64,000 bases of DNA from Myxococcota bacterium (GTDB lineage: Bacteria; Myxococcota_A; UBA9160; SZUA-336), in the NCBI GenBank assembly GCA_965247115.1, contig CBDFGR010000003.1, positions 2,208,001-2,272,000 on the forward strand, written 5' to 3'. The notes under the pieces are model-generated. The model searched no databases, had not been told where the DNA came from, and worked only from the letters and a program-made list of their open reading frames with translations. A program made the translations under genes and the position numbers. This document shows, piece by piece, positions 1 to 64,000 of this stretch. The stretch's first letter is position 1. Each line of letters begins with the position of its first letter.

Positions 1-525
1 GAGTGCCAGCTGGCCCCGAGGTGTGAGTGTCGAGAAGAAGATCGTGTCGAAGCGGCGCGGCACGTCCTCTGGGGTGATCCAGTGTGCGTGGGCTGCGAGC
101 AGGTCGGCGGCGAGGTCGAGGCCTTCTTTCTCGATCAGCTCACGAAAGGGAGTTTTTCCGCTTTGGACCTCGAGCCGGTGCTGCGCCAGTGCCGTTGCGC
201 CGGCCGCGTCGATCAGCCCGGCGGAACCGCGCCTGCGGGCGAGCAGGATCCCGGACTCCTCGAACGTCTCGCGGATCGCGGCCACGAAGAAGCCAAGCGC
301 CAGCTTCTCGTCGATCGTCGGCAGCGCGGCGCTGGCCTGCTCCGCGCTGAGCCCGCTTACGTGCTCGGCGATCTCGTGATCCTGATCTTCCACGCGTCCG
401 CCGGGAAAGACGTACATGTCGGGGAGGAACTGGCTCCTGGAATGGCGCTCGAGCATCAGCACCTCGGGCGACACAGGTCCGTCGCGGAACAGGATCACGG
501 TGGCAGCTGGGACGGGCCTTGGCAT
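1..525 (-). CDS. NUDIX hydrolase (partial, 3' end runs off window)
   Basis: Manual translation from ATG at 525: MPRPVPAATVILFRD...VLMLERH...YVFPGGRVE...AAIRETFEESG...HWITPEDVPRRFDTIFF. Preceded by GAGGGAG SD. Not in the ORF track because it is open at the edge. Confidence 0.85.
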   Translation of the reverse strand, partial: MPRPVPAATVILFRDGPVSPEVLMLERHSRSQFLPDMYVFPGGRVEDQDHEIAEHVSGLSAEQASAALPTIDEKLALGFFVAAIRETFEESGILLARRRGSAGLIDAAGATALAQHRLEVQSGKTPFRELIEKEGLDLAADLLAAHAHWITPEDVPRRFDTIFFSTLTPRGQLAL

Positions 526-573
526 GGTGCTCCCTCACCGCCATCCTACGCGTTTCCCTGATAGAATTGATGG

Positions 574-1119
574 ATGGGGGGAGCCGCAAGCGAGCCCAAG
601 CTGCGAGAGATCTACTCCGCGCAGCACGTTCGCGAACGCATCGACTCGATCGGTGCCGCAGTGGAAGCCGATTACGCCGAACTGACGAGCGCACCGCTGC
701 TGGTCGTGATCGCGGAGGGAGCGATCCGCTTTGCCACCGGCCTGGCCGAGAGTATGAAACGGCGTGGGCTGGTGCCCGAGATGCGCGTGGTGCGCGCGCG
801 GCGGACGGTAGGGACGCGGCTTGGGGAGGTAGAGGTCGAGCACATGGATCCCGAGGTGTTCCGCGGCCGCGACGTGATCGTTACCGATGACATCGCCGAC
901 GAGGGCCGCACACTCGCAGCGGTAATGGAGCTCGTCGGCTCCGGTGCCCCCGCATCGGTGCGCGTGGCCGTTCTCGTCAACAAGCTCTCACGCCGCAGCA
1001 CCACCCTGCAGCTCGACTACGTAGGCTTCGAGATCTCGGACGGCTGGGTCGTCGGCTATGGAATGGACCTCGACGGCGTCTACCGCGACCTCGACTGCTT
1101 AGCGATCATAGATTCCTAG
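574..1119 (+). CDS. hpt: hypoxanthine/purine phosphoribosyltransferase
   Basis: PRPP-binding motif VIVTDDIADEGRT, plus LDYVGFEI and WVVGYGMD...YRDL. Confidence 0.8.
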   Translation: MGGAASEPKLREIYSAQHVRERIDSIGAAVEADYAELTSAPLLVVIAEGAIRFATGLAESMKRRGLVPEMRVVRARRTVGTRLGEVEVEHMDPEVFRGRDVIVTDDIADEGRTLAAVMELVGSGAPASVRVAVLVNKLSRRSTTLQLDYVGFEISDGWVVGYGMDLDGVYRDLDCLAIIDS

Positions 1120-1168
1120 CCCTGATCCGGCGTGGGCCTACCTCCGACTCCTTGCGTACACCACGTGA

Positions 1169-1888
1169 CTAGACCTGCAGCAGGATCGCGGTGACGTTGT
1201 CGGGGCTGCCGAGCTCGTTGGCGCGGGCGATGAGCTTGTTGATGGCGGCGTCGAGATCGGGTTCGGACGCGAGCTCGGCGATCTCCGCAGCGGGCACCAG
1301 GTCGTGCAGGCCGTCCGTCGAGAGCAGGAGGCGGGCGCCGCGCGCGATTCGCGCCTGGAGCAGCTCCGGCTCGACCGAGCCCTGTACGCCGACGGCGCGC
1401 GTGATGACGTTGCGATCCGGGTGCTGCCAGGCCTCCGCTTCGCTGATCACCCCGCTCTTTTGGAGGATCGCCACGAGTGTGTGGTCGGTCGTGAGTTGCT
1501 TCAGGTTCCCATCCTTCAGCCGGTACACGCGTGTATCGCCGACGTGCGAGATCACCGCGGTGCGACCGCGGAACTTGAGTGCGGTGAGCGTCGTGCCCAT
1601 GCCGCGCAGATCCCGTTCCGACGCGGCGCGATTCACCGCCTCGTTCGCCTCGAGGACCGCGTGACAGAGAATGGGGCCCTCGTCCTTGATGCGGCGGGCT
1701 GGCAGACGGCTGCGGTACACGGAGATCACGGTCTCTACGGCCACGGCGCTGGCGACCTCGCCGGCAGCGTGGCCGCCCATCCCGTCAGCGATCACGAACA
1801 GATCGAGCTCGGTGATAGCGTGCGCGGCGTCCTCGTTGTTGTCGCGCTGGATCCCCGTATCGGAGTGCAGCGCGTAAGGAACGCTCAT
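1169..1888 (-). CDS. PP2C-family Ser/Thr protein phosphatase
   Basis: NNED, ADGMGGHAAGEVAS, GMGTT, HVGDTR, STDGL, DNVT motifs. True start MSVPY at 1888 overlaps the GNAT stop. Confidence 0.9.
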   Translation of the reverse strand: MSVPYALHSDTGIQRDNNEDAAHAITELDLFVIADGMGGHAAGEVASAVAVETVISVYRSRLPARRIKDEGPILCHAVLEANEAVNRAASERDLRGMGTTLTALKFRGRTAVISHVGDTRVYRLKDGNLKQLTTDHTLVAILQKSGVISEAEAWQHPDRNVITRAVGVQGSVEPELLQARIARGARLLLSTDGLHDLVPAAEIAELASEPDLDAAINKLIARANELGSPDNVTAILLQV

Positions 1889-2478
1889 GCCGGCTCTCCG
1901 TTGCGGGTCAGCGGCTTCGGCCGCAGCAGGGCGTACTGGATGTGATCCAGGTAGCGACCGTTGACGAACTCGACCTCGCGGGCGATGCCCTCTCGCTCGA
2001 AGCCGAGCTTGTCGACCACCCGCTGGCTCGCATGGTTCTCCAGCGCCACGTGCGCCTCGAGACGATGAAGGTGGTAGACCTGGAAGCCACGGTCGACAAG
2101 GGCGCCGACGGCCTCGGTGGCGATCCCCTTGCCCCAGCTGGACCGACGAATCCAGTAGCCGACCCCGGCGGAGCGTCGGATCCAGTCGATCCGATGCAGA
2201 CTGGTGATGCCGAGCAGGTCTCCCTTGTGTAGATCCTCGATGATGAACTCGTAGGCTCCCCGCCGGGCCAGCGTCGCGCGCGCCCCGCGCAGGTAGCGAC
2301 GCGTGTCTGCGCGTCGGTGTCCATCGTGCGCCCAGGGTAGCCACTGCACCAGGTCCGGCAGGGTCTCCATGATGCCTTCGTGCAGCGCGCCGACATCCGT
2401 GCGCCTGGGAGCGCGCAGCCTGAGACGGCGCGTGACGAGCTCACCTACCGCCGCTTCATCCGCAACAAAAACGCTCAC
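1885..2478 (-). CDS. RimJ/RimL-type GNAT N-acetyltransferase
   Basis: GYWI...WGKGIATEAV and ENHASQRVVDKLGFEREG motifs. Confidence 0.85.
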   Translation of the reverse strand: MSVFVADEAAVGELVTRRLRLRAPRRTDVGALHEGIMETLPDLVQWLPWAHDGHRRADTRRYLRGARATLARRGAYEFIIEDLHKGDLLGITSLHRIDWIRRSAGVGYWIRRSSWGKGIATEAVGALVDRGFQVYHLHRLEAHVALENHASQRVVDKLGFEREGIAREVEFVNGRYLDHIQYALLRPKPLTRNGEPA

Positions 2479-2497
2479 TCCGTACCACTCGACTCGC

Positions 2498-4747
2498 TCA
2501 GGCCCCGAGGCGGAGCTGCGCGTACTTGAGCATGATGGTCTTCATGCCGACTCGGTCAAACCGTATCCTGAGTTTCGTAGACTCCCCGGCGCCCTCCACC
2601 CGCTGGATCGTGCCAGCACCGAAGATCGGATGCTCCACGCGCATCTCCTGTTCCAGAGGCGGAAGCTCGTCGGCCCCCCACTGGCCCTCACTGTAGTCCA
2701 CGGTGATACCAGAGTGCTCGTCCAAAGTCCTCTCGCGCAAAGGAGGGGGCGGCATGGGCGCCCGGTGGCCTGCCCTGGGGAGCGATCCGCGGATCAGCTC
2801 GGGTGGGATCTCGGACAGAAAGCGACTGGGCTCGTTGTAGCGGATCGTGCCGTGCATCCGACGCAGGACCGCGTTACTGAGCGAGAGCCGTGACTCGGCG
2901 CGCGTCATTCCCACGTAACAGATACGCCGCTCCTCCTCCAAGGCTGCCGGATCGTCCAGCGAAGCGAAGTGGGGGAAGAGATGCTCCTCCATGCCCACGA
3001 TGAACACGTTCGGAAACTCGAGACCCTTTGCGACGTGGACGGTCATGAGCGCGATGCGATCTTCTCCCTCCTCCAGCGTGTCGGCCTCGGAGAGGAGCGT
3101 CACCTGCTCCAGGAAAAGGTCGAGGAGGCTTCGTTCCGCCTGGTCTCCGAACGCATCCTCCGCGGGCTCCTCACTGTTCTGGCGCTCGAACTCCTCGATC
3201 GCGGAGAGGAGCTCCTTCAGGTTCTCGGCGCGAACCTCGGCTTCGAGCGTACCCTCGCTCTCGAGCTTCTGGAGGTAGCCGCTGCGATCCAGAACGTACG
3301 CGAGCAGCTGCTCGATCGAGCCCCCGGATTCGTGCGCGCGGAGCTCGTTCATCAGCTGGAGAAATCGTTCAACGGAGCGGCCCTGCGCGCCGCGCAGGAG
3401 CTGCTCGCTCGTCGCTCGCTCGAGCGCCTGCCATACACTCGACTGGGTCTCCTGCGCCAGGGCCAGGATGCGCTCGATCGTGCCTCGCCCGATTCCCCGT
3501 GTCGGAGTGTTGATGATCCGCAGCAGGCTCTCCGCGTCCCCGGGGTTGTTGAGCACGCGCAGGTAGGCCAATGCATCCTTGACCTCTGCGCGGTCGTAGA
3601 AGCGCGTCCCGCCGACCACGACGTAGGCAACGTTGTACTTGAGCAGCTCCTCTTCCAGCGGTCGGGACTGGGCGTGCGTGCGGTAGAAGATCGCGCTGTC
3701 ATTGAGCGGCGTTCCGGACTCTCGCAGGCGCAACAGCTCTCCCACCACGTAGGCCGCCTCTGCACGCTCGTCCGCTGCCTCGTAGAAGCGGACGGGCTCA
3801 CCGCCGGCCTTGTCCGTGTAGAGCTTCTTCCCCTTGCGGTCGACGTTGTGCGACACGACAGCGCTGGCGGCATCGAGGATCGCCTGGGTCGAGCGGTAGT
3901 TCCGCTCCAGACGCACCACCGCCGCACCGGGGAAGTCCTTCTCGAAGCCGAGGATGTTGCGAATGTCGGCCTCGCGAAACGCGTAGATGGACTGGTCCTC
4001 GTCTCCTACGACACAGAGGTTGCGGTGGTCCGCGGTGAGCTGACGCAGGAACTGGTACTGGATCGGGTTCGTGTCCTGGTACTCGTCCACCAGCACGTAG
4101 CGCCAGCGCCGCTCGTAAGCCGCGAGCACGCCGGGATAGCTCTGAAAGAGCCGGGTGGTCAGCAGGATGAGATCGCCGAAGTCGAGGGCGTTCGAGCGGC
4201 GCAGCTCGGTCTGATAGCGCTGGTAGATATCTCCGATCTGCTGCGCTTCGAAGCCGGTCTCGCCGGCCAGATCGGCGGGCAGTAGCCCGCGATTCTTCAG
4301 GCGATCGATCTGCGCGCGCACGCCGGCGGGCGGGTACGCCTTCTCGTTGATCTTCATGCTGCGCAGCACGCGCTTGACCAGGTGTAGCGAGTCCGCCTGG
4401 TCGTAGATCGCGAAGTTCGATTCGTAGCCGAGATGCGAGATGTCGCGTCGCAGGATCCGTACACAAGTCGAGTGGAAGGTCGCTACCCAGACGCCTCTGG
4501 TCTCGTCGTCGAGCAGCGAGTATACGCGCTCCCGCATCTCGCGCGCCGCCTTGTTCGTGAACGTGACCGCGAGGATCTCCCACGGTCGGGCTTTGCCGGT
4601 CTCGATCAGCCAGGCGATCCGATGCGTGAGCATGCGGGTCTTGCCGCTGCCAGCACCGGCGAGGACCAGCAGGGGACCTTCGGTGTGCTGAACCGCCTTG
4701 CGCTGTTCCGGATTCAGTCCAGAGACGATCTGCTCGCTACCCGCCAA
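2498..4747 (-). CDS. uvrD: UvrD/PcrA ATP-dependent DNA helicase
   Basis: LAGAGSGKT, TFTNKAA, VDEYQDTN, VGDEDQSIY, NYRST, AKGLEF, EERR..YVGMTRA, C-terminal Tudor-like domain. Confidence 0.95.
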   Translation of the reverse strand: MAGSEQIVSGLNPEQRKAVQHTEGPLLVLAGAGSGKTRMLTHRIAWLIETGKARPWEILAVTFTNKAAREMRERVYSLLDDETRGVWVATFHSTCVRILRRDISHLGYESNFAIYDQADSLHLVKRVLRSMKINEKAYPPAGVRAQIDRLKNRGLLPADLAGETGFEAQQIGDIYQRYQTELRRSNALDFGDLILLTTRLFQSYPGVLAAYERRWRYVLVDEYQDTNPIQYQFLRQLTADHRNLCVVGDEDQSIYAFREADIRNILGFEKDFPGAAVVRLERNYRSTQAILDAASAVVSHNVDRKGKKLYTDKAGGEPVRFYEAADERAEAAYVVGELLRLRESGTPLNDSAIFYRTHAQSRPLEEELLKYNVAYVVVGGTRFYDRAEVKDALAYLRVLNNPGDAESLLRIINTPTRGIGRGTIERILALAQETQSSVWQALERATSEQLLRGAQGRSVERFLQLMNELRAHESGGSIEQLLAYVLDRSGYLQKLESEGTLEAEVRAENLKELLSAIEEFERQNSEEPAEDAFGDQAERSLLDLFLEQVTLLSEADTLEEGEDRIALMTVHVAKGLEFPNVFIVGMEEHLFPHFASLDDPAALEEERRICYVGMTRAESRLSLSNAVLRRMHGTIRYNEPSRFLSEIPPELIRGSLPRAGHRAPMPPPPLRERTLDEHSGITVDYSEGQWGADELPPLEQEMRVEHPIFGAGTIQRVEGAGESTKLRIRFDRVGMKTIMLKYAQLRLGA

Positions 4748-4753
4748 GAGGCC

Positions 4754-6586
4754 TTACTCGACCGTTACACTCTTTGCGAGGTTGCGGGGTTGATCCACGT
4801 CCGTCCCCTTCATGGTGGCAACGTGGTAGGCGAGCATCTGGAGCGGCACCGTCGCCAGGACGGAGCCGTGCGCCTCGGGTGCCTTCGGCACCGCGATCAC
4901 GTCATCGGCATGGTTCGCGGCGTCGCGATTGTCCTGCTCGACCACGGCGATGACGGTGCCACCGCGTGCGCGGACCTCTTCTGCGTTCGAGATCACCTTC
5001 TGGTAGACCGAGGGCTGATTCGCGACGATCACCACGGGGACGTCCTCGTCGACGAGCGCGATCGGCCCGTGCTTCATCTCGCCCGAGGCGTAGCCTTCGG
5101 CGTGAATGTAGGAGATCTCCTTGAGCTTGAGTGCGCCCTCGAGCGCTACCGGGAAGCCGTAGCCGCGCCCGAGAAACAGGAAGTCCCGGGCGTTCACGTA
5201 CTTGCGCGCGATGCTCTCGGTCAGCGACCAGAGGCCGAGCGTCTCTTCCACCAGGCGCGGCAGACGCCGCAGCGCCTCGACCTCGTCGCGGATCTGAGCC
5301 CGGGTGAGCGTGCCGCGTTCGCTCGCGAGCGCGAGCGCGATCAGGTGCAGGGCCACGACCATCGACGTGAAGCACTTCGTCGACGCGACGCAGATCTCGG
5401 GGCCGGCATGCATGTAGAGGACCGAGCCCGCCTCACGAGCAATTGTGCTCTCCTGTCCGTTGCAGATCGCGAGCGAACGCGCGCCGAGGCGTTCCCCCTG
5501 GCGCAACGCCGCGAGGGTGTCCGCGGTCTCGCCCGATTGGGAGACGGGGATGATCATGTGTTCTCGGGTGAGGAGGGGGTCGCGGTAGCGAAACTCGCTG
5601 GCGAAATCGACGTCGCACGGAATCCGCGCCATGCGCTCGATCATCAGCCTCCCGAGCAGGCAGGCGTGCCAGGCCGTCCCGCAGGCCACCAGCTGGATTC
5701 CGCGCAGATTGCGCACGAAGTCGGGATCCAGCTCGATGCCGTCGAGGGAGACGCTGTCGTCCTCGAGCAGGCGCGACGCGAGCGTGTCGGAGATCGCTCG
5801 CGGCTGCTCGAAGATCTCCTTCTGCATGAAGCGGTCGTAGCCGCCTTTCTCCGCCTGCACGGGGTCCCACTGGATGTGTCGCTGGTCGCGCTCGATCAGC
5901 GCTCCCCCGAAAGTCGAGATCTCCACACCCGCCCGGCTCACGAGGCCGATCTCCTCGTCTTCCAGGATCAACACGTTTCGCGTATAGGGCAGGATGGTCG
6001 GGATGTCGGAGGCGACGAACTGCTCCCCATCGCCGAGGCCCACGACGATCGGGTTTCCGCCGTTCTTCGCGATCACGATCTCGTCGAGGGCGTTCTCATC
6101 GATGACGGCGATAGCGTAGGAGCCGTCCAGGTGGCGCACCGCGGCGCGCACCGCCTCGAGAAATGGCGCGCCCCGCTTTCGTTCCTCGCTGATCAGGTGC
6201 GCGATGATCTCCGTATCCGTGTCGGAGTTGAACGTGCAGCCGCGTCCGAGAAGCTCCTCGCGTAGCCCGTGGTAGTTCTCGATGATGCCGTTCCCGACGA
6301 CGGCGACGTTGCCCGCAACGTGCGGGTGTGCGTTCTGCTCCGAAGGCTTGCCGTGCGTGGCCCAGCGCGTGTGGCCGATGCCGACGGTCCCGCCGACCGG
6401 CACGTCACGCAAGGCGGATTCCAGGTTCACGAGCTTGCCGACGGCGCGCACCACACGCAGCTTCCCGTCCTCCAGCACTGCCATCCCTGCTGAGTCGTAG
6501 CCTCGGTATTCGAGCCGGCGCAGCCCATCGAGAATGACGTCCTGGGCGCGTTCCGCGCGGCCGATGTATCCGACGATTCCGCACAT
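4754..6586 (-). CDS. glmS: glutamine-fructose-6-phosphate aminotransferase
   Basis: MCGIVG, LEYRGYDSAG, HTRWATHG, SQSGETADT, PRNLAKSVTVE. Confidence 0.97.
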   Translation of the reverse strand: MCGIVGYIGRAERAQDVILDGLRRLEYRGYDSAGMAVLEDGKLRVVRAVGKLVNLESALRDVPVGGTVGIGHTRWATHGKPSEQNAHPHVAGNVAVVGNGIIENYHGLREELLGRGCTFNSDTDTEIIAHLISEERKRGAPFLEAVRAAVRHLDGSYAIAVIDENALDEIVIAKNGGNPIVVGLGDGEQFVASDIPTILPYTRNVLILEDEEIGLVSRAGVEISTFGGALIERDQRHIQWDPVQAEKGGYDRFMQKEIFEQPRAISDTLASRLLEDDSVSLDGIELDPDFVRNLRGIQLVACGTAWHACLLGRLMIERMARIPCDVDFASEFRYRDPLLTREHMIIPVSQSGETADTLAALRQGERLGARSLAICNGQESTIAREAGSVLYMHAGPEICVASTKCFTSMVVALHLIALALASERGTLTRAQIRDEVEALRRLPRLVEETLGLWSLTESIARKYVNARDFLFLGRGYGFPVALEGALKLKEISYIHAEGYASGEMKHGPIALVDEDVPVVIVANQPSVYQKVISNAEEVRARGGTVIAVVEQDNRDAANHADDVIAVPKAPEAHGSVLATVPLQMLAYHVATMKGTDVDQPRNLAKSVTVE

Positions 6587-6598
6587 GGTCCCTCTCCT

Positions 6599-7990
6599 CT
6601 ACTCGTCGTCGGAGCCGAAGCGGCGCTTGCGCCAGCCCTCGATGTTGCGCTGGCGTGCGCGGGCAACAGCCAGCGCGGCCCCTGGAACTTGCTTGGTGAT
6701 CGTCGAGCCTGCGGCGACGTAGGCCTCGGACTCGACCTCGACAGGCGCGATCAAGTTCGCGTTGCAGCCCACGAACGCACCATCGCCGATCGTGGTGCGG
6801 TGCTTCTCGATCCCGTCGTAGTTCACGGTAATCGCCCCGCAGCCGATCGTGACACCAGAGCCCACGTCGGCGTCTCCAATGTAGGAGAGGTGATCCGCCT
6901 TCGTGCCGCGCCCGAGCCTGGAGTTCTTGACCTCCACAAAGTTACCGACGCGCACCTCGTCAGAGAGCTCCGTGCCGGGACGCAGGTGAGCGGATGGACC
7001 CACCTCGCAGTTGTTGCCGATCCGCGCCTGCTCGACAAAGCAGTGTGGCTTGAGCGAGACGCCATCGCCGAGCGCCGAGTCGTCGACGATGCAGCCCGCA
7101 TCGATCTGGCAGCCCGCGCCGATCCGGGTCGCGCCGCGCAGCATGGTCCCCGGTGCGACCACGGTATCGGGACCGATCTCCACATCGGCCTCGATGTAGG
7201 TCTGTCCCGGGTCGATCAGGGTCACGCCCTCGCGCATCCAGCGCTGCGCAATGCGCTCACGCATGCATGCCTCTGCCCGCGCCAGCTCGGCTCGCGTATT
7301 CACGCCAAGGGCCTCGTTCCAGTCTTCTACGGCGTGGCTCGCGACGCGGCGTCCGCAGCTCGACGCCTGCTCGACCATGTCGGTCAGGTAGAACTCTCCC
7401 TTCTGGTTCGTGTTGTCGATCTGCTCGAGCGACGCGAACAGGAGCTCTGCGTCCGCCACGTAGACCCCGAGGTTGACCTCGTGGATGGCGCGGATCTCGT
7501 TCGACGCGTCGAGCGCCTCGACGATCCGCTCGGGTCGGCCATCCGCTCCCCGCACGATCCGGCCGTATGCGTCGGGCTCGGGCGAGTCGGCCACGAGCAG
7601 CGCCAGGTCGGCCGACTCCGCGCGGTAGGTGTCCAGGAGCCCGGCCAGGCTGTGGGGGCGGAGCAGCGGATGATCCCCGTTCATGACCACGATGGGTCCA
7701 GCGTGCTCTTCCAGGATGGAGCGGGCCTGCAGCGCGGCGTGGCCCGTGCCGAGCTGCTCCGCCTGGCGGACGAGCTCGACCTCCTGCTCCGCGAGCGCCT
7801 CGCGCAGCGCCTCCTCGCCGCTCCCTACGACCACGACGACTCGCTTTGCGCCGACCTCGCGGCCGAGGCGCAGTGCGTGGAGCAGGATCGGCCGCCCGCA
7901 GACCGGGTGGAGCACCTTCGGCAGACGTGAGCGCATGCGCGTGCCTTCCCCTGCGGCCAGGATGATCAGCGCGAGCTCGCCTGCGGCCAT
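6599..7990 (-). CDS. glmU: bifunctional UDP-GlcNAc pyrophosphorylase / glucosamine-1-P N-acetyltransferase
   Basis: ILAAGEGTRMRS..PKVLH, EQLGTGHA, GNFVEVK, HLSYIGDA, hexapeptide repeats. Start taken at ATG 7990 behind AGGAG. Confidence 0.95.
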   Translation of the reverse strand: MAAGELALIILAAGEGTRMRSRLPKVLHPVCGRPILLHALRLGREVGAKRVVVVVGSGEEALREALAEQEVELVRQAEQLGTGHAALQARSILEEHAGPIVVMNGDHPLLRPHSLAGLLDTYRAESADLALLVADSPEPDAYGRIVRGADGRPERIVEALDASNEIRAIHEVNLGVYVADAELLFASLEQIDNTNQKGEFYLTDMVEQASSCGRRVASHAVEDWNEALGVNTRAELARAEACMRERIAQRWMREGVTLIDPGQTYIEADVEIGPDTVVAPGTMLRGATRIGAGCQIDAGCIVDDSALGDGVSLKPHCFVEQARIGNNCEVGPSAHLRPGTELSDEVRVGNFVEVKNSRLGRGTKADHLSYIGDADVGSGVTIGCGAITVNYDGIEKHRTTIGDGAFVGCNANLIAPVEVESEAYVAAGSTITKQVPGAALAVARARQRNIEGWRKRRFGSDDE

Positions 7991-8045
7991 CACGTCTCCT
8001 CGGTTCGGCTGGGGAGCAGGAGGTCTGAGGGTACCGGCGTCTCGC

Positions 8046-9068
8046 TCATGCCACCACGAGGAAGTCCTCGCCTTCACGGAGCTCGCGCGCGCGGAGGTGC
8101 GTACGGATCTCGTCACGCGCTCCCCTGCTCGCCACCGCGACGAGCAGACGCAGTCCCTCGGCACGCCAGGAGGCCATTCGTGTCGTGAGCCGGTCAGGGG
8201 AGAAGACGGGAATCCCCATCCACGTGGTCCCGATCCGGCGCGGGTTCACATCGAGCAGGGTACGGGTGGGGAGGCCCTCGGCCTCGAGCAGCCGGACCAG
8301 ACGGCGACCGGTCCGCCCGGCCCCCCAGACGACGGCGGCGGGCATGGGGTGCAGCCTGGGCAGGAAGTGGGCCTTGACCCGCGCGAAGGCCTCTCGCTTG
8401 TAGTCAGGAGAGACGCGCGACATGCGCCCTGGGTGATCACGCCAGCGGTGCAGCACCCGACCGAGCTTCCCGACGCCGGCACCCGACTCGAGCATGCGGT
8501 AGAGCAGGTCCAGGTCCTCGGGCCAGCCCCGCTCGCGATAGCCTCCAAGCTTGCGAATCACGTCGCGGCGAAAAGTCCAGGTGGGGTGAGGGATAGGGCA
8601 CTCCACGAAGACCTGGCGCACGATCTCTTCCGGCTCCACCAGGCGGTTCACCCACTCCGCGTAGATCCGATAGCCCTCGCCAAGGCCACCGCGCCGGAAG
8701 CACTCGACCTGGCAGCCGACCAGGCAGTGCTGCGGATGGCGCTCGAGGTGCTCCGCCTGAGCCGAAAGGCGCTCGGGCAGCATCTCGTCGTCCGCGTCCA
8801 TTCGCGCCACCAGCGGGGCGCGCGCGCGCTCGAGCCCGGTGTTGAGGGCAGCTACGATGCCTCTGGGAGGCGTGTGGATCACGCGGAGGCGTACGTCTGC
8901 GGCCGCCGCCTCGTCGAGGAGCTTCGCGCTCGCGTCGTCGGACCCATCATCGATGCAGATCAGCTCGAGCTCGACCGCGCGGCTGGCGAGCACGGAGGCG
9001 AGCGCCGCCTCGAGCGTCTCGGCGGCGTTCCTGACCGGCATGACGACACTGATGCCCGGATGCGCCAC
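8046..9068 (-). CDS. glycosyltransferase family 2
   Basis: ISVVMPVRNA, IDDGSDD, ARMDADD, PEDLDL, C-terminal WGAGRTGR. Start uncertain (GTG 9068). Confidence 0.85.
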   Translation of the reverse strand: MAHPGISVVMPVRNAAETLEAALASVLASRAVELELICIDDGSDDASAKLLDEAAAADVRLRVIHTPPRGIVAALNTGLERARAPLVARMDADDEMLPERLSAQAEHLERHPQHCLVGCQVECFRRGGLGEGYRIYAEWVNRLVEPEEIVRQVFVECPIPHPTWTFRRDVIRKLGGYRERGWPEDLDLLYRMLESGAGVGKLGRVLHRWRDHPGRMSRVSPDYKREAFARVKAHFLPRLHPMPAAVVWGAGRTGRRLVRLLEAEGLPTRTLLDVNPRRIGTTWMGIPVFSPDRLTTRMASWRAEGLRLLVAVASRGARDEIRTHLRARELREGEDFLVVA

Positions 9069-9178
9069 GGGCCACACTCTACTTGACCCACGCTTCCGGG
9101 CATCCGTACAGTCACTGTGGTTGCGAGAAGTGGCGTCCCCGGGTTGAAGCGCGCTCGCAGCCCCGAGAGGGGGAGGCA

Positions 9179-10840
9179 ATCTCCGAGCTCCACGGTCAAA
9201 CCTACGGTCTGAAGGCGAGCGAGCTTCGCCGCCTGAGGAACCTCTACAAGCGCCGGCTCCCGCGCAACGCGCTGGTGTCGCCGGAGTTCGCGCGTCAGCT
9301 GTCGGAGCTCTCGGCAGAGATCGGCCGCAGGATCGGTGCGCTCGTGTCGCGCGCGGGCCGAGTCGAGTTCGTCGCCATCGGTGACGCGCTGGGGATCGAG
9401 CTGCCTGACTTCCGCCGCGTGCGCGGCGGGACGGGCCGCTTCCGCGGACTGCGCTTCATCCACACCCACCTCGGTGGGGACGGGCTCACGCGCGACGACC
9501 TCACCGACCTCAGCCTGCTGCGACTGGACGCCAGCGCCGCGATCCTGGTCGGCGACGACGGCTTGCCCCGGGTGGTCGACTACGCCTCGCTGCGACCACC
9601 CGACGAGTCGGATGAGTTGGTCGATCGCCACGAGCGCGTCCACCCGGCGCGACTCGACTTCGACTTTCTGGAGTGGATCGACGATCTCGAAGACCGCTTC
9701 GGGCAGGCACAGCGCGGCATCTCCATCCAGGCCAAGGGTGAGCGGGCGGTGCTCGTCGGGGTCTCGATCGGGCGGGATCCCGGGGCGGAGGAGCGTCTTG
9801 AGGAGATGCGCGAGCTCGCCAGGACTGCGGGGGTTGCAGTCGTGGATTGCGTCGTACAGAAGCGCTCGAAGCCCGATCCGCGCTACCTGGTCGGCAAGGG
9901 AAAGATGCGCGACATCGTGATCCGCGCCTGGCAGCGCGGCGCCCAGCTCGTGCTCTTCGACTGCAACCTGACGCCGGCACAGCTGCGGCACATCACGGAC
10001 CTGGTCGAGGAGCGCATCGTGGACCGCTCTCAGCTGATCCTGGACATCTTCGCGCAGCACGCTCAGAGCAAGGAAGGGCGCCTGCAGGTCGAACTGGCTC
10101 AGCTGCGCTATCGGCTGCCGCGCCTGACCGGCAAAGGGGAATCGATGAGTCGCCTGGCCGGCGGGATCGGGGGCCGCGGCCCCGGCGAGTCGCGGCTCGA
10201 AGTCGACCGGCGGCGGGTTCGCGAGCGGATTCGGCAGCTCGGACGCATGCTCGACAGCGTGGCGAAGCAGCGTGCCACGCAACGTTCCCGCCGCAGTCGC
10301 GGCGGGCTGCCGGTCCTGTCCATCGTGGGTTACACGAACGCGGGGAAGTCGACCCTGCTAAACCGCATGACGAACAGCCAGGTACTCGTCGAGGACAAGC
10401 TCTTTGCTACGGTCGATCCGTCGTCGCGCCGTCTGCGTTTTCCCCGCGAACGCGACGTGATCATCACCGACACGGTGGGCTTCATTCGCGACCTGCCGCC
10501 GGATCTCATCGCGGGCTTCAAGGCGACGCTGGAAGAGATTCGCGAGGCGACCGTGCTGCTCCACGTCGTCGATGCGAGCAGCCCGGCCATCGAGGACCAG
10601 ATCGCCGCGGTGCGCGAGATCCTGGAAGAGCTCGGTCTGGGAGACAAGGCGGAGTGCCTCGTGCTGAACAAGTCCGACCTCGTCGCTGCGGATGAAGTCG
10701 CGGGCCTGGCACATCTGCTCGGTGGCGTGTCGGTCTCGGCGCTCGACGGCAGGGGAATAGAAGAGCTGCTGCAGCGCCTCGAGCTAATGATGTTTCGGGG
10801 CGAGCCAGGCGACGACGTGCGCCTCGCCGCGGGGAGCTAA
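9179..10840 (+). CDS. hflX: GTPase HflX (long N-terminal form); probable non-canonical ATC start
   Basis: DRSQLILDIFAQHA, GRGPGE, VGYTNAGKSTL, LFATVD, DTVGF, NKSD. Plausible coding sequence begins at ISELHGQTYGLK right after a GAGGGGGAGG SD. Confidence 0.9.
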   Translation: MSELHGQTYGLKASELRRLRNLYKRRLPRNALVSPEFARQLSELSAEIGRRIGALVSRAGRVEFVAIGDALGIELPDFRRVRGGTGRFRGLRFIHTHLGGDGLTRDDLTDLSLLRLDASAAILVGDDGLPRVVDYASLRPPDESDELVDRHERVHPARLDFDFLEWIDDLEDRFGQAQRGISIQAKGERAVLVGVSIGRDPGAEERLEEMRELARTAGVAVVDCVVQKRSKPDPRYLVGKGKMRDIVIRAWQRGAQLVLFDCNLTPAQLRHITDLVEERIVDRSQLILDIFAQHAQSKEGRLQVELAQLRYRLPRLTGKGESMSRLAGGIGGRGPGESRLEVDRRRVRERIRQLGRMLDSVAKQRATQRSRRSRGGLPVLSIVGYTNAGKSTLLNRMTNSQVLVEDKLFATVDPSSRRLRFPRERDVIITDTVGFIRDLPPDLIAGFKATLEEIREATVLLHVVDASSPAIEDQIAAVREILEELGLGDKAECLVLNKSDLVAADEVAGLAHLLGGVSVSALDGRGIEELLQRLELMMFRGEPGDDVRLAAGS

Positions 10841-10843
10841 GGC

Positions 10844-11848
10844 GTGCAGGAGCTACGCAGGGTACGCATCGCCGGAACCGGGATGTTCGTCCCGCCGCGG
10901 GTGGTCACGAACAAGGATCTCGAGCAGCTCATGGATACGAGCGACGAGTGGATCCGTCAGCGAACCGGGATCGCCGAACGTCACCACGTGGATCCCGGCG
11001 TCGGCCCCGCGGACCTGGCAAAGGAGGCCGCAGTTCGGGCGCTCGACGCCGCAGGGATCCGCGCGAGCGAGCTGGACGCGATCATCGTCGCCTCGCTCTC
11101 GCCACACCACGACTTTCCCGGCATCTCTGCCTTCCTGCAGGATCGACTCGACGTCGCCGGTTGCCCGGCACTGGACGTGCGCTCGCAGTGCACGGGTTTC
11201 ATCTATGCCCTGCAGGTCGGACAGCTGTTCGTTGCCTCGGGTCAGTACGAGCGCGTGCTCGTGGTCGGTGCGGAGGTCCACTCGACCGGCCTCGACTTCA
11301 GTACGCGCGGCCGCGACGTCAGCGTGATCTTCGGCGATGGCGCGGGGGCCGTGATCCTCGAGCCCTCGACCGACACCGAACGCGGGATCCTCTCGGTCCA
11401 CATTCACGCCGAAGGAAAGCACGCGAAGCGCCTCTGGGTCGAAGCGCCGGGCTCCGTCTACCATCCGCGCATCGACCAGAAGCTGCTCGAAGAAGGTCGA
11501 CACTTCCCATACATGGATGGGCGCTTCGTGTTCAAGCACGCGGTTACCCGCATGCCCGAGGTGATGCGCGAGGCGCTCGACCACAACAGCCGCGAGATCG
11601 AGGATCTCGACCTGGCCCTCTTTCACCAGGCCAACCTCCGTATCAACGAGTACGTGGCCGGCCAGCTCGGGCTTCCCGAGGAGAAGGTCTACAACAACAT
11701 CGAGCGTTTCGGAAACTGCTCCGCCGCATCCATCCCCATGCTGCTCGACGAGTGCGTGGCTGCGGGGCGGCTCAGGGAGGGCGACCTCCTGGCGCTGTGC
11801 GGCTTCGGCTCGGGCTTTACCTGGGGGGCCGCGCTCATCCGCTGGTGA
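10844..11848 (+). CDS. fabH: 3-oxoacyl-ACP synthase III (FabH family)
   Basis: DTSDEWIRQRTGI, QCTGF (catalytic Cys), FGDGAGA, HQANLRI, GNCSAAS, GFGSGFTWG. Confidence 0.9.
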   Translation: MQELRRVRIAGTGMFVPPRVVTNKDLEQLMDTSDEWIRQRTGIAERHHVDPGVGPADLAKEAAVRALDAAGIRASELDAIIVASLSPHHDFPGISAFLQDRLDVAGCPALDVRSQCTGFIYALQVGQLFVASGQYERVLVVGAEVHSTGLDFSTRGRDVSVIFGDGAGAVILEPSTDTERGILSVHIHAEGKHAKRLWVEAPGSVYHPRIDQKLLEEGRHFPYMDGRFVFKHAVTRMPEVMREALDHNSREIEDLDLALFHQANLRINEYVAGQLGLPEEKVYNNIERFGNCSAASIPMLLDECVAAGRLREGDLLALCGFGSGFTWGAALIRW

Positions 11849-11882
11849 CCAGCCGCGTCACATTCCAGCGCAAGGCGCTACC

Positions 11883-11945
11883 TAAGATACTGATTTTGAA
11901 CAGTTAACGCGGGTGCTTGACAGTATGACGCACCGTGTTGCTTTG
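11883..11945 (+). promoter_or_regulatory. putative sigma70 promoter with upstream IHF-like site
   Basis: AT-rich TAAGATACTGATTTT followed by a perfect TTGACA (11917-11922); the -10 element is weak. Confidence 0.45.
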
Positions 11946-11970
11946 CCGCCATCCAGACGGAGGAAACACC

Positions 11971-12375
11971 GTGGCAGAGCCAAGCAACGGCGGCTTCGAG
12001 CGCCTGAACGACGCGTTTCGCAACCTCGACGATCAGCTTCAGGAGCTGCGCGGGCGCTTCGACGATCAGCTGCGGCGCGTCGAGAGCAGCTGGAACGAGC
12101 GGCGTGAGGAGATCCGGGCCCAGCTCCGCAGCACCGCTATCTACAAGCGCAGCGAGCAGGTTCGAAAGGACCTCGAGGAGCACGTGGATCGCGGGCGATC
12201 GCAGCTCTACGAGGTCTTCGGGATCGCGTCCAAGTCGGAGATCCAGAAGCTCTCCCGCAAGCTCAACACCCTTTCGAAGAAGCTGAGCGAGCTCACAAGA
12301 GAGCAAGTCGTGGAAGAGCCGGAACCGGAACCGGAAGACGAGCGGCAGGCTGAGCAGGAGCGCGCGCTGGGCTAG
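11971..12375 (+). CDS. coiled-coil phasin-like (PHA granule-associated) protein
   Basis: GGAGGA SD then GTG. Amphipathic helices and C-terminal GIASKSEIQKLSRKLNTL resemble PhaF/PhaI-type tails. Confidence 0.55.
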   Translation: MAEPSNGGFERLNDAFRNLDDQLQELRGRFDDQLRRVESSWNERREEIRAQLRSTAIYKRSEQVRKDLEEHVDRGRSQLYEVFGIASKSEIQKLSRKLNTLSKKLSELTREQVVEEPEPEPEDERQAEQERALG

Positions 12376-12440
12376 ACGCGCCGCGCGTCGCGAGAGGCCC
12401 CACCGAGCGGGGGTGGTAAGCTGCGGAGTGGAGGCTTGCC

Positions 12441-13613
12441 TTGGCGTTTGAAGCGCTTGACTTCTTTCGAATCGACGACGATCTCGCCGACGAGGAACGG
12501 ATCGTGCGCGACACGGTCCGCGACTTCGTAGAGCGCGAGTTCCTGCCAAGGGTCGTCGAGCACGTCCGGCAGGACGGCTCCTTTCCGATGGAGCTCGTCC
12601 CACAGATGGCCAGCCTTGGGCTCTTCGGCGCCAACCTGGAAGGCTACGGCTGCGCCGGGATGAACGCCGTTGCGTACGGGCTCGTCATGCAGGAGCTCGA
12701 GCGGGGCGACTCCGGGCTGCGCAGCTTCTCGTCGGTTCAGGGCGGGCTCTGCATGTACCCGATCTACGCGTACGGAACCGAGAAGCAGAAGGACCGCTGG
12801 CTGCCCCCGATGGCGCGGGGCGAGGTGATCGGCTGCTTCGGGCTGACCGAGCCGGACTACGGCTCGGACCCCGGCGGGATGCTCTCGCGGGCCGAACGCC
12901 GCGGCAACAGCTGGATCCTCAACGGGACCAAGCGCTGGATCACGAACGGGAGCGTTGCCGACCTCGCGATCGTCTGGGCGCAGACCGAGGACGGGATCCA
13001 GGGCTTCCTCGTGGAGAAGGAGTTCCCTGGTTTCGAAGCCAGGGACATGAAAGGCAAGTTCTCGCTGCGCGCGTCGATCACGAGCGAGCTCTTCCTGTCC
13101 GATGTCGAGGTTCCGGAAGAGAATCGGCTCAGCGGCGTCGTGGGTCTGCGCGGACCGCTCGGCTGTCTCAGCCAGGCGCGCTACGGCATCGCCTGGGGGG
13201 CGCTCGGTGCCGCCATGGCCTGCTTCGACGAGGCCCGTCGCTACTCGAAAGAGCGGATCGTGTTCGGGCGTCCACTCGCCTCGCTGCAAATCCCGCAACA
13301 GAAGCTCGCCTGGATGGCCACCGAGATCACCAAGGGACAGCTGCTCGCGCTGCGCCTCGGTCGCTTGAAGGACAGCGGTAAGCTGCATCACTCGATGGTG
13401 TCGATGGCCAAGATGAACAACGTGGACATCGCACTCCAGGTGGCGCGCGCGGCCCGCGACATGCTCGGTGCGAACGGGATCGTGGACGACTACTGCGCGA
13501 TGCGCCACATGGTGAACCTGGAGACCGTGCGCACCTACGAAGGCACGCACGACATCCACACGCTCATCCTGGGCCGCGAGCTCACCGGCCTCGGCGCCTT
13601 CGGAGACGAGTGA
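12441..13613 (+). CDS. acyl-CoA dehydrogenase, glutaryl-CoA dehydrogenase-like
   Basis: ELERGDSGLRS, GCFGLTEPDYGSDP, KRWITNG, RYGIAWG, TYEGTHDIHTLILG. Confidence 0.9.
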   Translation: MAFEALDFFRIDDDLADEERIVRDTVRDFVEREFLPRVVEHVRQDGSFPMELVPQMASLGLFGANLEGYGCAGMNAVAYGLVMQELERGDSGLRSFSSVQGGLCMYPIYAYGTEKQKDRWLPPMARGEVIGCFGLTEPDYGSDPGGMLSRAERRGNSWILNGTKRWITNGSVADLAIVWAQTEDGIQGFLVEKEFPGFEARDMKGKFSLRASITSELFLSDVEVPEENRLSGVVGLRGPLGCLSQARYGIAWGALGAAMACFDEARRYSKERIVFGRPLASLQIPQQKLAWMATEITKGQLLALRLGRLKDSGKLHHSMVSMAKMNNVDIALQVARAARDMLGANGIVDDYCAMRHMVNLETVRTYEGTHDIHTLILGRELTGLGAFGDE

Positions 13614-13614
13614 G

Positions 13615-13708
13615 TCTTGTGGGACCCGGGCCGCGGGCGTCCGCGGCCCACCCACCTCCGCTCAGGCCTACGGCCTTCGCTGCGCGCGCCGCGTTCGCGG
13701 CGCTTGCA
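13615..13708 (+). repeat. repeat family A, copy 1 (three-hairpin REP-like element)
   Basis: TCTTGTGGGACCCGG...CCACCCACCTCCGCTCAGG...CTTCGCTGCGCGCGCCGC...GCGGCGCTTGCA; homologous copies at 39185, 46578 and 63720. Confidence 0.85.
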
Positions 13709-13750
13709 GGTTGCCAAGCCCCGTAGGAGGTTGCCGGTTCTCCACGGAAT

Positions 13751-13905
13751 CCGAACTTGGGGACGGTCCTTAATCCGAACTTGTTCTGCCGAAGTCGGAC
13801 TTCTGGTCACTGAAGCGGGACTCTCGGGCACATTCATCCATCTAGGCGTTGCTGCGGTCGTCTCACGCGGAATAAGTTCGGATTAAGGACCGTCCCCAAG
13901 TTCGG
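13751..13905. mobile_element. MITE/REPIN-like element family B, copy 1
   Basis: Perfect 32-bp terminal inverted repeats CCGAACTTGGGGACGGTCCTTAATCCGAACTT (13751-13782 and 13874-13905); second copy at 63544-63696. Confidence 0.8.
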
Positions 13906-13919
13906 CGGCAGTTGGAGGG

Positions 13920-14753
13920 CTAGTGCTCTAGGTGGGCTAGGGCGCGTTCGAGGCTGCCGTCGCAGGTGTCGAGGGCTGCGGTTGCCTCGGGCTCGGGTCG
14001 ACCGGAGAGCTCCATCAGGATGGCGATCGCTCGTTCCCGGAGCTTGCAGCTCGACGGGCGGATTCCCGTCATCAGGTTGCTGCGCACGAGACCGAGTCGG
14101 ACCATGACCGAGGTCGAGAGGGCGTGCAGGATCATCTTCTGGGCCAGGCCGCCCTTCATGCGCGTGGAGCCTGCGACGACTTCGGGGCCAACGTCCACGA
14201 CGATCGCGATGTCGACCAGGTTCGCGAGCGGCGAATCCGGGGCACAGGTGACACCGATCGATGTTGCGCCAAGCTCTTGCGCAAGCTCGACTCCGGCCAG
14301 GGCGTAGGGCGTGTGACCGCTCGCGGAAAGGGCCAGCAGCGCATCTTCTCTCGTGAAGAAGCGCGCACGGAGGTCGTGCGCCGCAGCCGTCGTGTCGTCC
14401 TCCGCGCTCTCGACCGCACGCAGCAGCGCTTCCTCCCCGCCCACGATGATTGCCTGCACCCGGCTCGGATCGAGGCCGTAGGTGGGCGGGATCTCGGCCG
14501 CGTCGAGTGCTCCGAGGCGACCGCTCGTGCCTGCCCCAATGTTGAACCAGCGCCCGCTGCCTTGAAGCACCTCGAGTAGCGCGTCGCTGGCCTCCTCCAG
14601 CTGCGGGAGGGCGTTGCGCACCGCGGCGGGCACGGTCGCGTCCTCGTCCAGGATCCGGGTGAGCAGCGAGCGCGGCGACATCCGGTCCAGGTCCAGGGTC
14701 CTGGGGTTCCTCGCCTCGGTCGGCCGCCGCGCGGGCGTCTTCGGAGCGGCCAC
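13920..14753 (-). CDS. murQ: N-acetylmuramic acid 6-phosphate etherase
   Basis: TEARNP, GAGTSGRLG.LDAAEIPPTYG, AED, GPEVVAGSTRMKGG.AQK. Confidence 0.9.
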   Translation of the reverse strand: MAAPKTPARRPTEARNPRTLDLDRMSPRSLLTRILDEDATVPAAVRNALPQLEEASDALLEVLQGSGRWFNIGAGTSGRLGALDAAEIPPTYGLDPSRVQAIIVGGEEALLRAVESAEDDTTAAAHDLRARFFTREDALLALSASGHTPYALAGVELAQELGATSIGVTCAPDSPLANLVDIAIVVDVGPEVVAGSTRMKGGLAQKMILHALSTSVMVRLGLVRSNLMTGIRPSSCKLRERAIAILMELSGRPEPEATAALDTCDGSLERALAHLEH

Positions 14754-14768
14754 CTAGAATGGGCTCCC

Positions 14769-17177
14769 GTGAGCTTTCGGTGTGAGCCCGGAACCCTGGC
14801 CCGACTCGAGTGGCCGCGACTGGCGCGGTGCCTGGCCGTCGAGGCCGCGACGGCTCGCGGCGCGGAGGCCTGCCAGAGCGATCTCTTCCAGCCGACGCGA
14901 GCCGCTGTCCGCGAACGTCTCACCGAGACGACGGAGGCGCGGGCCCTGCTGGACGCGGGAAAGTCGCTTCCGTTCGGCGGGGTGGAGGAACTGAGCGCGG
15001 CCCTCGAGGCGCTTCAGAGGGGAGCAAGCCTGGCAGCGCGGGACTTCGCGGCTCTGCTCACCACGCTGCGCGCGGCAGAACGCATCGGCAAGTTCCTTGC
15101 GCAGCGATCCGGCGAGTGTCCGGCCCTCGCAGCCCTGGCGGCCACACTCCCCGAGCTCGCCTCCCTGATCTCGCGGCTGGCCCGGATCGTCAGCGAGGAG
15201 GGAGAGATCCGGGCGGACGCGAGCAGCGAACTCCGTCGGGCACGCGGGCGAAGCCGCGAGCTCGAGGCCGAGATCGAGCGGAGCATGGCCGCGTGTCTCG
15301 GCAGCTCGGCGATCCAGCCGCACCTGCAAGATCGCTACGTGACCTTCCGGGAGAGCCGGTCGGTGCTGCCCATTCGGGCAGACGCCCGCCACCGGGTGAG
15401 GGGGATAGTCCACGATGTCTCATCGAGCGGAACCACGGTCTTTATTGAGCCCGAAGCCGTGGTCGAGGCGGGAAACTCGCTGCGGATCTCCCAGACGGAG
15501 GTGGAGCGCGAGGTTCAGCGCCTGCTCCGGGATCTGGCGCTAGCCGCACGAGAGCGGCTGGCCGAGATTGCGGGTCTGTGCGCGACTCTCGGGGCGTTGG
15601 ACGTCGCGATGGCGCGCGGCCACTTGTCCCATCGCCTGAGCGCCCGCCCCCCAACGCTGCCAGAAGACGCCGAGCTGGAGCTGCGCGAGCTGCGGCATCC
15701 GTTGCTCCTGCTCGAGGCGGGCCTGTCCGAGGATGAGGTCGTCGCCAACGACCTCGTCCTGCGTGAGGGAGCTCGCTGTCTCGTCATCTCCGGCCCCAAC
15801 GCCGGCGGCAAGACGGTCGCGGCCAAGGCCCTGGGGCTGGCGGCCCTGTCCCTGCGGGCGGGGTTGCACGTCGCCTGCGGGGAGGACAGCCAGATGCCCA
15901 TCTTCGATGCCGTGCAGGCGGACATCGGCGACGATCAAGACCTGCGCGCGGGGCTCTCCACCTTCTCCGCCCGCATGGCCAACCTGGCCGCGATTGTGAG
16001 CGCGGCGGCGCCAGCGACGCTCGTGATCGTCGACGAGGTGGGCGAGGGAACCGAGCCCGCCGAGGGTGCGTCGCTTGCCCAGGCGATTCTGGAGGCGCTG
16101 GTCGAGCGCGGGTCCACCGTCGTTGCGACCACACATTTCAACCAGCTCAAGCGCCTGGCCGCCGCGGACCCGCGCTTCGTGAACGCAAGCGCCGAGTTCG
16201 ATCCCGAGACCCTGCTCCCCACCTATCGCATTCAGATCGGAGCGCCCGGCTCGAGCGGAGCCCGGTGGGTCGCGAGCCGGATGGGGCTCGAGGAGTCCAT
16301 CGTCGAGCGTGCGGGCGCCCTCGTCGGAAGCGAAGGCCGCGAGCTGGAAGAGCTCTCGCAGAGCCTCGCCGACCTGCGAAAGGAGCTGCAGGTCGAGCGC
16401 GTCTCGGCCGCGCACGCCCGCGAGCAGGCCGAGGAGCTACGGGTGGAGTACGAGCAGCGCCTGGCGGCCCTGCGTCTGGAGCGCGAGAAGGCGCTGGCCG
16501 AGATGAAGTCAGAGCTCGCGCAGGCGTACGCCGGGGCGAGGGAAGAGATCGCCGGCGTGGTTCGAGCGTTGCAGCGCGGGGAGGGCGGCGCCGGGCAGGC
16601 AGCGAACCGGGCCTATCACGAGCTCGAGCAGGTCCGGGAGCGAGTGGGGAAGGTAGAGGCGCGGCACTCTCCGCCGGAGCCCGAGAGCCGGGAGACCGTG
16701 ACGCCGGAGCAGCTCGTTCCGGGTAGCCGCCTCGCGGTGGAGGGTCTCCCCGGGCCGGCCGTCGTCGTCGAGGCTCCGGATCGACGGGGGCGCGTGGCGG
16801 TTCGCGTCGGGGCAGCGCGCATGTCGATCCCGCTCGAGCGGGTGATCCGGCTGCTCGGGTCGCCGGAGCCCGAGGCGCGCCCGTCACGGCGCCAGGCCGC
16901 GGTCCACGTACCAGAGGGGTCCGAAGAGGATCCGGGTCGCGAGTGCGACCTGCGAGGCCTGCGCGTGGATGAGGCCCTCGACCGTGCCGACGCTCACCTG
17001 CAGCGCATGCTCGGTCACGGCGAGCCGCGACTGATCCTGATCCACGGTCACGGCACTGGCGCCCTGCGCCAGGCCCTACGTGCCTGGCTACGCGAGCTCC
17101 CCGAGGTCGCCGACTACGGCCCTGGAGAAGAGGGCGAGGGTGGGAACGGAATCACCTTCGTCCGGCTCACTCACTGA
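14769..17177 (+). CDS. mutS2: MutS2 endonuclease / ribosome-collision ATPase with Smr domain
   Basis: GIVHDVSSSGTTVFIEP, ISGPNAGGKT, DIGDDQ..LSTFSA, DEVGEGTEP, C-terminal DLRG...IHGHGTGAL Smr domain. Confidence 0.92.
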   Translation: MSFRCEPGTLARLEWPRLARCLAVEAATARGAEACQSDLFQPTRAAVRERLTETTEARALLDAGKSLPFGGVEELSAALEALQRGASLAARDFAALLTTLRAAERIGKFLAQRSGECPALAALAATLPELASLISRLARIVSEEGEIRADASSELRRARGRSRELEAEIERSMAACLGSSAIQPHLQDRYVTFRESRSVLPIRADARHRVRGIVHDVSSSGTTVFIEPEAVVEAGNSLRISQTEVEREVQRLLRDLALAARERLAEIAGLCATLGALDVAMARGHLSHRLSARPPTLPEDAELELRELRHPLLLLEAGLSEDEVVANDLVLREGARCLVISGPNAGGKTVAAKALGLAALSLRAGLHVACGEDSQMPIFDAVQADIGDDQDLRAGLSTFSARMANLAAIVSAAAPATLVIVDEVGEGTEPAEGASLAQAILEALVERGSTVVATTHFNQLKRLAAADPRFVNASAEFDPETLLPTYRIQIGAPGSSGARWVASRMGLEESIVERAGALVGSEGRELEELSQSLADLRKELQVERVSAAHAREQAEELRVEYEQRLAALRLEREKALAEMKSELAQAYAGAREEIAGVVRALQRGEGGAGQAANRAYHELEQVRERVGKVEARHSPPEPESRETVTPEQLVPGSRLAVEGLPGPAVVVEAPDRRGRVAVRVGAARMSIPLERVIRLLGSPEPEARPSRRQAAVHVPEGSEEDPGRECDLRGLRVDEALDRADAHLQRMLGHGEPRLILIHGHGTGALRQALRAWLRELPEVADYGPGEEGEGGNGITFVRLTH

Positions 17178-18444
17178 GCAAGCGCGATCTCACAACGGCA
17201 GCGATCCTCGCTCCCGATGCCGCGGCTCCTTCGGCATGGGGTCCGACGAGGTAGTCCCCGCAGAAGAAGATGCGCCGCGAACGAGCCTGGCGCTGCTCGC
17301 TCCAGAGCCGCTGCGCAGCGCGGTACCTACCCGGGCTGAAGCACGGCACGCTTGCCGGCAGGCGCAGCAGCTTGCTCGTCTTCGTTCCGGAGCGCAGTCC
17401 GGGGTGGATGCGCTCGGCGGACTCGAGCAGGGTCTGGCTGAGCTCCGCGTCCGCGTGCTGGCCCTGGGCCACCGCGAAAGCGGGGCGAGCCACCAGAAGA
17501 AGCAGCTGGCGCCCGCCAGACTCTGTCAGCAGCTCGACGCTGCCGGAGAGGGAACCGCCCTCCGACTCCGGTATCCAGGTAACGGGAGCGGAGGCCACTT
17601 GAGTGCACGACACCGCCAGGTGTAGTCCGTCCAGATAGCGCGCCGACTCGAAGACCTCGCGCTCGGGGGGACTGAGCTCTTTCACGAGGCCCGTGACGTG
17701 CGTAGCGGGGACGGCAAGCACGACGGCGTCTGCGCCGATCTCCTCACCGGATGCAAGACGGACCCCGCTTCCCCCGGACAGCACCGAGGTCACTCTTGCT
17801 GCGGTGCGCAGCTCCAGCCCCGAGGCGAGAGCGGGCGCCAGCGCACTCAGCCCAAAGGCCAGGGAGAGCTCGACGTCCCCCCAGGCGTCGAGGAACGTGA
17901 AGAGCAGCTGGCGACTCGTCTCGCAAACGTCGTGGGCGAAGTGGAGCTCGAGCAGGGGCCCGAAGAGCCGTGCGACCGAGCGCGCTCCGAGCGTGAGGTG
18001 CCCGAAGTCCGCAACGCTCCGGTCGTCGAGACGCGTCGCGCGGTCGGGGGCCTGGGGATCTACGGCGGCGCCGAGCCACTCCACCAGGCAGCGCAGGCGG
18101 CGAGCGCGGAGCACGCGCAGGGGTCCCGGAGCGAGGGAGTCGACACTGCGCATGCTCGCCGACACGATGGACCCGCGCTGTAGGCGCCGGACCTGCTCGA
18201 GCGGCGTGCGCCGCACGGACTTCCTCATCCCGAGCTCTGCGATGAGGCCTCCGATCACGGGCGCGCTGCGGGGCAGGGCGTGGAGTGCGGGCTCGAAGCG
18301 GACACCGTCAAGTGTCTGCGCGCGTAGCCGGCCGCCGATCTGTGAGCTGGCCTCGACCAGAAGGCAGTCGACCTGCGCGTCCTGCAGCCGCTGGGCGGCG
18401 ACCAGGCCAGCGAGTCCGGCCCCAACGACAACGACCCGGCTCAC
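17167..18444 (-). CDS. FAD-dependent oxidoreductase (protoporphyrinogen oxidase / amine oxidase family)
   Basis: VVVVGAGLAGL..A, EASSQIGGR, LDDRSVADF, FCGDYL..P..EGAAASG. Confidence 0.75.
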   Translation of the reverse strand: MSRVVVVGAGLAGLVAAQRLQDAQVDCLLVEASSQIGGRLRAQTLDGVRFEPALHALPRSAPVIGGLIAELGMRKSVRRTPLEQVRRLQRGSIVSASMRSVDSLAPGPLRVLRARRLRCLVEWLGAAVDPQAPDRATRLDDRSVADFGHLTLGARSVARLFGPLLELHFAHDVCETSRQLLFTFLDAWGDVELSLAFGLSALAPALASGLELRTAARVTSVLSGGSGVRLASGEEIGADAVVLAVPATHVTGLVKELSPPEREVFESARYLDGLHLAVSCTQVASAPVTWIPESEGGSLSGSVELLTESGGRQLLLLVARPAFAVAQGQHADAELSQTLLESAERIHPGLRSGTKTSKLLRLPASVPCFSPGRYRAAQRLWSEQRQARSRRIFFCGDYLVGPHAEGAAASGARIAAVVRSRLLSE

Positions 18445-18977
18445 GCGGGCTTTGCGCTCACCTCGAGACCAAGCTCCGTGGCGACCTCGTCGAGGGACTT
18501 CTGAAGCCGCGAGCCGTCGAGGGTCTCGGGAACCTCGGCGGCGACCGTCATGCCGTAGAGCGCGGCTCCCGACGGAGAGGGCAAGGTGGTGGAGCGGAGA
18601 TCGGCGATGTTCACCTTGAGATCGGCGAGCACGCGACAGATCCGCGCCACGATCCCGGCGCGGTCCTCACCCTGGGCCTGGATCTCGAAGAGCCGATAGC
18701 CAGGCGCGGGTACGGGGGGGCGGGGCTCGCCCTCCAGCGGCCGCAGCAGGATCGTGAGCCGATTCTCCCACTCGAGGCGCCTGGCGCCGGTCGCCAGCCG
18801 CTCGCCGAGGTCGTCGGAGGTTCCGGAGCAGAGCAGGATCGAGGCGAACTCGTTGCCCAGCAGGGCCATGCGCGAGTCCTCCAGGTTGGCCTCGCAGTCG
18901 AAGACCAGCTGAGCCAGATCCGCGACGACCCCTGGCCGATCCCGGCCCACGGCCGAGAGAATGAACCACTTTCGCAC
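18441..18977 (-). CDS. tandem ACT-domain protein (GcvR-like)
   Basis: GRDRPGVVA...NLEDSRM and GEDRAGIVA...NIADL. GGAGG SD before GTG 18977; TACAAT -10 upstream. Confidence 0.85.
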   Translation of the reverse strand: MRKWFILSAVGRDRPGVVADLAQLVFDCEANLEDSRMALLGNEFASILLCSGTSDDLGERLATGARRLEWENRLTILLRPLEGEPRPPVPAPGYRLFEIQAQGEDRAGIVARICRVLADLKVNIADLRSTTLPSPSGAALYGMTVAAEVPETLDGSRLQKSLDEVATELGLEVSAKPA

Positions 18978-19020
18978 TGTGCCTCCTCCGCCGAGCCTCA
19001 TTGTAAGGCACGCGGGAGCG

Positions 19021-19140
19021 CCCCATTGCGTCAGCGCGACCGCAAATTGGGGCCACCTTGCGCAGCCCCTTCCACGCCCCTGCGCACGCGTGGACCGTTC
19101 TGCCCCTCAGCGGATATCGCTTTTATTCACCACGACTTAG
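19021..19140 (+). promoter_or_regulatory. putative enhancer-binding-protein sites and IHF-like bend site upstream of sigma54 promoter
   Basis: Imperfect palindrome TTGCGTC-AGCGC-GACCGCAA (19026-19045), paired TGCGCA motifs (19059, 19081), AT-rich TTTTATTCACCACGACTTAG (19121-19140). Confidence 0.5.
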
Positions 19141-19174
19141 AGATCGCATGGAACCTGCGCGCGAGCCGCTTCCA

Positions 19175-19190
19175 TGGCACGTCAGTTGCT
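19175..19190 (+). promoter_or_regulatory. sigma54 (-24/-12) promoter
   Basis: TGGCACGTCAGTTGCT matches the consensus TGGCACG-N4-TTGCW exactly; predicted +1 near 19201. Confidence 0.8.
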
Positions 19191-19200
19191 CAGAGCCAGG

Positions 19201-19300
19201 GGCGTAGCTGCTGAGTGGTGGTCGCTCGGCGGCATGGGAGTGCCCGGGTCGGATACCCCTCCCCTCGCATGTGCGAGGATCCGGCCCGGGCTTTCCTGTC
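19201..19300 (+). ncRNA. candidate sigma54-dependent small RNA
   Basis: Stem 1: 19207-19217/19223-19233 (11 bp with G-U pairs). Stem 2: 19242-19254/19279-19291 (13 bp) with C-rich bulge ACCCCUCC and inner hairpin CCUCGCA/UGCGAGG, followed by UUUCCUGUCUCU. No credible downstream CDS on the + strand. Confidence 0.65.
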
Positions 19301-19449
19301 TCTAGGGCTCGGCTTTGGCCGTCCTGACCCCGAAGACCAAGCGGGCGAGCCGTGGGATTCATGACGCGAGCACACTTCGCTGGAAGGGCGGCGGCCGGTG
19401 GAAGAGCAAGAGCGCCAAAGCGCCTCGAGGCTCCGGCTGGACGGGCCCG

Positions 19450-20307
19450 CTAGCCTAGATGCTTGGCGAGAAACTCGGCCAGCGGATCGAACGAGGCGCG
19501 TGACGCCCGCACGGCGTCGTCGATGTAAAGGACCTCGATGTCGCCGCCCGCTTCCCGGTAGCGATGGGCGAAACGCTCGGGCTCCTTGACGCCGAGCTCG
19601 GACTCCGGATCGAGATAGTCGTGGACGGCGTCGGGCTGGCCCTGGATCCAGACCGCCGGTGGCGTCTCGACCGCCTCGCCCGACTCCAGCGCGACGACCG
19701 GATTGCCGTCGGTCATGTTCTCGTCGGTGACCCAGTAGAGGTCGTGGGACTCCGGGATGTCGCCGACCCATTCGGCCGGCGGTGACTTGGCCCGTTCCCT
19801 GAGCGCGTGGCGGTAGCGCGACAGCGGGTTGATCACCGGCCACAGCATGCCGACGCATTGGACGCGTGCGTCGACGTCGGGCTCGCTGGCCTCGAGAGCG
19901 ATGGAAGCGTACCGCGAATCCGCTGGCCGCATCGCCGCCAGCATGGCGAGGTGTCCGCCGCTCGACTGGCCGACCAGGGCGAACCGGTCCCGATCGAGCC
20001 CGAGATCGCCGGCATGTGCCTTGAGCCAGCGGACCGCGTAGTTGATGTCGATCAGCGAGGTCGGGTAGCCGTCGCCGGCATGGCGGAAGTCGAGCGCGGC
20101 AGCGGCGAAGCCTGCCTCGGCCAGCATCTCGCCGCGTGGATCGCATGCGGTGAGATCGTTCTTGCACCACGCGCCGCCGTGCAGATCGACGACCGTCGGA
20201 AGCGGACCCGCGCCGGTCGGCCGATGGAGCCGGAGCTTGAGTCCCGCATCGCCGTGACGCAGATATTCGATGTCCCCGGTCGTGAAGGTTTCGGTCTCGG
20301 TCAGCAT
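19450..20307 (-). CDS. alpha/beta hydrolase (esterase/lipase, HSL-like)
   Basis: LHGGAW oxyanion motif, GQSSGGH nucleophile elbow; GGAGGAAG SD. Confidence 0.85.
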   Translation of the reverse strand: MLTETETFTTGDIEYLRHGDAGLKLRLHRPTGAGPLPTVVDLHGGAWCKNDLTACDPRGEMLAEAGFAAAALDFRHAGDGYPTSLIDINYAVRWLKAHAGDLGLDRDRFALVGQSSGGHLAMLAAMRPADSRYASIALEASEPDVDARVQCVGMLWPVINPLSRYRHALRERAKSPPAEWVGDIPESHDLYWVTDENMTDGNPVVALESGEAVETPPAVWIQGQPDAVHDYLDPESELGVKEPERFAHRYREAGGDIEVLYIDDAVRASRASFDPLAEFLAKHLG

Positions 20308-20788
20308 TCGATCTTCCTCCCAGAAATCGCGCTCGCGCGGTACTGGAATACTATGAGGGCGGCGCGGGGCTGTCTATCGGCGGGCCGCGCCGGGTGACGC
20401 ACTTGTAAACTCCCTATCCCACGAGGTTCGGAAAGAGAACCGGCGCGCTCATCCCGCCGTGGGCGGTCGCCCAGGCCGAGCGGTGCGCACGTACTCGATC
20501 ATTGCGTCGCTCAGGCCTGCACCGCGTCGTGCGCTCGTGCTGAAGGCCCGGCCCTTCGCACGCGCGGCACCGAGCGGGAACGGGACCGACACCTCATACG
20601 CCTCGACGTCGCTCTCGTCGGGACGCTTCAGGCGCTCGAGCCAGTAGGCCGCAAGTTTCACGTGGACACGCTGCGAGACAAAACGGTGCGCGGACCGGCC
20701 ATCGGAGAGAAACTAACGCGCGACTTGACCCGCGCCCCTGCTCGTGTACAGGATACTGCGCAGCGACGGCTCCCAGAGAGGACTCCGC

Positions 20789-21340
20789 ATGTCGAGAGAG
20801 CTAGATAGCCTGGACAGACCGATCCCGCCGGCGTACATGGCGCATTTCGTCCTGCGCACCCGCGACCTCCAGAAGCTGAAGGCCTGGTACGAGAAGGTGC
20901 TCGGCGCGCGCGCCGTGTTCGAGAATCCGATCGCCGCGTTCATGACCTTCGACAGCGAGCACCACCGGCTCGCCATCATCCAGAACTCGGACTTCAAGCC
21001 TGCCGAGGAGCAGTCGGTCGGTGTCGACCACGTGGCCTATACGTTCTCCTCCCTGGACGACCTGCTCCACACGTACAAGCGGCTGTCGGCCGACTCCATC
21101 GTGCCGTACCGGTGCGTCAACCACGGCCCCACCACCTCCATTTACTACCGCGATCCCGACGGCAACGGGGTGGAGCTACAGGTCGACAACTCCGAGTCGA
21201 AAGAGGAGCTCCAGGCCTGGTTCCAGGGCTCGGTGTTCGAGAAGAACGGTTACGGTGTGACGTTCGACCCCGACAAGCTGCTCGGACGCTGGGAGAACGG
21301 CGACCCGATCGAGGAGCTCGTCCAGCAGGGCTCCGCCTAG
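20789..21340 (+). CDS. VOC/glyoxalase family protein (extradiol dioxygenase-related)
   Basis: AHFVLRT, DSEHHRLA, GVDHVAY, NHGPTTSIYYRDPDGN.VELQVD. Confidence 0.85.
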   Translation: MSRELDSLDRPIPPAYMAHFVLRTRDLQKLKAWYEKVLGARAVFENPIAAFMTFDSEHHRLAIIQNSDFKPAEEQSVGVDHVAYTFSSLDDLLHTYKRLSADSIVPYRCVNHGPTTSIYYRDPDGNGVELQVDNSESKEELQAWFQGSVFEKNGYGVTFDPDKLLGRWENGDPIEELVQQGSA

Positions 21341-21487
21341 GGGGCGCGCCTGGGAACAGCCGCTCTCGTCGTCACCGATCATCGAGTGGCTGCGCCAGGC
21401 CTCGTCCTGGCCCGTACGCAGGCGTGCCTTTCCGGGTGCGGCTGAACCGCTCTCTGACTAGGATGCGGGCTACGAAAACCAGGGGAG

Positions 21488-23038
21488 ATGGAGATGCGGA
21501 TTGGCGTGGATGTCGGCGGCACCAATACCGACGCGGTGCTGATGGACGGCGGCACCGTCGTGGCGTCGGTCAAATCGCCAACGACCGCAGACGTCGGCTC
21601 GGGCGTCGTAGCGGCGATCAAGAACGTCCTCGCCGGCTCCGGCGTCTCGCCAGGTGCCATCATCGGAGTGATGATCGGCACGACCCAGTTCACCAACGCG
21701 ATCGTCGAGCGCCGCAGGCTGGTGCCGGTCGGGATCATCCGCCTCGCCCTGCCGGCCACCGAGAGCCTCAATCCGTTGATCGACTGGCCGAAGGATTTGG
21801 TCGAGGTGATCGGCCGCAACGTCTACATGGCAAAGGGCGGCTATGAGGTCGACGGGCGCGAGATCTCGCCGCTGGACGAGCAGGAGATAGCCGGAATCGC
21901 CCGCGACATCCGCGCTATGGGGCTCCGCTCGATCGCGATCTCCTCAGTGTTCGCGCCGCTCAATAACGCGCAGGAGGAGCGCGCGAGCGAAATCATCCGC
22001 GCGGAATACCCCGACGTGCAGGTCACGCTCTCCAACGAGATCGGCCGGGTCGGGCTCATCGAGCGCGAGAACGCGGCGGTCATGAACGCCGCGCTGGTCG
22101 AGCTTTCCATCAAGGTCGTCGGCTCGTTCCGGGAGGCGTTAAAAGAGCTCTCGATCGAGGCGCCCCTCTTCATCAGCCAGAATGACGGCACGTTGATGAG
22201 CGCCGACTACGTCGAGCGTTATCCGGTGCTCACCTTCGCCTCGGGCCCGACGAACAGCATGCGTGGTGCGGCCTTCCTTTCGGATCACGAGGATGCGGTG
22301 GTGGTCGACATCGGCGGGACGACGACCGATGTCGGCGTGCTGGCCCGCGGCTTCCCTCGTGAATCAGCGGTCGCCGTCGATGTCGGTGGCGTGCGGACCA
22401 ACTTCCGCATGCCCGACGTCCTTGCCATCGGGCTCGGTGGTGGCAGCCTCGTGCGCGGCGAAGACCCGGTGACGGTGGGGCCGGAGTCGGTCGGCTTCGA
22501 GCTGACCAGCAAGGCGCTGGTCTTCGGCGGCGACACGCTGACCACCACCGACATTGCCGTGGCCGGCGGCCTCGCCGAGATCGGCGACGGTTCGGCTGTC
22601 AAGGTGCTCGGCGGCGCCAAGGTGACGCGCGCGCTCGACCGCATCCACGCGATGGTGGAGGACGCGATCGACCGGATGAAGACCAGCGCCGCGCCGGTGC
22701 CGGCGATCCTGGTCGGCGGCGGGGCAATCCTCGTCACCCGAGATCTCGCCGGCGTCTCCGCGCTCAACGTGCCGGAGCACTCCGCGGTCGCCAATGCAAT
22801 CGGGGCCGCGATCGCCCAGGTCGGCGGCGAGGTCGATCGGGTCTTCTCCTATGAAAGCGAGGGCCGCAATAGCGCGATCGATCAGGCTAACAAGGAAGCG
22901 ATCGCCAAGGCGATCGACGCGGGCGCCGAGGCCGAGAGCGTCGACATCATCGAGGTCGAGGAAATTCCCCTCGCCTATCTGCCGGGCGCCGCGTGCCGCG
23001 TCCGGGTCAAGGCGGTCGGTGATCTCGCGGGCGGCTAG
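21488..23038 (+). CDS. hydantoinase/oxoprolinase family protein
   Basis: IGVDVGGTNTDAV, SGPTNSMRGA, DIGGTTTDVG, GLGGGS, VANAIGAA. Confidence 0.9.
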   Translation: MEMRIGVDVGGTNTDAVLMDGGTVVASVKSPTTADVGSGVVAAIKNVLAGSGVSPGAIIGVMIGTTQFTNAIVERRRLVPVGIIRLALPATESLNPLIDWPKDLVEVIGRNVYMAKGGYEVDGREISPLDEQEIAGIARDIRAMGLRSIAISSVFAPLNNAQEERASEIIRAEYPDVQVTLSNEIGRVGLIERENAAVMNAALVELSIKVVGSFREALKELSIEAPLFISQNDGTLMSADYVERYPVLTFASGPTNSMRGAAFLSDHEDAVVVDIGGTTTDVGVLARGFPRESAVAVDVGGVRTNFRMPDVLAIGLGGGSLVRGEDPVTVGPESVGFELTSKALVFGGDTLTTTDIAVAGGLAEIGDGSAVKVLGGAKVTRALDRIHAMVEDAIDRMKTSAAPVPAILVGGGAILVTRDLAGVSALNVPEHSAVANAIGAAIAQVGGEVDRVFSYESEGRNSAIDQANKEAIAKAIDAGAEAESVDIIEVEEIPLAYLPGAACRVRVKAVGDLAGG

Positions 23039-23052
23039 GAAAGGAACGCACA

Positions 23053-24144
23053 ATGAAGATGCATCTCGACCTGCTGCCCGATTTTCTGCGCGGCACCGCG
23101 TTTCTCGGCACCGGCGGTGGCGGCGATCCCTATGTCGGCGGGCTGATCCTGCGCCAGAAGCTCGAGGAAGGCGCGGACATCACGATCATGGACCCGATGG
23201 ACCTCGACGATGACGCGTTCGTCGTCTCCGTCGCGACTATGGGCGCACCGACCGTGATGGTGGAGAAGATCCCGAGCGCGCGATCCATGGTGAACTGTCT
23301 CCGTTCGATGGAGCGCGAGAAGGGCCGTACGGCGGATGCGCTGATTGCCGCCGAGGCCGGCGGCATCAACGGCACGCTGCCGATGGTGATCGGTGCCCTG
23401 ACCGAGCTACCGGTGGTCGATGGCGACGGCATGGGCCGCGCCTTTCCCGAGCTACAGATGTGCACCTTCGGGGTCTATGGTGTGCCGGCTTCGCCGATCG
23501 TCCTGCGCGACGAGCACGACAATGAGGTCATCGTGCGCGCCCGCAGCAACCTCGAATCCGAATGGTTTGCTCGCGTGGTGTGCACGCGGATGGGCACCAA
23601 GTCAGAGATCGCTCTCTATGCCATGTCGGGCAAGGAGGCGAAGGGGACCGCGGTTCTTTATACGACGACGCTCGCGATGGAGATCGGGCGCTCGATCCGC
23701 GAGGCGCGCGAGACCCAAAGCGACCCCTTCGAGGGGCTCGCACGCTACTTCCAAACCTCGAAGGACAGGCGCTTCTGCAAGGTCTTGTTCGAGGGCAAGG
23801 TGGTCGATCTCCTGCGCGAGACGACGCGCGGTTGGGCCATCGGGCGGGTGATCTTCGAGGGCATCGGCGCCAGCAAGGGCCAGCTCGAGGTACGCTTCCA
23901 GAACGAGTTCCTGGTGGCACAGCAGGGCGATCGGATGCTCGCCATGGTGCCCGACCTGGTCTGTATCCTCGATCAAGAGAATGCGGAGCCGATCACGACC
24001 GAGGGCCTCAAATATGGCCAGCGTGTGCGTGTGGTCGGCGTCAGCGTGCCGCCGGTGATGAGGACCCCCGAGGCGATCGAGGTTTTCGGCCCGAAATATT
24101 TCGGCATTTCGGACGTCTACACACCGATCGAGGAACTCGTGTGA
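23053..24144 (+). CDS. DUF917 family protein
   Basis: LGTGGGGDP, EAGGING, DGDGMGRAFPELQM, FQNE, PDLV; usual partner of the upstream hydantoinase-like gene. Confidence 0.85.
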   Translation: MKMHLDLLPDFLRGTAFLGTGGGGDPYVGGLILRQKLEEGADITIMDPMDLDDDAFVVSVATMGAPTVMVEKIPSARSMVNCLRSMEREKGRTADALIAAEAGGINGTLPMVIGALTELPVVDGDGMGRAFPELQMCTFGVYGVPASPIVLRDEHDNEVIVRARSNLESEWFARVVCTRMGTKSEIALYAMSGKEAKGTAVLYTTTLAMEIGRSIREARETQSDPFEGLARYFQTSKDRRFCKVLFEGKVVDLLRETTRGWAIGRVIFEGIGASKGQLEVRFQNEFLVAQQGDRMLAMVPDLVCILDQENAEPITTEGLKYGQRVRVVGVSVPPVMRTPEAIEVFGPKYFGISDVYTPIEELV

Positions 24145-24275
24145 GCGAGGCGCCGGCGCCCTGGCGAGTTTCACCGGAGGCTGCAGGGCTCCACGCCGAC
24201 GCGTTGGTCAAAGCAGTGCCCCTCGAACGTCGTCTCGCTGCCATCCTCTTCACCGACATCGTCGCGTACACGGCC
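24141..24275 (+). pseudogene. chimeric gene fragments ending in the N-terminus of a class III adenylate/guanylate cyclase
   Basis: GTG coupled to the DUF917 stop gives MSEAPAPWRVSPEAAGLHADAL, then PLERRLAAILFTDIVAYT (cyclase start motif), then non-coding drift. Confidence 0.55.
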
Positions 24276-24394
24276 CCGAACGGTCGTCCAGCCAGGAGAC
24301 TTCAGAGCTTTTTATCCCCAGCGCGGTTCAACTCTCGTTCTTTCGGGGAGACTGGGATTTGCGCTCAGCAACAGGGTGGTGCAAGGGGACTCGG

Positions 24395-24552
24395 GTTGGC
24401 TGCCCTTCGTGCACGAGGTCCGCGCCCAGCTCGCCAGCGTCTGCGGCGACGAAGCGACCTACGAGCGCGAGCGCGCCGAGGCCGAGCGCCTCTGGACCGA
24501 GATGGGCGCGACCGGGCACGCGGAGCGAGTGGGGAGGGAGCTGGGGCTGTAG
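24395..24552 (+). pseudogene. C-terminal remnant of cyclase/AAA-ATPase/TPR-type protein
   Basis: GWLPFVHEVRAQLA..GDEATYERERAEAERLWTEMGATGHAERVGRELGL*; no start codon; paralogous remnant at 25542-25727. Confidence 0.55.
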
Positions 24553-24734
24553 CGCCTGAAGTCGGTGCCTCTCGACTGCGAGGGGGTCGGCGGGCACGCT
24601 CAAATCTCGCTTCGGCTCTCATATCCTCACGTCGCACCCTCTTCGCACACTTGGTGTTGCATCTAGTTGAGCCCGCTCCTGTTTCTGCAATCGCGGCAGC
24701 GTCGCACACGGTCGAACGACCACGGAGGGAGGGG

Positions 24735-25346
24735 CTAGCTGGCTTCGGAAATGGCCTCTTCCAGGCGCTGGGGGCTGAAGCCCTTCAAGATGGTGCCCTC
24801 GACGTCGATCACGGGGATCGAGCGCCCCCCGGAGACCTTGACGAGTTCCTCCTTGTACCGGGGCTCGTCGACGTTGCGCTCCTCGTACTGGTAGCCGTTC
24901 GACTCCAGGTAGCGCTTGGCCTTAACGCATGCGGGGCACCAGTCGGCGGAATAAATGACGATCTCGGGTCCGCGCTTGCGCTCGGCGACGCGCGCGGCGA
25001 GCCGCGTGGCCCTGGCCTCGATCGCGCGCTTCATGTCCTGCGGCGACATCGGCGGAGGTAGGGACATCTCGACGTGCCCGACGCGGTCACGCCACGCCTC
25101 CGGCACAAGCTCCAGGCTCGTCACGAAGCGCACGCGCCGTTGATCGTCGACGAACTGGTAGTACACCTGCGTGACGGTTCCCTCGTCGAGGGACTCGATG
25201 TCACTTCCCGCAGGCCTCTCCGCGGCGGGGGCGGCCGCGGCGATTTCGCTCGTCGACTCGGTCAGGATCTGAACGACGTCACAACCCCACAGCGCGACGG
25301 CGAGCGACAACCAAAGACACCGGGGCCAACGGAGTAGTACGCGCAT
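24735..25346 (-). CDS. glutaredoxin-domain protein with lipoprotein-like signal
   Basis: LAVALWGC lipobox-like; YYQFVDD domain; IYSADWCPAC...SIPVIDVEG..GFS. Confidence 0.8.
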   Translation of the reverse strand: MRVLLRWPRCLWLSLAVALWGCDVVQILTESTSEIAAAAPAAERPAGSDIESLDEGTVTQVYYQFVDDQRRVRFVTSLELVPEAWRDRVGHVEMSLPPPMSPQDMKRAIEARATRLAARVAERKRGPEIVIYSADWCPACVKAKRYLESNGYQYEERNVDEPRYKEELVKVSGGRSIPVIDVEGTILKGFSPQRLEEAISEAS

Positions 25347-25541
25347 CTCCCCGGCTTTTCGGCTGAGAAACGCGGCTTCGTGAGGTAGAGGCAAATCTCG
25401 GAGGCGCAGCGGAGGCGAGCCTGCGAGCTGGCTCGGACGCCGTCACGATCGCACAATGTCAGGGGGCGAGGCCCCATGAGTGCCAGGCACAGATCACACT
25501 GGCGCGGGCGTTTTTTTGGGAGCGAGAATACTGACAGCCCT

Positions 25542-25727
25542 GCGCTGGACCGCGCACGAGAGTTAGCAGAAGATATGGGTGCCAGGCCCTTCGAGGCTCA
25601 GATTCACGAGGTGTCCGCTGAACTCGCCGCGCTCCTGGCCGATGATGCGGGCCGAGATCGCGAACTCCGCGAAGCCCACCACCTCTACACCGAGATGGGC
25701 ACGCGGAGCGGGTGGGGAGGGAGCTGA
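25542..25727 (+). pseudogene. second C-terminal remnant of the same cyclase/ATPase/TPR family
   Basis: ALDRARELAEDMGARPFEAQIHE..RELREAHHLYTEMG; a 10-bp deletion relative to the 24395 copy shifts the frame. Confidence 0.55.
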
Positions 25728-25804
25728 AGAAGGCTAGCGCGTAGCTTCATAGACTACGCCGAAGTCATCTTCCAACGCGTGGGTGTGAACGTGCGTTCGC
25801 CTGG

Positions 25805-26620
25805 CTACGAGCTCGGAGCCCTCCTGCACCTGCGAATTAGCCTGCGCTCCACCTGGCTCGGGTCCTCGATGGTCTCGTAGAACTCGTCGAGGTAGTCCAC
25901 CATCTGGTTCGCGCGCCGGGAGTGGAGGCGCTCCTCGGCGCGGTAGAGCGCGTAGATGTCCTGCTTGCGCGCCCGAAAGGCCTGTAGCGTGCTCTCGAGC
26001 TGCGCCTTGGGTCCGCAGAACCCCCGGTACAAGCGCTGCCGCACGCTGAGGAGGTGCAGATTCGGGTCAGGAGTCGCGTACGGCGCGTCGACGGCTCCCG
26101 CCAGGTCGAAGTCGAAGGGAACCGAAACAACAGCGCCGTTGTCCCCACGCATCGGGGTGGTATTGTGGCAGCAGTCGTCGTCCATCCCGCGAATCGCGGA
26201 CCAGTCGGTGTTGCCCACCATGTACTGGAAGACCTCTAGGCGGTTCAGGTCGGCTTTGACCAGGTCGTCGAAGTCCACCTCGGGCTCTTCGATGGCGACG
26301 AAGCCGTTGCGCTCCGCCATGGTCTGCTTGTCTTCGATGAAGAACGCGTAGCGGGTGATGGGATCTCGCTTCTGCGCGGAGTCGACGTACGTGATCTCGA
26401 CCAGCCGCACGCGGTAGCTGCGATCGGTCAGCAGGTTGTACGCGCGGTACAGCAGATGCTCTCGCAGCACCAGCTGCTCGTATGATTTCCGGCAGTGAGT
26501 CACGAGCTTGAGCTTGTCCTGCTTCGCAAATACGGTTCCCTTGGCCTGCTTGGTCACGAAGTTGAGGCGCAGCGGCGGGAAGCTGCAGGTGCCGCGCTCG
26601 CGTCGGTTTGCCCGATGAGA
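25805..26620 (-). pseudogene. 5'-truncated CotH/kinase-like hypothetical protein
   Basis: CSFPPLRLNF, KLKLVTHC, REHLLYRAYN, FQYMVGNTDWS..HN..PFDFD. Upstream part of the ORF is non-coding-like and has no signal peptide or SD. Confidence 0.55.
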
Positions 26621-26735
26621 CGCGCGGGAGCAGTCAGATATTACTCGGGGCGAGGGGGCCAAGCCCGGGATCCGGAGAACGAAGTGCGAATGACGCTCGC
26701 CTGGCTGTCCCCCGCCGCGAAAGTGGCTGGGATGG

Positions 26736-26765
26736 AGTAAGAATTGGCGCCCCGGCCGCGTCTCA
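26736..26765 (+). promoter_or_regulatory. putative ECF sigma promoter (autoregulatory)
   Basis: AGTAAG-N16-GCGTCTCA; same motif and spacing recur at 27848-27877. Confidence 0.65.
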
Positions 26766-26874
26766 CCGGCATGGATGACGCGGTGCGTTTTCCGGCTTGG
26801 GCAGCGCAAGAAGTTGAGACTGGCTCGGCTGTGGCCCCGCTTCCCCCGACCCGAAGGCGTACTCTGGTTGCGGC

Positions 26875-27486
26875 ATGAGGGCGCGCACCAACGACCAATG
26901 GCTGCGGGATCTACGGGCTGAGGGGCCCCAGCAGGCAAGAGCGTTGGAGGACCTGCGCACCTACCTGCTCCGAGCTCTGCCAGCGTGTTTGAAACGCCAC
27001 GGCGCGGTGCCTGAGGATCTGGTGGAGGATGTCGTGCAGGAATCGCTGATCCTTACCCTCGACCGTATCGACAGCTTCGAGGGACGCAGCCAATTCACAA
27101 CATGGATGACCACGATCGCGGTCCGGGCGGCGCTGACCGAGCTCCGGCGGCGACACTGGAAGGATCTGTCCCTCGAGGAGCTCACCGCCGGTGGAGAGCT
27201 GGCGCCTCGAGAGTATGTGGACAGCGCCGCGGACCCAGAGACCGAAACCGCGCAGCTGGGCATCGTCCACGCCTTGCAAGAGATCCTCGAGACCGAACTG
27301 ACCGAGCGGCAGCGGACAGCTGTCGTCGCGAAGCTGCGCGGTATGCCGCAGGAGGAGGTCGGCCGGCGCCTCGGGATCAACCGGAACGCGGTGTACAAGC
27401 TCACGCACGACGCGAGGAAGAAACTGAAGCAAGGACTCGAGGCCGCGGGGTTCGGCGCTGCCGAGATCCGCGCGGCGTTCTCGTAG
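26875..27486 (+). CDS. ECF sigma-70 family RNA polymerase sigma factor
   Basis: EDVVQE...FEGRSQFTTW (region 2); LTERQR...EEVGRRLGINRNAVYKLTHDARKKL (region 4). Confidence 0.9.
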   Translation: MRARTNDQWLRDLRAEGPQQARALEDLRTYLLRALPACLKRHGAVPEDLVEDVVQESLILTLDRIDSFEGRSQFTTWMTTIAVRAALTELRRRHWKDLSLEELTAGGELAPREYVDSAADPETETAQLGIVHALQEILETELTERQRTAVVAKLRGMPQEEVGRRLGINRNAVYKLTHDARKKLKQGLEAAGFGAAEIRAAFS

Positions 27487-27496
27487 GAGCAGCGGC

Positions 27497-27745
27497 ATGT
27501 CCCTCGAAAAGCAACAGGTAGCGGCTCTTCTCTCCTCTGTGGCGGACACGCGCGAGGACGAGATCGGGTGTGACGAGTGTCTCGCAGGAATGGCGGAATT
27601 CGTAGAGAGAGAACTCGTTGGTGCCGAGATCCCCACCGCTCTCCGACGCATTCAGGCACACATTGCGTTCTGCCCCGAGTGCGCAGAGGAGTATGAACTC
27701 CTCCTCGACATGGTGGGCGCCACTTCTCCTGGCTCCTCCGACTAG
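27497..27745 (+). CDS. small zinc-finger anti-sigma factor (ZAS / zf-HC2)
   Basis: CDEC...HIAFCPEC (HxxxCxxC); AGGAG SD; directly follows the sigma gene. Confidence 0.8.
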   Translation: MSLEKQQVAALLSSVADTREDEIGCDECLAGMAEFVERELVGAEIPTALRRIQAHIAFCPECAEEYELLLDMVGATSPGSSD

Positions 27746-27847
27746 CTCCCAGCGCACTTTTTGGCGCCCCGCGCCACCGCCCGACTCCCTGTTACGGGAG
27801 CGGCTCTCTCCAGGCACCTCCCAATCAGGCCCCTCGTCTCCTTGGTC

Positions 27848-27877
27848 AGTAAGGTGCCGCGGGTTCAGCGCGTCTCA
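27848..27877 (+). promoter_or_regulatory. putative ECF sigma target promoter of PEGA gene
   Basis: AGTAAG-N16-GCGTCTCA, ~50 bp upstream of AAGGAG-ATG 27927. Confidence 0.65.
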
Positions 27878-27926
27878 TGGCAACCCCAATACGGCGCAGA
27901 GCGCCGAGTTCACAAGGAGAGACACG

Positions 27927-28730
27927 ATGAGCACCTATCTGACTCTGATGCGAAGTCCCCTACGGACTCTCGTCATGGTGGCCGCAATGGCTACAGCGGC
28001 CTCGTTCGCGCTTCCTCAGGAGGTCCAGGCGCAGCACTTCGGACACGGCTTCGGGCACAGATCGAGCTTCGGGCATAGCTTCCACGGTTCGAGCTTCGGG
28101 CATGGCTTCGGTGGTTCCGCGTTCTATGGTCCTGCCTACCGGCCCAACCGCGGATCCGTTCGGATCTCGAACGAATTCCGGGCTGATGCCCAGGTCTACG
28201 TGGACGGCGCGCACGTCGGTGTCGTTGACGACTTCGATGGGATCTTCCAGAGCCTGCGGCTGTATCCGGGAACGTACGAGCTCGAGATCGAGCTCGACGG
28301 CGATCGGAGCTTCCGGCAGCAGGTCTTCGTCAGCCGTGGTCGAACGTACAAGCTTCGCTACGGGGTCGACGCCAACGACGCGGTCGGACTGGCCTCGGCA
28401 ACGGAAGACTCCCCTCGAGCAAGGCGGACTGCCTATGTGCGGGACCGCTTCGCCTCTGGAGGCATCCGGATCCAGGTGAAGCCGGCGAAGGACGAAGCTC
28501 AGGTCTATGTAGACGGCGCGCGTGCCGGCGTGGTCGGCGACTTCGACGGCGTCTTTCAGAGGCTCAATCTGCCGACGGGAAGACACGACGTGGAGATCAG
28601 ACTTGCTGGACATCGAACCTTCCAGAAGATGGTGTTTGTCAGCCCCGGTCGGACCTACACGCTCCGCCACCAGCTCGAGCCCGATTCTGGGCAGATGGCG
28701 GCCAAGGAGTCTCAGTCCCACGAGTCTTGA
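27927..28730 (+). CDS. secreted protein with two PEGA domains and His/Gly/Phe-rich N-terminus
   Basis: Signal peptide ..EVQA; HFGHGFGHRSSFGHSFHG; duplicated AQVYVDG..GVV.DFDG.FQ.L.L..G...EI. Confidence 0.8.
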   Translation: MSTYLTLMRSPLRTLVMVAAMATAASFALPQEVQAQHFGHGFGHRSSFGHSFHGSSFGHGFGGSAFYGPAYRPNRGSVRISNEFRADAQVYVDGAHVGVVDDFDGIFQSLRLYPGTYELEIELDGDRSFRQQVFVSRGRTYKLRYGVDANDAVGLASATEDSPRARRTAYVRDRFASGGIRIQVKPAKDEAQVYVDGARAGVVGDFDGVFQRLNLPTGRHDVEIRLAGHRTFQKMVFVSPGRTYTLRHQLEPDSGQMAAKESQSHES

Positions 28731-28874
28731 GCGAGACGAGTTGGCCTGTCCAAGTTACCGCCGGAATACGGGCGGCTCAGTCGCTGGCGTGGTGGGTCGA
28801 AGTCGATCCACCACGCATGCGATTGGTGGCGCAACGAACTCCTGCGGCGCGGGCGGCTCGGGTAAGGCTCACTG

Positions 28875-29165
28875 ATGGAGAATGTGATGATGACGCTGAG
28901 CAAGATCTTCGGACACCTGTGCATCATCGTGGGCGCCGTCGCCCTCGCAGCTGCGCCTGCGGCCGGAGCGGAGACCGATCCCGAGAGAGCCCTGCGCTCG
29001 CTCTGGTCGATTCCGCTGGATGCCGCCGGGGATGCGATTGCTGCGGGTGGGCGACTCGAGGATGGTGAGAGTCACCTTTCCACCGTCGGCCGGGCATACA
29101 CCACAGGACGTTGGCCTGCACCAGCGCTTGTCCCGCAACCCATGTGGCCGCCTGGCGCGCGGTAA
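28875..29165 (+). CDS. hypothetical small secreted protein (possibly a fragment)
   Basis: Signal-peptide-like N-terminus (IIVGAVALAAAPAAGA); start uncertain. Confidence 0.35.
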   Translation: MENVMMTLSKIFGHLCIIVGAVALAAAPAAGAETDPERALRSLWSIPLDAAGDAIAAGGRLEDGESHLSTVGRAYTTGRWPAPALVPQPMWPPGAR

Positions 29166-29260
29166 CCGCTACTTGTGGGACCGCGGTTGTGGCGACATGT
29201 CCTACGATCTGGTGGACTTCGAAGAGGTCCGAGGGGATTGACCCTGAACTCGGCTCGCGC

Positions 29261-29725
29261 TCAAGAAGTAGGGGAGCCGGCCTGTCTCGCTCCCATGCGG
29301 CGGAGCAGGTCCGCGAAGCGGGGATCCGCGCGGACCTGGGCGTAGCGGGGGTCGGTGAGGACGCTGGGTAACAGCGTCGCGCGCGCGTCGTAGGCACGCT
29401 CCAGCCACTCGAAGGCCTCGTCGGACTCGCCGAGGCCCACGTGGACCAGTGCGGGAGTCATGGGCGCGATCTCGTCCCGCTGCTGTTCATCGATCTCTCT
29501 CAGGAGGTTCCGCGCTTCTGCCTCGTTGCCTGCTTGCACCAGGCAGTAGCCGAGCTCGGCCACGATCACCGGGTCGCTCGTCGAGACGCTCCGGGCTCTG
29601 CGCAGCTCCGCCAGGCCCACGGCAAAGTTCCCTCGCTCGCACTCGAGCCGGCCACGCGATCGGTGCGCGGCTGCGGAGTCCGGGTCCAGCTCGAAGGCTC
29701 GTTCGAACTGCACGATCTGGTCGCC
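29261..29725 (-). pseudogene. C-terminal TPR fragment of TolB-like/TPR kinase or cyclase
   Basis: AFELDP..A...LGESDEAFEWLERAY....L.TDPRY..VRADPRFADLLRRMG; no start. Confidence 0.65.
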
Positions 29726-30049
29726 GAGATCCTGGCGATCCAGCATACTGACCACTCGGTGAATCGGGATTTCGACCACTACGGGGGCCATGTCCAGCTC
29801 GGCTACTCCCTCGGCTCCTGGAAGCCGTACTACCGGTTCGACTTCCTGAACACCGAGAGCGGTGATCCGTTCTACACCGACTTCAGTACGGGATCGCCTC
29901 GCTTCGGGTCCGAGGACACGACCCAGCACACCGTCGGCGTGCGCTGGGACGTCCGGACCTACCTGGCGCTGAAGGCCGAGTTCCGCAGGCTGGTGAACTC
30001 GAGCCTGCGCGACAGCAGCGCGACCCTTCAAGCCGCTTTCGCGTTCTGA
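29700..30049 (+). pseudogene. C-terminal fragment of outer-membrane beta-barrel (porin)
   Basis: VQLGYSLGSWKPYYRFD...TVGVRWD...ALKAEF...QAAFAF* with terminal Phe; no 5' end. Confidence 0.6.
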
Positions 30050-30063
30050 GACGTTTGCAGCAG

Positions 30064-30525
30064 ATGACCCGCTCGGCCTACCTGCTCCCTGCTCTCCTGA
30101 CCCTGTCCCTGGGCAGCGGGATCGGGAGCGCCTCGCCCGCACGAGCGCAGGACCTGGTCGTCATCGTGAACGGTGCCAACAACGTCTCCGAGGTGTCGGT
30201 GCACGACCTGTCGCGGATCTACAAGCTCTCCCGTCGCCGCTGGCCGGACGGCACACCGATCGCGCTCTACCTGCCACCCCCCACCAGCGACGCGGCGAAG
30301 TTGCTGGCGACGAAGCTCCTCAAGGTGGGCGGAGAGGCGGACATGTTCAGCTTCTATCTCAGGGCGATCTTTCGCCAGAAGATCACGACGGTGCCCGAGA
30401 GCATGCCCGGAGCCCCCCTCGCCATCGAGCGAGTGGCGAGCACGCTCGGCGGGATCGCGCTCGTCAAGCGAGACGACGTTGCGTCGGTCGGGCGCGTCCG
30501 CGTGATCGAGGTCGACGGCCTCTGA
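30064..30525 (+). CDS. small periplasmic-binding-protein-like secreted protein (porin partner)
   Basis: Signal peptide; DLVVIVN..N....S...L.RIY....RRWPDG; VASTLGGIALV. Confidence 0.65.
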   Translation: MTRSAYLLPALLTLSLGSGIGSASPARAQDLVVIVNGANNVSEVSVHDLSRIYKLSRRRWPDGTPIALYLPPPTSDAAKLLATKLLKVGGEADMFSFYLRAIFRQKITTVPESMPGAPLAIERVASTLGGIALVKRDDVASVGRVRVIEVDGL

Positions 30526-30578
30526 GCGGACCATGTACCCTTGATGCTCGTCCCTAGCCACATCGGGAGGTTCGCGGC

Positions 30579-31721
30579 ATGCGCGTGGGTACCTGCTTCT
30601 TTGTCCAGAACTACGACGACTGGGACCGCTTCGAGGCCGAGGAGCGCGGCGAGGAGGTAGCGGAGCGACCCGCGACCTCAGATCGCTCGATCTTTCTCGA
30701 CGAGATCGGGTTGGCACAGATCGCGGACGAGCTTGGCTTCGACAGTCTGTGGACCATCGAGCACCACTTCACCCCGTACACGATGGTGACCAACCCGCTG
30801 CAGCTTCTGACCTACCTCGCGGGCGTGACCAAGTCGGTCGATCTCGGAACCATGGTCGTGGTTCTCCCCTGGCACAACCCGGTGCGGGTGGCCGAGGACG
30901 TGAACATGCTCGACGCGCTGCTCGGGCCCGACCGCGAGATCCTTTGCGGCGTCGGGCGCGGTCTCGGCCGCCGCGAGTACCAGGGCCTGAGCGTGGATCA
31001 GAACGAGGCGCGCGGGCGCTTCGATGAGGGCCTGCAGATCCTCCACGAGCTCCTGCGGACCGGCCACTGCACATTCCAGGGTGAGCACTTCCAGGTCAAG
31101 GACGTCCGGCTCCGGCCGCAGCCCGACCGCGATCTGAGCCAGCAGCTCTATTGCGCGGGAGGCACGGCCGAGACGGTCCAGATCATCGCGAAGCACGACG
31201 TCAAGCCGCTCGTCATTCCCACCATGTCCCTGGACCTGGCACAACAGAATTCACGCGACTACGCAAACCTGCGCAAGGAGGCGGGACACGGCCCGGCCCA
31301 CACCAAGCTGGCGCTCTGGACCTACTGCGCCGACTCCCGGGCCGAGGCCGAGTCGACCGCAGAGAAGTACATCATGCAGTACACGGACTCCGCGTTGCGA
31401 CACTACGAGCTGCTCGGAACGCACCTGAAGGACATCAAGGGGTACGAGACCCACGCTGCGACCGCCGATGCACTGCGAGCGGACCCGACGAGCTTTCTGC
31501 GCGGTTTTTTGAAGGGTCACCCCTGGGGCACACCGGACGACATCATCACCCAGACAAAGGATCTGGCCGCTGCGTTTGGCACCTCGGAGATCATGTTCAT
31601 CTTCAAGTACGGCGGGATCCCCATGCAGCAGGCGGAGCGGAGCATGCGGTTGTTTGCCGACGAGGTAATGCCGGCGCTGAAGGAGTTCCACCCCGGCCCG
31701 GTCGAGCCCTCGCTGAGCTGA
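30579..31721 (+). CDS. LLM-class flavin-dependent oxidoreductase
   Basis: ADELGFDSLWTIEHHF, LPWHNPVRVAE, GVGRG, MRLFADEVMP. Confidence 0.9.
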   Translation: MRVGTCFFVQNYDDWDRFEAEERGEEVAERPATSDRSIFLDEIGLAQIADELGFDSLWTIEHHFTPYTMVTNPLQLLTYLAGVTKSVDLGTMVVVLPWHNPVRVAEDVNMLDALLGPDREILCGVGRGLGRREYQGLSVDQNEARGRFDEGLQILHELLRTGHCTFQGEHFQVKDVRLRPQPDRDLSQQLYCAGGTAETVQIIAKHDVKPLVIPTMSLDLAQQNSRDYANLRKEAGHGPAHTKLALWTYCADSRAEAESTAEKYIMQYTDSALRHYELLGTHLKDIKGYETHAATADALRADPTSFLRGFLKGHPWGTPDDIITQTKDLAAAFGTSEIMFIFKYGGIPMQQAERSMRLFADEVMPALKEFHPGPVEPSLS

Positions 31722-31749
31722 CCCTGCGCTACGAAAGGGAGACGTCATC

Positions 31750-32790
31750 ATGTCGAGGCTATCGGAAGACCCGAGAATCGATCCGCGTCTGAAGAAGGTA
31801 TTCGCTGCTCTCCCCGACTTCGCCAACCCCGGCGACGTCCCGAGCCGCGAGAAGCTCCTGGAGTTTGCGAACTCCGACGAACAACGGGCCGCGGCGGCTG
31901 GCCTGCGGGCATTCCTCGCGATGTGTGATACCGAGGAAATCGCTCCTTCGGAAGGTCTCACGGTCACCACCAGGACGTTCATCTCGGAACCCGACGGGAA
32001 CTCCATCAACATTCAGTTCTTTCGCCCGGATGGAGCCGAAGCGCCGCCATGTGTCTACTACATCCACGGCGGCGGTATGCAGGTATTGTCCTGCTACGAC
32101 GGCAACTACCGAGCGTGGGGCAGGATCATCGCGCAGCAGGGCGTGGCTGTCGCGATGGTCGACTTCCGCAATGCATTGACGCCGTCGTCCGCGCCAGAAG
32201 TTGCGCCCTTTCCGGCGGGTCTCGACGATTGCGTGTCCGGCCTGAAGTGGGTTGCCAACAGCGGCGACGCGCTGGAAATCGATACGAGCCGGATCATCGT
32301 TGCCGGTGAAAGCGGTGGCGGGAATCTCACTCTCGCTACCGGGTTGCGTCTTCTCAGAGAGGGAAGCACTAACCTGATTCAGGGCCTCTACTCCCTGTGC
32401 CCGTACATCGCCGGCATCTGGCCCCTCGAGGAAAACCCGTCGTCCATCGAAAACAACGGCATCTTGCTGGACCTGCACAACAACCGGGGCGCGATGGGCT
32501 ATGGAATCGAGGAGCTCGAGCGCAGGAACCCGCTCGCGTGGCCGGGCTTTGCAACCATCGATGACGTCAGGGGGCTACCGCCGACCGTGATCAGCGTGAA
32601 CGAGTGTGATCCACTCCGCGATGAGGGCATCAACTTCTACCGGCGGCTTCTCGACGCAGGTGTCCCGGCGACCTGCCGCCAGGTCATGGGCACGATCCAC
32701 GGCACGGAGGTGTTTCCCGTGGCGTGTCCGGACATCAGCCGAGAAACCGCTCGGAGCATCGCGGATTTCTGCCGAGGAGCGACCCGCTAG
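31750..32790 (+). CDS. alpha/beta hydrolase, HSL-family esterase
   Basis: IHGGG, AGESGGGN, DPLRDEG, GTIHG. Confidence 0.9.
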   Translation: MSRLSEDPRIDPRLKKVFAALPDFANPGDVPSREKLLEFANSDEQRAAAAGLRAFLAMCDTEEIAPSEGLTVTTRTFISEPDGNSINIQFFRPDGAEAPPCVYYIHGGGMQVLSCYDGNYRAWGRIIAQQGVAVAMVDFRNALTPSSAPEVAPFPAGLDDCVSGLKWVANSGDALEIDTSRIIVAGESGGGNLTLATGLRLLREGSTNLIQGLYSLCPYIAGIWPLEENPSSIENNGILLDLHNNRGAMGYGIEELERRNPLAWPGFATIDDVRGLPPTVISVNECDPLRDEGINFYRRLLDAGVPATCRQVMGTIHGTEVFPVACPDISRETARSIADFCRGATR

Positions 32791-32837
32791 ACGGGGCGTC
32801 GTCAGAGCAGACCTCGCCATGTGCTCGCCGGGTCTGC

Positions 32838-33251
32838 TTACCTCGGATCGAGTCGGATCGGGAGCGACCCCTCTCGATCCGTGTCCCCCATGGTCAGAGC
32901 GATGAAGCGATCGGCGAGGCCGTACTTGTCTCGCATTAGCGCGTTCACTCGCTCCCTCGCCGCGTGGTCCCGCTGCGGCACTGCGAGGAAGGGAGCCTGG
33001 TGATCGGCCCGTTCCGCGCGGACCTCGGGGTTGTCGAGCAGGCGTTGAACCCAGCCCGAGTCCGGGCCCCCACGCACCCAGAGTGCGCCCGCTTCCTCTA
33101 CGACCCAGATGCGCGTTTGGTGGGGCTCGCCCGCGGCATCGAGCGTCTCGAGCACAAGGACCTCGCCAGACTCGGATGCCAGGAGCTGGGCGACGCCCAG
33201 GAGCAGGAACAGTCCGGCCACGGCGCCGATTGCAATGGCGATCTTCTTCAC
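32838..33251 (-). CDS. split-barrel nitroreductase/deazaflavin-dependent-like protein with N-terminal membrane anchor
   Basis: Hydrophobic N-terminus; TRIWVVE...WVRG...WVQRL..NPEV...MRDKYG. Confidence 0.6.
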   Translation of the reverse strand: MKKIAIAIGAVAGLFLLLGVAQLLASESGEVLVLETLDAAGEPHQTRIWVVEEAGALWVRGGPDSGWVQRLLDNPEVRAERADHQAPFLAVPQRDHAARERVNALMRDKYGLADRFIALTMGDTDREGSLPIRLDPR

Positions 33252-33259
33252 GGGGACGC

Positions 33260-34453
33260 TCAGATCACTTTTTGGTCCCGCAGCGTCCCGATCGCAGCGG
33301 CGTCCAGGCCGAGCTCGTGCTCCAGAACCTCGGCCGTGTGCTCGCCCAGCAGGGGCGCGCGCCGGTAGACGATCTCGGAGTCGGACAGGTGGATCGGGCA
33401 GCCAAGGTTCGTCATGGGACCGCGCTCGGGGTGGTCGAACTCCACGTACATGCCGCGCGCGCGCAGCTGCTCGTTGTCGAACAGATCCTCGCTGTCGAGA
33501 ATGGGTCCGACCGGCACACCGGCCTTCCCGAGGATCTCGAAGACCTCGAGCTTGGTGCGCTGCTTGGTCCAGTCCTCGATGATGCGCCGCAGCTCGCCGC
33601 CGTCGTCAGGGCCGCGAAGCCCGAAGCGCGCGTAGCGCTCGTCCTCGAGCAGATCCGCCCGGTCGATCGCGCGGGCAAGCCCCTCGAACATGCGGGGGGT
33701 GATGGGCGCCAGGTAGACGTAGTCGTTCGGCCCGCCTGGCGCGCAGGCGAACACGCCCATCGGCGCGCCCTGGGCGTCGCCCGTGCGCGGCAGTGGGCCG
33801 CGCTCGGGGTTGCGCCCTGTCATGGGCACGCGCACGTAGTTCGTGACCGCCTCCTGCATCGATACATCGACGAAGACGCCCTTGCCGGTGCGGCGGGCCT
33901 GCCAGAGCGCCGAGAGCATGCCGAACGCCGCATGGATCCCGGTGCCGGTGTCCCCCATGGTCGGCCCCGGCTTTAGCGGCAACGTGTCGGACGTGCCGGT
34001 GATCGCCATGGCACCGCCGGTGGCCTGCGCGATCATGTCAAAGCTCTTCATCTGTGCCCACGGTCCCGTGCTGCCAAAGCCCTTGACGCTGCAGAACACG
34101 ATGTCGGGCTTGTGCTGCTCGAGCACGTCAAAGCCGAGGTCGAAGCGCTCCATGGTGCCGAGCGTGAAGTTCTCGACGACCACGTCGAAGCCCGGCAACA
34201 GGCGGAGAAAGAGCTCGCGCCCCCTCTCGCTCTTCAGATCGAGGGTGATCGAGCGCTTGTTGTTGTTGAGCGCGATGAAGTAGTTGGAGTCGGCCTTGCT
34301 GCTGCTGAGCAGGGAGCGGCCCGGGTCGCCGCCGGTCGGCGACTCCACCTTGACGACGTCGGCTCCGAACCAGCCGAGCGCCTGGGTGGAGCTCGTTCCA
34401 GCTTCGTACTGGGTCAGATCCAGAATGCGAACGTCGGAGAGTGCCCTTTCCAC
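33260..34453 (-). CDS. class III CoA-transferase (formyl-CoA transferase-like)
   Basis: ILDLTQYEAG, GADVVKVE, NKRSITLDLK, VENF, MGDTGTG (catalytic Asp), APLLGEHT. Confidence 0.9.
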   Translation of the reverse strand: MERALSDVRILDLTQYEAGTSSTQALGWFGADVVKVESPTGGDPGRSLLSSSKADSNYFIALNNNKRSITLDLKSERGRELFLRLLPGFDVVVENFTLGTMERFDLGFDVLEQHKPDIVFCSVKGFGSTGPWAQMKSFDMIAQATGGAMAITGTSDTLPLKPGPTMGDTGTGIHAAFGMLSALWQARRTGKGVFVDVSMQEAVTNYVRVPMTGRNPERGPLPRTGDAQGAPMGVFACAPGGPNDYVYLAPITPRMFEGLARAIDRADLLEDERYARFGLRGPDDGGELRRIIEDWTKQRTKLEVFEILGKAGVPVGPILDSEDLFDNEQLRARGMYVEFDHPERGPMTNLGCPIHLSDSEIVYRRAPLLGEHTAEVLEHELGLDAAAIGTLRDQKVI

Positions 34454-34478
34454 AGGTTCCTCCTGTCGTGAGCCGACC

Positions 34479-36110
34479 TCAGACGGCTCGATACGCCGCG
34501 AACGACTGTGTCGACGAACGCGCCTTGGGATCGGTGATCACGTTCACGACGGCGGGCCGGCCCGAGGCCGCGGCGCGCTCCAGCGCGGGCCGGACGTCGG
34601 CCGGCTTCTCGACGAACTCGCCGTAGGCGCCGAACACCTCCGCCATCTGGTCGTAGCGCGAGAAGCCGAGCTCGCGGCCCGTCATGCCGCCTTCGGCCGC
34701 CCAGCCGCCGTTGTTGCTGATGACGATGAGCGCGGGGATGTCGTGCCGCACCATGGTGTCGATCTCGAGTCCGTTCATGCCGAACGATCCGTCGCCGCTG
34801 AGCACGATCACCTGGGTATCGGGCTTGGCCACCTTTGCGCCGAGTCCGAACGGCACCGCGACACCCATGCAGCCGTTCGGGCCGGCGTTCAGGCGGTGGC
34901 CCGGCGCATGGGTCGGCACCGACTGGCGAGCGAAGTTCAGGATCTCGTGGCCGTCAACCACGACGATCGCGTCGCGGTCCATGAACTCCCGCACCTCGTT
35001 GCACAGTCGCAGTGGGTGCATGGGCGTCTCGTCGGAGTGGAGCAGCTTCTCGGCCTTCTGGCGCGACTCCTGGTCGTAGCCGCGCAGCGTCTCGACCCAG
35101 GCGCTCGCAGCGCCGACGCCGAGCGCGTCACCACCCGCCTCGCAGAGCTGTCGCAGAACCGTCTTGGCGTCGCCCACGATTCCGACGTCGACCGAGCGAT
35201 TGCGGCCAATCTCCTCATCGGAGATGTCGATCTGGATCATCTTCGCGTCCTCGGCAAAGCGTGGGGCCATGCCGAAGCCGATGACGAAGTTCATGCGGGT
35301 GCCGACGATCAGGACGACGTCAGCTTCCTTCCACGCCCGGCCGCGCGCGCCGAGGAAGCACAGCGCGTGGTCTTCGGGGATCACGCCCCGGCCCTGGGGA
35401 GTTGTGTAGAACGGAATGCCGGCGAGCTCCACGAACTCCCGAAGCTCGTCCATGGCGTCGGACCAGAGCACGCCGCTCCCGGTCACCACGATCGGTCGCT
35501 CGGCCGCGGCCAGCAGCGCGATCGCGCGCCTGACCTCCGCGGGATCCGCGGCCAGCCGGGGCACCCGGTGGGGCGAGCGCGGGAACAGGACCTCCTCCGC
35601 TTCCACACGGCGGTAGAGCACGTCGCCGGGAAGGTCGAGATAGACCGGGCCGGGCTGACCGCTCGTGGCGACTCGGAACGCCTTGTTGACGTACTCCGGG
35701 ATGCGCCGCGCGTCCTTGACGCGCTCGGCCCACTTGGTGATGGGCCGGAACATGCCCACCTGATCCATCTCCTGGAACGCGCCCATACCGTCCTGGGAGA
35801 TCGCGCTCGCGCCCCCGAGCGTGACCACCGGTACGGCGTCGAGAAACGCGTTCCCGACCCCGGTGATCAGATTGGTGGTGCCCGGGCCGGACGCGGCAAA
35901 GCACACGCCGGGCCTGCCGCTGACCCGGCTGTAGGCGTGGGCGGCCATCGACGCGGCCTGCTCGTGCCGCGTGTCGACGCAGTGAATGCCGGCGGCGAGC
36001 GCCTCGCCGGCGACGTCGACGATCGGGCCGCCCGTCAGGTAGAAGGCGGTGTCGACGCCCTCGTCCGAGAGTGCCTGCACCACGAGCTGGTTTCCGCTGA
36101 TCTTGCCCAT
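34479..36110 (-). CDS. ThDP-dependent enzyme, oxalyl-CoA decarboxylase / 2-hydroxyacyl-CoA lyase family
   Basis: RHEQAASMAA, GAFQEMDQ, PGPVYLDLPGD, RLNAGPNGCMG, GDGSFG...NNGGW. Confidence 0.85.
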   Translation of the reverse strand: MGKISGNQLVVQALSDEGVDTAFYLTGGPIVDVAGEALAAGIHCVDTRHEQAASMAAHAYSRVSGRPGVCFAASGPGTTNLITGVGNAFLDAVPVVTLGGASAISQDGMGAFQEMDQVGMFRPITKWAERVKDARRIPEYVNKAFRVATSGQPGPVYLDLPGDVLYRRVEAEEVLFPRSPHRVPRLAADPAEVRRAIALLAAAERPIVVTGSGVLWSDAMDELREFVELAGIPFYTTPQGRGVIPEDHALCFLGARGRAWKEADVVLIVGTRMNFVIGFGMAPRFAEDAKMIQIDISDEEIGRNRSVDVGIVGDAKTVLRQLCEAGGDALGVGAASAWVETLRGYDQESRQKAEKLLHSDETPMHPLRLCNEVREFMDRDAIVVVDGHEILNFARQSVPTHAPGHRLNAGPNGCMGVAVPFGLGAKVAKPDTQVIVLSGDGSFGMNGLEIDTMVRHDIPALIVISNNGGWAAEGGMTGRELGFSRYDQMAEVFGAYGEFVEKPADVRPALERAAASGRPAVVNVITDPKARSSTQSFAAYRAV

Positions 36111-36135
36111 CCCGTGGCCTCCTGGTTCGAGCGTG

Positions 36136-37848
36136 TTACGCGTGGCCGTGACGCAACAGGCGTCCCGGCGTGGCCTCCGTGCACTCGCCGTCGACGAAGG
36201 TCGGCTCCCCGTTCACGAAGATCCAGCGATACCCCTGGGGCTTCTTGACGCGGCGCCACTCGCCCGCGGGGAAGTCGCGGACCACCTCAGGCGGCGAGCT
36301 GTGGAGCTGCTCCAGGTCGTAGACGATCACGTCCGCCGGGCGGCCCTCGGCCAAGAGGCCCCGATCTTCGAACCCGGCCATCTGGGCTGGCAGGGCGGAG
36401 AGCCGGTAGTGGGCCTCTTCGAGGCTGAGAAGGTCCTGATCCCGGCAGAGATCTGCCAGGAAGTCGGTGGTGTAGGCGCCGAGCGTCAGGAACTTCGTGT
36501 GGGCCCCACCGTCCGACACGCCAGGCACGGTGTACTCGGAGTCGAAGAGCTCGCGGGTCATGGCCGGATCGGTGTTGAACGGGGGAGTGAAGATCGTCGT
36601 CTGCAGCTTCTCGCTCGTGACGAGGTCGAGCAGCGCCTCGATCGGGTGCTTTCCGGTCATCTCGCCCAGCTCCGCGATCTTTTTGCCCCGGAACTTCTCG
36701 TTCTCTGGTCGCTGGGTCTCGAGGATCACGAACTCGCGGATCGGACCGGTGGTGATTGGCATGCGGCCGTGGTCGTAGTCGTGCCGGAGGGCGGCGCGCA
36801 CCTCGGGGTCGCGCATCTTCGCGAGCCGCTCGTCGACCGTTCCGAGCGTCGCTTCGCGCCACGCGTCCACGCCGTCGAGAAGGTTGAAGTCCTCGAACGT
36901 GTAGGTGAGATCGTTGCCCGCGGTCAGCGTCTGGCCGTACACACGCTTGCCGTTGGCCTGGCACTCCTCGATCCACTTCAACAGACGTCGGTGCTGATTC
37001 GGGTGATAGTTGTTGACGATGACGGCGTTGAACAGGATGGGGACGCCCGAGGCTTCTGCGAGCTTCCCGACGAACGCCAGGTCCTCGTCGATGTCCTCTT
37101 TCGCCTGCGTGATCTGGATGTGGCCGCGTCCCTTGCGGCGCAACACCTCGGCGAAAGCGAGGCACTCCTCGTCGCCCATGATGTCGGTGACCATCGGCGT
37201 GCCGTCGTAGTCGCGCTGGACGGAGGTGAAGCTGTCGCCGAGCCGCTGCACGGACCAGCCGCAGCCGCCAGCGTCGAGCGCCAGCTCGAGCAGCCGGCAC
37301 ATCTCGGCGATCTCCGCCTGCGTCGGCCTGCGGCTCTTGGCAGCCTCGAGGCCCATCACCCAGACCATGAGCGGGCCGATGGGAACGTACGAGAGCACGT
37401 TCACGCCCTTGGGAATGCGCTCCAGCGTGTCCAGCCACTCAGGAAACGTGACCCAGTCCCAGAGCATTCCCGTCTTCATCGAGTCGAACGGGATCGCCTC
37501 GACGCGCGACATGGTCAGCATGGCGCGGTCGCGCTCCTCCGGTCGCACGGGCGCGAAGCCGAAGCCGCAGTTCCCCAGCACGAGCGACGTCACGCCGTGC
37601 CACCCGGACAGGGTCGCGTACGGATCCCACTGGATCTGGGCGTCGTAATGGGTGTGTAAGTCCACGAAGCCGGGCGCCACCACCAGTCCGGTGGCGTCTA
37701 CGACGCGGGCGGCTTCGGCGGCGGGCAGCGAGCCGGCCGAGATCGCGGCGATATTCCCGTCGCGGATCCCCACACTCCCGCGAAAGCGGGCCTGGCGCGT
37801 CCCGTTAATGATGGTGCCGTTCTGAATGATGGTGTCGAACTGTGGCAT
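36136..37848 (-). CDS. N-acyl-D-amino-acid deacylase family amidohydrolase
   Basis: PGFVDLHTHYDAQ, HGVTS.VLGNCG, SDGGAH, DRGLL..G.PAD. Confidence 0.88.
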   Translation of the reverse strand: MPQFDTIIQNGTIINGTRQARFRGSVGIRDGNIAAISAGSLPAAEAARVVDATGLVVAPGFVDLHTHYDAQIQWDPYATLSGWHGVTSLVLGNCGFGFAPVRPEERDRAMLTMSRVEAIPFDSMKTGMLWDWVTFPEWLDTLERIPKGVNVLSYVPIGPLMVWVMGLEAAKSRRPTQAEIAEMCRLLELALDAGGCGWSVQRLGDSFTSVQRDYDGTPMVTDIMGDEECLAFAEVLRRKGRGHIQITQAKEDIDEDLAFVGKLAEASGVPILFNAVIVNNYHPNQHRRLLKWIEECQANGKRVYGQTLTAGNDLTYTFEDFNLLDGVDAWREATLGTVDERLAKMRDPEVRAALRHDYDHGRMPITTGPIREFVILETQRPENEKFRGKKIAELGEMTGKHPIEALLDLVTSEKLQTTIFTPPFNTDPAMTRELFDSEYTVPGVSDGGAHTKFLTLGAYTTDFLADLCRDQDLLSLEEAHYRLSALPAQMAGFEDRGLLAEGRPADVIVYDLEQLHSSPPEVVRDFPAGEWRRVKKPQGYRWIFVNGEPTFVDGECTEATPGRLLRHGHA

Positions 37849-37981
37849 GGGAGTTCCCCCTGTTCCGCTGTGCCTGTCCGACGCGGCCCACGCGGCGGAT
37901 GACGAACAGCGCGTGATTCCTCTGGAAGTCTGACCGCTGCGGCGTCACACTGTCAACTGGGGCAGTCGGAAAGGGAGGCCC

Positions 37982-39166
37982 ATGGACGAGTACACGATCA
38001 TCGATGTCGACACCCACGTCACCGAGACGCCAGAGGTCTGGACGAGTCGAGTTCCGGAGCGCTTCAGGAATCGCGTGCCGTACGTGGACGTCGACAAGCG
38101 CGGACGTCAGTGCTGGTACCTCGAGGGAACGCGTATCGCCCTGGTCGGGATCACGGCGACGGCTGGTGTCGGCGACATGATATCGCGGCCCAAGACGTAC
38201 GAAGACATGCACCCGGGTGCGTACGACGCCGCCGAGCGCATCAAGTACATGGATCAGATGGGTATCTGGGCCATGGTCATGTATCCGAACGTGGCGGGGT
38301 TCGGAAACCAGCAGTTCCTGCGGCTCAAGGATCCGGAGCTGATGCTGGCGTGTGTCGAGGCGTACAACGACTGGCAGACCGACTGGGCTTCGGTCGATCC
38401 GCGGCGCTTGCTACCCGTGACCTCGACCCCGTTTTGGGACGTCGACGCCGCTGTCATCGAGGTGAAGCGCTGCGCCGAGAAGGGTCACCGGGGCATTCTG
38501 TTCACCGGCCAGCCGCAGTCGTTCGGGGAGCCCTTCCTCGGAGATCCGCACTGGGATCCCCTCTGGGAGGTCGCGGTGGACCTGGACCTGCCCGTGAGCT
38601 TTCACATCGGCTCGGGGAACATGGAAGATGCTCTGGGCGGCGGGCGGGCGAAGGTCTACGGCCGGATGGCGGCCTTCACGGTCGACTCCGTGGACATCTT
38701 CCTGCGCAATGGAAACCACGTGGCTGACCTGCTCATGTCGGGTGTTCTCGCGCGCTATCCCGACATCAAGTTCGTCTCGGTGGAGTCGGGCGTCGGCTGG
38801 ATTCCCTTCATGCTCGAGGCGATCGACTACCAGTTCCAGGGCAACCGCGTCGCCGAGAGCCGGCCCGACTTCGAGATGCTCCCGTCGGAGTACTTCCGCC
38901 GCAACGTCTACGCGTGCTACTGGTTCGAGGAGACCGCCCCCCGCAGGCTGCTCGACAAGGTCGGCGTCGACAACATCATTTTCGAGACGGACTTCCCGCA
39001 TCCAACCAGCCTCTACGGCGACGAGGTGCACGCGCGGATCGCCGCCGGGCTCTCTGACTGTGAGCCGGAGGTGCGCCACAAGATCCTGTGGGCGAACGGC
39101 GAGAGGCTCTACAAGGTCGAGCCCCCCACGGCAGCAGATCTGGAGAAGCTCGCAGCTTCGGCGTAG
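37982..39166 (+). CDS. amidohydrolase_2 family protein
   Basis: IDVDTH, AYNDW, FHIG, VESGVGWIP, FETDFPHP. Confidence 0.88.
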   Translation: MDEYTIIDVDTHVTETPEVWTSRVPERFRNRVPYVDVDKRGRQCWYLEGTRIALVGITATAGVGDMISRPKTYEDMHPGAYDAAERIKYMDQMGIWAMVMYPNVAGFGNQQFLRLKDPELMLACVEAYNDWQTDWASVDPRRLLPVTSTPFWDVDAAVIEVKRCAEKGHRGILFTGQPQSFGEPFLGDPHWDPLWEVAVDLDLPVSFHIGSGNMEDALGGGRAKVYGRMAAFTVDSVDIFLRNGNHVADLLMSGVLARYPDIKFVSVESGVGWIPFMLEAIDYQFQGNRVAESRPDFEMLPSEYFRRNVYACYWFEETAPRRLLDKVGVDNIIFETDFPHPTSLYGDEVHARIAAGLSDCEPEVRHKILWANGERLYKVEPPTAADLEKLAASA

Positions 39167-39184
39167 AGCGGAGGGGTCCCGCAA

Positions 39185-39277
39185 TGCAAGCGCCGCGGAA
39201 GCGGCGCGCGCAGCGAAGGCCCTTGGCCTGAGCGGAGGCGGGTGGCGCGCGACCGCTCGCGCGCCGGGTCCCGCAAG
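39185..39277 (-). repeat. repeat family A, copy 2 (plus collapsed partial copy 39166-39184)
   Basis: 93 bp, identical to 46578-46670 except one 3-nt loop (CTT vs GAA). Confidence 0.88.
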
Positions 39278-39295
39278 TCAGGTCCGGCGCTCAGC

Positions 39296-39700
39296 TCACC
39301 CAAGCAGCCCGAACGCAAGCCCCATCAGCGTGAAGCGGACCACGTGGTAGCCGCCGTTGATGAGGAAGAGCCGGAGCGAGCTGCGCTCGAACAGGTAGTT
39401 CGTGCCGATCGAGAAGGCGACCCAGAAGAGGCCAGCGCTGAAGCCAAAGCCCATGGCGAAGAGCGCAGAGTGCTGGCCGAGCAGCGCGAGGAAGATCCCG
39501 AAGACGAACGCCGAGAGGGCCGCCAGCAGCGCGCTCGTCCCATACGTTTTCACGGGGTCGAAGTCCCGCGAGAGATCCTCCTCCGTAAAGTCGTGCTCGG
39601 CCATCCAGGACTTGCCGAGCAGCGGCCCGTACCAGAGGGCGCCGAGGGCGAACGCAAGCACGGTGGCGACGAGTGTGGCAAGCCAGGAGATTTCGGGCAT
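39296..39700 (-). CDS. DUF1761 membrane protein
   Basis: LGALWYGPL.GK.W, NYLFE.....LFLINGGY; four hydrophobic segments. Confidence 0.8.
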   Translation of the reverse strand: MPEISWLATLVATVLAFALGALWYGPLLGKSWMAEHDFTEEDLSRDFDPVKTYGTSALLAALSAFVFGIFLALLGQHSALFAMGFGFSAGLFWVAFSIGTNYLFERSSLRLFLINGGYHVVRFTLMGLAFGLLG

Positions 39701-39837
39701 GGGTGAGCCTCCGCTGGAGCCGTGCCATCATGCGCGCTGGCTCGCAGCGAGATCAAGGAGGATCTCCGCTACCCGGCTAGCTGCTCCCTCTCCGGCTTCA
39801 GATCGGGGTCGTCGCCGCCGAACCAGTACGTCACTGG

Positions 39838-40749
39838 ATGGTCGGACTCCGCTCAGCGTGTCTTGCGCTCCTGCTGCTGGCGTACCCTGCTGCGCACGCG
39901 TGGTCGGCGGAGCCCGGGCTCAATCCCGCGTTCGCCGCGCGCGTGGCGAGGGCCCAGCAGGCAGAAGAGCAGGCGCGTCACGCGCTCGAGCGGGCACTCT
40001 CGATCCAGGCCCGCGCTGAGAGCGCCCAGAACGTTCGCGCGCTCCAGGTCGCGCGCCTCGCGATCCGTCGTGCGCAGGACGCGCTCGCCCAGGCGAGGGC
40101 CGTAAGGGCGGAGCGTGAGCGGCACCTGAAGGCAGCCCGCCGCGCTGCAGAGTCCCTGCCGGCGAATGCAGCGTCGAATCCGTTGAACGGGGCAGTGTTT
40201 GGACTCCCCACCAACGTGACGGGGGACGTGCGGATCAAGACCAAGCACGGCTGGAAGCCACTGAACGCCTCTACTCGATTCGGGCCCGGTGATGTCGTCG
40301 AGACGGGGGAGGACAGTCACGTGGAGTTCGTCACGCCGGATGGCTTCATCGTGCACATGGGCCCCAAGAGCTCTCTCCAGGCATCGGTGCCGCCCAGGCG
40401 ATCCCGCTGGGAGCGATTCAAGGGGCGGGTGCGCTTCACCGTGATGTGCGTGAAGAAGAAGGGGCTCGCGCGCGAGCTGACAGCTGGACGCCACCGGCCC
40501 ACCTGCATGCGACCGGCGGTCCTGCGTCTGTCCAGGGCGACGGCCGCGGTTCGGGGAACCGAGTTCGAGGTCGAGTCGATCGACGAGCGGGCTATACGCA
40601 TCCGCGTGACCGAGGGAACGGTCGAGCTCACGCTCGACGGTCATGAGGCGCCGATCGATGTACCGGCCGGGCACGAGGCCATCCTGCGCGACGACCACGT
40701 CGAGGGTCCGCAGCCCTTCGAGCAGGCCCAGGAAAGAGGGTCTGTTTGA
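39838..40749 (+). CDS. secreted FecR-domain protein
   Basis: Signal peptide, coiled coil, GDVVETGEDS..EF..PDG....GPKS, AAVRGTEFEV, V.EGTV. Confidence 0.75.
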   Translation: MVGLRSACLALLLLAYPAAHAWSAEPGLNPAFAARVARAQQAEEQARHALERALSIQARAESAQNVRALQVARLAIRRAQDALAQARAVRAERERHLKAARRAAESLPANAASNPLNGAVFGLPTNVTGDVRIKTKHGWKPLNASTRFGPGDVVETGEDSHVEFVTPDGFIVHMGPKSSLQASVPPRRSRWERFKGRVRFTVMCVKKKGLARELTAGRHRPTCMRPAVLRLSRATAAVRGTEFEVESIDERAIRIRVTEGTVELTLDGHEAPIDVPAGHEAILRDDHVEGPQPFEQAQERGSV

Positions 40750-42089
40750 CCCGACTGCGCAGGTCCGGCCCCGTCGGCCTGTGTGTGCTGGCGCTCGCGC
40801 TGGCCAGTCCGGCCACGGCCGATCCCCCCGATCCGCGATACGACCCCGACGGCTACGCCGAATGGTGCGGTAGGCAAAACAACGGGACCGTCTACAACGA
40901 TGCGAACGGGTATGGCTGCACGCCCGGCTCCGGCTCGTCGTTCACACCGACGTACGGGGGCGACCCGTACCAGGCCATGATGAACGCGGTCTTCCAGCCG
41001 ATCGGGAACGCGCTCGCGCAGCACATGCAATGCGCACTGGACCCGAACTGTGGCGTCGATCACGAGGCGGCCCAGCGTGCGGCGCAGCAGCGCCAGGCGG
41101 TCCGCGAGCACAGCGAGGGGATGGCGCGTGCGCGACAGGAGAAGATCCGCGCGAGACGCGAGAACGAAGCCGAGAAACGCCGCCAGCTGGGGCTGGCGAG
41201 GCAACGCATTCTGGGCGAGATGGGGAACCTGCCGGGCGAGTTCGGCGCCGGGAGTGGACTGCCAGAGCTTCGCGTGGAGCCAAAACAGGGGGCGTTTGGT
41301 GACGAGATCCTCACGTCTCCCGACCTGATGAAGCTGGCCCGCGCCGACGCGCGGGGGCGCGCGACTCCGACGACGGAAGCGGGGCGAGCACGCTGTGCCG
41401 CTCACCTGCTCGTGCAGGCGAACCGCTCGGCGGCCGCCGCGTCCGCGTCCGGCGAGTCCGAGCTTATCTCGGGCCGCCTTGAAGAGGCCCGCTACTTGAG
41501 CGAGCAGGCTGGGCTTCTGATGGGTGGCGGAGCCAGCGGAGCGTCAGGGGTGGACTGTCCCGCGAAGATCGCCGAGGTGCCAGACGTGATGGGCGCTCCG
41601 ATAGAGGAGAGCGCCATTCGGGCCAAGCAGGCCGAGCGCCTCCTGCAGAATACGCGCGCCTACACACAGCTGTTTACGCGAGCGAGGGAGCAGGTTGATG
41701 ACTACCACGCGGCGCGGTCCCAATTGACCGAGGCCGAGACCGCGATCGATCAGGCGAAGCAGCGCGCCGACGAGGCGAAGCTCGAGGTCGAGCGCTTGAA
41801 GCAGGAGCCGGCGCCTCCAGCCAATCTCACTGACGAGCCCGCGCCGGCAGAGCTCGACGCAGCAGACGACGCGCTGCTGGCTGAGGCTCTCGCCGCACTC
41901 GAGGAGAGCGAGAAGGCACTCGGGGACGCGGAGCTCCTGCGAGACGAGCAGCAGAAGAACATCCGCGAGCTCGAGGAGGGCATCGGAGCCACCGGCGAGA
42001 TGATCCAGGATCTGCAGGAGAACCCGGACCACGCCGAAGGTGTGCTGGCGAAGCTCGAGGAGCCAGGCGCAGCGAAGGAGAGCCCATGA
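40746..42089 (+). CDS. hypothetical secreted coiled-coil protein
   Basis: Signal peptide, Cys-pair N-terminal domain (WCGRQNNG..YGCTPG), long E/A/R-rich helices; 4-nt overlaps with both neighbours. Confidence 0.7.
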   Translation: MTRLRRSGPVGLCVLALALASPATADPPDPRYDPDGYAEWCGRQNNGTVYNDANGYGCTPGSGSSFTPTYGGDPYQAMMNAVFQPIGNALAQHMQCALDPNCGVDHEAAQRAAQQRQAVREHSEGMARARQEKIRARRENEAEKRRQLGLARQRILGEMGNLPGEFGAGSGLPELRVEPKQGAFGDEILTSPDLMKLARADARGRATPTTEAGRARCAAHLLVQANRSAAAASASGESELISGRLEEARYLSEQAGLLMGGGASGASGVDCPAKIAEVPDVMGAPIEESAIRAKQAERLLQNTRAYTQLFTRAREQVDDYHAARSQLTEAETAIDQAKQRADEAKLEVERLKQEPAPPANLTDEPAPAELDAADDALLAEALAALEESEKALGDAELLRDEQQKNIRELEEGIGATGEMIQDLQENPDHAEGVLAKLEEPGAAKESP

Positions 42090-44137
42090 CTAGATCCGTG
42101 AGTCCCCATCCCATCTGCGGTCTCGTAGCGCTCCTGAGCCTGGCACTGGCCGGCTGCGTGGCACAGGGAATCCATCACGAGTACTGCAGGGCGGAAGCCT
42201 GCAATTCGGTCATCGCCGGTAACCAGCGCAGCGTCGAGCGCGACCCCGAGAACGCCACGTCGTGGTACTTCCTGGGGGCCGGCTATGTGGGTCAGGAGCG
42301 CTGGGCCAAGGCTGCCGAGCCCTTCCAGCGCGTCCTTGCGAGTCCAACCGCCTCGACCGAGGAGCGCGCCGGAGCTCACTACTACACTGGGCTCCTGCTC
42401 CAGCGACGCCAGGCGTACGAGAAGGCGCTCGCTTCCTACGATCGAGCGATTGAGACCCTTCGTGGCTCGGACTGGGAGATCTGGAGCCAATACGGCAAGG
42501 GCAGGTGCTACTCGGAGATGGGTCAGCTACGCGAGGCGATCGCTGCGTACCGCAAGCACCTCGCATTCGAGACGACCCATCCTCAGCACATGCGGGAAGC
42601 GGATCGATATGAGCGCCTCGCCGTCAGCTATCGAGCGCTCGGTCGGCTGGAGGCGGCGCTGTCGGCGCTCGACGACTCCGTGAGGGTCGTCCCGGACTAC
42701 ATCCCGGCCCACCTTCTGCGCGCCTGGCTCCACCTCGAGGCGCGTGCCTATGAGCGTACGCTGCGGGACATCCGTGCGATCGGGATCGATCTGGCACACC
42801 CGGGCTGGTCCGGCTCCGCCCTGGCGGCTCTGGCCCTTGCCAAGCTGAATCTCGGCGCTCCGCGCGAAGAAGTGCACGAGCTGCTCGAGCAGGCCCGAGC
42901 GGTCAATCCCGACTACTCCTATGACGAACAGGTCGCCGCGGTGCACTACGCCCTCGGAGATCTCCAGCTGGCTCAGGATCGGCTGCCCGACCGCGGCTTC
43001 CTCGGCGTGTATACGCAGTCATCCACGTCTCCTGGACAGCTCGTGACCTTTGTCGTCCCCGCCGCGCCGGCAGAGACGGCCGGCTTGCAGGCTGGAGATC
43101 GGATCCTGGCCGTGAACGGGCGATCGATCGAGAGCTCCGAGGAGCTCGTCGAGCTCACTGGACCGAACGCGCCAGGAACGCGGATCGAGCTCTCGCTCGA
43201 ACGGGGGGATCAGGCGCTGACCCGCAGAGTGGAGGTCGGGGAGCGGATGGAGCACACCGCGTACATCGCGCGAGCGCTGGCCAAGCGTCGGATGTCGGAT
43301 GAGGCCGAACGTCTGGTCGAAGAGGGGCTCCAACGCGCCGCGCTGAACCTCTATCTGGACAAAGTGAGTGAGCGGCCGCTGGACCCCGATGAGGTGCGCA
43401 GCGTGACTCGCCTGGCGCGCGACACCGTCCCGGCGCCAGCCGTCCCCAACCGCGCACGCCGGCACGCCGTTCGCGCGCGCACGCTCGTGGAGCAGGCCGT
43501 CAACAAGAAGGACTTCCTCCGCGCTGTGTCGGAGTACCAGCAGGCGCTGCGGATCGCACCGTGGTGGACCGAGGCTCGTTACTACTACGCGCTGGTTCAA
43601 GAGGAGGCCGGAGACCCAGCCGGCGCGATCGAGACGCTGCGCCTGGTATTGAGCGGAGGGCCGGACTCCGAGACGATCCAGGCCGTTCGCAACAAGATCT
43701 ACTCGCTCGAGATCAAGGCGGAGAAGCTGGCGGTCTTCCAGCGCTGGGAGGGAGACTGGACGACCGGAGACAGTCGCTACACCCTGACCGTGGAGGGCGA
43801 CCAGGCACGACTCGTCTGGGCCCAGCCGGGTCAGAACGCAGGGGAGGCGGGCTATGCCGCTGGCGAGTTGGATACCGAGGGCACGATCGATGGGAACTCG
43901 CTCACCGGCATGTCGTACTGGCGCACGTCGGACTCCGACACTTCGCGCTGCTTTGGAAACCCCTATCCGCTCAAGACGACCGCGGTACTGAGCGACGATG
44001 GCAGCCAGATCACCGAGACCATCTACAACAACACCTACACCATCGCGACCTGTGCGATCGTGAAGACCACGTCGAGTACCCTCGTGTTCACGCGCGTCCC
44101 GAGCCCGGACCTGCCCGCTTCAGCCGGATCGTACTAG
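42086..44137 (+). CDS. TPR- and PDZ-domain lipoprotein
   Basis: LALAGC lipobox, multiple TPRs, GFLGV...PAETAGLQAGDRILAVNG (PDZ), APWWTEARYY TPR, beta-rich C-terminal domain. Confidence 0.8.
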   Translation: MTRSVSPHPICGLVALLSLALAGCVAQGIHHEYCRAEACNSVIAGNQRSVERDPENATSWYFLGAGYVGQERWAKAAEPFQRVLASPTASTEERAGAHYYTGLLLQRRQAYEKALASYDRAIETLRGSDWEIWSQYGKGRCYSEMGQLREAIAAYRKHLAFETTHPQHMREADRYERLAVSYRALGRLEAALSALDDSVRVVPDYIPAHLLRAWLHLEARAYERTLRDIRAIGIDLAHPGWSGSALAALALAKLNLGAPREEVHELLEQARAVNPDYSYDEQVAAVHYALGDLQLAQDRLPDRGFLGVYTQSSTSPGQLVTFVVPAAPAETAGLQAGDRILAVNGRSIESSEELVELTGPNAPGTRIELSLERGDQALTRRVEVGERMEHTAYIARALAKRRMSDEAERLVEEGLQRAALNLYLDKVSERPLDPDEVRSVTRLARDTVPAPAVPNRARRHAVRARTLVEQAVNKKDFLRAVSEYQQALRIAPWWTEARYYYALVQEEAGDPAGAIETLRLVLSGGPDSETIQAVRNKIYSLEIKAEKLAVFQRWEGDWTTGDSRYTLTVEGDQARLVWAQPGQNAGEAGYAAGELDTEGTIDGNSLTGMSYWRTSDSDTSRCFGNPYPLKTTAVLSDDGSQITETIYNNTYTIATCAIVKTTSSTLVFTRVPSPDLPASAGSY

Positions 44138-44149
44138 AGCTGTCGCCCG

Positions 44150-46059
44150 TTACGGCAGGGCGAAGGCCACGATGTGGTCGCCGCCCTGCGTACCGGCGCG
44201 TTCGATGCCACCGGCCGCGATCACCACGAGCTGGCGGCCTTCTGACGGATACGTCATTGGCGTGGCCTGGCCGCCGGCCGGGAGTCGGCCCTTCCAGAGT
44301 TCTGCGCCGGTCTCGAGGTCGTACGCGCGCAGGTAGTTGTCGAACGAAGCGCCGATGAAAACGAGACCGGCCGCGGTGATCAGCGGGCCGCCAAGGTTCG
44401 GTAGGCCGAGCTCGAACGCCAGCGGGAGCGGCGTCATGTCGCGTGTCGTACCGAAGGGGCGCCGCCAGAGGATCTCTCCCCCGGCCAGGTCCACCGCCAT
44501 GATCTCCCCCCATGGTGGCTTGTGGCATGGGAGACCCAGCGGAGATGTGAATGTCTCGCGGCGCATGCCGAATGGCGTCCCGTGCTGGGGAGAGATCTCG
44601 ATCCCCGGCCCTGCCCGTCGCCGAGCCTCCGTCTCCTCGGTCGGGAACAGGGTCACGAGCCAGGCGAGGTCCATGACGTTGGCGACGGCGATCTGCCGTC
44701 CTGGGTCCACCGCGATCCCGCCCCAGTTGGAGCCGCCAGCGTTCCCGGGATACATGAGCGTGCCCTCGAGGCTTGGCGGGGCAAAGGGCCCGTCGTGGCG
44801 GAGCTCCTCGATGCGGCGCCGACACCACGCGCGATCGAAGGGCGTCAAGCCCCAGGCGTCCTCGGGTCCGATCCGCTGGCGGACGAGCGGCGGAGGCTTT
44901 GTGGGGAAGGGCTGTGTGGCCGCGAGGGTCTCCCCTGACACGCCACCCTGCGGCACCGGGCGTTCCTCGACGGGGAAGAGCGGGACGCCGGTCTCGCGGT
45001 GGAGCACAAAGAGGTGGCCCATCTTCGTGGTCTGCAGCACCGCTGGCACACGCGCGCCGTCGCGAACGAGCTCGGTCAGGGTCGGCTGCGCGGGCACGTC
45101 GTAGTCCCAGACGTCGTGGTGGACGGTCTGGAAGTGCCAGATCAGCTGCCCCGTTTCACCGCGCAGCGCCAGGACGGAGCTTGCGTACTCGTCGAGGCCG
45201 CGGCGATGACCGCCCCAGTAGTCCGGTGACGAGTTGCCCGTTGGTATGAAGAGCAGGTCGCGCTCCGCGTCGTAGGACATCGGCGCCCAGACGTTCGCCG
45301 TGCCGAGAAAGAAGCCCGCCTCGAAGCCGCGCCGCACGGGGTCAAAGGCCCAGCGCAGCTCCCCCGTGCGCGCGTCGAAGCCTCGCACGACGCCGCTCGG
45401 GGCCTCGGTCGTCTGGTTGTCGCTGATCGCGGTGCCGACGACGACCACATCCCCAGCGAGAACGGGTGCAGAGGTCACCTGGTACTCGCCCTTCCAGTGG
45501 ATCTCTCCCACGCCAACGCTGAGATCGACGCTGCCATGCTTTGCGAACTGCGGGCACGGGCGCCCGGTTGACGCATCCAGCGCGATGAGGCGCGCGTCGT
45601 TCGTGCCCGTGAAGATGCGAGCCTGGCAGTCGGCTTCCGTCTCGGCTGCTGGATCGCGCCAGAAGGTCACCCCTCGGCAGTTGAACTGATTCGCGTAGCG
45701 GCCGGCGAGATCGATCTCCGGGTCGAAGCTCCAGCGCTCGGTGCCCGTCGCGGGGTCGAGCGCGATGACGCGGTTGAGCGGCGTGCAGAAGTAGAGCGTG
45801 TCTTCGGCCAGGATCGGGGTGGCCTCGAAGGCGAAGTCGGATCGTGCGTCCCCACCCCGACCTCCTCGCCAGTCGCCGTGGCGGTAGGTCCAGGCCACCC
45901 CCAGGTCGGCCACGTTCTCGCGTGTGATCTCCGTCAGCGTCGAGTAGTGCTGTCCCCCGGCGTCCCCCCCGTAGTGCGGCCGCCGTCGTGCTCGCCCGCC
46001 ACGGCGAGTGAGGTAGAGGCGAGCAGCGCGGCCAACGCACGGACAGCAGCCGCGGTCAT
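44150..46059 (-). pseudogene. PQQ-dependent dehydrogenase (glucose/quinate family) with single-base frameshift near 45981
   Basis: FEATP, CRGV, HHDVWDYDVPAQP, GGSNWGG, PPWG, LPAGGQATP. Signal peptide MTAAAVRALAALL (ATG 46059) is in another frame; GGC-GG-CCG-CAC appears to lack the T of TGG (WPHYGG). Confidence 0.75.
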
Positions 46060-46487
46060 CGTGTCCCACCTGGGCTCCGGCAATCTTTTTGCCTGCGGGC
46101 TCTCGAGTTCGGCGGGTGCGCCTCGCGGTAGGCGGCGACGGTCGAGACCACATCCAGGTCGTCTACCTCCAGGTGGAAGGCCAGGGGGCTCGGCGGGAAC
46201 CCGACCTGGTAGGTGCCCCCGTCCGCCCTGCGCTCGAGGTGTCCGTGATCCACGAGCAGACGTCGCAGCGTCACGTGATCCGTCTCGATCGCCGGAGCCA
46301 CCCGGGCATTCCACGCACGGATACACTCGTTAATCTCCGGCTCCGTATACGTCCGACTGCTATCCAGCGTAAGCAGAATACTCTTCATCAGGATCTGCCG
46401 GTCGCGCCGCCTCCGCGGCAACGGCCGCTTCCGCCACCCCGCCCCGAGCCGGATCAGCTCCCCCGCAAACTCCTCGATACTAATCAC
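46056..46487 (-). CDS. DUF2087 domain protein
   Basis: LPRRRRDRQI, YTEPEIN..I, DHVTLRRLLVDHG.LER..DG..Y. Confidence 0.8.
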   Translation of the reverse strand: MISIEEFAGELIRLGAGWRKRPLPRRRRDRQILMKSILLTLDSSRTYTEPEINECIRAWNARVAPAIETDHVTLRRLLVDHGHLERRADGGTYQVGFPPSPLAFHLEVDDLDVVSTVAAYREAHPPNSRARRQKDCRSPGGTR

Positions 46488-46577
46488 CCCCCCAGACTAC
46501 AAACCCCCGGCTCTCCCATCGCGCAGCCAGCGCAGCCACCCCCATCGCGCAGCTACCCCCCACCCGTACAGCCACCC

Positions 46578-46670
46578 TGCAAGCGCCGCGGAAGCGGCGC
46601 GCGCAGCGAAGGCCGAAGGCCTGAGCGGAGGCGGGTGGCGCGCGACCGCTCGCGCGCCGGGTCCCGCAAG
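46578..46670 (-). repeat. repeat family A, copy 3
   Basis: Begins 1 nt after the ddl stop; same three hairpins. Confidence 0.88.
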
Positions 46671-46671
46671 A

Positions 46672-47772
46672 CTAGCTCTGGAAGCGCACCTCCAGCGCTC
46701 GCCGCTCCTGGTCGCGCTCCAGGGCGAGCTCGATCAGTCGATCGACCTGCTCGGACACGGCGATCCCCGAGTAATCCCAGAGCCTGGGAAACATGCTGCC
46801 ATCGGTGAAGCCAGGGTGGGTGTTGAGCTCGCCGATGTACACGCGCTCGCTGCTTCGCTCGACGAAGAAGTCCACGCGCGCCATCCCCCAACACTTGAGG
46901 GCACGAAACGCACGCAGCGCGAGCTCTCGCAGCTCCTCGCCCTTCTCCTCGGACAGGTCCGCGGGGATCAACAGCTGCGTCTGGTCGCTGGCGTACTTGG
47001 CCTCGTAGTCGTAGAACTCGCCGGTGTAGCGAATCTCGCCGAGCGCGGAGGCTTGCGGCGTGTGACCACCCAATACGGCGCATTCGATCTCTCGGGCGTC
47101 GATCGCGGGCTCGACGAGGACGTCGACGTCGTAGCGCGCTGCCTCCTTGATGCCCTGGTGCAGGTGGGCACGGCTACGCGCCTTCACGGTGCCGACCGAC
47201 GAGCCGCTGTTGGTGGGCTTGACGAATACCGGGTAGTCGAACTGGCGCTCCACCTCGTCGAGGAACGCCGCGTCACTGCCGAGCAGCTGGTGGATCTTCC
47301 CCTCGAGGCTCGGTACCACGGGAAGGCCGGCATCCCGCAGCACTGCCTTCGTCAGGGTCTTGTCCATGCACAGCGCGGTCGACTTGACGTCTGTACCCAC
47401 GTAGGGAACCCCGGCCAGCTCCAGTAGACCCTGCAGGCTGCCGTCCTCACCCGAGCGGCCGTGGATGATCGGAAAGATCACGTCGACGGGACCCTGCAGG
47501 GCCGAGTCGAGCTCCGACCCTCGCGACAGCTCCAGACCGTGGCGCAGCGAGGCGAAGCCGCGCACTGCCTTCGGGCTGCGGAACAGCGCCTCGGGCAAGA
47601 GCTCGAGCTCGGGCTCGGCGGCGAGCCAGTGTCCGTCCTGGTCGATGCCGATCAGGACCGGTGTGTAGCGAGCCGGATCCATCGCCTGGAGAACGGTCGT
47701 GGCCGAGGTGATGGACACCTCGTGCTCCGTCGACCGACCGCCGAACAGGATCCCCACGCGAAGCTTCGACAC
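46672..47772 (-). CDS. ddl: D-alanine--D-alanine ligase
   Basis: FGGRSTEHEVS, HGRSGEDGSLQG, GSSVG, FYDYEAKY, ARVDFF, ELNTHPGFT. Confidence 0.95.
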   Translation of the reverse strand: MSKLRVGILFGGRSTEHEVSITSATTVLQAMDPARYTPVLIGIDQDGHWLAAEPELELLPEALFRSPKAVRGFASLRHGLELSRGSELDSALQGPVDVIFPIIHGRSGEDGSLQGLLELAGVPYVGTDVKSTALCMDKTLTKAVLRDAGLPVVPSLEGKIHQLLGSDAAFLDEVERQFDYPVFVKPTNSGSSVGTVKARSRAHLHQGIKEAARYDVDVLVEPAIDAREIECAVLGGHTPQASALGEIRYTGEFYDYEAKYASDQTQLLIPADLSEEKGEELRELALRAFRALKCWGMARVDFFVERSSERVYIGELNTHPGFTDGSMFPRLWDYSGIAVSEQVDRLIELALERDQERRALEVRFQS

Positions 47773-47805
47773 CCCGCGAGAGTAGCAGGGCGCCTCGGGC
47801 TGTCA

Positions 47806-47835
47806 TTGACAGTGCGCGGCAGGCCTCCTTACCCT
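47806..47835 (+). promoter_or_regulatory. sigma70 promoter for larE (leaderless)
   Basis: TTGACA-N18-TACCCT, 6 nt before ATG 47842. Confidence 0.6.
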
Positions 47836-47841
47836 GCACGC

Positions 47842-48672
47842 ATGCCCTCCCTGATGGCCAAGGAAGCCGAGCTGCTCGCGCAGCTCGGGTCGAGTGACGG
47901 GCTGCTAATCGCGTACTCCGGCGGAGTGGACTCCGCGTACCTCGCCTGGGCGGCTCACACCGCGCTCGGAGATCGCGCCCTCGCCGTGACGGCCGACTCT
48001 CCCTCTTACCCGGAGAGCCACCGCAGCATGGCGAAGGCGATGGCCGAGCAGTTCGGTTTTGCGCACCGCTTCGTCGACACGTGTGAGGTGGAGAACCCCG
48101 AGTACGCGGCCAACCCTTCCAACCGCTGCTACTTCTGCAAGTCGGAGCTATTCGACGTGCTCGAGCGGCTGCGGCAGCAGCTCGGCTACGAGGCCGTCGC
48201 CTACGGCATCAACAGCGACGACACGGGCGACTTTCGTCCCGGCCATCGGGCGGCAGAAGAGCATCGTGTCCTGTCGCCGCTGCTCGACGCGGGCTTGAGC
48301 AAGAGCGAGATCCGTCAGCTGTCTCGGGAGGCGGGCTTGCCGAGCGCGGACCTGCCCGCGTCCGCCTGCCTCTCTTCGCGGATTCCCTACGGAATGGAGG
48401 TCACGCCCGCGAAGCTGCGCCAGATCGACCGCGCGGAGGACGCACTGCGCGAGCTCGGCTTCCGGCAGGTACGCGTTCGACACCACGGCGACCTGGCGCG
48501 AATCGAGCTCGCACCCGAGGAGCTGGCCGCAAGCGGCGACACCACTCGCATGCGACTCATGTCCAAGGCTCTCCACGACCTGGGATTCCGCTACGTGGCA
48601 CTCGACCTGGACGGCTACCGCACCGGCTCGCTGAACGAGGTTCTTGTCATCGAGCCTCCGCCAGAGGACTGA
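47842..48672 (+). CDS. larE: ATP-dependent sacrificial sulfur transferase LarE family
   Basis: AYSGGVDS PP-loop, NRCYFCK, DFRPG, ACLSSRIPYG, RVRHH, GYRTGSLN. Confidence 0.9.
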   Translation: MPSLMAKEAELLAQLGSSDGLLIAYSGGVDSAYLAWAAHTALGDRALAVTADSPSYPESHRSMAKAMAEQFGFAHRFVDTCEVENPEYAANPSNRCYFCKSELFDVLERLRQQLGYEAVAYGINSDDTGDFRPGHRAAEEHRVLSPLLDAGLSKSEIRQLSREAGLPSADLPASACLSSRIPYGMEVTPAKLRQIDRAEDALRELGFRQVRVRHHGDLARIELAPEELAASGDTTRMRLMSKALHDLGFRYVALDLDGYRTGSLNEVLVIEPPPED

Positions 48673-48673
48673 G

Positions 48674-49441
48674 ATGATCCAGGCGGAGGGCGCGCCGGTT
48701 GATCAGGGGCGCGCGCAGGGGCGCTCCATGCGTGGCGAGATCGCCAGCGGCGTAAGACTGCTGCGATCTCGCTACGGTGTGCTTGGATGGAGGGGTGCGC
48801 GGGTCCGGGCGATGCGGACGAGTGGACTCGCTCTGGCGCGACAGCTGCCGCAGCAGCGCGAGAGGATGGAGGGCATTGCAGCCGCGGCGGGGGTCTCCGT
48901 TGCCGCGCTCACGTTGGCCGAGCGGCTCCACCGCGTGCAGGGCGCGGGCTTCCTGCTCGGGAGCTGCCTCGGGGCGAGCTTCGAGGTGCCCGTGGAGCTG
49001 GAGCCCGAGCTGGCGCTGCGTGCGAGCCGTCCGGACGCCGGAGGTTTTCCGAGCGTGGAGCTGACCTGTGCTTCGTTCGCTGGCTGCCTGGCCGGCGTGA
49101 ACTCGGAAGGCATCGCCGCCATCTGCCTTGCCGACCGTCGCCTGAGTGGGGTGTCGCTGCGCTTCCTCGCTCAGGAGCTCATCTTTCGGTCGAGGAACCT
49201 CGAAGCGGCCGTCGAACACCTGCGTCGTCGTGTGGCCTATGTCGGGGGAGCAGGCCTGCTGCTCGTGGCTGACGCCGCTGGTGCCGCGTGCTGGCTCGAC
49301 GTAGCGAACGGCGCGGTGAGGGTGAGGCCGGCTTCCGGCGCGGGTCTCGCGCGGGAGCCAATGGTCAGACTCGATACCTCCGAGCGTTCGCTGGTCTGGG
49401 CTCACTCGTCCGGAGAGCGGGAAGCTCGAGCGCTTGCTTGA
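48674..49441 (+). CDS. peptidase C45-like (Ntn hydrolase fold) hypothetical protein
   Basis: G.P..QG..QG N-terminus; EGIAAAAGV; GCLAGVNSEGIA; LLLVADA.G. Confidence 0.5.
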   Translation: MIQAEGAPVDQGRAQGRSMRGEIASGVRLLRSRYGVLGWRGARVRAMRTSGLALARQLPQQRERMEGIAAAAGVSVAALTLAERLHRVQGAGFLLGSCLGASFEVPVELEPELALRASRPDAGGFPSVELTCASFAGCLAGVNSEGIAAICLADRRLSGVSLRFLAQELIFRSRNLEAAVEHLRRRVAYVGGAGLLLVADAAGAACWLDVANGAVRVRPASGAGLAREPMVRLDTSERSLVWAHSSGEREARALA

Positions 49442-49537
49442 CGAAGAGCGTGCACTCCCGCGTCAGCCGCGCTCACATCCGCACGCTCTGCCTCGCCGCT
49501 GCTTGACGAGTCGAAATTCGGTTTCGATGCTCCCGGT

Positions 49538-50173
49538 GTGATTCCGACGCTGCTGAAGGATGCGCTGCCACGTCAGCTCGCGTACGCCATCAGCGGAGCT
49601 CGGCTCGCCAAGGAGCTCAAGCCCGTCGAAGGCCTGGAAGAGATGGGGCTGTTCTACCTGTTCACGTCGGGCGTGCAGCTCGACCACTACGATCCGATCG
49701 TGAGTCGCGCCCACGAGTATCCGGTGCTCGCGCTGGACAACAGCCTCCCGCAGCTGACGAACAGCGCGCTGGAGCGCTTGCGGACGAAGACGGGGAGGCG
49801 TTCGGACTTGGGTTGGAGGATCGGTGGCGGCGAATGGTTCACCTCCCGCTTCCACGGCGCTGCGCGTGCGCAAGCTCAGCTCATGGGCTGCTCCGTCGCC
49901 GAGCTCGAGAAAAAGGAATCTGCAGCCGGAGAGCTCGAGCTCTGCCAGCAATCGATCCTGGTCTTCCCCGTGAAGGCCCGGATGCGCAAGCGCGTGACAA
50001 AGTTGATCCTGGAGCACACGATTCAGCCCGTTCGGAACTGGCTCACTGCAGCGCGCAACAGCAGGGAGACGCAACGTCCGTTGGTGATCCTGTTTGACGA
50101 GCAGCGAGGCACGGTCTGGACGAAGTTCTGCGAGGATTGGAGCGATCCCGCCGCTCCTCGACATTACAGGTAG
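49538..50173 (+). CDS. hypothetical protein
   Basis: 211-aa ORF with plausible codon pattern; upstream TTGACG-N17-GATGCT. Confidence 0.55.
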   Translation: MIPTLLKDALPRQLAYAISGARLAKELKPVEGLEEMGLFYLFTSGVQLDHYDPIVSRAHEYPVLALDNSLPQLTNSALERLRTKTGRRSDLGWRIGGGEWFTSRFHGAARAQAQLMGCSVAELEKKESAAGELELCQQSILVFPVKARMRKRVTKLILEHTIQPVRNWLTAARNSRETQRPLVILFDEQRGTVWTKFCEDWSDPAAPRHYR

Positions 50174-50181
50174 TCGGGTCG

Positions 50182-51633
50182 CTAGCCTTCCTTCGAGGGT
50201 CTGCGGCGCCGGCGACGTCTCTTGCGCTGGGGGGCGTCTTCGACTCGCTCCGCGCTCTCCGTCTCCGCTGCCGCTGGCTCGACCATCTCGGTCTGCTCGA
50301 CGCTCGGGCCTGGGGCGCTGACGTGCCGAGCGCGCAGGTAGGAGAAGAGGACGGCTGCGAGGTGACGCCTTCCGGTTTCGCTGGCCGTCAACGCGTCGAC
50401 GATCGGTAGCATCTCTTCCTGCCGCACGCTGCGCTCTGGCTCGGGGAAGGCGCGCAGATCGTGCTCGATATCCACCTGCAAGCGCTGCGCGATGCGCTCG
50501 TCGACCTCCAGCTGGGTGGGGAGCGGACGCTCCGGAATTGTCATCCGGTTCACTTTTTGCAGCGAGCGAAAGTTGCCGATGTCCAGCCCCGAGACGAGCG
50601 AGATGGCGGTACCCGCCTTTCCCGCACGGCCGGTGCGGCCTGTCCGGTGGAGGTAGACCTCCGGCGAGTCGGGCGAGGTGAACGAGAAGACGTGTGAGAG
50701 GTCGCTGATGTCGATGCCGCGAGCGGCCACGTCGGTGGCGACCAGGATCCGCAGCTCGCCTGCCTTGATGCGCCGCATCACCGCCTCGCGCGCGGCCTGC
50801 GACATCTCGCCCTGGATCATGTCGGCGTCGATCTCGTGCCGGCGCAAGAAGGCGGAGACGAAGCGTGTGTCGTCTCGCGTGTTGCAGAAGATGAGCGCGG
50901 AGTCGGGATCCTCGAAGCGGAGAATACGCAGCAGCGCGGTCTCCTTCTGTGACGCCTGCACGATGTAGTGCCAGTGTTCGATTTCCTCCGGCGATCGCAC
51001 ACCTCCCTCGGAGAAGGAGATGAACTCCGGGTCGTTGAGAAACACGCGCGACAGGGACACTACGCGTTGGGGCATGGTCGCAGAGAACAGGCCCGTCAGG
51101 AGCTTCTTCGGCAAGAACCCCTGGATCTCGCGGATGTCAGGCCAGAATCCCAGGCTGAGCAGCTCGTCAGCTTCGTCGAAGATCAGTACGCGCAGGCCGT
51201 CGAGCGTCATCCTGCGCGACTTCAGGTGGTCGAGCAGTCGTCCTGGAGTTCCGGCTACGATGTGCACGCCCCGTTCGAACGCGTCGAGCTGGGGCCGGTA
51301 TGCCGTGCCCCCGTAGACCGCGATCGTACTGACGCCGATCCGTCTCCCCATGACCGCGAGCTCCCCTTCGATCTGGCCGGCGAGCTCGCGCGTGGGTGCC
51401 ACGATGAGTGCCTGGATCTCACCCCGCTCGGGCTCGATGCTCTCGACGATGGGAAGGCCGAAGCCGCCGGTCTTGCCGCTGCCGGTGACGGCCTGCACGA
51501 TCAGGTCCCGCCCGTTGCGTATCACCGGAATGACGCGGCGCTGCACCGGCATCGGCTCGCTCCAGCCCAGCTCTTCGATCCCCGCTCGGATTCCCTCGGA
51601 GAAGGAGTCGAAGCTCGCCAGCTCTTCGCTCAT
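50182..51633 (-). CDS. DEAD/DEAH-box RNA helicase
   Basis: Q motif, AVTGSGKT, PTRELA, TPGR, DEAD, SAT, TDVAARGID, HRTGRTGRAG; start MSEEL at 51633. Confidence 0.92.
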   Translation of the reverse strand: MSEELASFDSFSEGIRAGIEELGWSEPMPVQRRVIPVIRNGRDLIVQAVTGSGKTGGFGLPIVESIEPERGEIQALIVAPTRELAGQIEGELAVMGRRIGVSTIAVYGGTAYRPQLDAFERGVHIVAGTPGRLLDHLKSRRMTLDGLRVLIFDEADELLSLGFWPDIREIQGFLPKKLLTGLFSATMPQRVVSLSRVFLNDPEFISFSEGGVRSPEEIEHWHYIVQASQKETALLRILRFEDPDSALIFCNTRDDTRFVSAFLRRHEIDADMIQGEMSQAAREAVMRRIKAGELRILVATDVAARGIDISDLSHVFSFTSPDSPEVYLHRTGRTGRAGKAGTAISLVSGLDIGNFRSLQKVNRMTIPERPLPTQLEVDERIAQRLQVDIEHDLRAFPEPERSVRQEEMLPIVDALTASETGRRHLAAVLFSYLRARHVSAPGPSVEQTEMVEPAAAETESAERVEDAPQRKRRRRRRRPSKEG

Positions 51634-52787
51634 GTAGGCTCGATTCTCTCTCTGCGTGCTCCGCCGAGCGCCTGCCCGACCAGTCCCTTGACGTCGAGGC
51701 CGCGCTCGATCGTCTCCAGGCTGTCGGGCCGCGTCCACGTCGCGGGCTTGCGCGGCATCAGGTAGCTGCAGCAGTCCTCGTCTGGCTCGATGGAGATCTC
51801 GTAGGTCCCGATCCCCTCGGCGGCCTCGATGATCTCGATCTTGTCCATTCCAACCAGTGGTCGGAGCAGGGGCAGGCTCGTCGCCCGTCCCACGGTGTCC
51901 AGATTCGCGAGCGTCTGGGAGGAGACCTGACCGAGGCTGTCGCCCGTGACCAGGGCCAGGGCTCGCTCGGTCTCCGCGATCGCCTCTGCCACACGCAGCA
52001 TGAAGCGCCGGTACAGGATGATGCGCGGCTCGGCCGGAGCCTCGCGCACGAGCGTCTGCTGGATCTCTCCGAACGGAATCTGGTAGAGGCTGGTCGGTCC
52101 CTGGAGCGCGGCGAGGTGCGCGACCAGATCTCTTACCTTGTACTGCGACGCCGCGCTCGTGTAGGGCGCGCTGTGAAAGTGAACATAGACGAGCTCGAGG
52201 CCGCGCTTCAGCATCCGATGAGAAGCCACCGGGGAGTCGATGCCGCCAGAGATCAGCGACACCGCGCGGCCCGCCGATCCGACCGGCAGCCCGCCCGGTC
52301 CGGGCAGCTTCTGCCACAGCAGGATCGCTTCCTCGGAGAGCAGGTGCAGCTCGACCCACAGCTCGGGATTCGAGAGGTCGACCTTCTTTCCCGTGCGCTC
52401 CACGATCCTCGCCCCGAGCTCGCGACAGAGCTCGCTCGAGGTCCAGGGGTGCTTCTTGTCGGCCCGCCGCACCCGCACGCCGAAGGTCTCGAAGGAAGCC
52501 TGATCGACGAGGGCGTCCACTCCCCTCCGGATCTCCTCGAGTGTCGGCTCGAGCATGCTGGCTCGGCTGAAGTAGGCGACGCCGAACACCTGCTCGATCC
52601 TCCGGCTCGCCTCGCCGAAGTCGACGCCCGAGGGCAGCTCCACGAGCAGGCGTCCGTACAGGCTTCGGACATCGCGACAGCCGAGGGGCGCTAGGACGCG
52701 TCGCAGCTGGCGGCGGAGCAGCTGCTCGAAACGGGGCCGATTGCGGCCCTTGAGCGCTATCTCAGCGTAGTGAACGACGACGTGCAC
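51630..52787 (-). CDS. thiI: tRNA 4-thiouridine synthase ThiI (no rhodanese domain)
   Basis: YAEIALKGRNR, THUMP domain, GGLPVG, ISGGIDSPVA, GDSLGQVSSQT, EDCC. Confidence 0.92.
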   Translation of the reverse strand: MHVVVHYAEIALKGRNRPRFEQLLRRQLRRVLAPLGCRDVRSLYGRLLVELPSGVDFGEASRRIEQVFGVAYFSRASMLEPTLEEIRRGVDALVDQASFETFGVRVRRADKKHPWTSSELCRELGARIVERTGKKVDLSNPELWVELHLLSEEAILLWQKLPGPGGLPVGSAGRAVSLISGGIDSPVASHRMLKRGLELVYVHFHSAPYTSAASQYKVRDLVAHLAALQGPTSLYQIPFGEIQQTLVREAPAEPRIILYRRFMLRVAEAIAETERALALVTGDSLGQVSSQTLANLDTVGRATSLPLLRPLVGMDKIEIIEAAEGIGTYEISIEPDEDCCSYLMPRKPATWTRPDSLETIERGLDVKGLVGQALGGARRERIEPT

Positions 52788-52802
52788 GCGGGGACTATAG
52801 CC

Positions 52803-53678
52803 TTACCGCTGGCACTTGGCGCAGAAGTGGGTACCCCTCTGCGCGATCGTGATCCTCCGGATCTTGCTACCGCAGCCCGGACATGGCTCGCCGGTCCTGG
52901 CGTAGACGCGGCGCTCGTTCTGATAGGTGCCGTCTGTTCCGTCGGGGGAAATGTAATCGCTGATGCTGGAGCCCCCCGACTCGATCGCGCGTTCCAGAAT
53001 CCCGTGGAGCGCCTCGATCACGGAGTTGCACTCTTTGCGAGTCACGCGCCTTGCGCGCCGTGTCGGCCGGACCTGAGCCAGGAACAGGCATTCGTCCGCA
53101 TAGATGTTCCCGACCCCGGCAATGGTCGACTGGTCCAGCAGCAGGCTCTTGATCTCGATCTTGCGTCCGCGGGCCGCGCGAAAGAGCTGCTCTCCCGTTG
53201 CCAGCAGGGCGTCGACGCCCAGCTTCTCGAGGCGCGGCTCGCGCTCTCCCGGCTCGAGGAGCCGCACCTTTCCGAACTTGCGCACGTCTCTCATCAGCAC
53301 CTTGGATCCGCCGTCTTCGAAGCAGAGCTGCAGATGCGTGTGACGATCGGGTGCGAAGCGGGTCTGTTGCTCGGGCGAGAGGGAGGAACGCGCGGAGGCT
53401 GAGAGCAGTCGGGGGCTCGCTGCCTCCTCGGAGAAGAGCTGACCCGACATGCCGAGGTGGAGCAAGAGCCTCCGGCCGTCATCCAGCAGGGCTACCAGGT
53501 ACTTGCCGTGACGTTCGAGCCCGGTGACAGAGCGACCTGCGAGACGTCGGCGCAGGCGCCGCGGGTCCGTCAGAAAGAAGTAGCTGTTCCCCGTGGTGAG
53601 GACCCGTGAGATGCGTCTGCCCACGAGCAGCCCCTCGATGCGGCGGCGCGTGACCTCGACTTCCGGTAGCTCGGGCAT
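52803..53678 (-). CDS. mutM: formamidopyrimidine-DNA glycosylase
   Basis: MPELPEVE, HLGMSG, DVRKFG, GVGNIYADE, zinc finger CPGC...CAKCQ. Confidence 0.95.
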   Translation of the reverse strand: MPELPEVEVTRRRIEGLLVGRRISRVLTTGNSYFFLTDPRRLRRRLAGRSVTGLERHGKYLVALLDDGRRLLLHLGMSGQLFSEEAASPRLLSASARSSLSPEQQTRFAPDRHTHLQLCFEDGGSKVLMRDVRKFGKVRLLEPGEREPRLEKLGVDALLATGEQLFRAARGRKIEIKSLLLDQSTIAGVGNIYADECLFLAQVRPTRRARRVTRKECNSVIEALHGILERAIESGGSSISDYISPDGTDGTYQNERRVYARTGEPCPGCGSKIRRITIAQRGTHFCAKCQR

Positions 53679-53701
53679 GTGTCATGCTAAATATATCCGG
53701 C

Positions 53702-55486
53702 ATGAGAGAACGGGTCTTCGGAATCGAGACGGAGTACGCGCTGATTTACCACCCGCGAGCGGGCGTGAGTCAGCGGGGCCCCACCAAGCTCGAGCTGTAT
53801 CGGCGCTTCGAGGCGGCCCTGCTCCGGCGCGTGCGCACCTTGCCTCAGGGCTTCTCTCCCCTGCGGCCAAAAGGCGGCCGCTTCCTGGAGAACGGCACGA
53901 CCTTTCACTATGAGGCCAGCGCGGACGAGTACGAGAGCGGACTGCTCGAGATGGCGAGCCCGGAGTGCCGTGATCCCTTCGCGCTGATCCACTTCGAGCG
54001 GGCGAAGGACGAGCTGGTGGAAGAGCTGGCTCACGAGGTGAACGAGCAGCTTGCGCTCGCCGGCTACCGCGGCCAGGTACGGCTCGGGAAGAACAACATA
54101 GATAGTCAGGGCAACACCTTTGGCTCGCACGAGAGCTACTGGGTGGAGGATCGCTTCTCCTTGGGACTGCGCCTGCTCTTCGTGCCGCTGTGGCTGCTGT
54201 TGTGCTTGCTCTCGCTGCCTGTCGTCCTCTACCTGCTGGGGCTGCGAGTTGCGTTCGTCGTGCTGGCACTCGCGACTGGACTCTCGCTCCTGGTCGTGGG
54301 CGCAGTGCTGCGGGTCGTGCGACCTGGCGCCGCGCAACGAGTCTTCGGGGCGGTGGAGCGCTTTGCCCGTCAGCTGGAGGACCACCCCGGCGAGCTGGCG
54401 CGCCGCACGCAGAACCTGATCGCTCCGATCTATCCGCTCATGAGTCTCCACTCCGCCGTCTACAATCGCTTCCACTTCCGACGCTTCCGCAAATACCTGA
54501 CCGGCTTCCTCGTTTCGCGCACTCTCTACACGGGAGCCGGAACGCTCTCTTTCGACGGCGGGCCGCTGCTCCGGCTCGCTCAGCGACCACCGTTTCTCAA
54601 GACGCTGGCTCGGATCTTCCCTGATGGCGACGAGCGCCCGCTCTACGAGACGCGCGACCTCTTCTTTCAGCCCTGGTCTGCGCTCCGCGCGCGGCGGCGT
54701 CTGCACCTGCTGATAGGAGACGCGAACCTGTCGGAATGGGCGCAGGTGCTGCGCGTGGGCGCGACGGCGCTCGTGCTGGAGGCGATCGAGTCCGGTGTCG
54801 AGTTCGACTGGCCCGTGTTGAGTGCACCGCTTGCGTCACTGCGCCGGATCAACCGCGATCCCGAGCTCGGCGCAGAGCTGGAGCTGGTCGGAGGGGCGCG
54901 AATGACCGCCCTCGAGCTCCAGCGCGCCTATCTGCACGGTGTGCGACAGGTGCTCGGGAACGCGCCTCAGCAGGCGTGGAAGCGCCGTGTGCTCGAGTAC
55001 TGGGAGGAGACCCTGGAGGCGCTGGAGCTCGATCCGCAGTCGCTTGCCGATCGTGTCGACTGGATCGCGAAGGCGCGGCTCCTGCGCGAGGAGATCGAAG
55101 ATCCCCGAGACCGCAGCGAGCTGCGACAGCGCGGCGCGGAGCTCCTGGCAGACGAGGGTCCGCACGGTCCTGCGGATGCACGGCTGCGAGAGCTGGCGTT
55201 CCGGGCCTGGCGGGTCGACCTGCGCTATCACGAGCTCTCCCCGCGCGGTGGCTACCGGCGGCTCGAGGCGCGCGGCCTCATGCGCCGCCTGACCGACCCC
55301 GAGCGAGTGACCAGAGCCCGCACGTCGCCGCCCGACGACACGCGCGCCTGGGCACGCGGCCGGGCGATCAAGTGGGCGCACGCGCAGGCCGTCTCCGGAA
55401 GGGCGGGCTGGCACCGCGTGCGGATCGGAAAGTTCGATTGGAGGTTCTTTCCCGATCCCCTCGACTCTCAGCGCCAGGGCGAGTAG
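53702..55486 (+). CDS. PafA/Dop (Pup ligase/deamidase) family protein with hydrophobic insertion
   Basis: VFGIETEY, FLENG, EMASPEC, KNNIDSQGNTFGSHESY, RRLHLLIGDANLSE, VDWIAK, DLRYHEL, PP.DTRA..RG. Confidence 0.85.
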   Translation: MRERVFGIETEYALIYHPRAGVSQRGPTKLELYRRFEAALLRRVRTLPQGFSPLRPKGGRFLENGTTFHYEASADEYESGLLEMASPECRDPFALIHFERAKDELVEELAHEVNEQLALAGYRGQVRLGKNNIDSQGNTFGSHESYWVEDRFSLGLRLLFVPLWLLLCLLSLPVVLYLLGLRVAFVVLALATGLSLLVVGAVLRVVRPGAAQRVFGAVERFARQLEDHPGELARRTQNLIAPIYPLMSLHSAVYNRFHFRRFRKYLTGFLVSRTLYTGAGTLSFDGGPLLRLAQRPPFLKTLARIFPDGDERPLYETRDLFFQPWSALRARRRLHLLIGDANLSEWAQVLRVGATALVLEAIESGVEFDWPVLSAPLASLRRINRDPELGAELELVGGARMTALELQRAYLHGVRQVLGNAPQQAWKRRVLEYWEETLEALELDPQSLADRVDWIAKARLLREEIEDPRDRSELRQRGAELLADEGPHGPADARLRELAFRAWRVDLRYHELSPRGGYRRLEARGLMRRLTDPERVTRARTSPPDDTRAWARGRAIKWAHAQAVSGRAGWHRVRIGKFDWRFFPDPLDSQRQGE

Positions 55487-55517
55487 CTCGGCCAGGCGAA
55501 TCAGTTAGCTTCGCCGC

Positions 55518-55805
55518 ATGCGGATCGCCGCAGAGACCGTTCTGCGCATGGCACGCCTCGCGCGGCTCGAGCTCCAACCGGACGAGGTGGAGCGCATGCG
55601 CGAGGATCTGGACGCCATCCTGACCTACGTCGAGCGCCTCGACGAGCTCGACACGTCGGCGGTCCCTCCCACCACCCACGTTCTCGAGCTCACGACACCG
55701 CTGCGACCCGACGAGGTGCACGGCGTGTTGAAGGTTTCCGAGGTCGTCCGCAACGCACCAGAGCACACCGAGTCCGCCATGGTCGTGCCCAAGGTCCTCG
55801 AGTGA
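55518..55805 (+). CDS. gatC: Asp/Glu-tRNA amidotransferase subunit C
   Basis: ARLARL...IL.YVERLDELDT..VPPT...LRPD...NAP...VPKVLE. Confidence 0.9.
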   Translation: MRIAAETVLRMARLARLELQPDEVERMREDLDAILTYVERLDELDTSAVPPTTHVLELTTPLRPDEVHGVLKVSEVVRNAPEHTESAMVVPKVLE

Positions 55806-57328
55806 ACAGCCCTCTCGACCCGCTCTGTGCGGAGACACTGGGCGGCATCTCGCGTCTCGTGGCGGCTGGACAGGTGAGCTGTCGAGAGGTGGTCAAGAGC
55901 TGCCTCGACCGTATCGAGGCCGTCGACTCCAGGGTGGGAGCGTTTCTCTCGCTGCGGAGCGAGGAGGCGCTGCGCGAGGCCGAGGCGGCGGACCAGGCTC
56001 GTTCGAGCAGTGCGGCGCGATCCCCGCTCCACGGTCTGCCGATCGCGATCAAGGACAACCTCGTGAGCCCACGCTTCGAGACACGCTGCGCCTCACAGAT
56101 CCTGCGCGGCTATCGCTCGGCGTACGAGGCGACGGTCCTCACGAAGCTCGGCGAGGTCGGCATGGTGATCATCGGCTCCGCGAACATGGACGAGTTCGCG
56201 ATGGGATCTTCGTGCGAGAACTCCGCGCTCCAGACCACGCGAAATCCCTGGGATCTCGCTCGCGTTCCCGGCGGATCGAGTGGGGGCAGCGCGGCCGCCG
56301 TCGCAGCCCGCGAGGTGCCCGCCGCACTCGGGACGGACACCGGCGGCTCGATCCGCCAGCCCGCTGCGCTCTGCGGGGTGGTCGGGCTCAAGCCGACCTA
56401 TGGGCGTGTCTCCCGCTACGGCCTCGTGGCCTTCGCGAGCTCGCTCGATCAGATCGGCACGCTCACCCGCAGCGTCGGGGATGCGGCACTCCTGCTCGGT
56501 GGGATCGCAGGACACGATGCACGAGACGCCACCTCGTCGTCCCGCTCGGTTCCCGACTACCACTCCGCCCTCGGTGAGTCGATCGCGGGGCTGCGCGTGG
56601 GGCTCCCGAGGGAGATGCTCGATGAGGAAGGCTGCGATCCGGAGACCATGAACCGGCTGCGGGAGGCCGTTGCCGTGCTCGAATCTCTCGGCGCACGGAC
56701 CGTCGAAGTGTCGTTGCCTCACAGCTCCTACGGGATCTCCGCCTACTACTTGATCTGTACCGCGGAGGCCTCCTCCAACCTGTCGCGTTACGACGGGGTC
56801 AAGTACGGGTTTCGAGCGGACTCCGACTCGCTGGAAGACATGTACATGAAGACGCGCTCGCGCGGTTTCGGCAGAGAGGTCAAGCGACGCATCCTGCTCG
56901 GCACCTACGTGCTCTCCGCAGGCTACTACGACGCGTACTACCGGAAGGCGCAACAGGTGCGGAGCCTGATCCGCCGCGACTTCGAGGCGGCCTTCGAGTC
57001 GTGCGACGTGCTCGTGAGCCCAACGACTCCCGGGCCGGCCTGGCCCCTCGGCGAGCGGCTCGAAGACCCCCTGCAGATGTACCTCTCCGACGTATTCACC
57101 GTGACGGTGAACCTGGCCGGCCTGCCTGCCCTCTCTCTGCCGTGCGGCTTTGTCGGGGAGGGACTGCCCGCGGGCATGCAGCTGATCGGGAGGCCTCTTG
57201 ACGAGGCGACGCTCCTGCGTGTCGGAGACGCCTATCAGCGTGAGACGCAGTGGCACGAAGCGTCGCCCGAGCCGTGGCACGAAGCGTTGCCCGAGACGCG
57301 GCACGAAGCGTTGTCGACAGGATCGTAG
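55802..57328 (+). CDS. gatA: Asp/Glu-tRNA amidotransferase subunit A
   Basis: KDN, NMDEFAMGSS, PGGSSGGSAA, DTGGSIRQPA, RYDGVKYG, GYYDAYY. Confidence 0.95.
   Translation: MNSPLDPLCAETLGGISRLVAAGQVSCREVVKSCLDRIEAVDSRVGAFLSLRSEEALREAEAADQARSSSAARSPLHGLPIAIKDNLVSPRFETRCASQILRGYRSAYEATVLTKLGEVGMVIIGSANMDEFAMGSSCENSALQTTRNPWDLARVPGGSSGGSAAAVAAREVPAALGTDTGGSIRQPAALCGVVGLKPTYGRVSRYGLVAFASSLDQIGTLTRSVGDAALLLGGIAGHDARDATSSSRSVPDYHSALGESIAGLRVGLPREMLDEEGCDPETMNRLREAVAVLESLGARTVEVSLPHSSYGISAYYLICTAEASSNLSRYDGVKYGFRADSDSLEDMYMKTRSRGFGREVKRRILLGTYVLSAGYYDAYYRKAQQVRSLIRRDFEAAFESCDVLVSPTTPGPAWPLGERLEDPLQMYLSDVFTVTVNLAGLPALSLPCGFVGEGLPAGMQLIGRPLDEATLLRVGDAYQRETQWHEASPEPWHEALPETRHEALSTGS
57251..57315 (+). repeat. 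24-bp tandem repeat x ~2.7 in gatA 3' end
   Basis: TGGCACGAAGCGTCGCCCGAGCCG / TGGCACGAAGCGTTGCCCGAGACG / CGGCACGAAGCGTTGTC. Confidence 0.8.
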
Positions 57329-57329
57329 C

Positions 57330-59228
57330 GTGCGACGTGTGGTCTTCGTCGCTGGCGGACTGCTGCTGGCACTCGGCCTGGTCGTCGTCGCGTTGCTGCT
57401 GCTGGTCGATCCGGAGGAGCTGCGCGAGCCGATCCTGGAACGAGCAGGCCTCGCCCTGGGACGCGAGATCCAGCTCGGGGAGCTCGACCTCGCCCTGTTT
57501 CCGCCTGCCCTGCGCGCGCGAGACATCCGCATTGCGGGACACGCGGCCGAGGACCCGCCCCTGGCCGAGGTCGCCGAGCTGCGGCTGAGGATCTCGGCGC
57601 TCGCCCTGCTCGCGGGTCGTGTCGTGCTCCGTGCGGTCGCTGTGGACAGCCCGCGGCTCCGCATTCCGCTCGATGCCGAGGGCATGCCCGACCTGGCGAA
57701 GCTCCCTGGCGCGTCGACTGGAGAGCCAGCGTCGGAGCCTGGCGCGGATGTCGGCGCGCCGCTCACGCTTGCCGTGCAGACCCTGACGATCAACGATGCG
57801 GAGCTCGAGGCGGGACCCTGGCGCGTGGAGGGTGCGAGTGCGCGGGGCTCCCTCGAGCTGGACGGGAGCGGCGAGCTCTTTTTCGACGCCGATCTCCCTG
57901 GCATCGGCACGCTGCGCGCTGGCCGCGTCCTCGTGGCCGGACTGGGAACCGACGAGCTCGCCGCGACGATCAGCAGTGAGCTCGGACTCGACCTCGCCCC
58001 GCTGGCCGAGCGGCTCGAGCTCGATCCCGTAGAGGGGCGGGTCGCGGGTCCCGCCTCGGCCACGTTCGAGGCCGGACAGCTGGCCGGCGCCGATGCCCAC
58101 CTGGAGGTCGCGGACCTGCGGGTGCAGCGGGGAGATATGGGTCTTCAGGGCGACATCGGCGCGGACGCCAGCCTGCGCGGAGAGGGTCCACTGGAGCTCA
58201 CGCTTCGCCTCGGCAGCAACGAGCTGCGCGTGCAGGTGGACCTCGCTGCGGCGACGCCCACGCTCGAGCTCCAGCCCGGCAGCATCGACCTCGAAGCGCT
58301 CGGGCCCTACCTGACAGGAGTGCCCGCTCTCTCCGGCCGACTCCAGCTCGACACCCTGCGCGTGCGCCCCGAGCCGCTGCAGGTGTCGGGGCTCCTGGGA
58401 CTCGAGGACGTCACGCTGCCCCTCGAGCAGGGCGAGGCGCGCCTATCGGGCTCGCTCGTCGGCGCTGGCAATGTGGTCCGCTTCGATGCGTCAGAGGTCC
58501 ACGTTGCCGGGGAGCCCGCGACGCTCTCGGGGAGCTACGATCTGGTAGCGGGCTCCGTCGCGCTGAACGTCGGCACCAGCGAGGCGAATGTCGGGGCGCT
58601 GCTGCAAGCGCTCATGGGAAGCTCGGAGCTCACTGGCAGCCTCACGTCCAGCGCCAGCCTGGCGGGTCCGCCAGAGCTCGAGAGCATCTCCGGTTCCGGC
58701 AGCTTCCGGATCGACGACGGACGCATCCAGGGTTTCTCGCTCTTGCAACAGGTCTTCGGAGACCTGGCGACGCTGCCCGTGCTGCTCGCTCAGCTGGAGG
58801 GGAAGGATCTCTCACGCTACGAGGAGGAACAGTTCGAGAGCCTGTCTGCGGACTACACGCTTGCAGACGCTCGGCTCAGCACCCAAAACCTCACGCTGGT
58901 CTACCGCAACGCGACCGCCTACCTGCGCGGAGGGATCGGCCTGGTGGACGGTGCGCTGGATCTCTCGGGTCGCGTGGTGCTCTCGCGAGAGGTGGACGAG
59001 GAGCTCGGCAAAGGCTCGCGTCGCCAGACCGTAATTCCCATCGCCGCCGTTGGAGGCACCGTCGACCGCCCGCGCCTGCGTCTGGACCGGCAGGCTCTCG
59101 CGGGCCTCGCGCTGGAATACGCTACTGGCTCCGATCGCCTGCAGGAGAAGATCGAGGAGGCGATTGGTGAGGAGGGCGCGGGCACGGTGAGGGATCTGCT
59201 CGACAGCCTGCTGCGCGGCAATCCATGA
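57330..59228 (+). CDS. AsmA family protein
   Basis: N-terminal TM helix, ALGREI..., beta-taco repeats, C-terminal G.IGL.DG.LDL...IP...GGTVDRP. Confidence 0.75.
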   Translation: MRRVVFVAGGLLLALGLVVVALLLLVDPEELREPILERAGLALGREIQLGELDLALFPPALRARDIRIAGHAAEDPPLAEVAELRLRISALALLAGRVVLRAVAVDSPRLRIPLDAEGMPDLAKLPGASTGEPASEPGADVGAPLTLAVQTLTINDAELEAGPWRVEGASARGSLELDGSGELFFDADLPGIGTLRAGRVLVAGLGTDELAATISSELGLDLAPLAERLELDPVEGRVAGPASATFEAGQLAGADAHLEVADLRVQRGDMGLQGDIGADASLRGEGPLELTLRLGSNELRVQVDLAAATPTLELQPGSIDLEALGPYLTGVPALSGRLQLDTLRVRPEPLQVSGLLGLEDVTLPLEQGEARLSGSLVGAGNVVRFDASEVHVAGEPATLSGSYDLVAGSVALNVGTSEANVGALLQALMGSSELTGSLTSSASLAGPPELESISGSGSFRIDDGRIQGFSLLQQVFGDLATLPVLLAQLEGKDLSRYEEEQFESLSADYTLADARLSTQNLTLVYRNATAYLRGGIGLVDGALDLSGRVVLSREVDEELGKGSRRQTVIPIAAVGGTVDRPRLRLDRQALAGLALEYATGSDRLQEKIEEAIGEEGAGTVRDLLDSLLRGNP

Positions 59229-60268
59229 GCTTCTTCACCCTGCGTCTCGCACCGGACGGTGTGGAGATGCTCGACCAGCGCGCGCTGCCCGGCGAGGAGA
59301 AGTACGAGCTGTTCAGGAGCGGTGAGGAAGTGGCTCGCGCCATCGAGGACATGGTCGTGCGAGGCGCACCGGCCATCGGTGTAGCAGCCGCGATGGGAGT
59401 CGCGGTAGAGCTGTCGCGCTGCCCGGATGATCAGCTCGGCGCGACGCTCGAGCGCACCCTGGAGCGACTCGCGCGCACGCGCCCGACCGCCGTGAATCTC
59501 TCCTGGGCGCTCGACCGGATCTCCTCGCACCTCCGGCGTCTGCTCGCGGAGGCCGTGGCCCCGGAGCAGCTGCGCGCCGAGGCCAGGGCGCTGGCCCAGG
59601 CCATGCACGACGAGGACGTGGCCACGTGTCGGGCCATCGGTGAGTGCGGCCTGGAGCTCTTCGCGCCGGGGGTGCGGGCGCTGACGCACTGCAACGCCGG
59701 CGCGCTCGCGACTGCAGGGTACGGCACGGCACTGGGCGTCATCCGCTCGGCTGCGCGCGAGGGACGGATCGAGCGCGTGCTCGCGTCCGAGACTCGGCCC
59801 TACCTGCAAGGCGCCCGGCTCACGGCCTGGGAACTCAGCCGGGACGACATTCCCGTGACTCTGATCACCGACTCCATGGGTGGGGCGCTGATGGCCCGGG
59901 GCGAGATCGACCTGGTGATCGTTGGAGCGGATCGTATCGCGCGGAACGGCGATGTCGCGAACAAGATCGGTACCTACAGCCTGGCGGTACTGGCGCACGC
60001 TCACGGCATCCCCTTCTACGTCGCGGCTCCACTCTCCACCGTCGATCCGAAGACCGCGACAGGAGCGGACATCCCGATCGAGGAGCGCAGCTCTGAGGAG
60101 GTCGTGGTGTTTGCCGGCCAGCGCATCACGCCGAAGGAGGTCTCGGCGCTTCACCCGGCCTTCGACGTGACGCCAGCCGCGTACATCAGCGCCATCGTGA
60201 CGGAGCGGGGAATCGCGCGCGCACCCTTCGAGCAGGGGCTCAGAGACTTACTGACCTCCGACCTCTGA
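59225..60268 (+). CDS. mtnA: S-methyl-5-thioribose-1-phosphate isomerase
   Basis: LDQR.LP, MVVRGAPAIG, TRPTAVNL, THCNAGALAT, ETRP.LQGARLT, ANKIGTY. Confidence 0.95.
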   Translation: MSFFTLRLAPDGVEMLDQRALPGEEKYELFRSGEEVARAIEDMVVRGAPAIGVAAAMGVAVELSRCPDDQLGATLERTLERLARTRPTAVNLSWALDRISSHLRRLLAEAVAPEQLRAEARALAQAMHDEDVATCRAIGECGLELFAPGVRALTHCNAGALATAGYGTALGVIRSAAREGRIERVLASETRPYLQGARLTAWELSRDDIPVTLITDSMGGALMARGEIDLVIVGADRIARNGDVANKIGTYSLAVLAHAHGIPFYVAAPLSTVDPKTATGADIPIEERSSEEVVVFAGQRITPKEVSALHPAFDVTPAAYISAIVTERGIARAPFEQGLRDLLTSDL

Positions 60269-60314
60269 CCGATAGAGCTGAGAGGTCCCAGGCTCTTCCG
60301 GAGGCGCGCCAGGC

Positions 60315-62163
60315 GTGGAAGTTCTGATCGCAGAAGACGACCGCGCGCTGTGTCGCTCGCTCGGGCGTGCGATCGAGAAGCTGGGCTACTCGGTCCGCCC
60401 CGTCCACGACGGGGCGGCCGCGCTGGAGGCGGTAAAGGATCAGCCTCCAGATCTCGTGCTGCTGGATCTTCTGCTGCCGAAGGTCGACGGGCTCGGAGTC
60501 GTGCAGAAGCTGCGTTCCGTCGATCGGACCCGCGATATTCCCATCATCGCGATGAGCGGCGTTTATCGCGGGAAGAGCGTCGCGCGCGACCTCGAGACCG
60601 CAGGCGTTGCCGTGTTCTTGGAGAAGCCCTTCTCCGCCCGCGATCTCGCCGGGCATCTGGAGCAACTGCTGGGCAAACCGGAGAAGGAGAAGCCGGCCGA
60701 GGTCGAACGGGAACGCGGCGACCTCACGACGCTCTCTGCGCCCCGTGTCCTCTGGGAGCCGATGCGCGACCGGAAGAGTGGCCTCATTCACTTTCAGTAC
60801 GGGAAGCGCCACAAGGAGCTGCTGCTGGAGCGGGGCGTGCCTCGTGCCGTCCGCTCCAACCTTGCCAAGGAGACCCTGGGACGGTGCTTGTTCGATGCAG
60901 GCCACATCGACGAGAGGGCGTACCAGGAGGCGCAACGGCGCTCCAGGGCCTCGGGGCAGCCGCAGGGGGCGCTACTCGTCAAGCTGGGTGCGATCCGGCC
61001 AGGTGCAGCTGGACCGTGCCCTGGCGGAGCAAGCGCGAGACAAGCTGCTCGACCTCCTGTCCTGGATCGAGGGCGAGACCTGGTTCGTGGAGGGCTCCGG
61101 TGGGAGCAGGCGGGGCAGCAAGGTCGAGGGCTGGACGCCCAGGCAGGTGATCGTTCAGGGCGCGGGGGTCATTCACCCCTCTGTGCTGGACCGCGAGCTC
61201 GGGCCCTATCACGGCTCCGACGTGTCGCCGGACGCTGAGGCTCTGAAGGGAGAGGAGCTCGGAGGCGCGGCGCAGGCCCTGCTCCAGGCCCTGCGCTCCG
61301 AGAAGCGAGTCAGCTCCTTGCTCCGAGATCACGCGTCCACCCTCTATGCCATGTGGCTCGTCGGCTGCGTGACCTTCACCGAGGTCGCGAAAGGAGCAGG
61401 TGCCCGCACTGCGCCAGCGTCGCGCGGGGGTGCCGAGGTGGCCGAAGAGCTGGCGCAGCTCAAGCGAAAGCAGAGGAAGCAGAACCACTTCGAGGTGCTC
61501 GGTCTCAGCACCAAGGCCACGACGGCGGACTCGCGCGAGGCCTTCGTAGAGCTCGCGAAGCGCTATCACCCCGACAAGCTCGGAGGCGCGAGCGCCGAGC
61601 TGCAGGCGCTCGCCTCGGAGGTGTTCGCGCGCATCTCGCAGGCGCACGAGGTCCTCAGCAATCCGGAGCAGCTCCGCAACTACCTGGATCAGCTCAGCAA
61701 AGGCAGCTCTTCCAAGGAGAGTAAGGCCGCGGTCACCAAGATTCTCTCTGCCGAGCAGCAGTTTCAAAAGGCCGAGGATCTCGTGAAGCGGCGCCAGTAC
61801 TCCGACGCGATCGACGCGCTCAACTGGGCTCTCAAGCTCGACCCCCAGGAGGGCGAGTTTTACGCGCTCATGGGCTGGGCCCGTTTCCTGCAAAATCCCG
61901 AGGACGCGAGTGTCCGGAGGGAGGCGCAGGAGCAGATCCAGAAGGCGACGAGCCTCGCCCCGAACTCGCCGAGCGGCTACTACTACCTTGCCAAGCTGCA
62001 CAAGGCTTGCGAAGAACCCACTCGGGCGGAGAGAATGTTCCGGAAGGTTCTGGAGTATCGCCCCACCCACGTCGAGGCCACTCAGGAGCTCCGCCTGATC
62101 GAGATGCGCAAGTCGAAGAGCGGGAGCAGCAAGACGCTCTTCGGCTTCGGAAAGAAGAAGTAG
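60315..62163 (+). CDS. response-regulator receiver + DUF4388-like + DnaJ + TPR protein, frameshifted near 60997
   Basis: REC domain (AEDD, LLDLLLP, EKPF) in frame 60315; the J-domain (YHPDK) and TPRs lie in frame 60607. Removing one C at ATC-C-GGC joins GAI to GQVQLDRAL. Confidence 0.75.
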
Positions 62164-62168
62164 CTGCA

Positions 62169-63086
62169 GTGGTCGACAAGACCGAACAGGTTTGGCTGAA
62201 CGGAGAGTTTGTCCCCTGGGACGAGGCGAGGGTCCCGATCCTCACGCACACTCTGCACTACGGGCTGGGTGTCTTCGAGGGGATCCGCTGCTATGAGTGC
62301 GACGACGGGTCCAGCGCAGTCTTCCGGTTAGACGAGCACCTCACTCGTCTCTACAACTCCGCGAAGATCGTCGAGCTGGAGATGCCGTACCCGGTCGAGC
62401 AGATCGCGAGCGCCATCAAGCAGACGCTGCGCGTCAACAGGCTGGCGGAGGGGTACATCCGCCCGATCGTCTATCTGGGCGAAGGGGCGATGGGTCTCCT
62501 GCCGACGGACAACCCCGTGCAGGTCGCACTCATCGTGTGGCCATGGGGGGCGTACCTCGGAGCGGAGGGCCTCGAGCGGGGCATTCGTGCCAAGGTGTCT
62601 TCCTACTCGCGGCATCACCCGAACGTGACCATGACCAAGTCGAAGACGTGCGGGGACTACGTCAACTCGATCCTGGCGAAGCGCGAGGTCACGCGTCTGG
62701 GCTACGACGAGGCCATCATGCTGGACACGACGGGTCTCGTGTCCGAGGCCACTGGCGAGAACCTGTTCATCGTCCGCGACGGGACCGTGAAGACGCCTCC
62801 CCCCGGGACGATCCTGGAGGGCATCACACGCGACGCCGTGATCCGGATCGCTCGCGACAAGGGGATCGAGGTCATGGAGCAGCCGGTCACGCGGGACGAG
62901 CTCTACAGCGCCGACGAGTGCTTCCTTACGGGAACTGCCGCCGAGGTCACGCCGATCCGCGAGGTGGACGATCGCGTGATTGGCAACGGCGCGCGCGGTG
63001 CCATCACGCGCACCCTCCAGGCGACCTACTTCGACGCGGTCAAGGGACGCGAGAGCAAGTACGACTCCTGGCTGACCCGGGTGTAG
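62169..63086 (+). CDS. ilvE: branched-chain amino acid aminotransferase
   Basis: HTLHYG.GVFEGIRCY, YIRP, KTCGDYVNS, SEATGEN, ILEGITR, TGTAAEVTP. Confidence 0.93.
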   Translation: MVDKTEQVWLNGEFVPWDEARVPILTHTLHYGLGVFEGIRCYECDDGSSAVFRLDEHLTRLYNSAKIVELEMPYPVEQIASAIKQTLRVNRLAEGYIRPIVYLGEGAMGLLPTDNPVQVALIVWPWGAYLGAEGLERGIRAKVSSYSRHHPNVTMTKSKTCGDYVNSILAKREVTRLGYDEAIMLDTTGLVSEATGENLFIVRDGTVKTPPPGTILEGITRDAVIRIARDKGIEVMEQPVTRDELYSADECFLTGTAAEVTPIREVDDRVIGNGARGAITRTLQATYFDAVKGRESKYDSWLTRV

Positions 63087-63101
63087 CTCGGGGAGCGCCT
63101 C

Positions 63102-63389
63102 GTGAGCGTCTGGTCGAGCTGCAGGATCGAGGTCCGAGCCGGAGAGGCGCTCGAGTTCGAGGACGACGATTGCGACGTTCGCCTCGAAGCCGGCAAGCTG
63201 ACGCTCACCTACTTCGACAGCGAAGGCCCCCTCGTCTTCATCGGGCTCGAGCAAGAGGACGGCTGCTTCGACCTGATCTGCCGCAGCCGCCCCCGCCGCG
63301 CCACCCTCCACCGCAACGGCGACACACTAACCGGTACCTGGCAAGAGGCCGACGCGACCGGAGCGTGGACCATCACCCTGCGCAAGTAG
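63102..63389 (+). CDS. hypothetical beta-rich protein
   Basis: 95-aa ORF with GGGGAG SD and strong GC3 pattern. Confidence 0.6.
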   Translation: MSVWSSCRIEVRAGEALEFEDDDCDVRLEAGKLTLTYFDSEGPLVFIGLEQEDGCFDLICRSRPRRATLHRNGDTLTGTWQEADATGAWTITLRK

Positions 63390-63413
63390 TCAGCCCGCCG
63401 CCCCCCCCACGCC

Positions 63414-63525
63414 GTCGGAGGTCGGGAACGTCCCCCGGAGGACTCCGCGCCTTGCGTGCACACAGAACTTGCTCCCCTCGAATACCGCTACCACAGTCCT
63501 CCGGAGGACGTTCCCGACCTCCGAC
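63414..63525. repeat. inverted-repeat element family C
   Basis: 31-bp arms GTCGGAGGTCGGGAACGTCC(C/T)CCGGAGGACT at 63414-63444 and 63495-63525, one mismatch. Confidence 0.8.
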
Positions 63526-63543
63526 TCCTTGCTAGCCTCGTTA

Positions 63544-63696
63544 GAACTTGGGGACGGTCCTTAATCCGAACTTACTCCGCGTGAGACGACCGCAGCGACG
63601 CCTAGACGAGCGAATGTGCCCAGGAGTCCCGCCAGAGTGACCAGAAGTTCCGACTTCGCCAAACAAGTTCGGTTCAAGGACCGTCCCCAAGTTCGG
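63544..63696. mobile_element. MITE/REPIN-like element family B, copy 2 (inverted relative to copy 1)
   Basis: Same TIRs (one arm with 2 mismatches) and homologous internal sequence. Confidence 0.8.
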
Positions 63697-63719
63697 ATTC
63701 CTGCGGGGTTTGGCAACCG

Positions 63720-63810
63720 TGCAAGCGCCGCGGAGCGGCGCGCGCAGCGAAGGGCGAAGCCCTGAGCGGAGGTGGGTGGCCGCGGCCGCCCGCGGCCGGG
63801 TCCCACAAGA
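63720..63810 (-). repeat. repeat family A, copy 4
   Basis: TGCAAGCGCCGC..CAGCGAAGGGCGAAGCCCTGAGCGGAGGTGGGTGGCCGCGG..GGGTCCCACAAGA. Confidence 0.85.
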
Positions 63811-63816
63811 CAAGAC

Positions 63817-64000
63817 CTACCCGATGGCGTAGCCGAAGATGGCGTCGAGGACGCGTTCTTGCTGGATGTCTTCCAGGTCGAATTCGATGGGGAGTAGGAG
63901 GCCCGTCGCGATGGCGCCGTCGGTGGCCGGGAGGACCGCGAGCTCGCGTTCCGCGACGGGGAGGCGGAGGCGGCGGGTCTCTATACCACCGTCGAGAAGC
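63817..64000 (-). CDS. 3' end of a gene entering from outside the window (possibly DegT/DnrJ aminotransferase-like C-terminus)
   Basis: ...GIETRRL...LPATDGAIATGLLLPIEFDLEDIQQERVLDAIFGYAIG*. Confidence 0.4.
   Translation of the reverse strand, partial: LLDGGIETRRLRLPVAERELAVLPATDGAIATGLLLPIEFDLEDIQQERVLDAIFGYAIG

Follow-up and report, generated by a model that had tools for sequence, protein, structure and literature searches.

The region between a GcvR-like ACT-domain gene and an alpha/beta hydrolase gene raises the question of what is transcribed from a σ54 promoter that faces a convergent gene, which activator opens it, and on what its product acts. The initial annotation had placed a perfect TGGCACG-N4-TTGCT box at 19175-19190, had described the next gene as convergent, and had proposed a trans-acting small RNA (sRNA) as the product. 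The box and the convergent hydrolase gene (19450-20307, minus strand) were both recovered (Table 1), and the box is the sole strict σ54 consensus within the 64-kb window, i.e., the whole stretch of DNA that was analysed (64,000 nucleotides). The analyses described below point to a conserved sRNA gene, whose RNA would be made and would pair through a seed with G-rich ribosome-binding sites (RBSs), a joint reading to which we give a probability of about two in three (0.68).

Table 1. Features of the sRNA locus and its flanks (window coordinates; a dot marks features without strand).
Feature	Coordinates	Strand	Remarks
GcvR-like ACT-domain gene	18441..18977	-	Divergent from the sRNA unit; Pfam ACT_6; GTG start predicted
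Imperfect palindrome	19026..19045	.	Overlap with the conserved enhancer limited to its left half; only the CGCAA end of the palindrome strongly conserved
Predicted activator-binding enhancer	19036..19056	+	Centred on CAAATTG (19043-19049); f1 variant of the class palindrome GTGACRCAAWTTGYGTCAC
Two TGCGCA half-sites (19059, 19081)	19058..19086	+	Possible secondary activator sites
AT-rich IHF-like bend site	19115..19140	.	Best match to the IHF consensus 19115-19127, 2 mismatches
σ54 -24/-12 promoter	19175..19190	+	TGGCACG-N4-TTGCT
Predicted sRNA, ~100 nt	19201..19303	+	+1 inferred from promoter spacing
5′ hairpin, 11 bp, three G-U pairs	19207..19233	+	Family-f1-specific; sequence variable, stem kept
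Conserved core (13-bp outer stem, 6-bp inner hairpin)	19242..19291	+	Covariation
Outer stem arms	19242-19254/19279-19291
Inner hairpin	19263-19278
Unpaired bulge ACCCCUCC, 8 nt	19255..19262	+	Predicted seed
Pyrimidine (U/C) tail	19292-19303	+	Likely terminator with the core hairpin
Alpha/beta hydrolase gene	19450..20307	-	Convergent; outside the sRNA unit

The presence of this unit in relatives was assessed by two approaches. BLAST detected the core in 108 of 225 genomes of the class, which we take to be UBA9160, and a covariance model built from 54 sequences found the sRNA, mostly as a single copy, in 135 of 151 class genomes and in 98 of the 104 high-quality ones. No true match was found in 123 other Myxococcota genomes, 10 of which gave weak model hits (at most 33.9 bits), the three inspected proving to be plain terminators without the bulge; viral contigs likewise yielded 0 matches. 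The σ54 box was present in 75 of 78 genome loci and in 100 of 108 metagenome loci, and the enhancer, the IHF-like tract, the -24/-12 box and the bulged hairpin co-occur across the class. The conservation of promoter and stems in relatives, on which the initial proposal had been made to depend, thus extends class-wide (135/151 genomes) and, as judged from sequence, the sRNA gene with its own σ54 promoter is real and a property of the class. Three genomes of family f6 (G191, G192 and G196; 87-91% complete) gave no sRNA match even at relaxed settings; these are reduced genomes of 2.2-2.8 Mb, in each of which 2-4 σ54 activators were found.

The structure of the predicted RNA was as first described, with the 11-bp hairpin and its three G-U pairs at 19207-19233, followed by the 13-bp stem, the unpaired bulge, the inner hairpin and the pyrimidine tail, all in their places. 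Function of the plus strand as RNA, which had been argued from the G-U pairs, is consistent with a strand-biased fold, the folding z-score being -4.54 on the plus strand (a value reached by 0 of 200 shuffles) and -1.03 on the minus strand, and the bulge of the source sequence was unpaired with a probability of at least 0.99. The covariation check that had been suggested gave a positive outcome in relatives: 97.2% of alignment cells were paired, two-sided changes occurred in 14 of the 21 stem pairs and none of 500 shuffles equalled this, counts that are inflated by the kinship of the sequences, while slid controls of the alignment reached at most 48% paired. The alignment rows were picked with the bulge motif, so the invariance of the bulge within them is partly by construction. 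Because of this selection and of the kinship inflation, two further checks were carried out. In 17 covariance-model hits that had played no part in training, CCCUCC was conserved throughout and the longer CCCCUCC in 15. In metagenomes, 114 distinct loci were selected by the 5′ half of the core alone; the 3′ arm was present in 106 of 113 and the bulge was open in 105 of 106 folds, and 7 of the 8 promoterless loci also had no 3′ arm, these seven looking like chance matches.

Outside the core the transcript is far more variable. The 5′ stem folds in 22 of 22 f1 sequences and is variable or absent in other families, the regular 5′ hairpin with its GGGAG linker being limited to f1, and the leader between promoter and core ranges from 9 to 96 nt across families. 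In the predicted folds, the GGGAG linker of f1 did not sequester the bulge. Two variants of the core were observed. In G217, G218 and G025 the core hairpin is tandemly duplicated behind a single promoter, and in G035 and G148 the core is kept with the bulge changed to AUCCCUCC. Neither a σ54 box nor an enhancer consensus was found within 420 bp in the latter two genomes, in which the RNA unit is possibly rewired. G028 is another genome with a variant bulge.

The non-coding status of the locus was assessed by comparison with known families and by the fate of its ORF. An Rfam scan of the region returned only two chance matches (E 3.9 and 5.7), and none of 10 loci scanned reached a gathering score; a match to a known Rfam family had been named at the outset as the outcome that would take away its novelty. 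Identity with SRP RNA was rejected, the SRP RNA being found elsewhere in the genome above the cut-off, as was identity with 6S RNA, for which a 6S-like sequence was found elsewhere below the Rfam cut-off (G000:C2:209614-209784(-), 36.7 bits, E 1.4e-5). The 23-codon ORF at 19234-19305, named at the outset as the competing product, is not conserved among 23 f1 loci: an ATG is present in 10 of them, with lengths from 21 to more than 100 codons and shifted frames.

The flanking genes were also variable. The neighbours among loci encode ACT, S-methyltransferase, HAD, GH20, Mur ligase and other proteins in varying orientation. The ACT-domain gene, whose match to NCBIfam PRK11589 is below cut-off, adjoins 19 of the 23 f1 loci and none of the 54 others, being a neighbour in family f1 only, and the hydrolase gene is a neighbour in 0 of 77 related loci. 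Since the neighbours vary in identity and orientation, the sRNA is not regarded as the leader of an adjacent gene. The alternative that it is a cis element, i.e., the leader, attenuator or terminator of a neighbour, or that the ORF is the product, could draw on the GH20 gene that many non-f1 loci have downstream in the same orientation and on the hairpin with its U/C tail, but the downstream genes vary and are often convergent, the fold is strand-biased and the ORF is non-conserved, which makes it very improbable. Instead, the variable leader, the non-conserved ORF and the differing neighbours suggest that the working part is the 3′ bulged hairpin, which would therefore act in trans.

The locus thus combines its own promoter and terminator, an intergenic position, the absence of a conserved ORF and an unpaired seed of 6-8 nt, traits of an sRNA. 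In one RNA run (share 0.09; low-depth contigs only), a 197-nt contig covered 18786-18982, in the neighbouring gene, and no contig lay over 19010-19364. A literature search returned nothing describing this sRNA. An RNA of 80-130 nt is almost certainly made from the locus, as inferred. Two further observations concern nearby or similar promoter sequences. A TACAAT -10-like box at window positions 19000-19005 (minus strand), assigned to the GcvR-like gene, recurs in many f1 loci; it lies near the sRNA enhancer, so that the two may interfere. Elsewhere in the source genome, G000:C3:1183019(-) and G000:C3:2568253(-) have near-identical σ54-box regions with no predicted same-strand gene downstream, and the pair is possibly part of a repeated element.

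The upstream region contained each of the elements that had been listed in the initial annotation, with one change of emphasis. The palindrome at 19026-19045 is present, but what is conserved is an enhancer at 19036-19056 that it merely overlaps. The centre of this enhancer is placed 130 bp upstream of the -25 G, and across loci the palindrome lies ~105-145 bp upstream of the σ54 box. A profile built from 75 loci (52 non-f1 and 23 f1) revealed GTGACRCAAWTTGYGTCAC as the enhancer of the 52 non-f1 loci and an altered form centred on CGCAAWTGG in the 23 f1 loci. The TGCGCA pair at 19059/19081 was found as given, and TTGC/CTGC recur loosely in the corresponding region of relatives. The AT-rich IHF-like tract was likewise confirmed, its segment 19121-19140 ranking within the top 0.1% among 20-nt windows. 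Between enhancer and promoter, 12 of 75 related loci had a sequence that differs from the IHF consensus at no more than one position, whereas this was so for 1.4% of shuffles and for none of 75 control segments from upstream.

The enhancer was also examined across genomes. It tops the 25 σ54 sites of the source genome with 20.9 bits versus 7.5 for the next, a site that was itself within the training set. When GTGACRCAAWTTGYGTCAC was searched for with at most 2 mismatches, 24 sites were found in 61 genomes, 23 of them just upstream of the sRNA; since the palindrome stands at the sRNA promoter in 23 of 24 cases, a single activator likely has the RNA as its main output. The consensus palindrome was absent from 18 of 18 f1 genomes searched. 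Beyond the class, the enhancer pattern occurred in 5 of 80 genomes, the four inspected having neither a σ54 box nor the RNA nearby, and a combined enhancer and promoter pattern gave 0 of 401, a search that missed known positives too and was too strict.

Which regulator recognizes this enhancer was approached through the activators of the class. The activator had been expected to be unlinked, and indeed no activator gene was found among 50 flanking ORFs of 13 sRNA loci, while the source genome encodes 14 full σ54 activators. It also harbors a M. xanthus-like pil cluster with two kinase-regulator pairs, to which the names PilSR and PilS2R2 were assigned by gene position after PMC6060248, a source that, citing Bretl 2016, ascribes to them a role in pili and vesicle chains. 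A PilR2 helix motif was matched in 103 of 151 genomes. In all 79 non-f1 genomes matched the helix reads SHR/SQR with Leu at position 6, and in all 24 f1 genomes matched it reads S[P/A/L]R with Gln or Arg. The recognition helix thus changes in the same family, f1, as the enhancer, which makes PilR2 the likely activator, this co-change being a single event on one branch. Comparison of G000 with G032/G118 showed identical or nearly identical helices for PilR and for the NtrC-like and NtrX-like regulators; the helix of one other activator also differs in the f1 comparison.

The co-occurrence of PilR2 and the sRNA was consistent in part with this assignment. A relaxed motif applied to 33 of the 48 unmatched genomes recovered PilR2 in 15 of the 26 that have the RNA and in none of the 7 that lack it. 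The RNA-positive small genomes G032 and G118 encode both PilR and PilR2, and neither was found in the RNA-negative reduced genomes G191, G192 and G196. Five genomes had the PilR2 motif without a model hit, and 11 of the 26 retested RNA-positive genomes were without the motif. Taken on helix and enhancer together, PilR2 is probably the activator of the sRNA promoter. PilR is a possible alternative, since the pilin promoters have the TGCGTCAC half-site in common with the sRNA enhancer, at a shorter spacer. In the source genome, two pilin genes (G000:C3:198332(-) and G000:C2:1678446(-)) have σ54 promoters with a GTGAC-N7-GTCAC palindrome, which is likely a PilR site; the available part of PMC6211767 gives no binding motif, and no direct PilR2 targets were found described in a literature search.

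As to the mode of action, the bulge CCCCUCC resembles the 16S 3′ end CACCUCC (anti-Shine-Dalgarno, anti-SD), and no Hfq was found in the source genome (98% complete). Among 1001 GGAGGGG sites in this genome, the longest perfect complement of the sRNA is 12 nt long and unique, lies over the Shine-Dalgarno (SD) sequence of lpxC, and pairs the bulge together with an inner-stem strand; the lpxC start is probably a TTG three codons upstream of the called start. GG[AG]GGGG was present in 23 of 49 lpxC leaders including that of the source genome, i.e., in 11 of 18 f1 and in 12 of 31 non-f1 leaders, the latter comprising 7 of 12 in the initial set and 5 of 19 in a further set fetched as an out-of-sample test, from which a twentieth leader, truncated by the end of its contig, was left out. 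The baseline was 107 of 4739 source-genome genes (2.3%; from a hexamer-based caller, with some starts wrong) and 2 of 212 control leaders. Most of the lpxC sites are G-runs that need a G-U pair, and the tract is found in 0 of 7 leaders of family f5. Moreover, the RNA-negative G191 still has the lpxC G-tract, the sRNA is kept in four genomes of genus g76 in which lpxC was not found, and equilibrium co-folding of the sRNA with the lpxC leader gave no intermolecular pairs. On this evidence lpxC is a tentative target, with the odds somewhat against it. The lpxC gene (G000:C2:178965-180150) has its own σ54 promoter with a tandem enhancer GTGAY-N6-RTCAC, kept in most class families; its spacing differs from that of the sRNA enhancer, and no such promoter was found in the 7 f5 leaders.

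RomY-like leaders provide a second candidate target, with GGAGGGG at the RBS in 12 of 18 f1 and 2 of 12 non-f1 cases. The gene for the RomY N-terminal domain (G000:C2:402967-403350) is conserved in 56 of 61 class genomes. A regulon test of the source genome against 2 Mb (40%) of the distant genome G054 revealed 0 of 9 strict pairs sharing the motif, lpxC excluded, and in a relaxed test of 599 gene pairs over the same 40% of G054 the complement occurred in both genomes for lpxC only. Over this span the tests indicate no broad conserved regulon, and lpxC stands out.

This lack of a broad conserved set of complementary leaders would also suit a protein-binding RNA, in which the bulged hairpin of the same σ54 unit titrates or scaffolds a protein that binds C-rich RNA; CrcZ and RsmZ are RNAs that act by protein titration. 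The stem base GCCCG/CGGGC is conserved in sequence itself, beyond structure alone, a one-sided bulge is a constrained way of presenting a seed, and the tandem core duplications would suit a titrator. Known protein sponges carry many motif copies, whereas a single motif per RNA is found here in most genomes, and the motif is an anti-SD look-alike whose complement is enriched in lpxC and romY-like leaders, so that protein binding is unlikely. Pairing of the bulge with another G-rich small RNA instead of an mRNA, as a decoy or sponge, would fit the few conserved mRNA complements and the several 10-11-nt complements in source-genome intergenic DNA, but with 1001 GGAGGGG sites in the genome chance alone would produce such intergenic matches, and no conserved partner RNA was identified, leaving this reading improbable. 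Base pairing with G-rich RBSs is the likely mode of action, as predicted from the bulge and its complements.

This mode of action can be compared with that of characterized sRNAs. The likeness to Pxr that had been drawn at the outset holds for the logic (σ54 and a C-rich motif) and fails for the family, since there was no match to RF01812 (thresholds of E<=10 for the region and E<=1 for the whole genome) and the architecture is another. Both have a σ54 promoter with an enhancer (judged here from sequence alone), a length of ~100 nt, a host devoid of Hfq and a C-run in the functional part. A Pxr primer in PMC5568312 includes a six-C run within nt 13-33, and Pxr has been reported to contact mRNA SD regions in Hfq-less M. 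xanthus (10.1101/2025.09.11.675593). Pxr (PMC5684412, PMC5568312 and PMC11928866) has three stem-loops with SL1 as the functional loop and is found in Cystobacterineae only. Unlike Pxr, with its conserved SL1/SL2 and its position directly downstream of the activator gene pxrR/nla19, the sRNA described here has one bulged 3′ hairpin with an optional 5′ hairpin and no adjoining activator.

The rhizobial NfeR1/alpha-r14 is described as Hfq-independent and as repressing by RBS occlusion via anti-SD motifs (PMC10746234). Its likeness lies in a C-rich anti-SD motif that is ultraconserved and unpaired amid variable stems; however, it has three hairpin loops with CCUCCUCCC, as opposed to the single CCCCUCC bulge without Rfam match here, and it is LsrB-activated and NtrC-repressed with no σ54 signature. 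A third case, likened by description only, is Dv_sRNA2 of Desulfovibrio vulgaris, an sRNA of unknown function mapped as a target of the response regulator DVU0679 (PMC3333781). It is also an sRNA targeted by a two-component regulator in a deltaproteobacterium, but it lies downstream of its regulator gene. In the same source, lpxC is given as the single target of another Desulfovibrio regulator. By analogy, the sRNA likely works like Pxr and NfeR1 and belongs to neither family.

In f1 relatives the sRNA gene was also found associated with integrase genes. Non-coding RNA genes used as attB by tyrosine-integrase elements include those for tRNA, tmRNA and some enterobacterial sRNA loci. In G002, a member of the same genus, a break at the 5′ arm of the core seems to divide the gene into a promoter half, with a Phage_integrase gene after it, and a 3′ half located on another contig behind foreign DNA (G002 contigs C30 and C21). 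In the predicted fold, the foreign arm in G002 pairs with the C-rich bulge, which would thereby be hidden. Promoterless 3′ halves were present in G009, G015 and G021, and in G014 a 74%-identical integrase fragment adjoins an intact sRNA gene. Tyrosine-integrase elements therefore appear to have used the sRNA gene repeatedly for integration in f1 (5 of 27 RNA-positive f1 genomes), the split or duplicated copies coming from metagenome-assembled genomes, in which misassembly is possible. The adjacent integrase gene and the occurrence of 3′ halves in duplicate or as orphans are features shared with known attB RNA genes; the difference is that the promoter-side copy in G002 is not restored and the gene appears split.

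These elements can be arranged into a proposed mechanism. Phosphorylated PilR2 would bind the enhancer and the σ54 promoter would be opened, yielding an RNA of 80-130 nt whose working part, the 3′ bulged hairpin, would also be the transcript end. Without Hfq, the rigid stem would display the short seed to GGAGGGG or G-run RBSs, maybe with an extension of pairing into the inner stem, and repression of lpxC would tie the supply of lipid A to signalling from the pilus system. The complete chain, in which the sRNA is the dedicated PilS2/PilR2 output class-wide and throttles lipid A synthesis via the lpxC leader, is speculative and, taken as a whole, rather doubtful.

At the level of the family, this is an sRNA without an Rfam 15 entry that is kept by ~94% of the high-quality genomes of a widespread uncultured class, with the unusual architecture of a seed placed in a bulge on one side of the terminal hairpin. 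Since each genome has essentially a single enhancer of this type, one two-component system seems to signal mainly via the sRNA; should this be PilS2/PilR2, its regulator would gain a predicted binding site and a predicted RNA output. Should lpxC be a target, sRNA control would act directly on the committed step of lipid A synthesis, a link for which no literature match was found. In M. xanthus, an effect of PilR2 on outer-membrane vesicle chains has been reported (PMC6060248). If the complete chain is true, it would constitute the first molecular route from PilR2 to outer-membrane composition, via an Hfq-free RNA whose seed is in the bulge of its own terminator.
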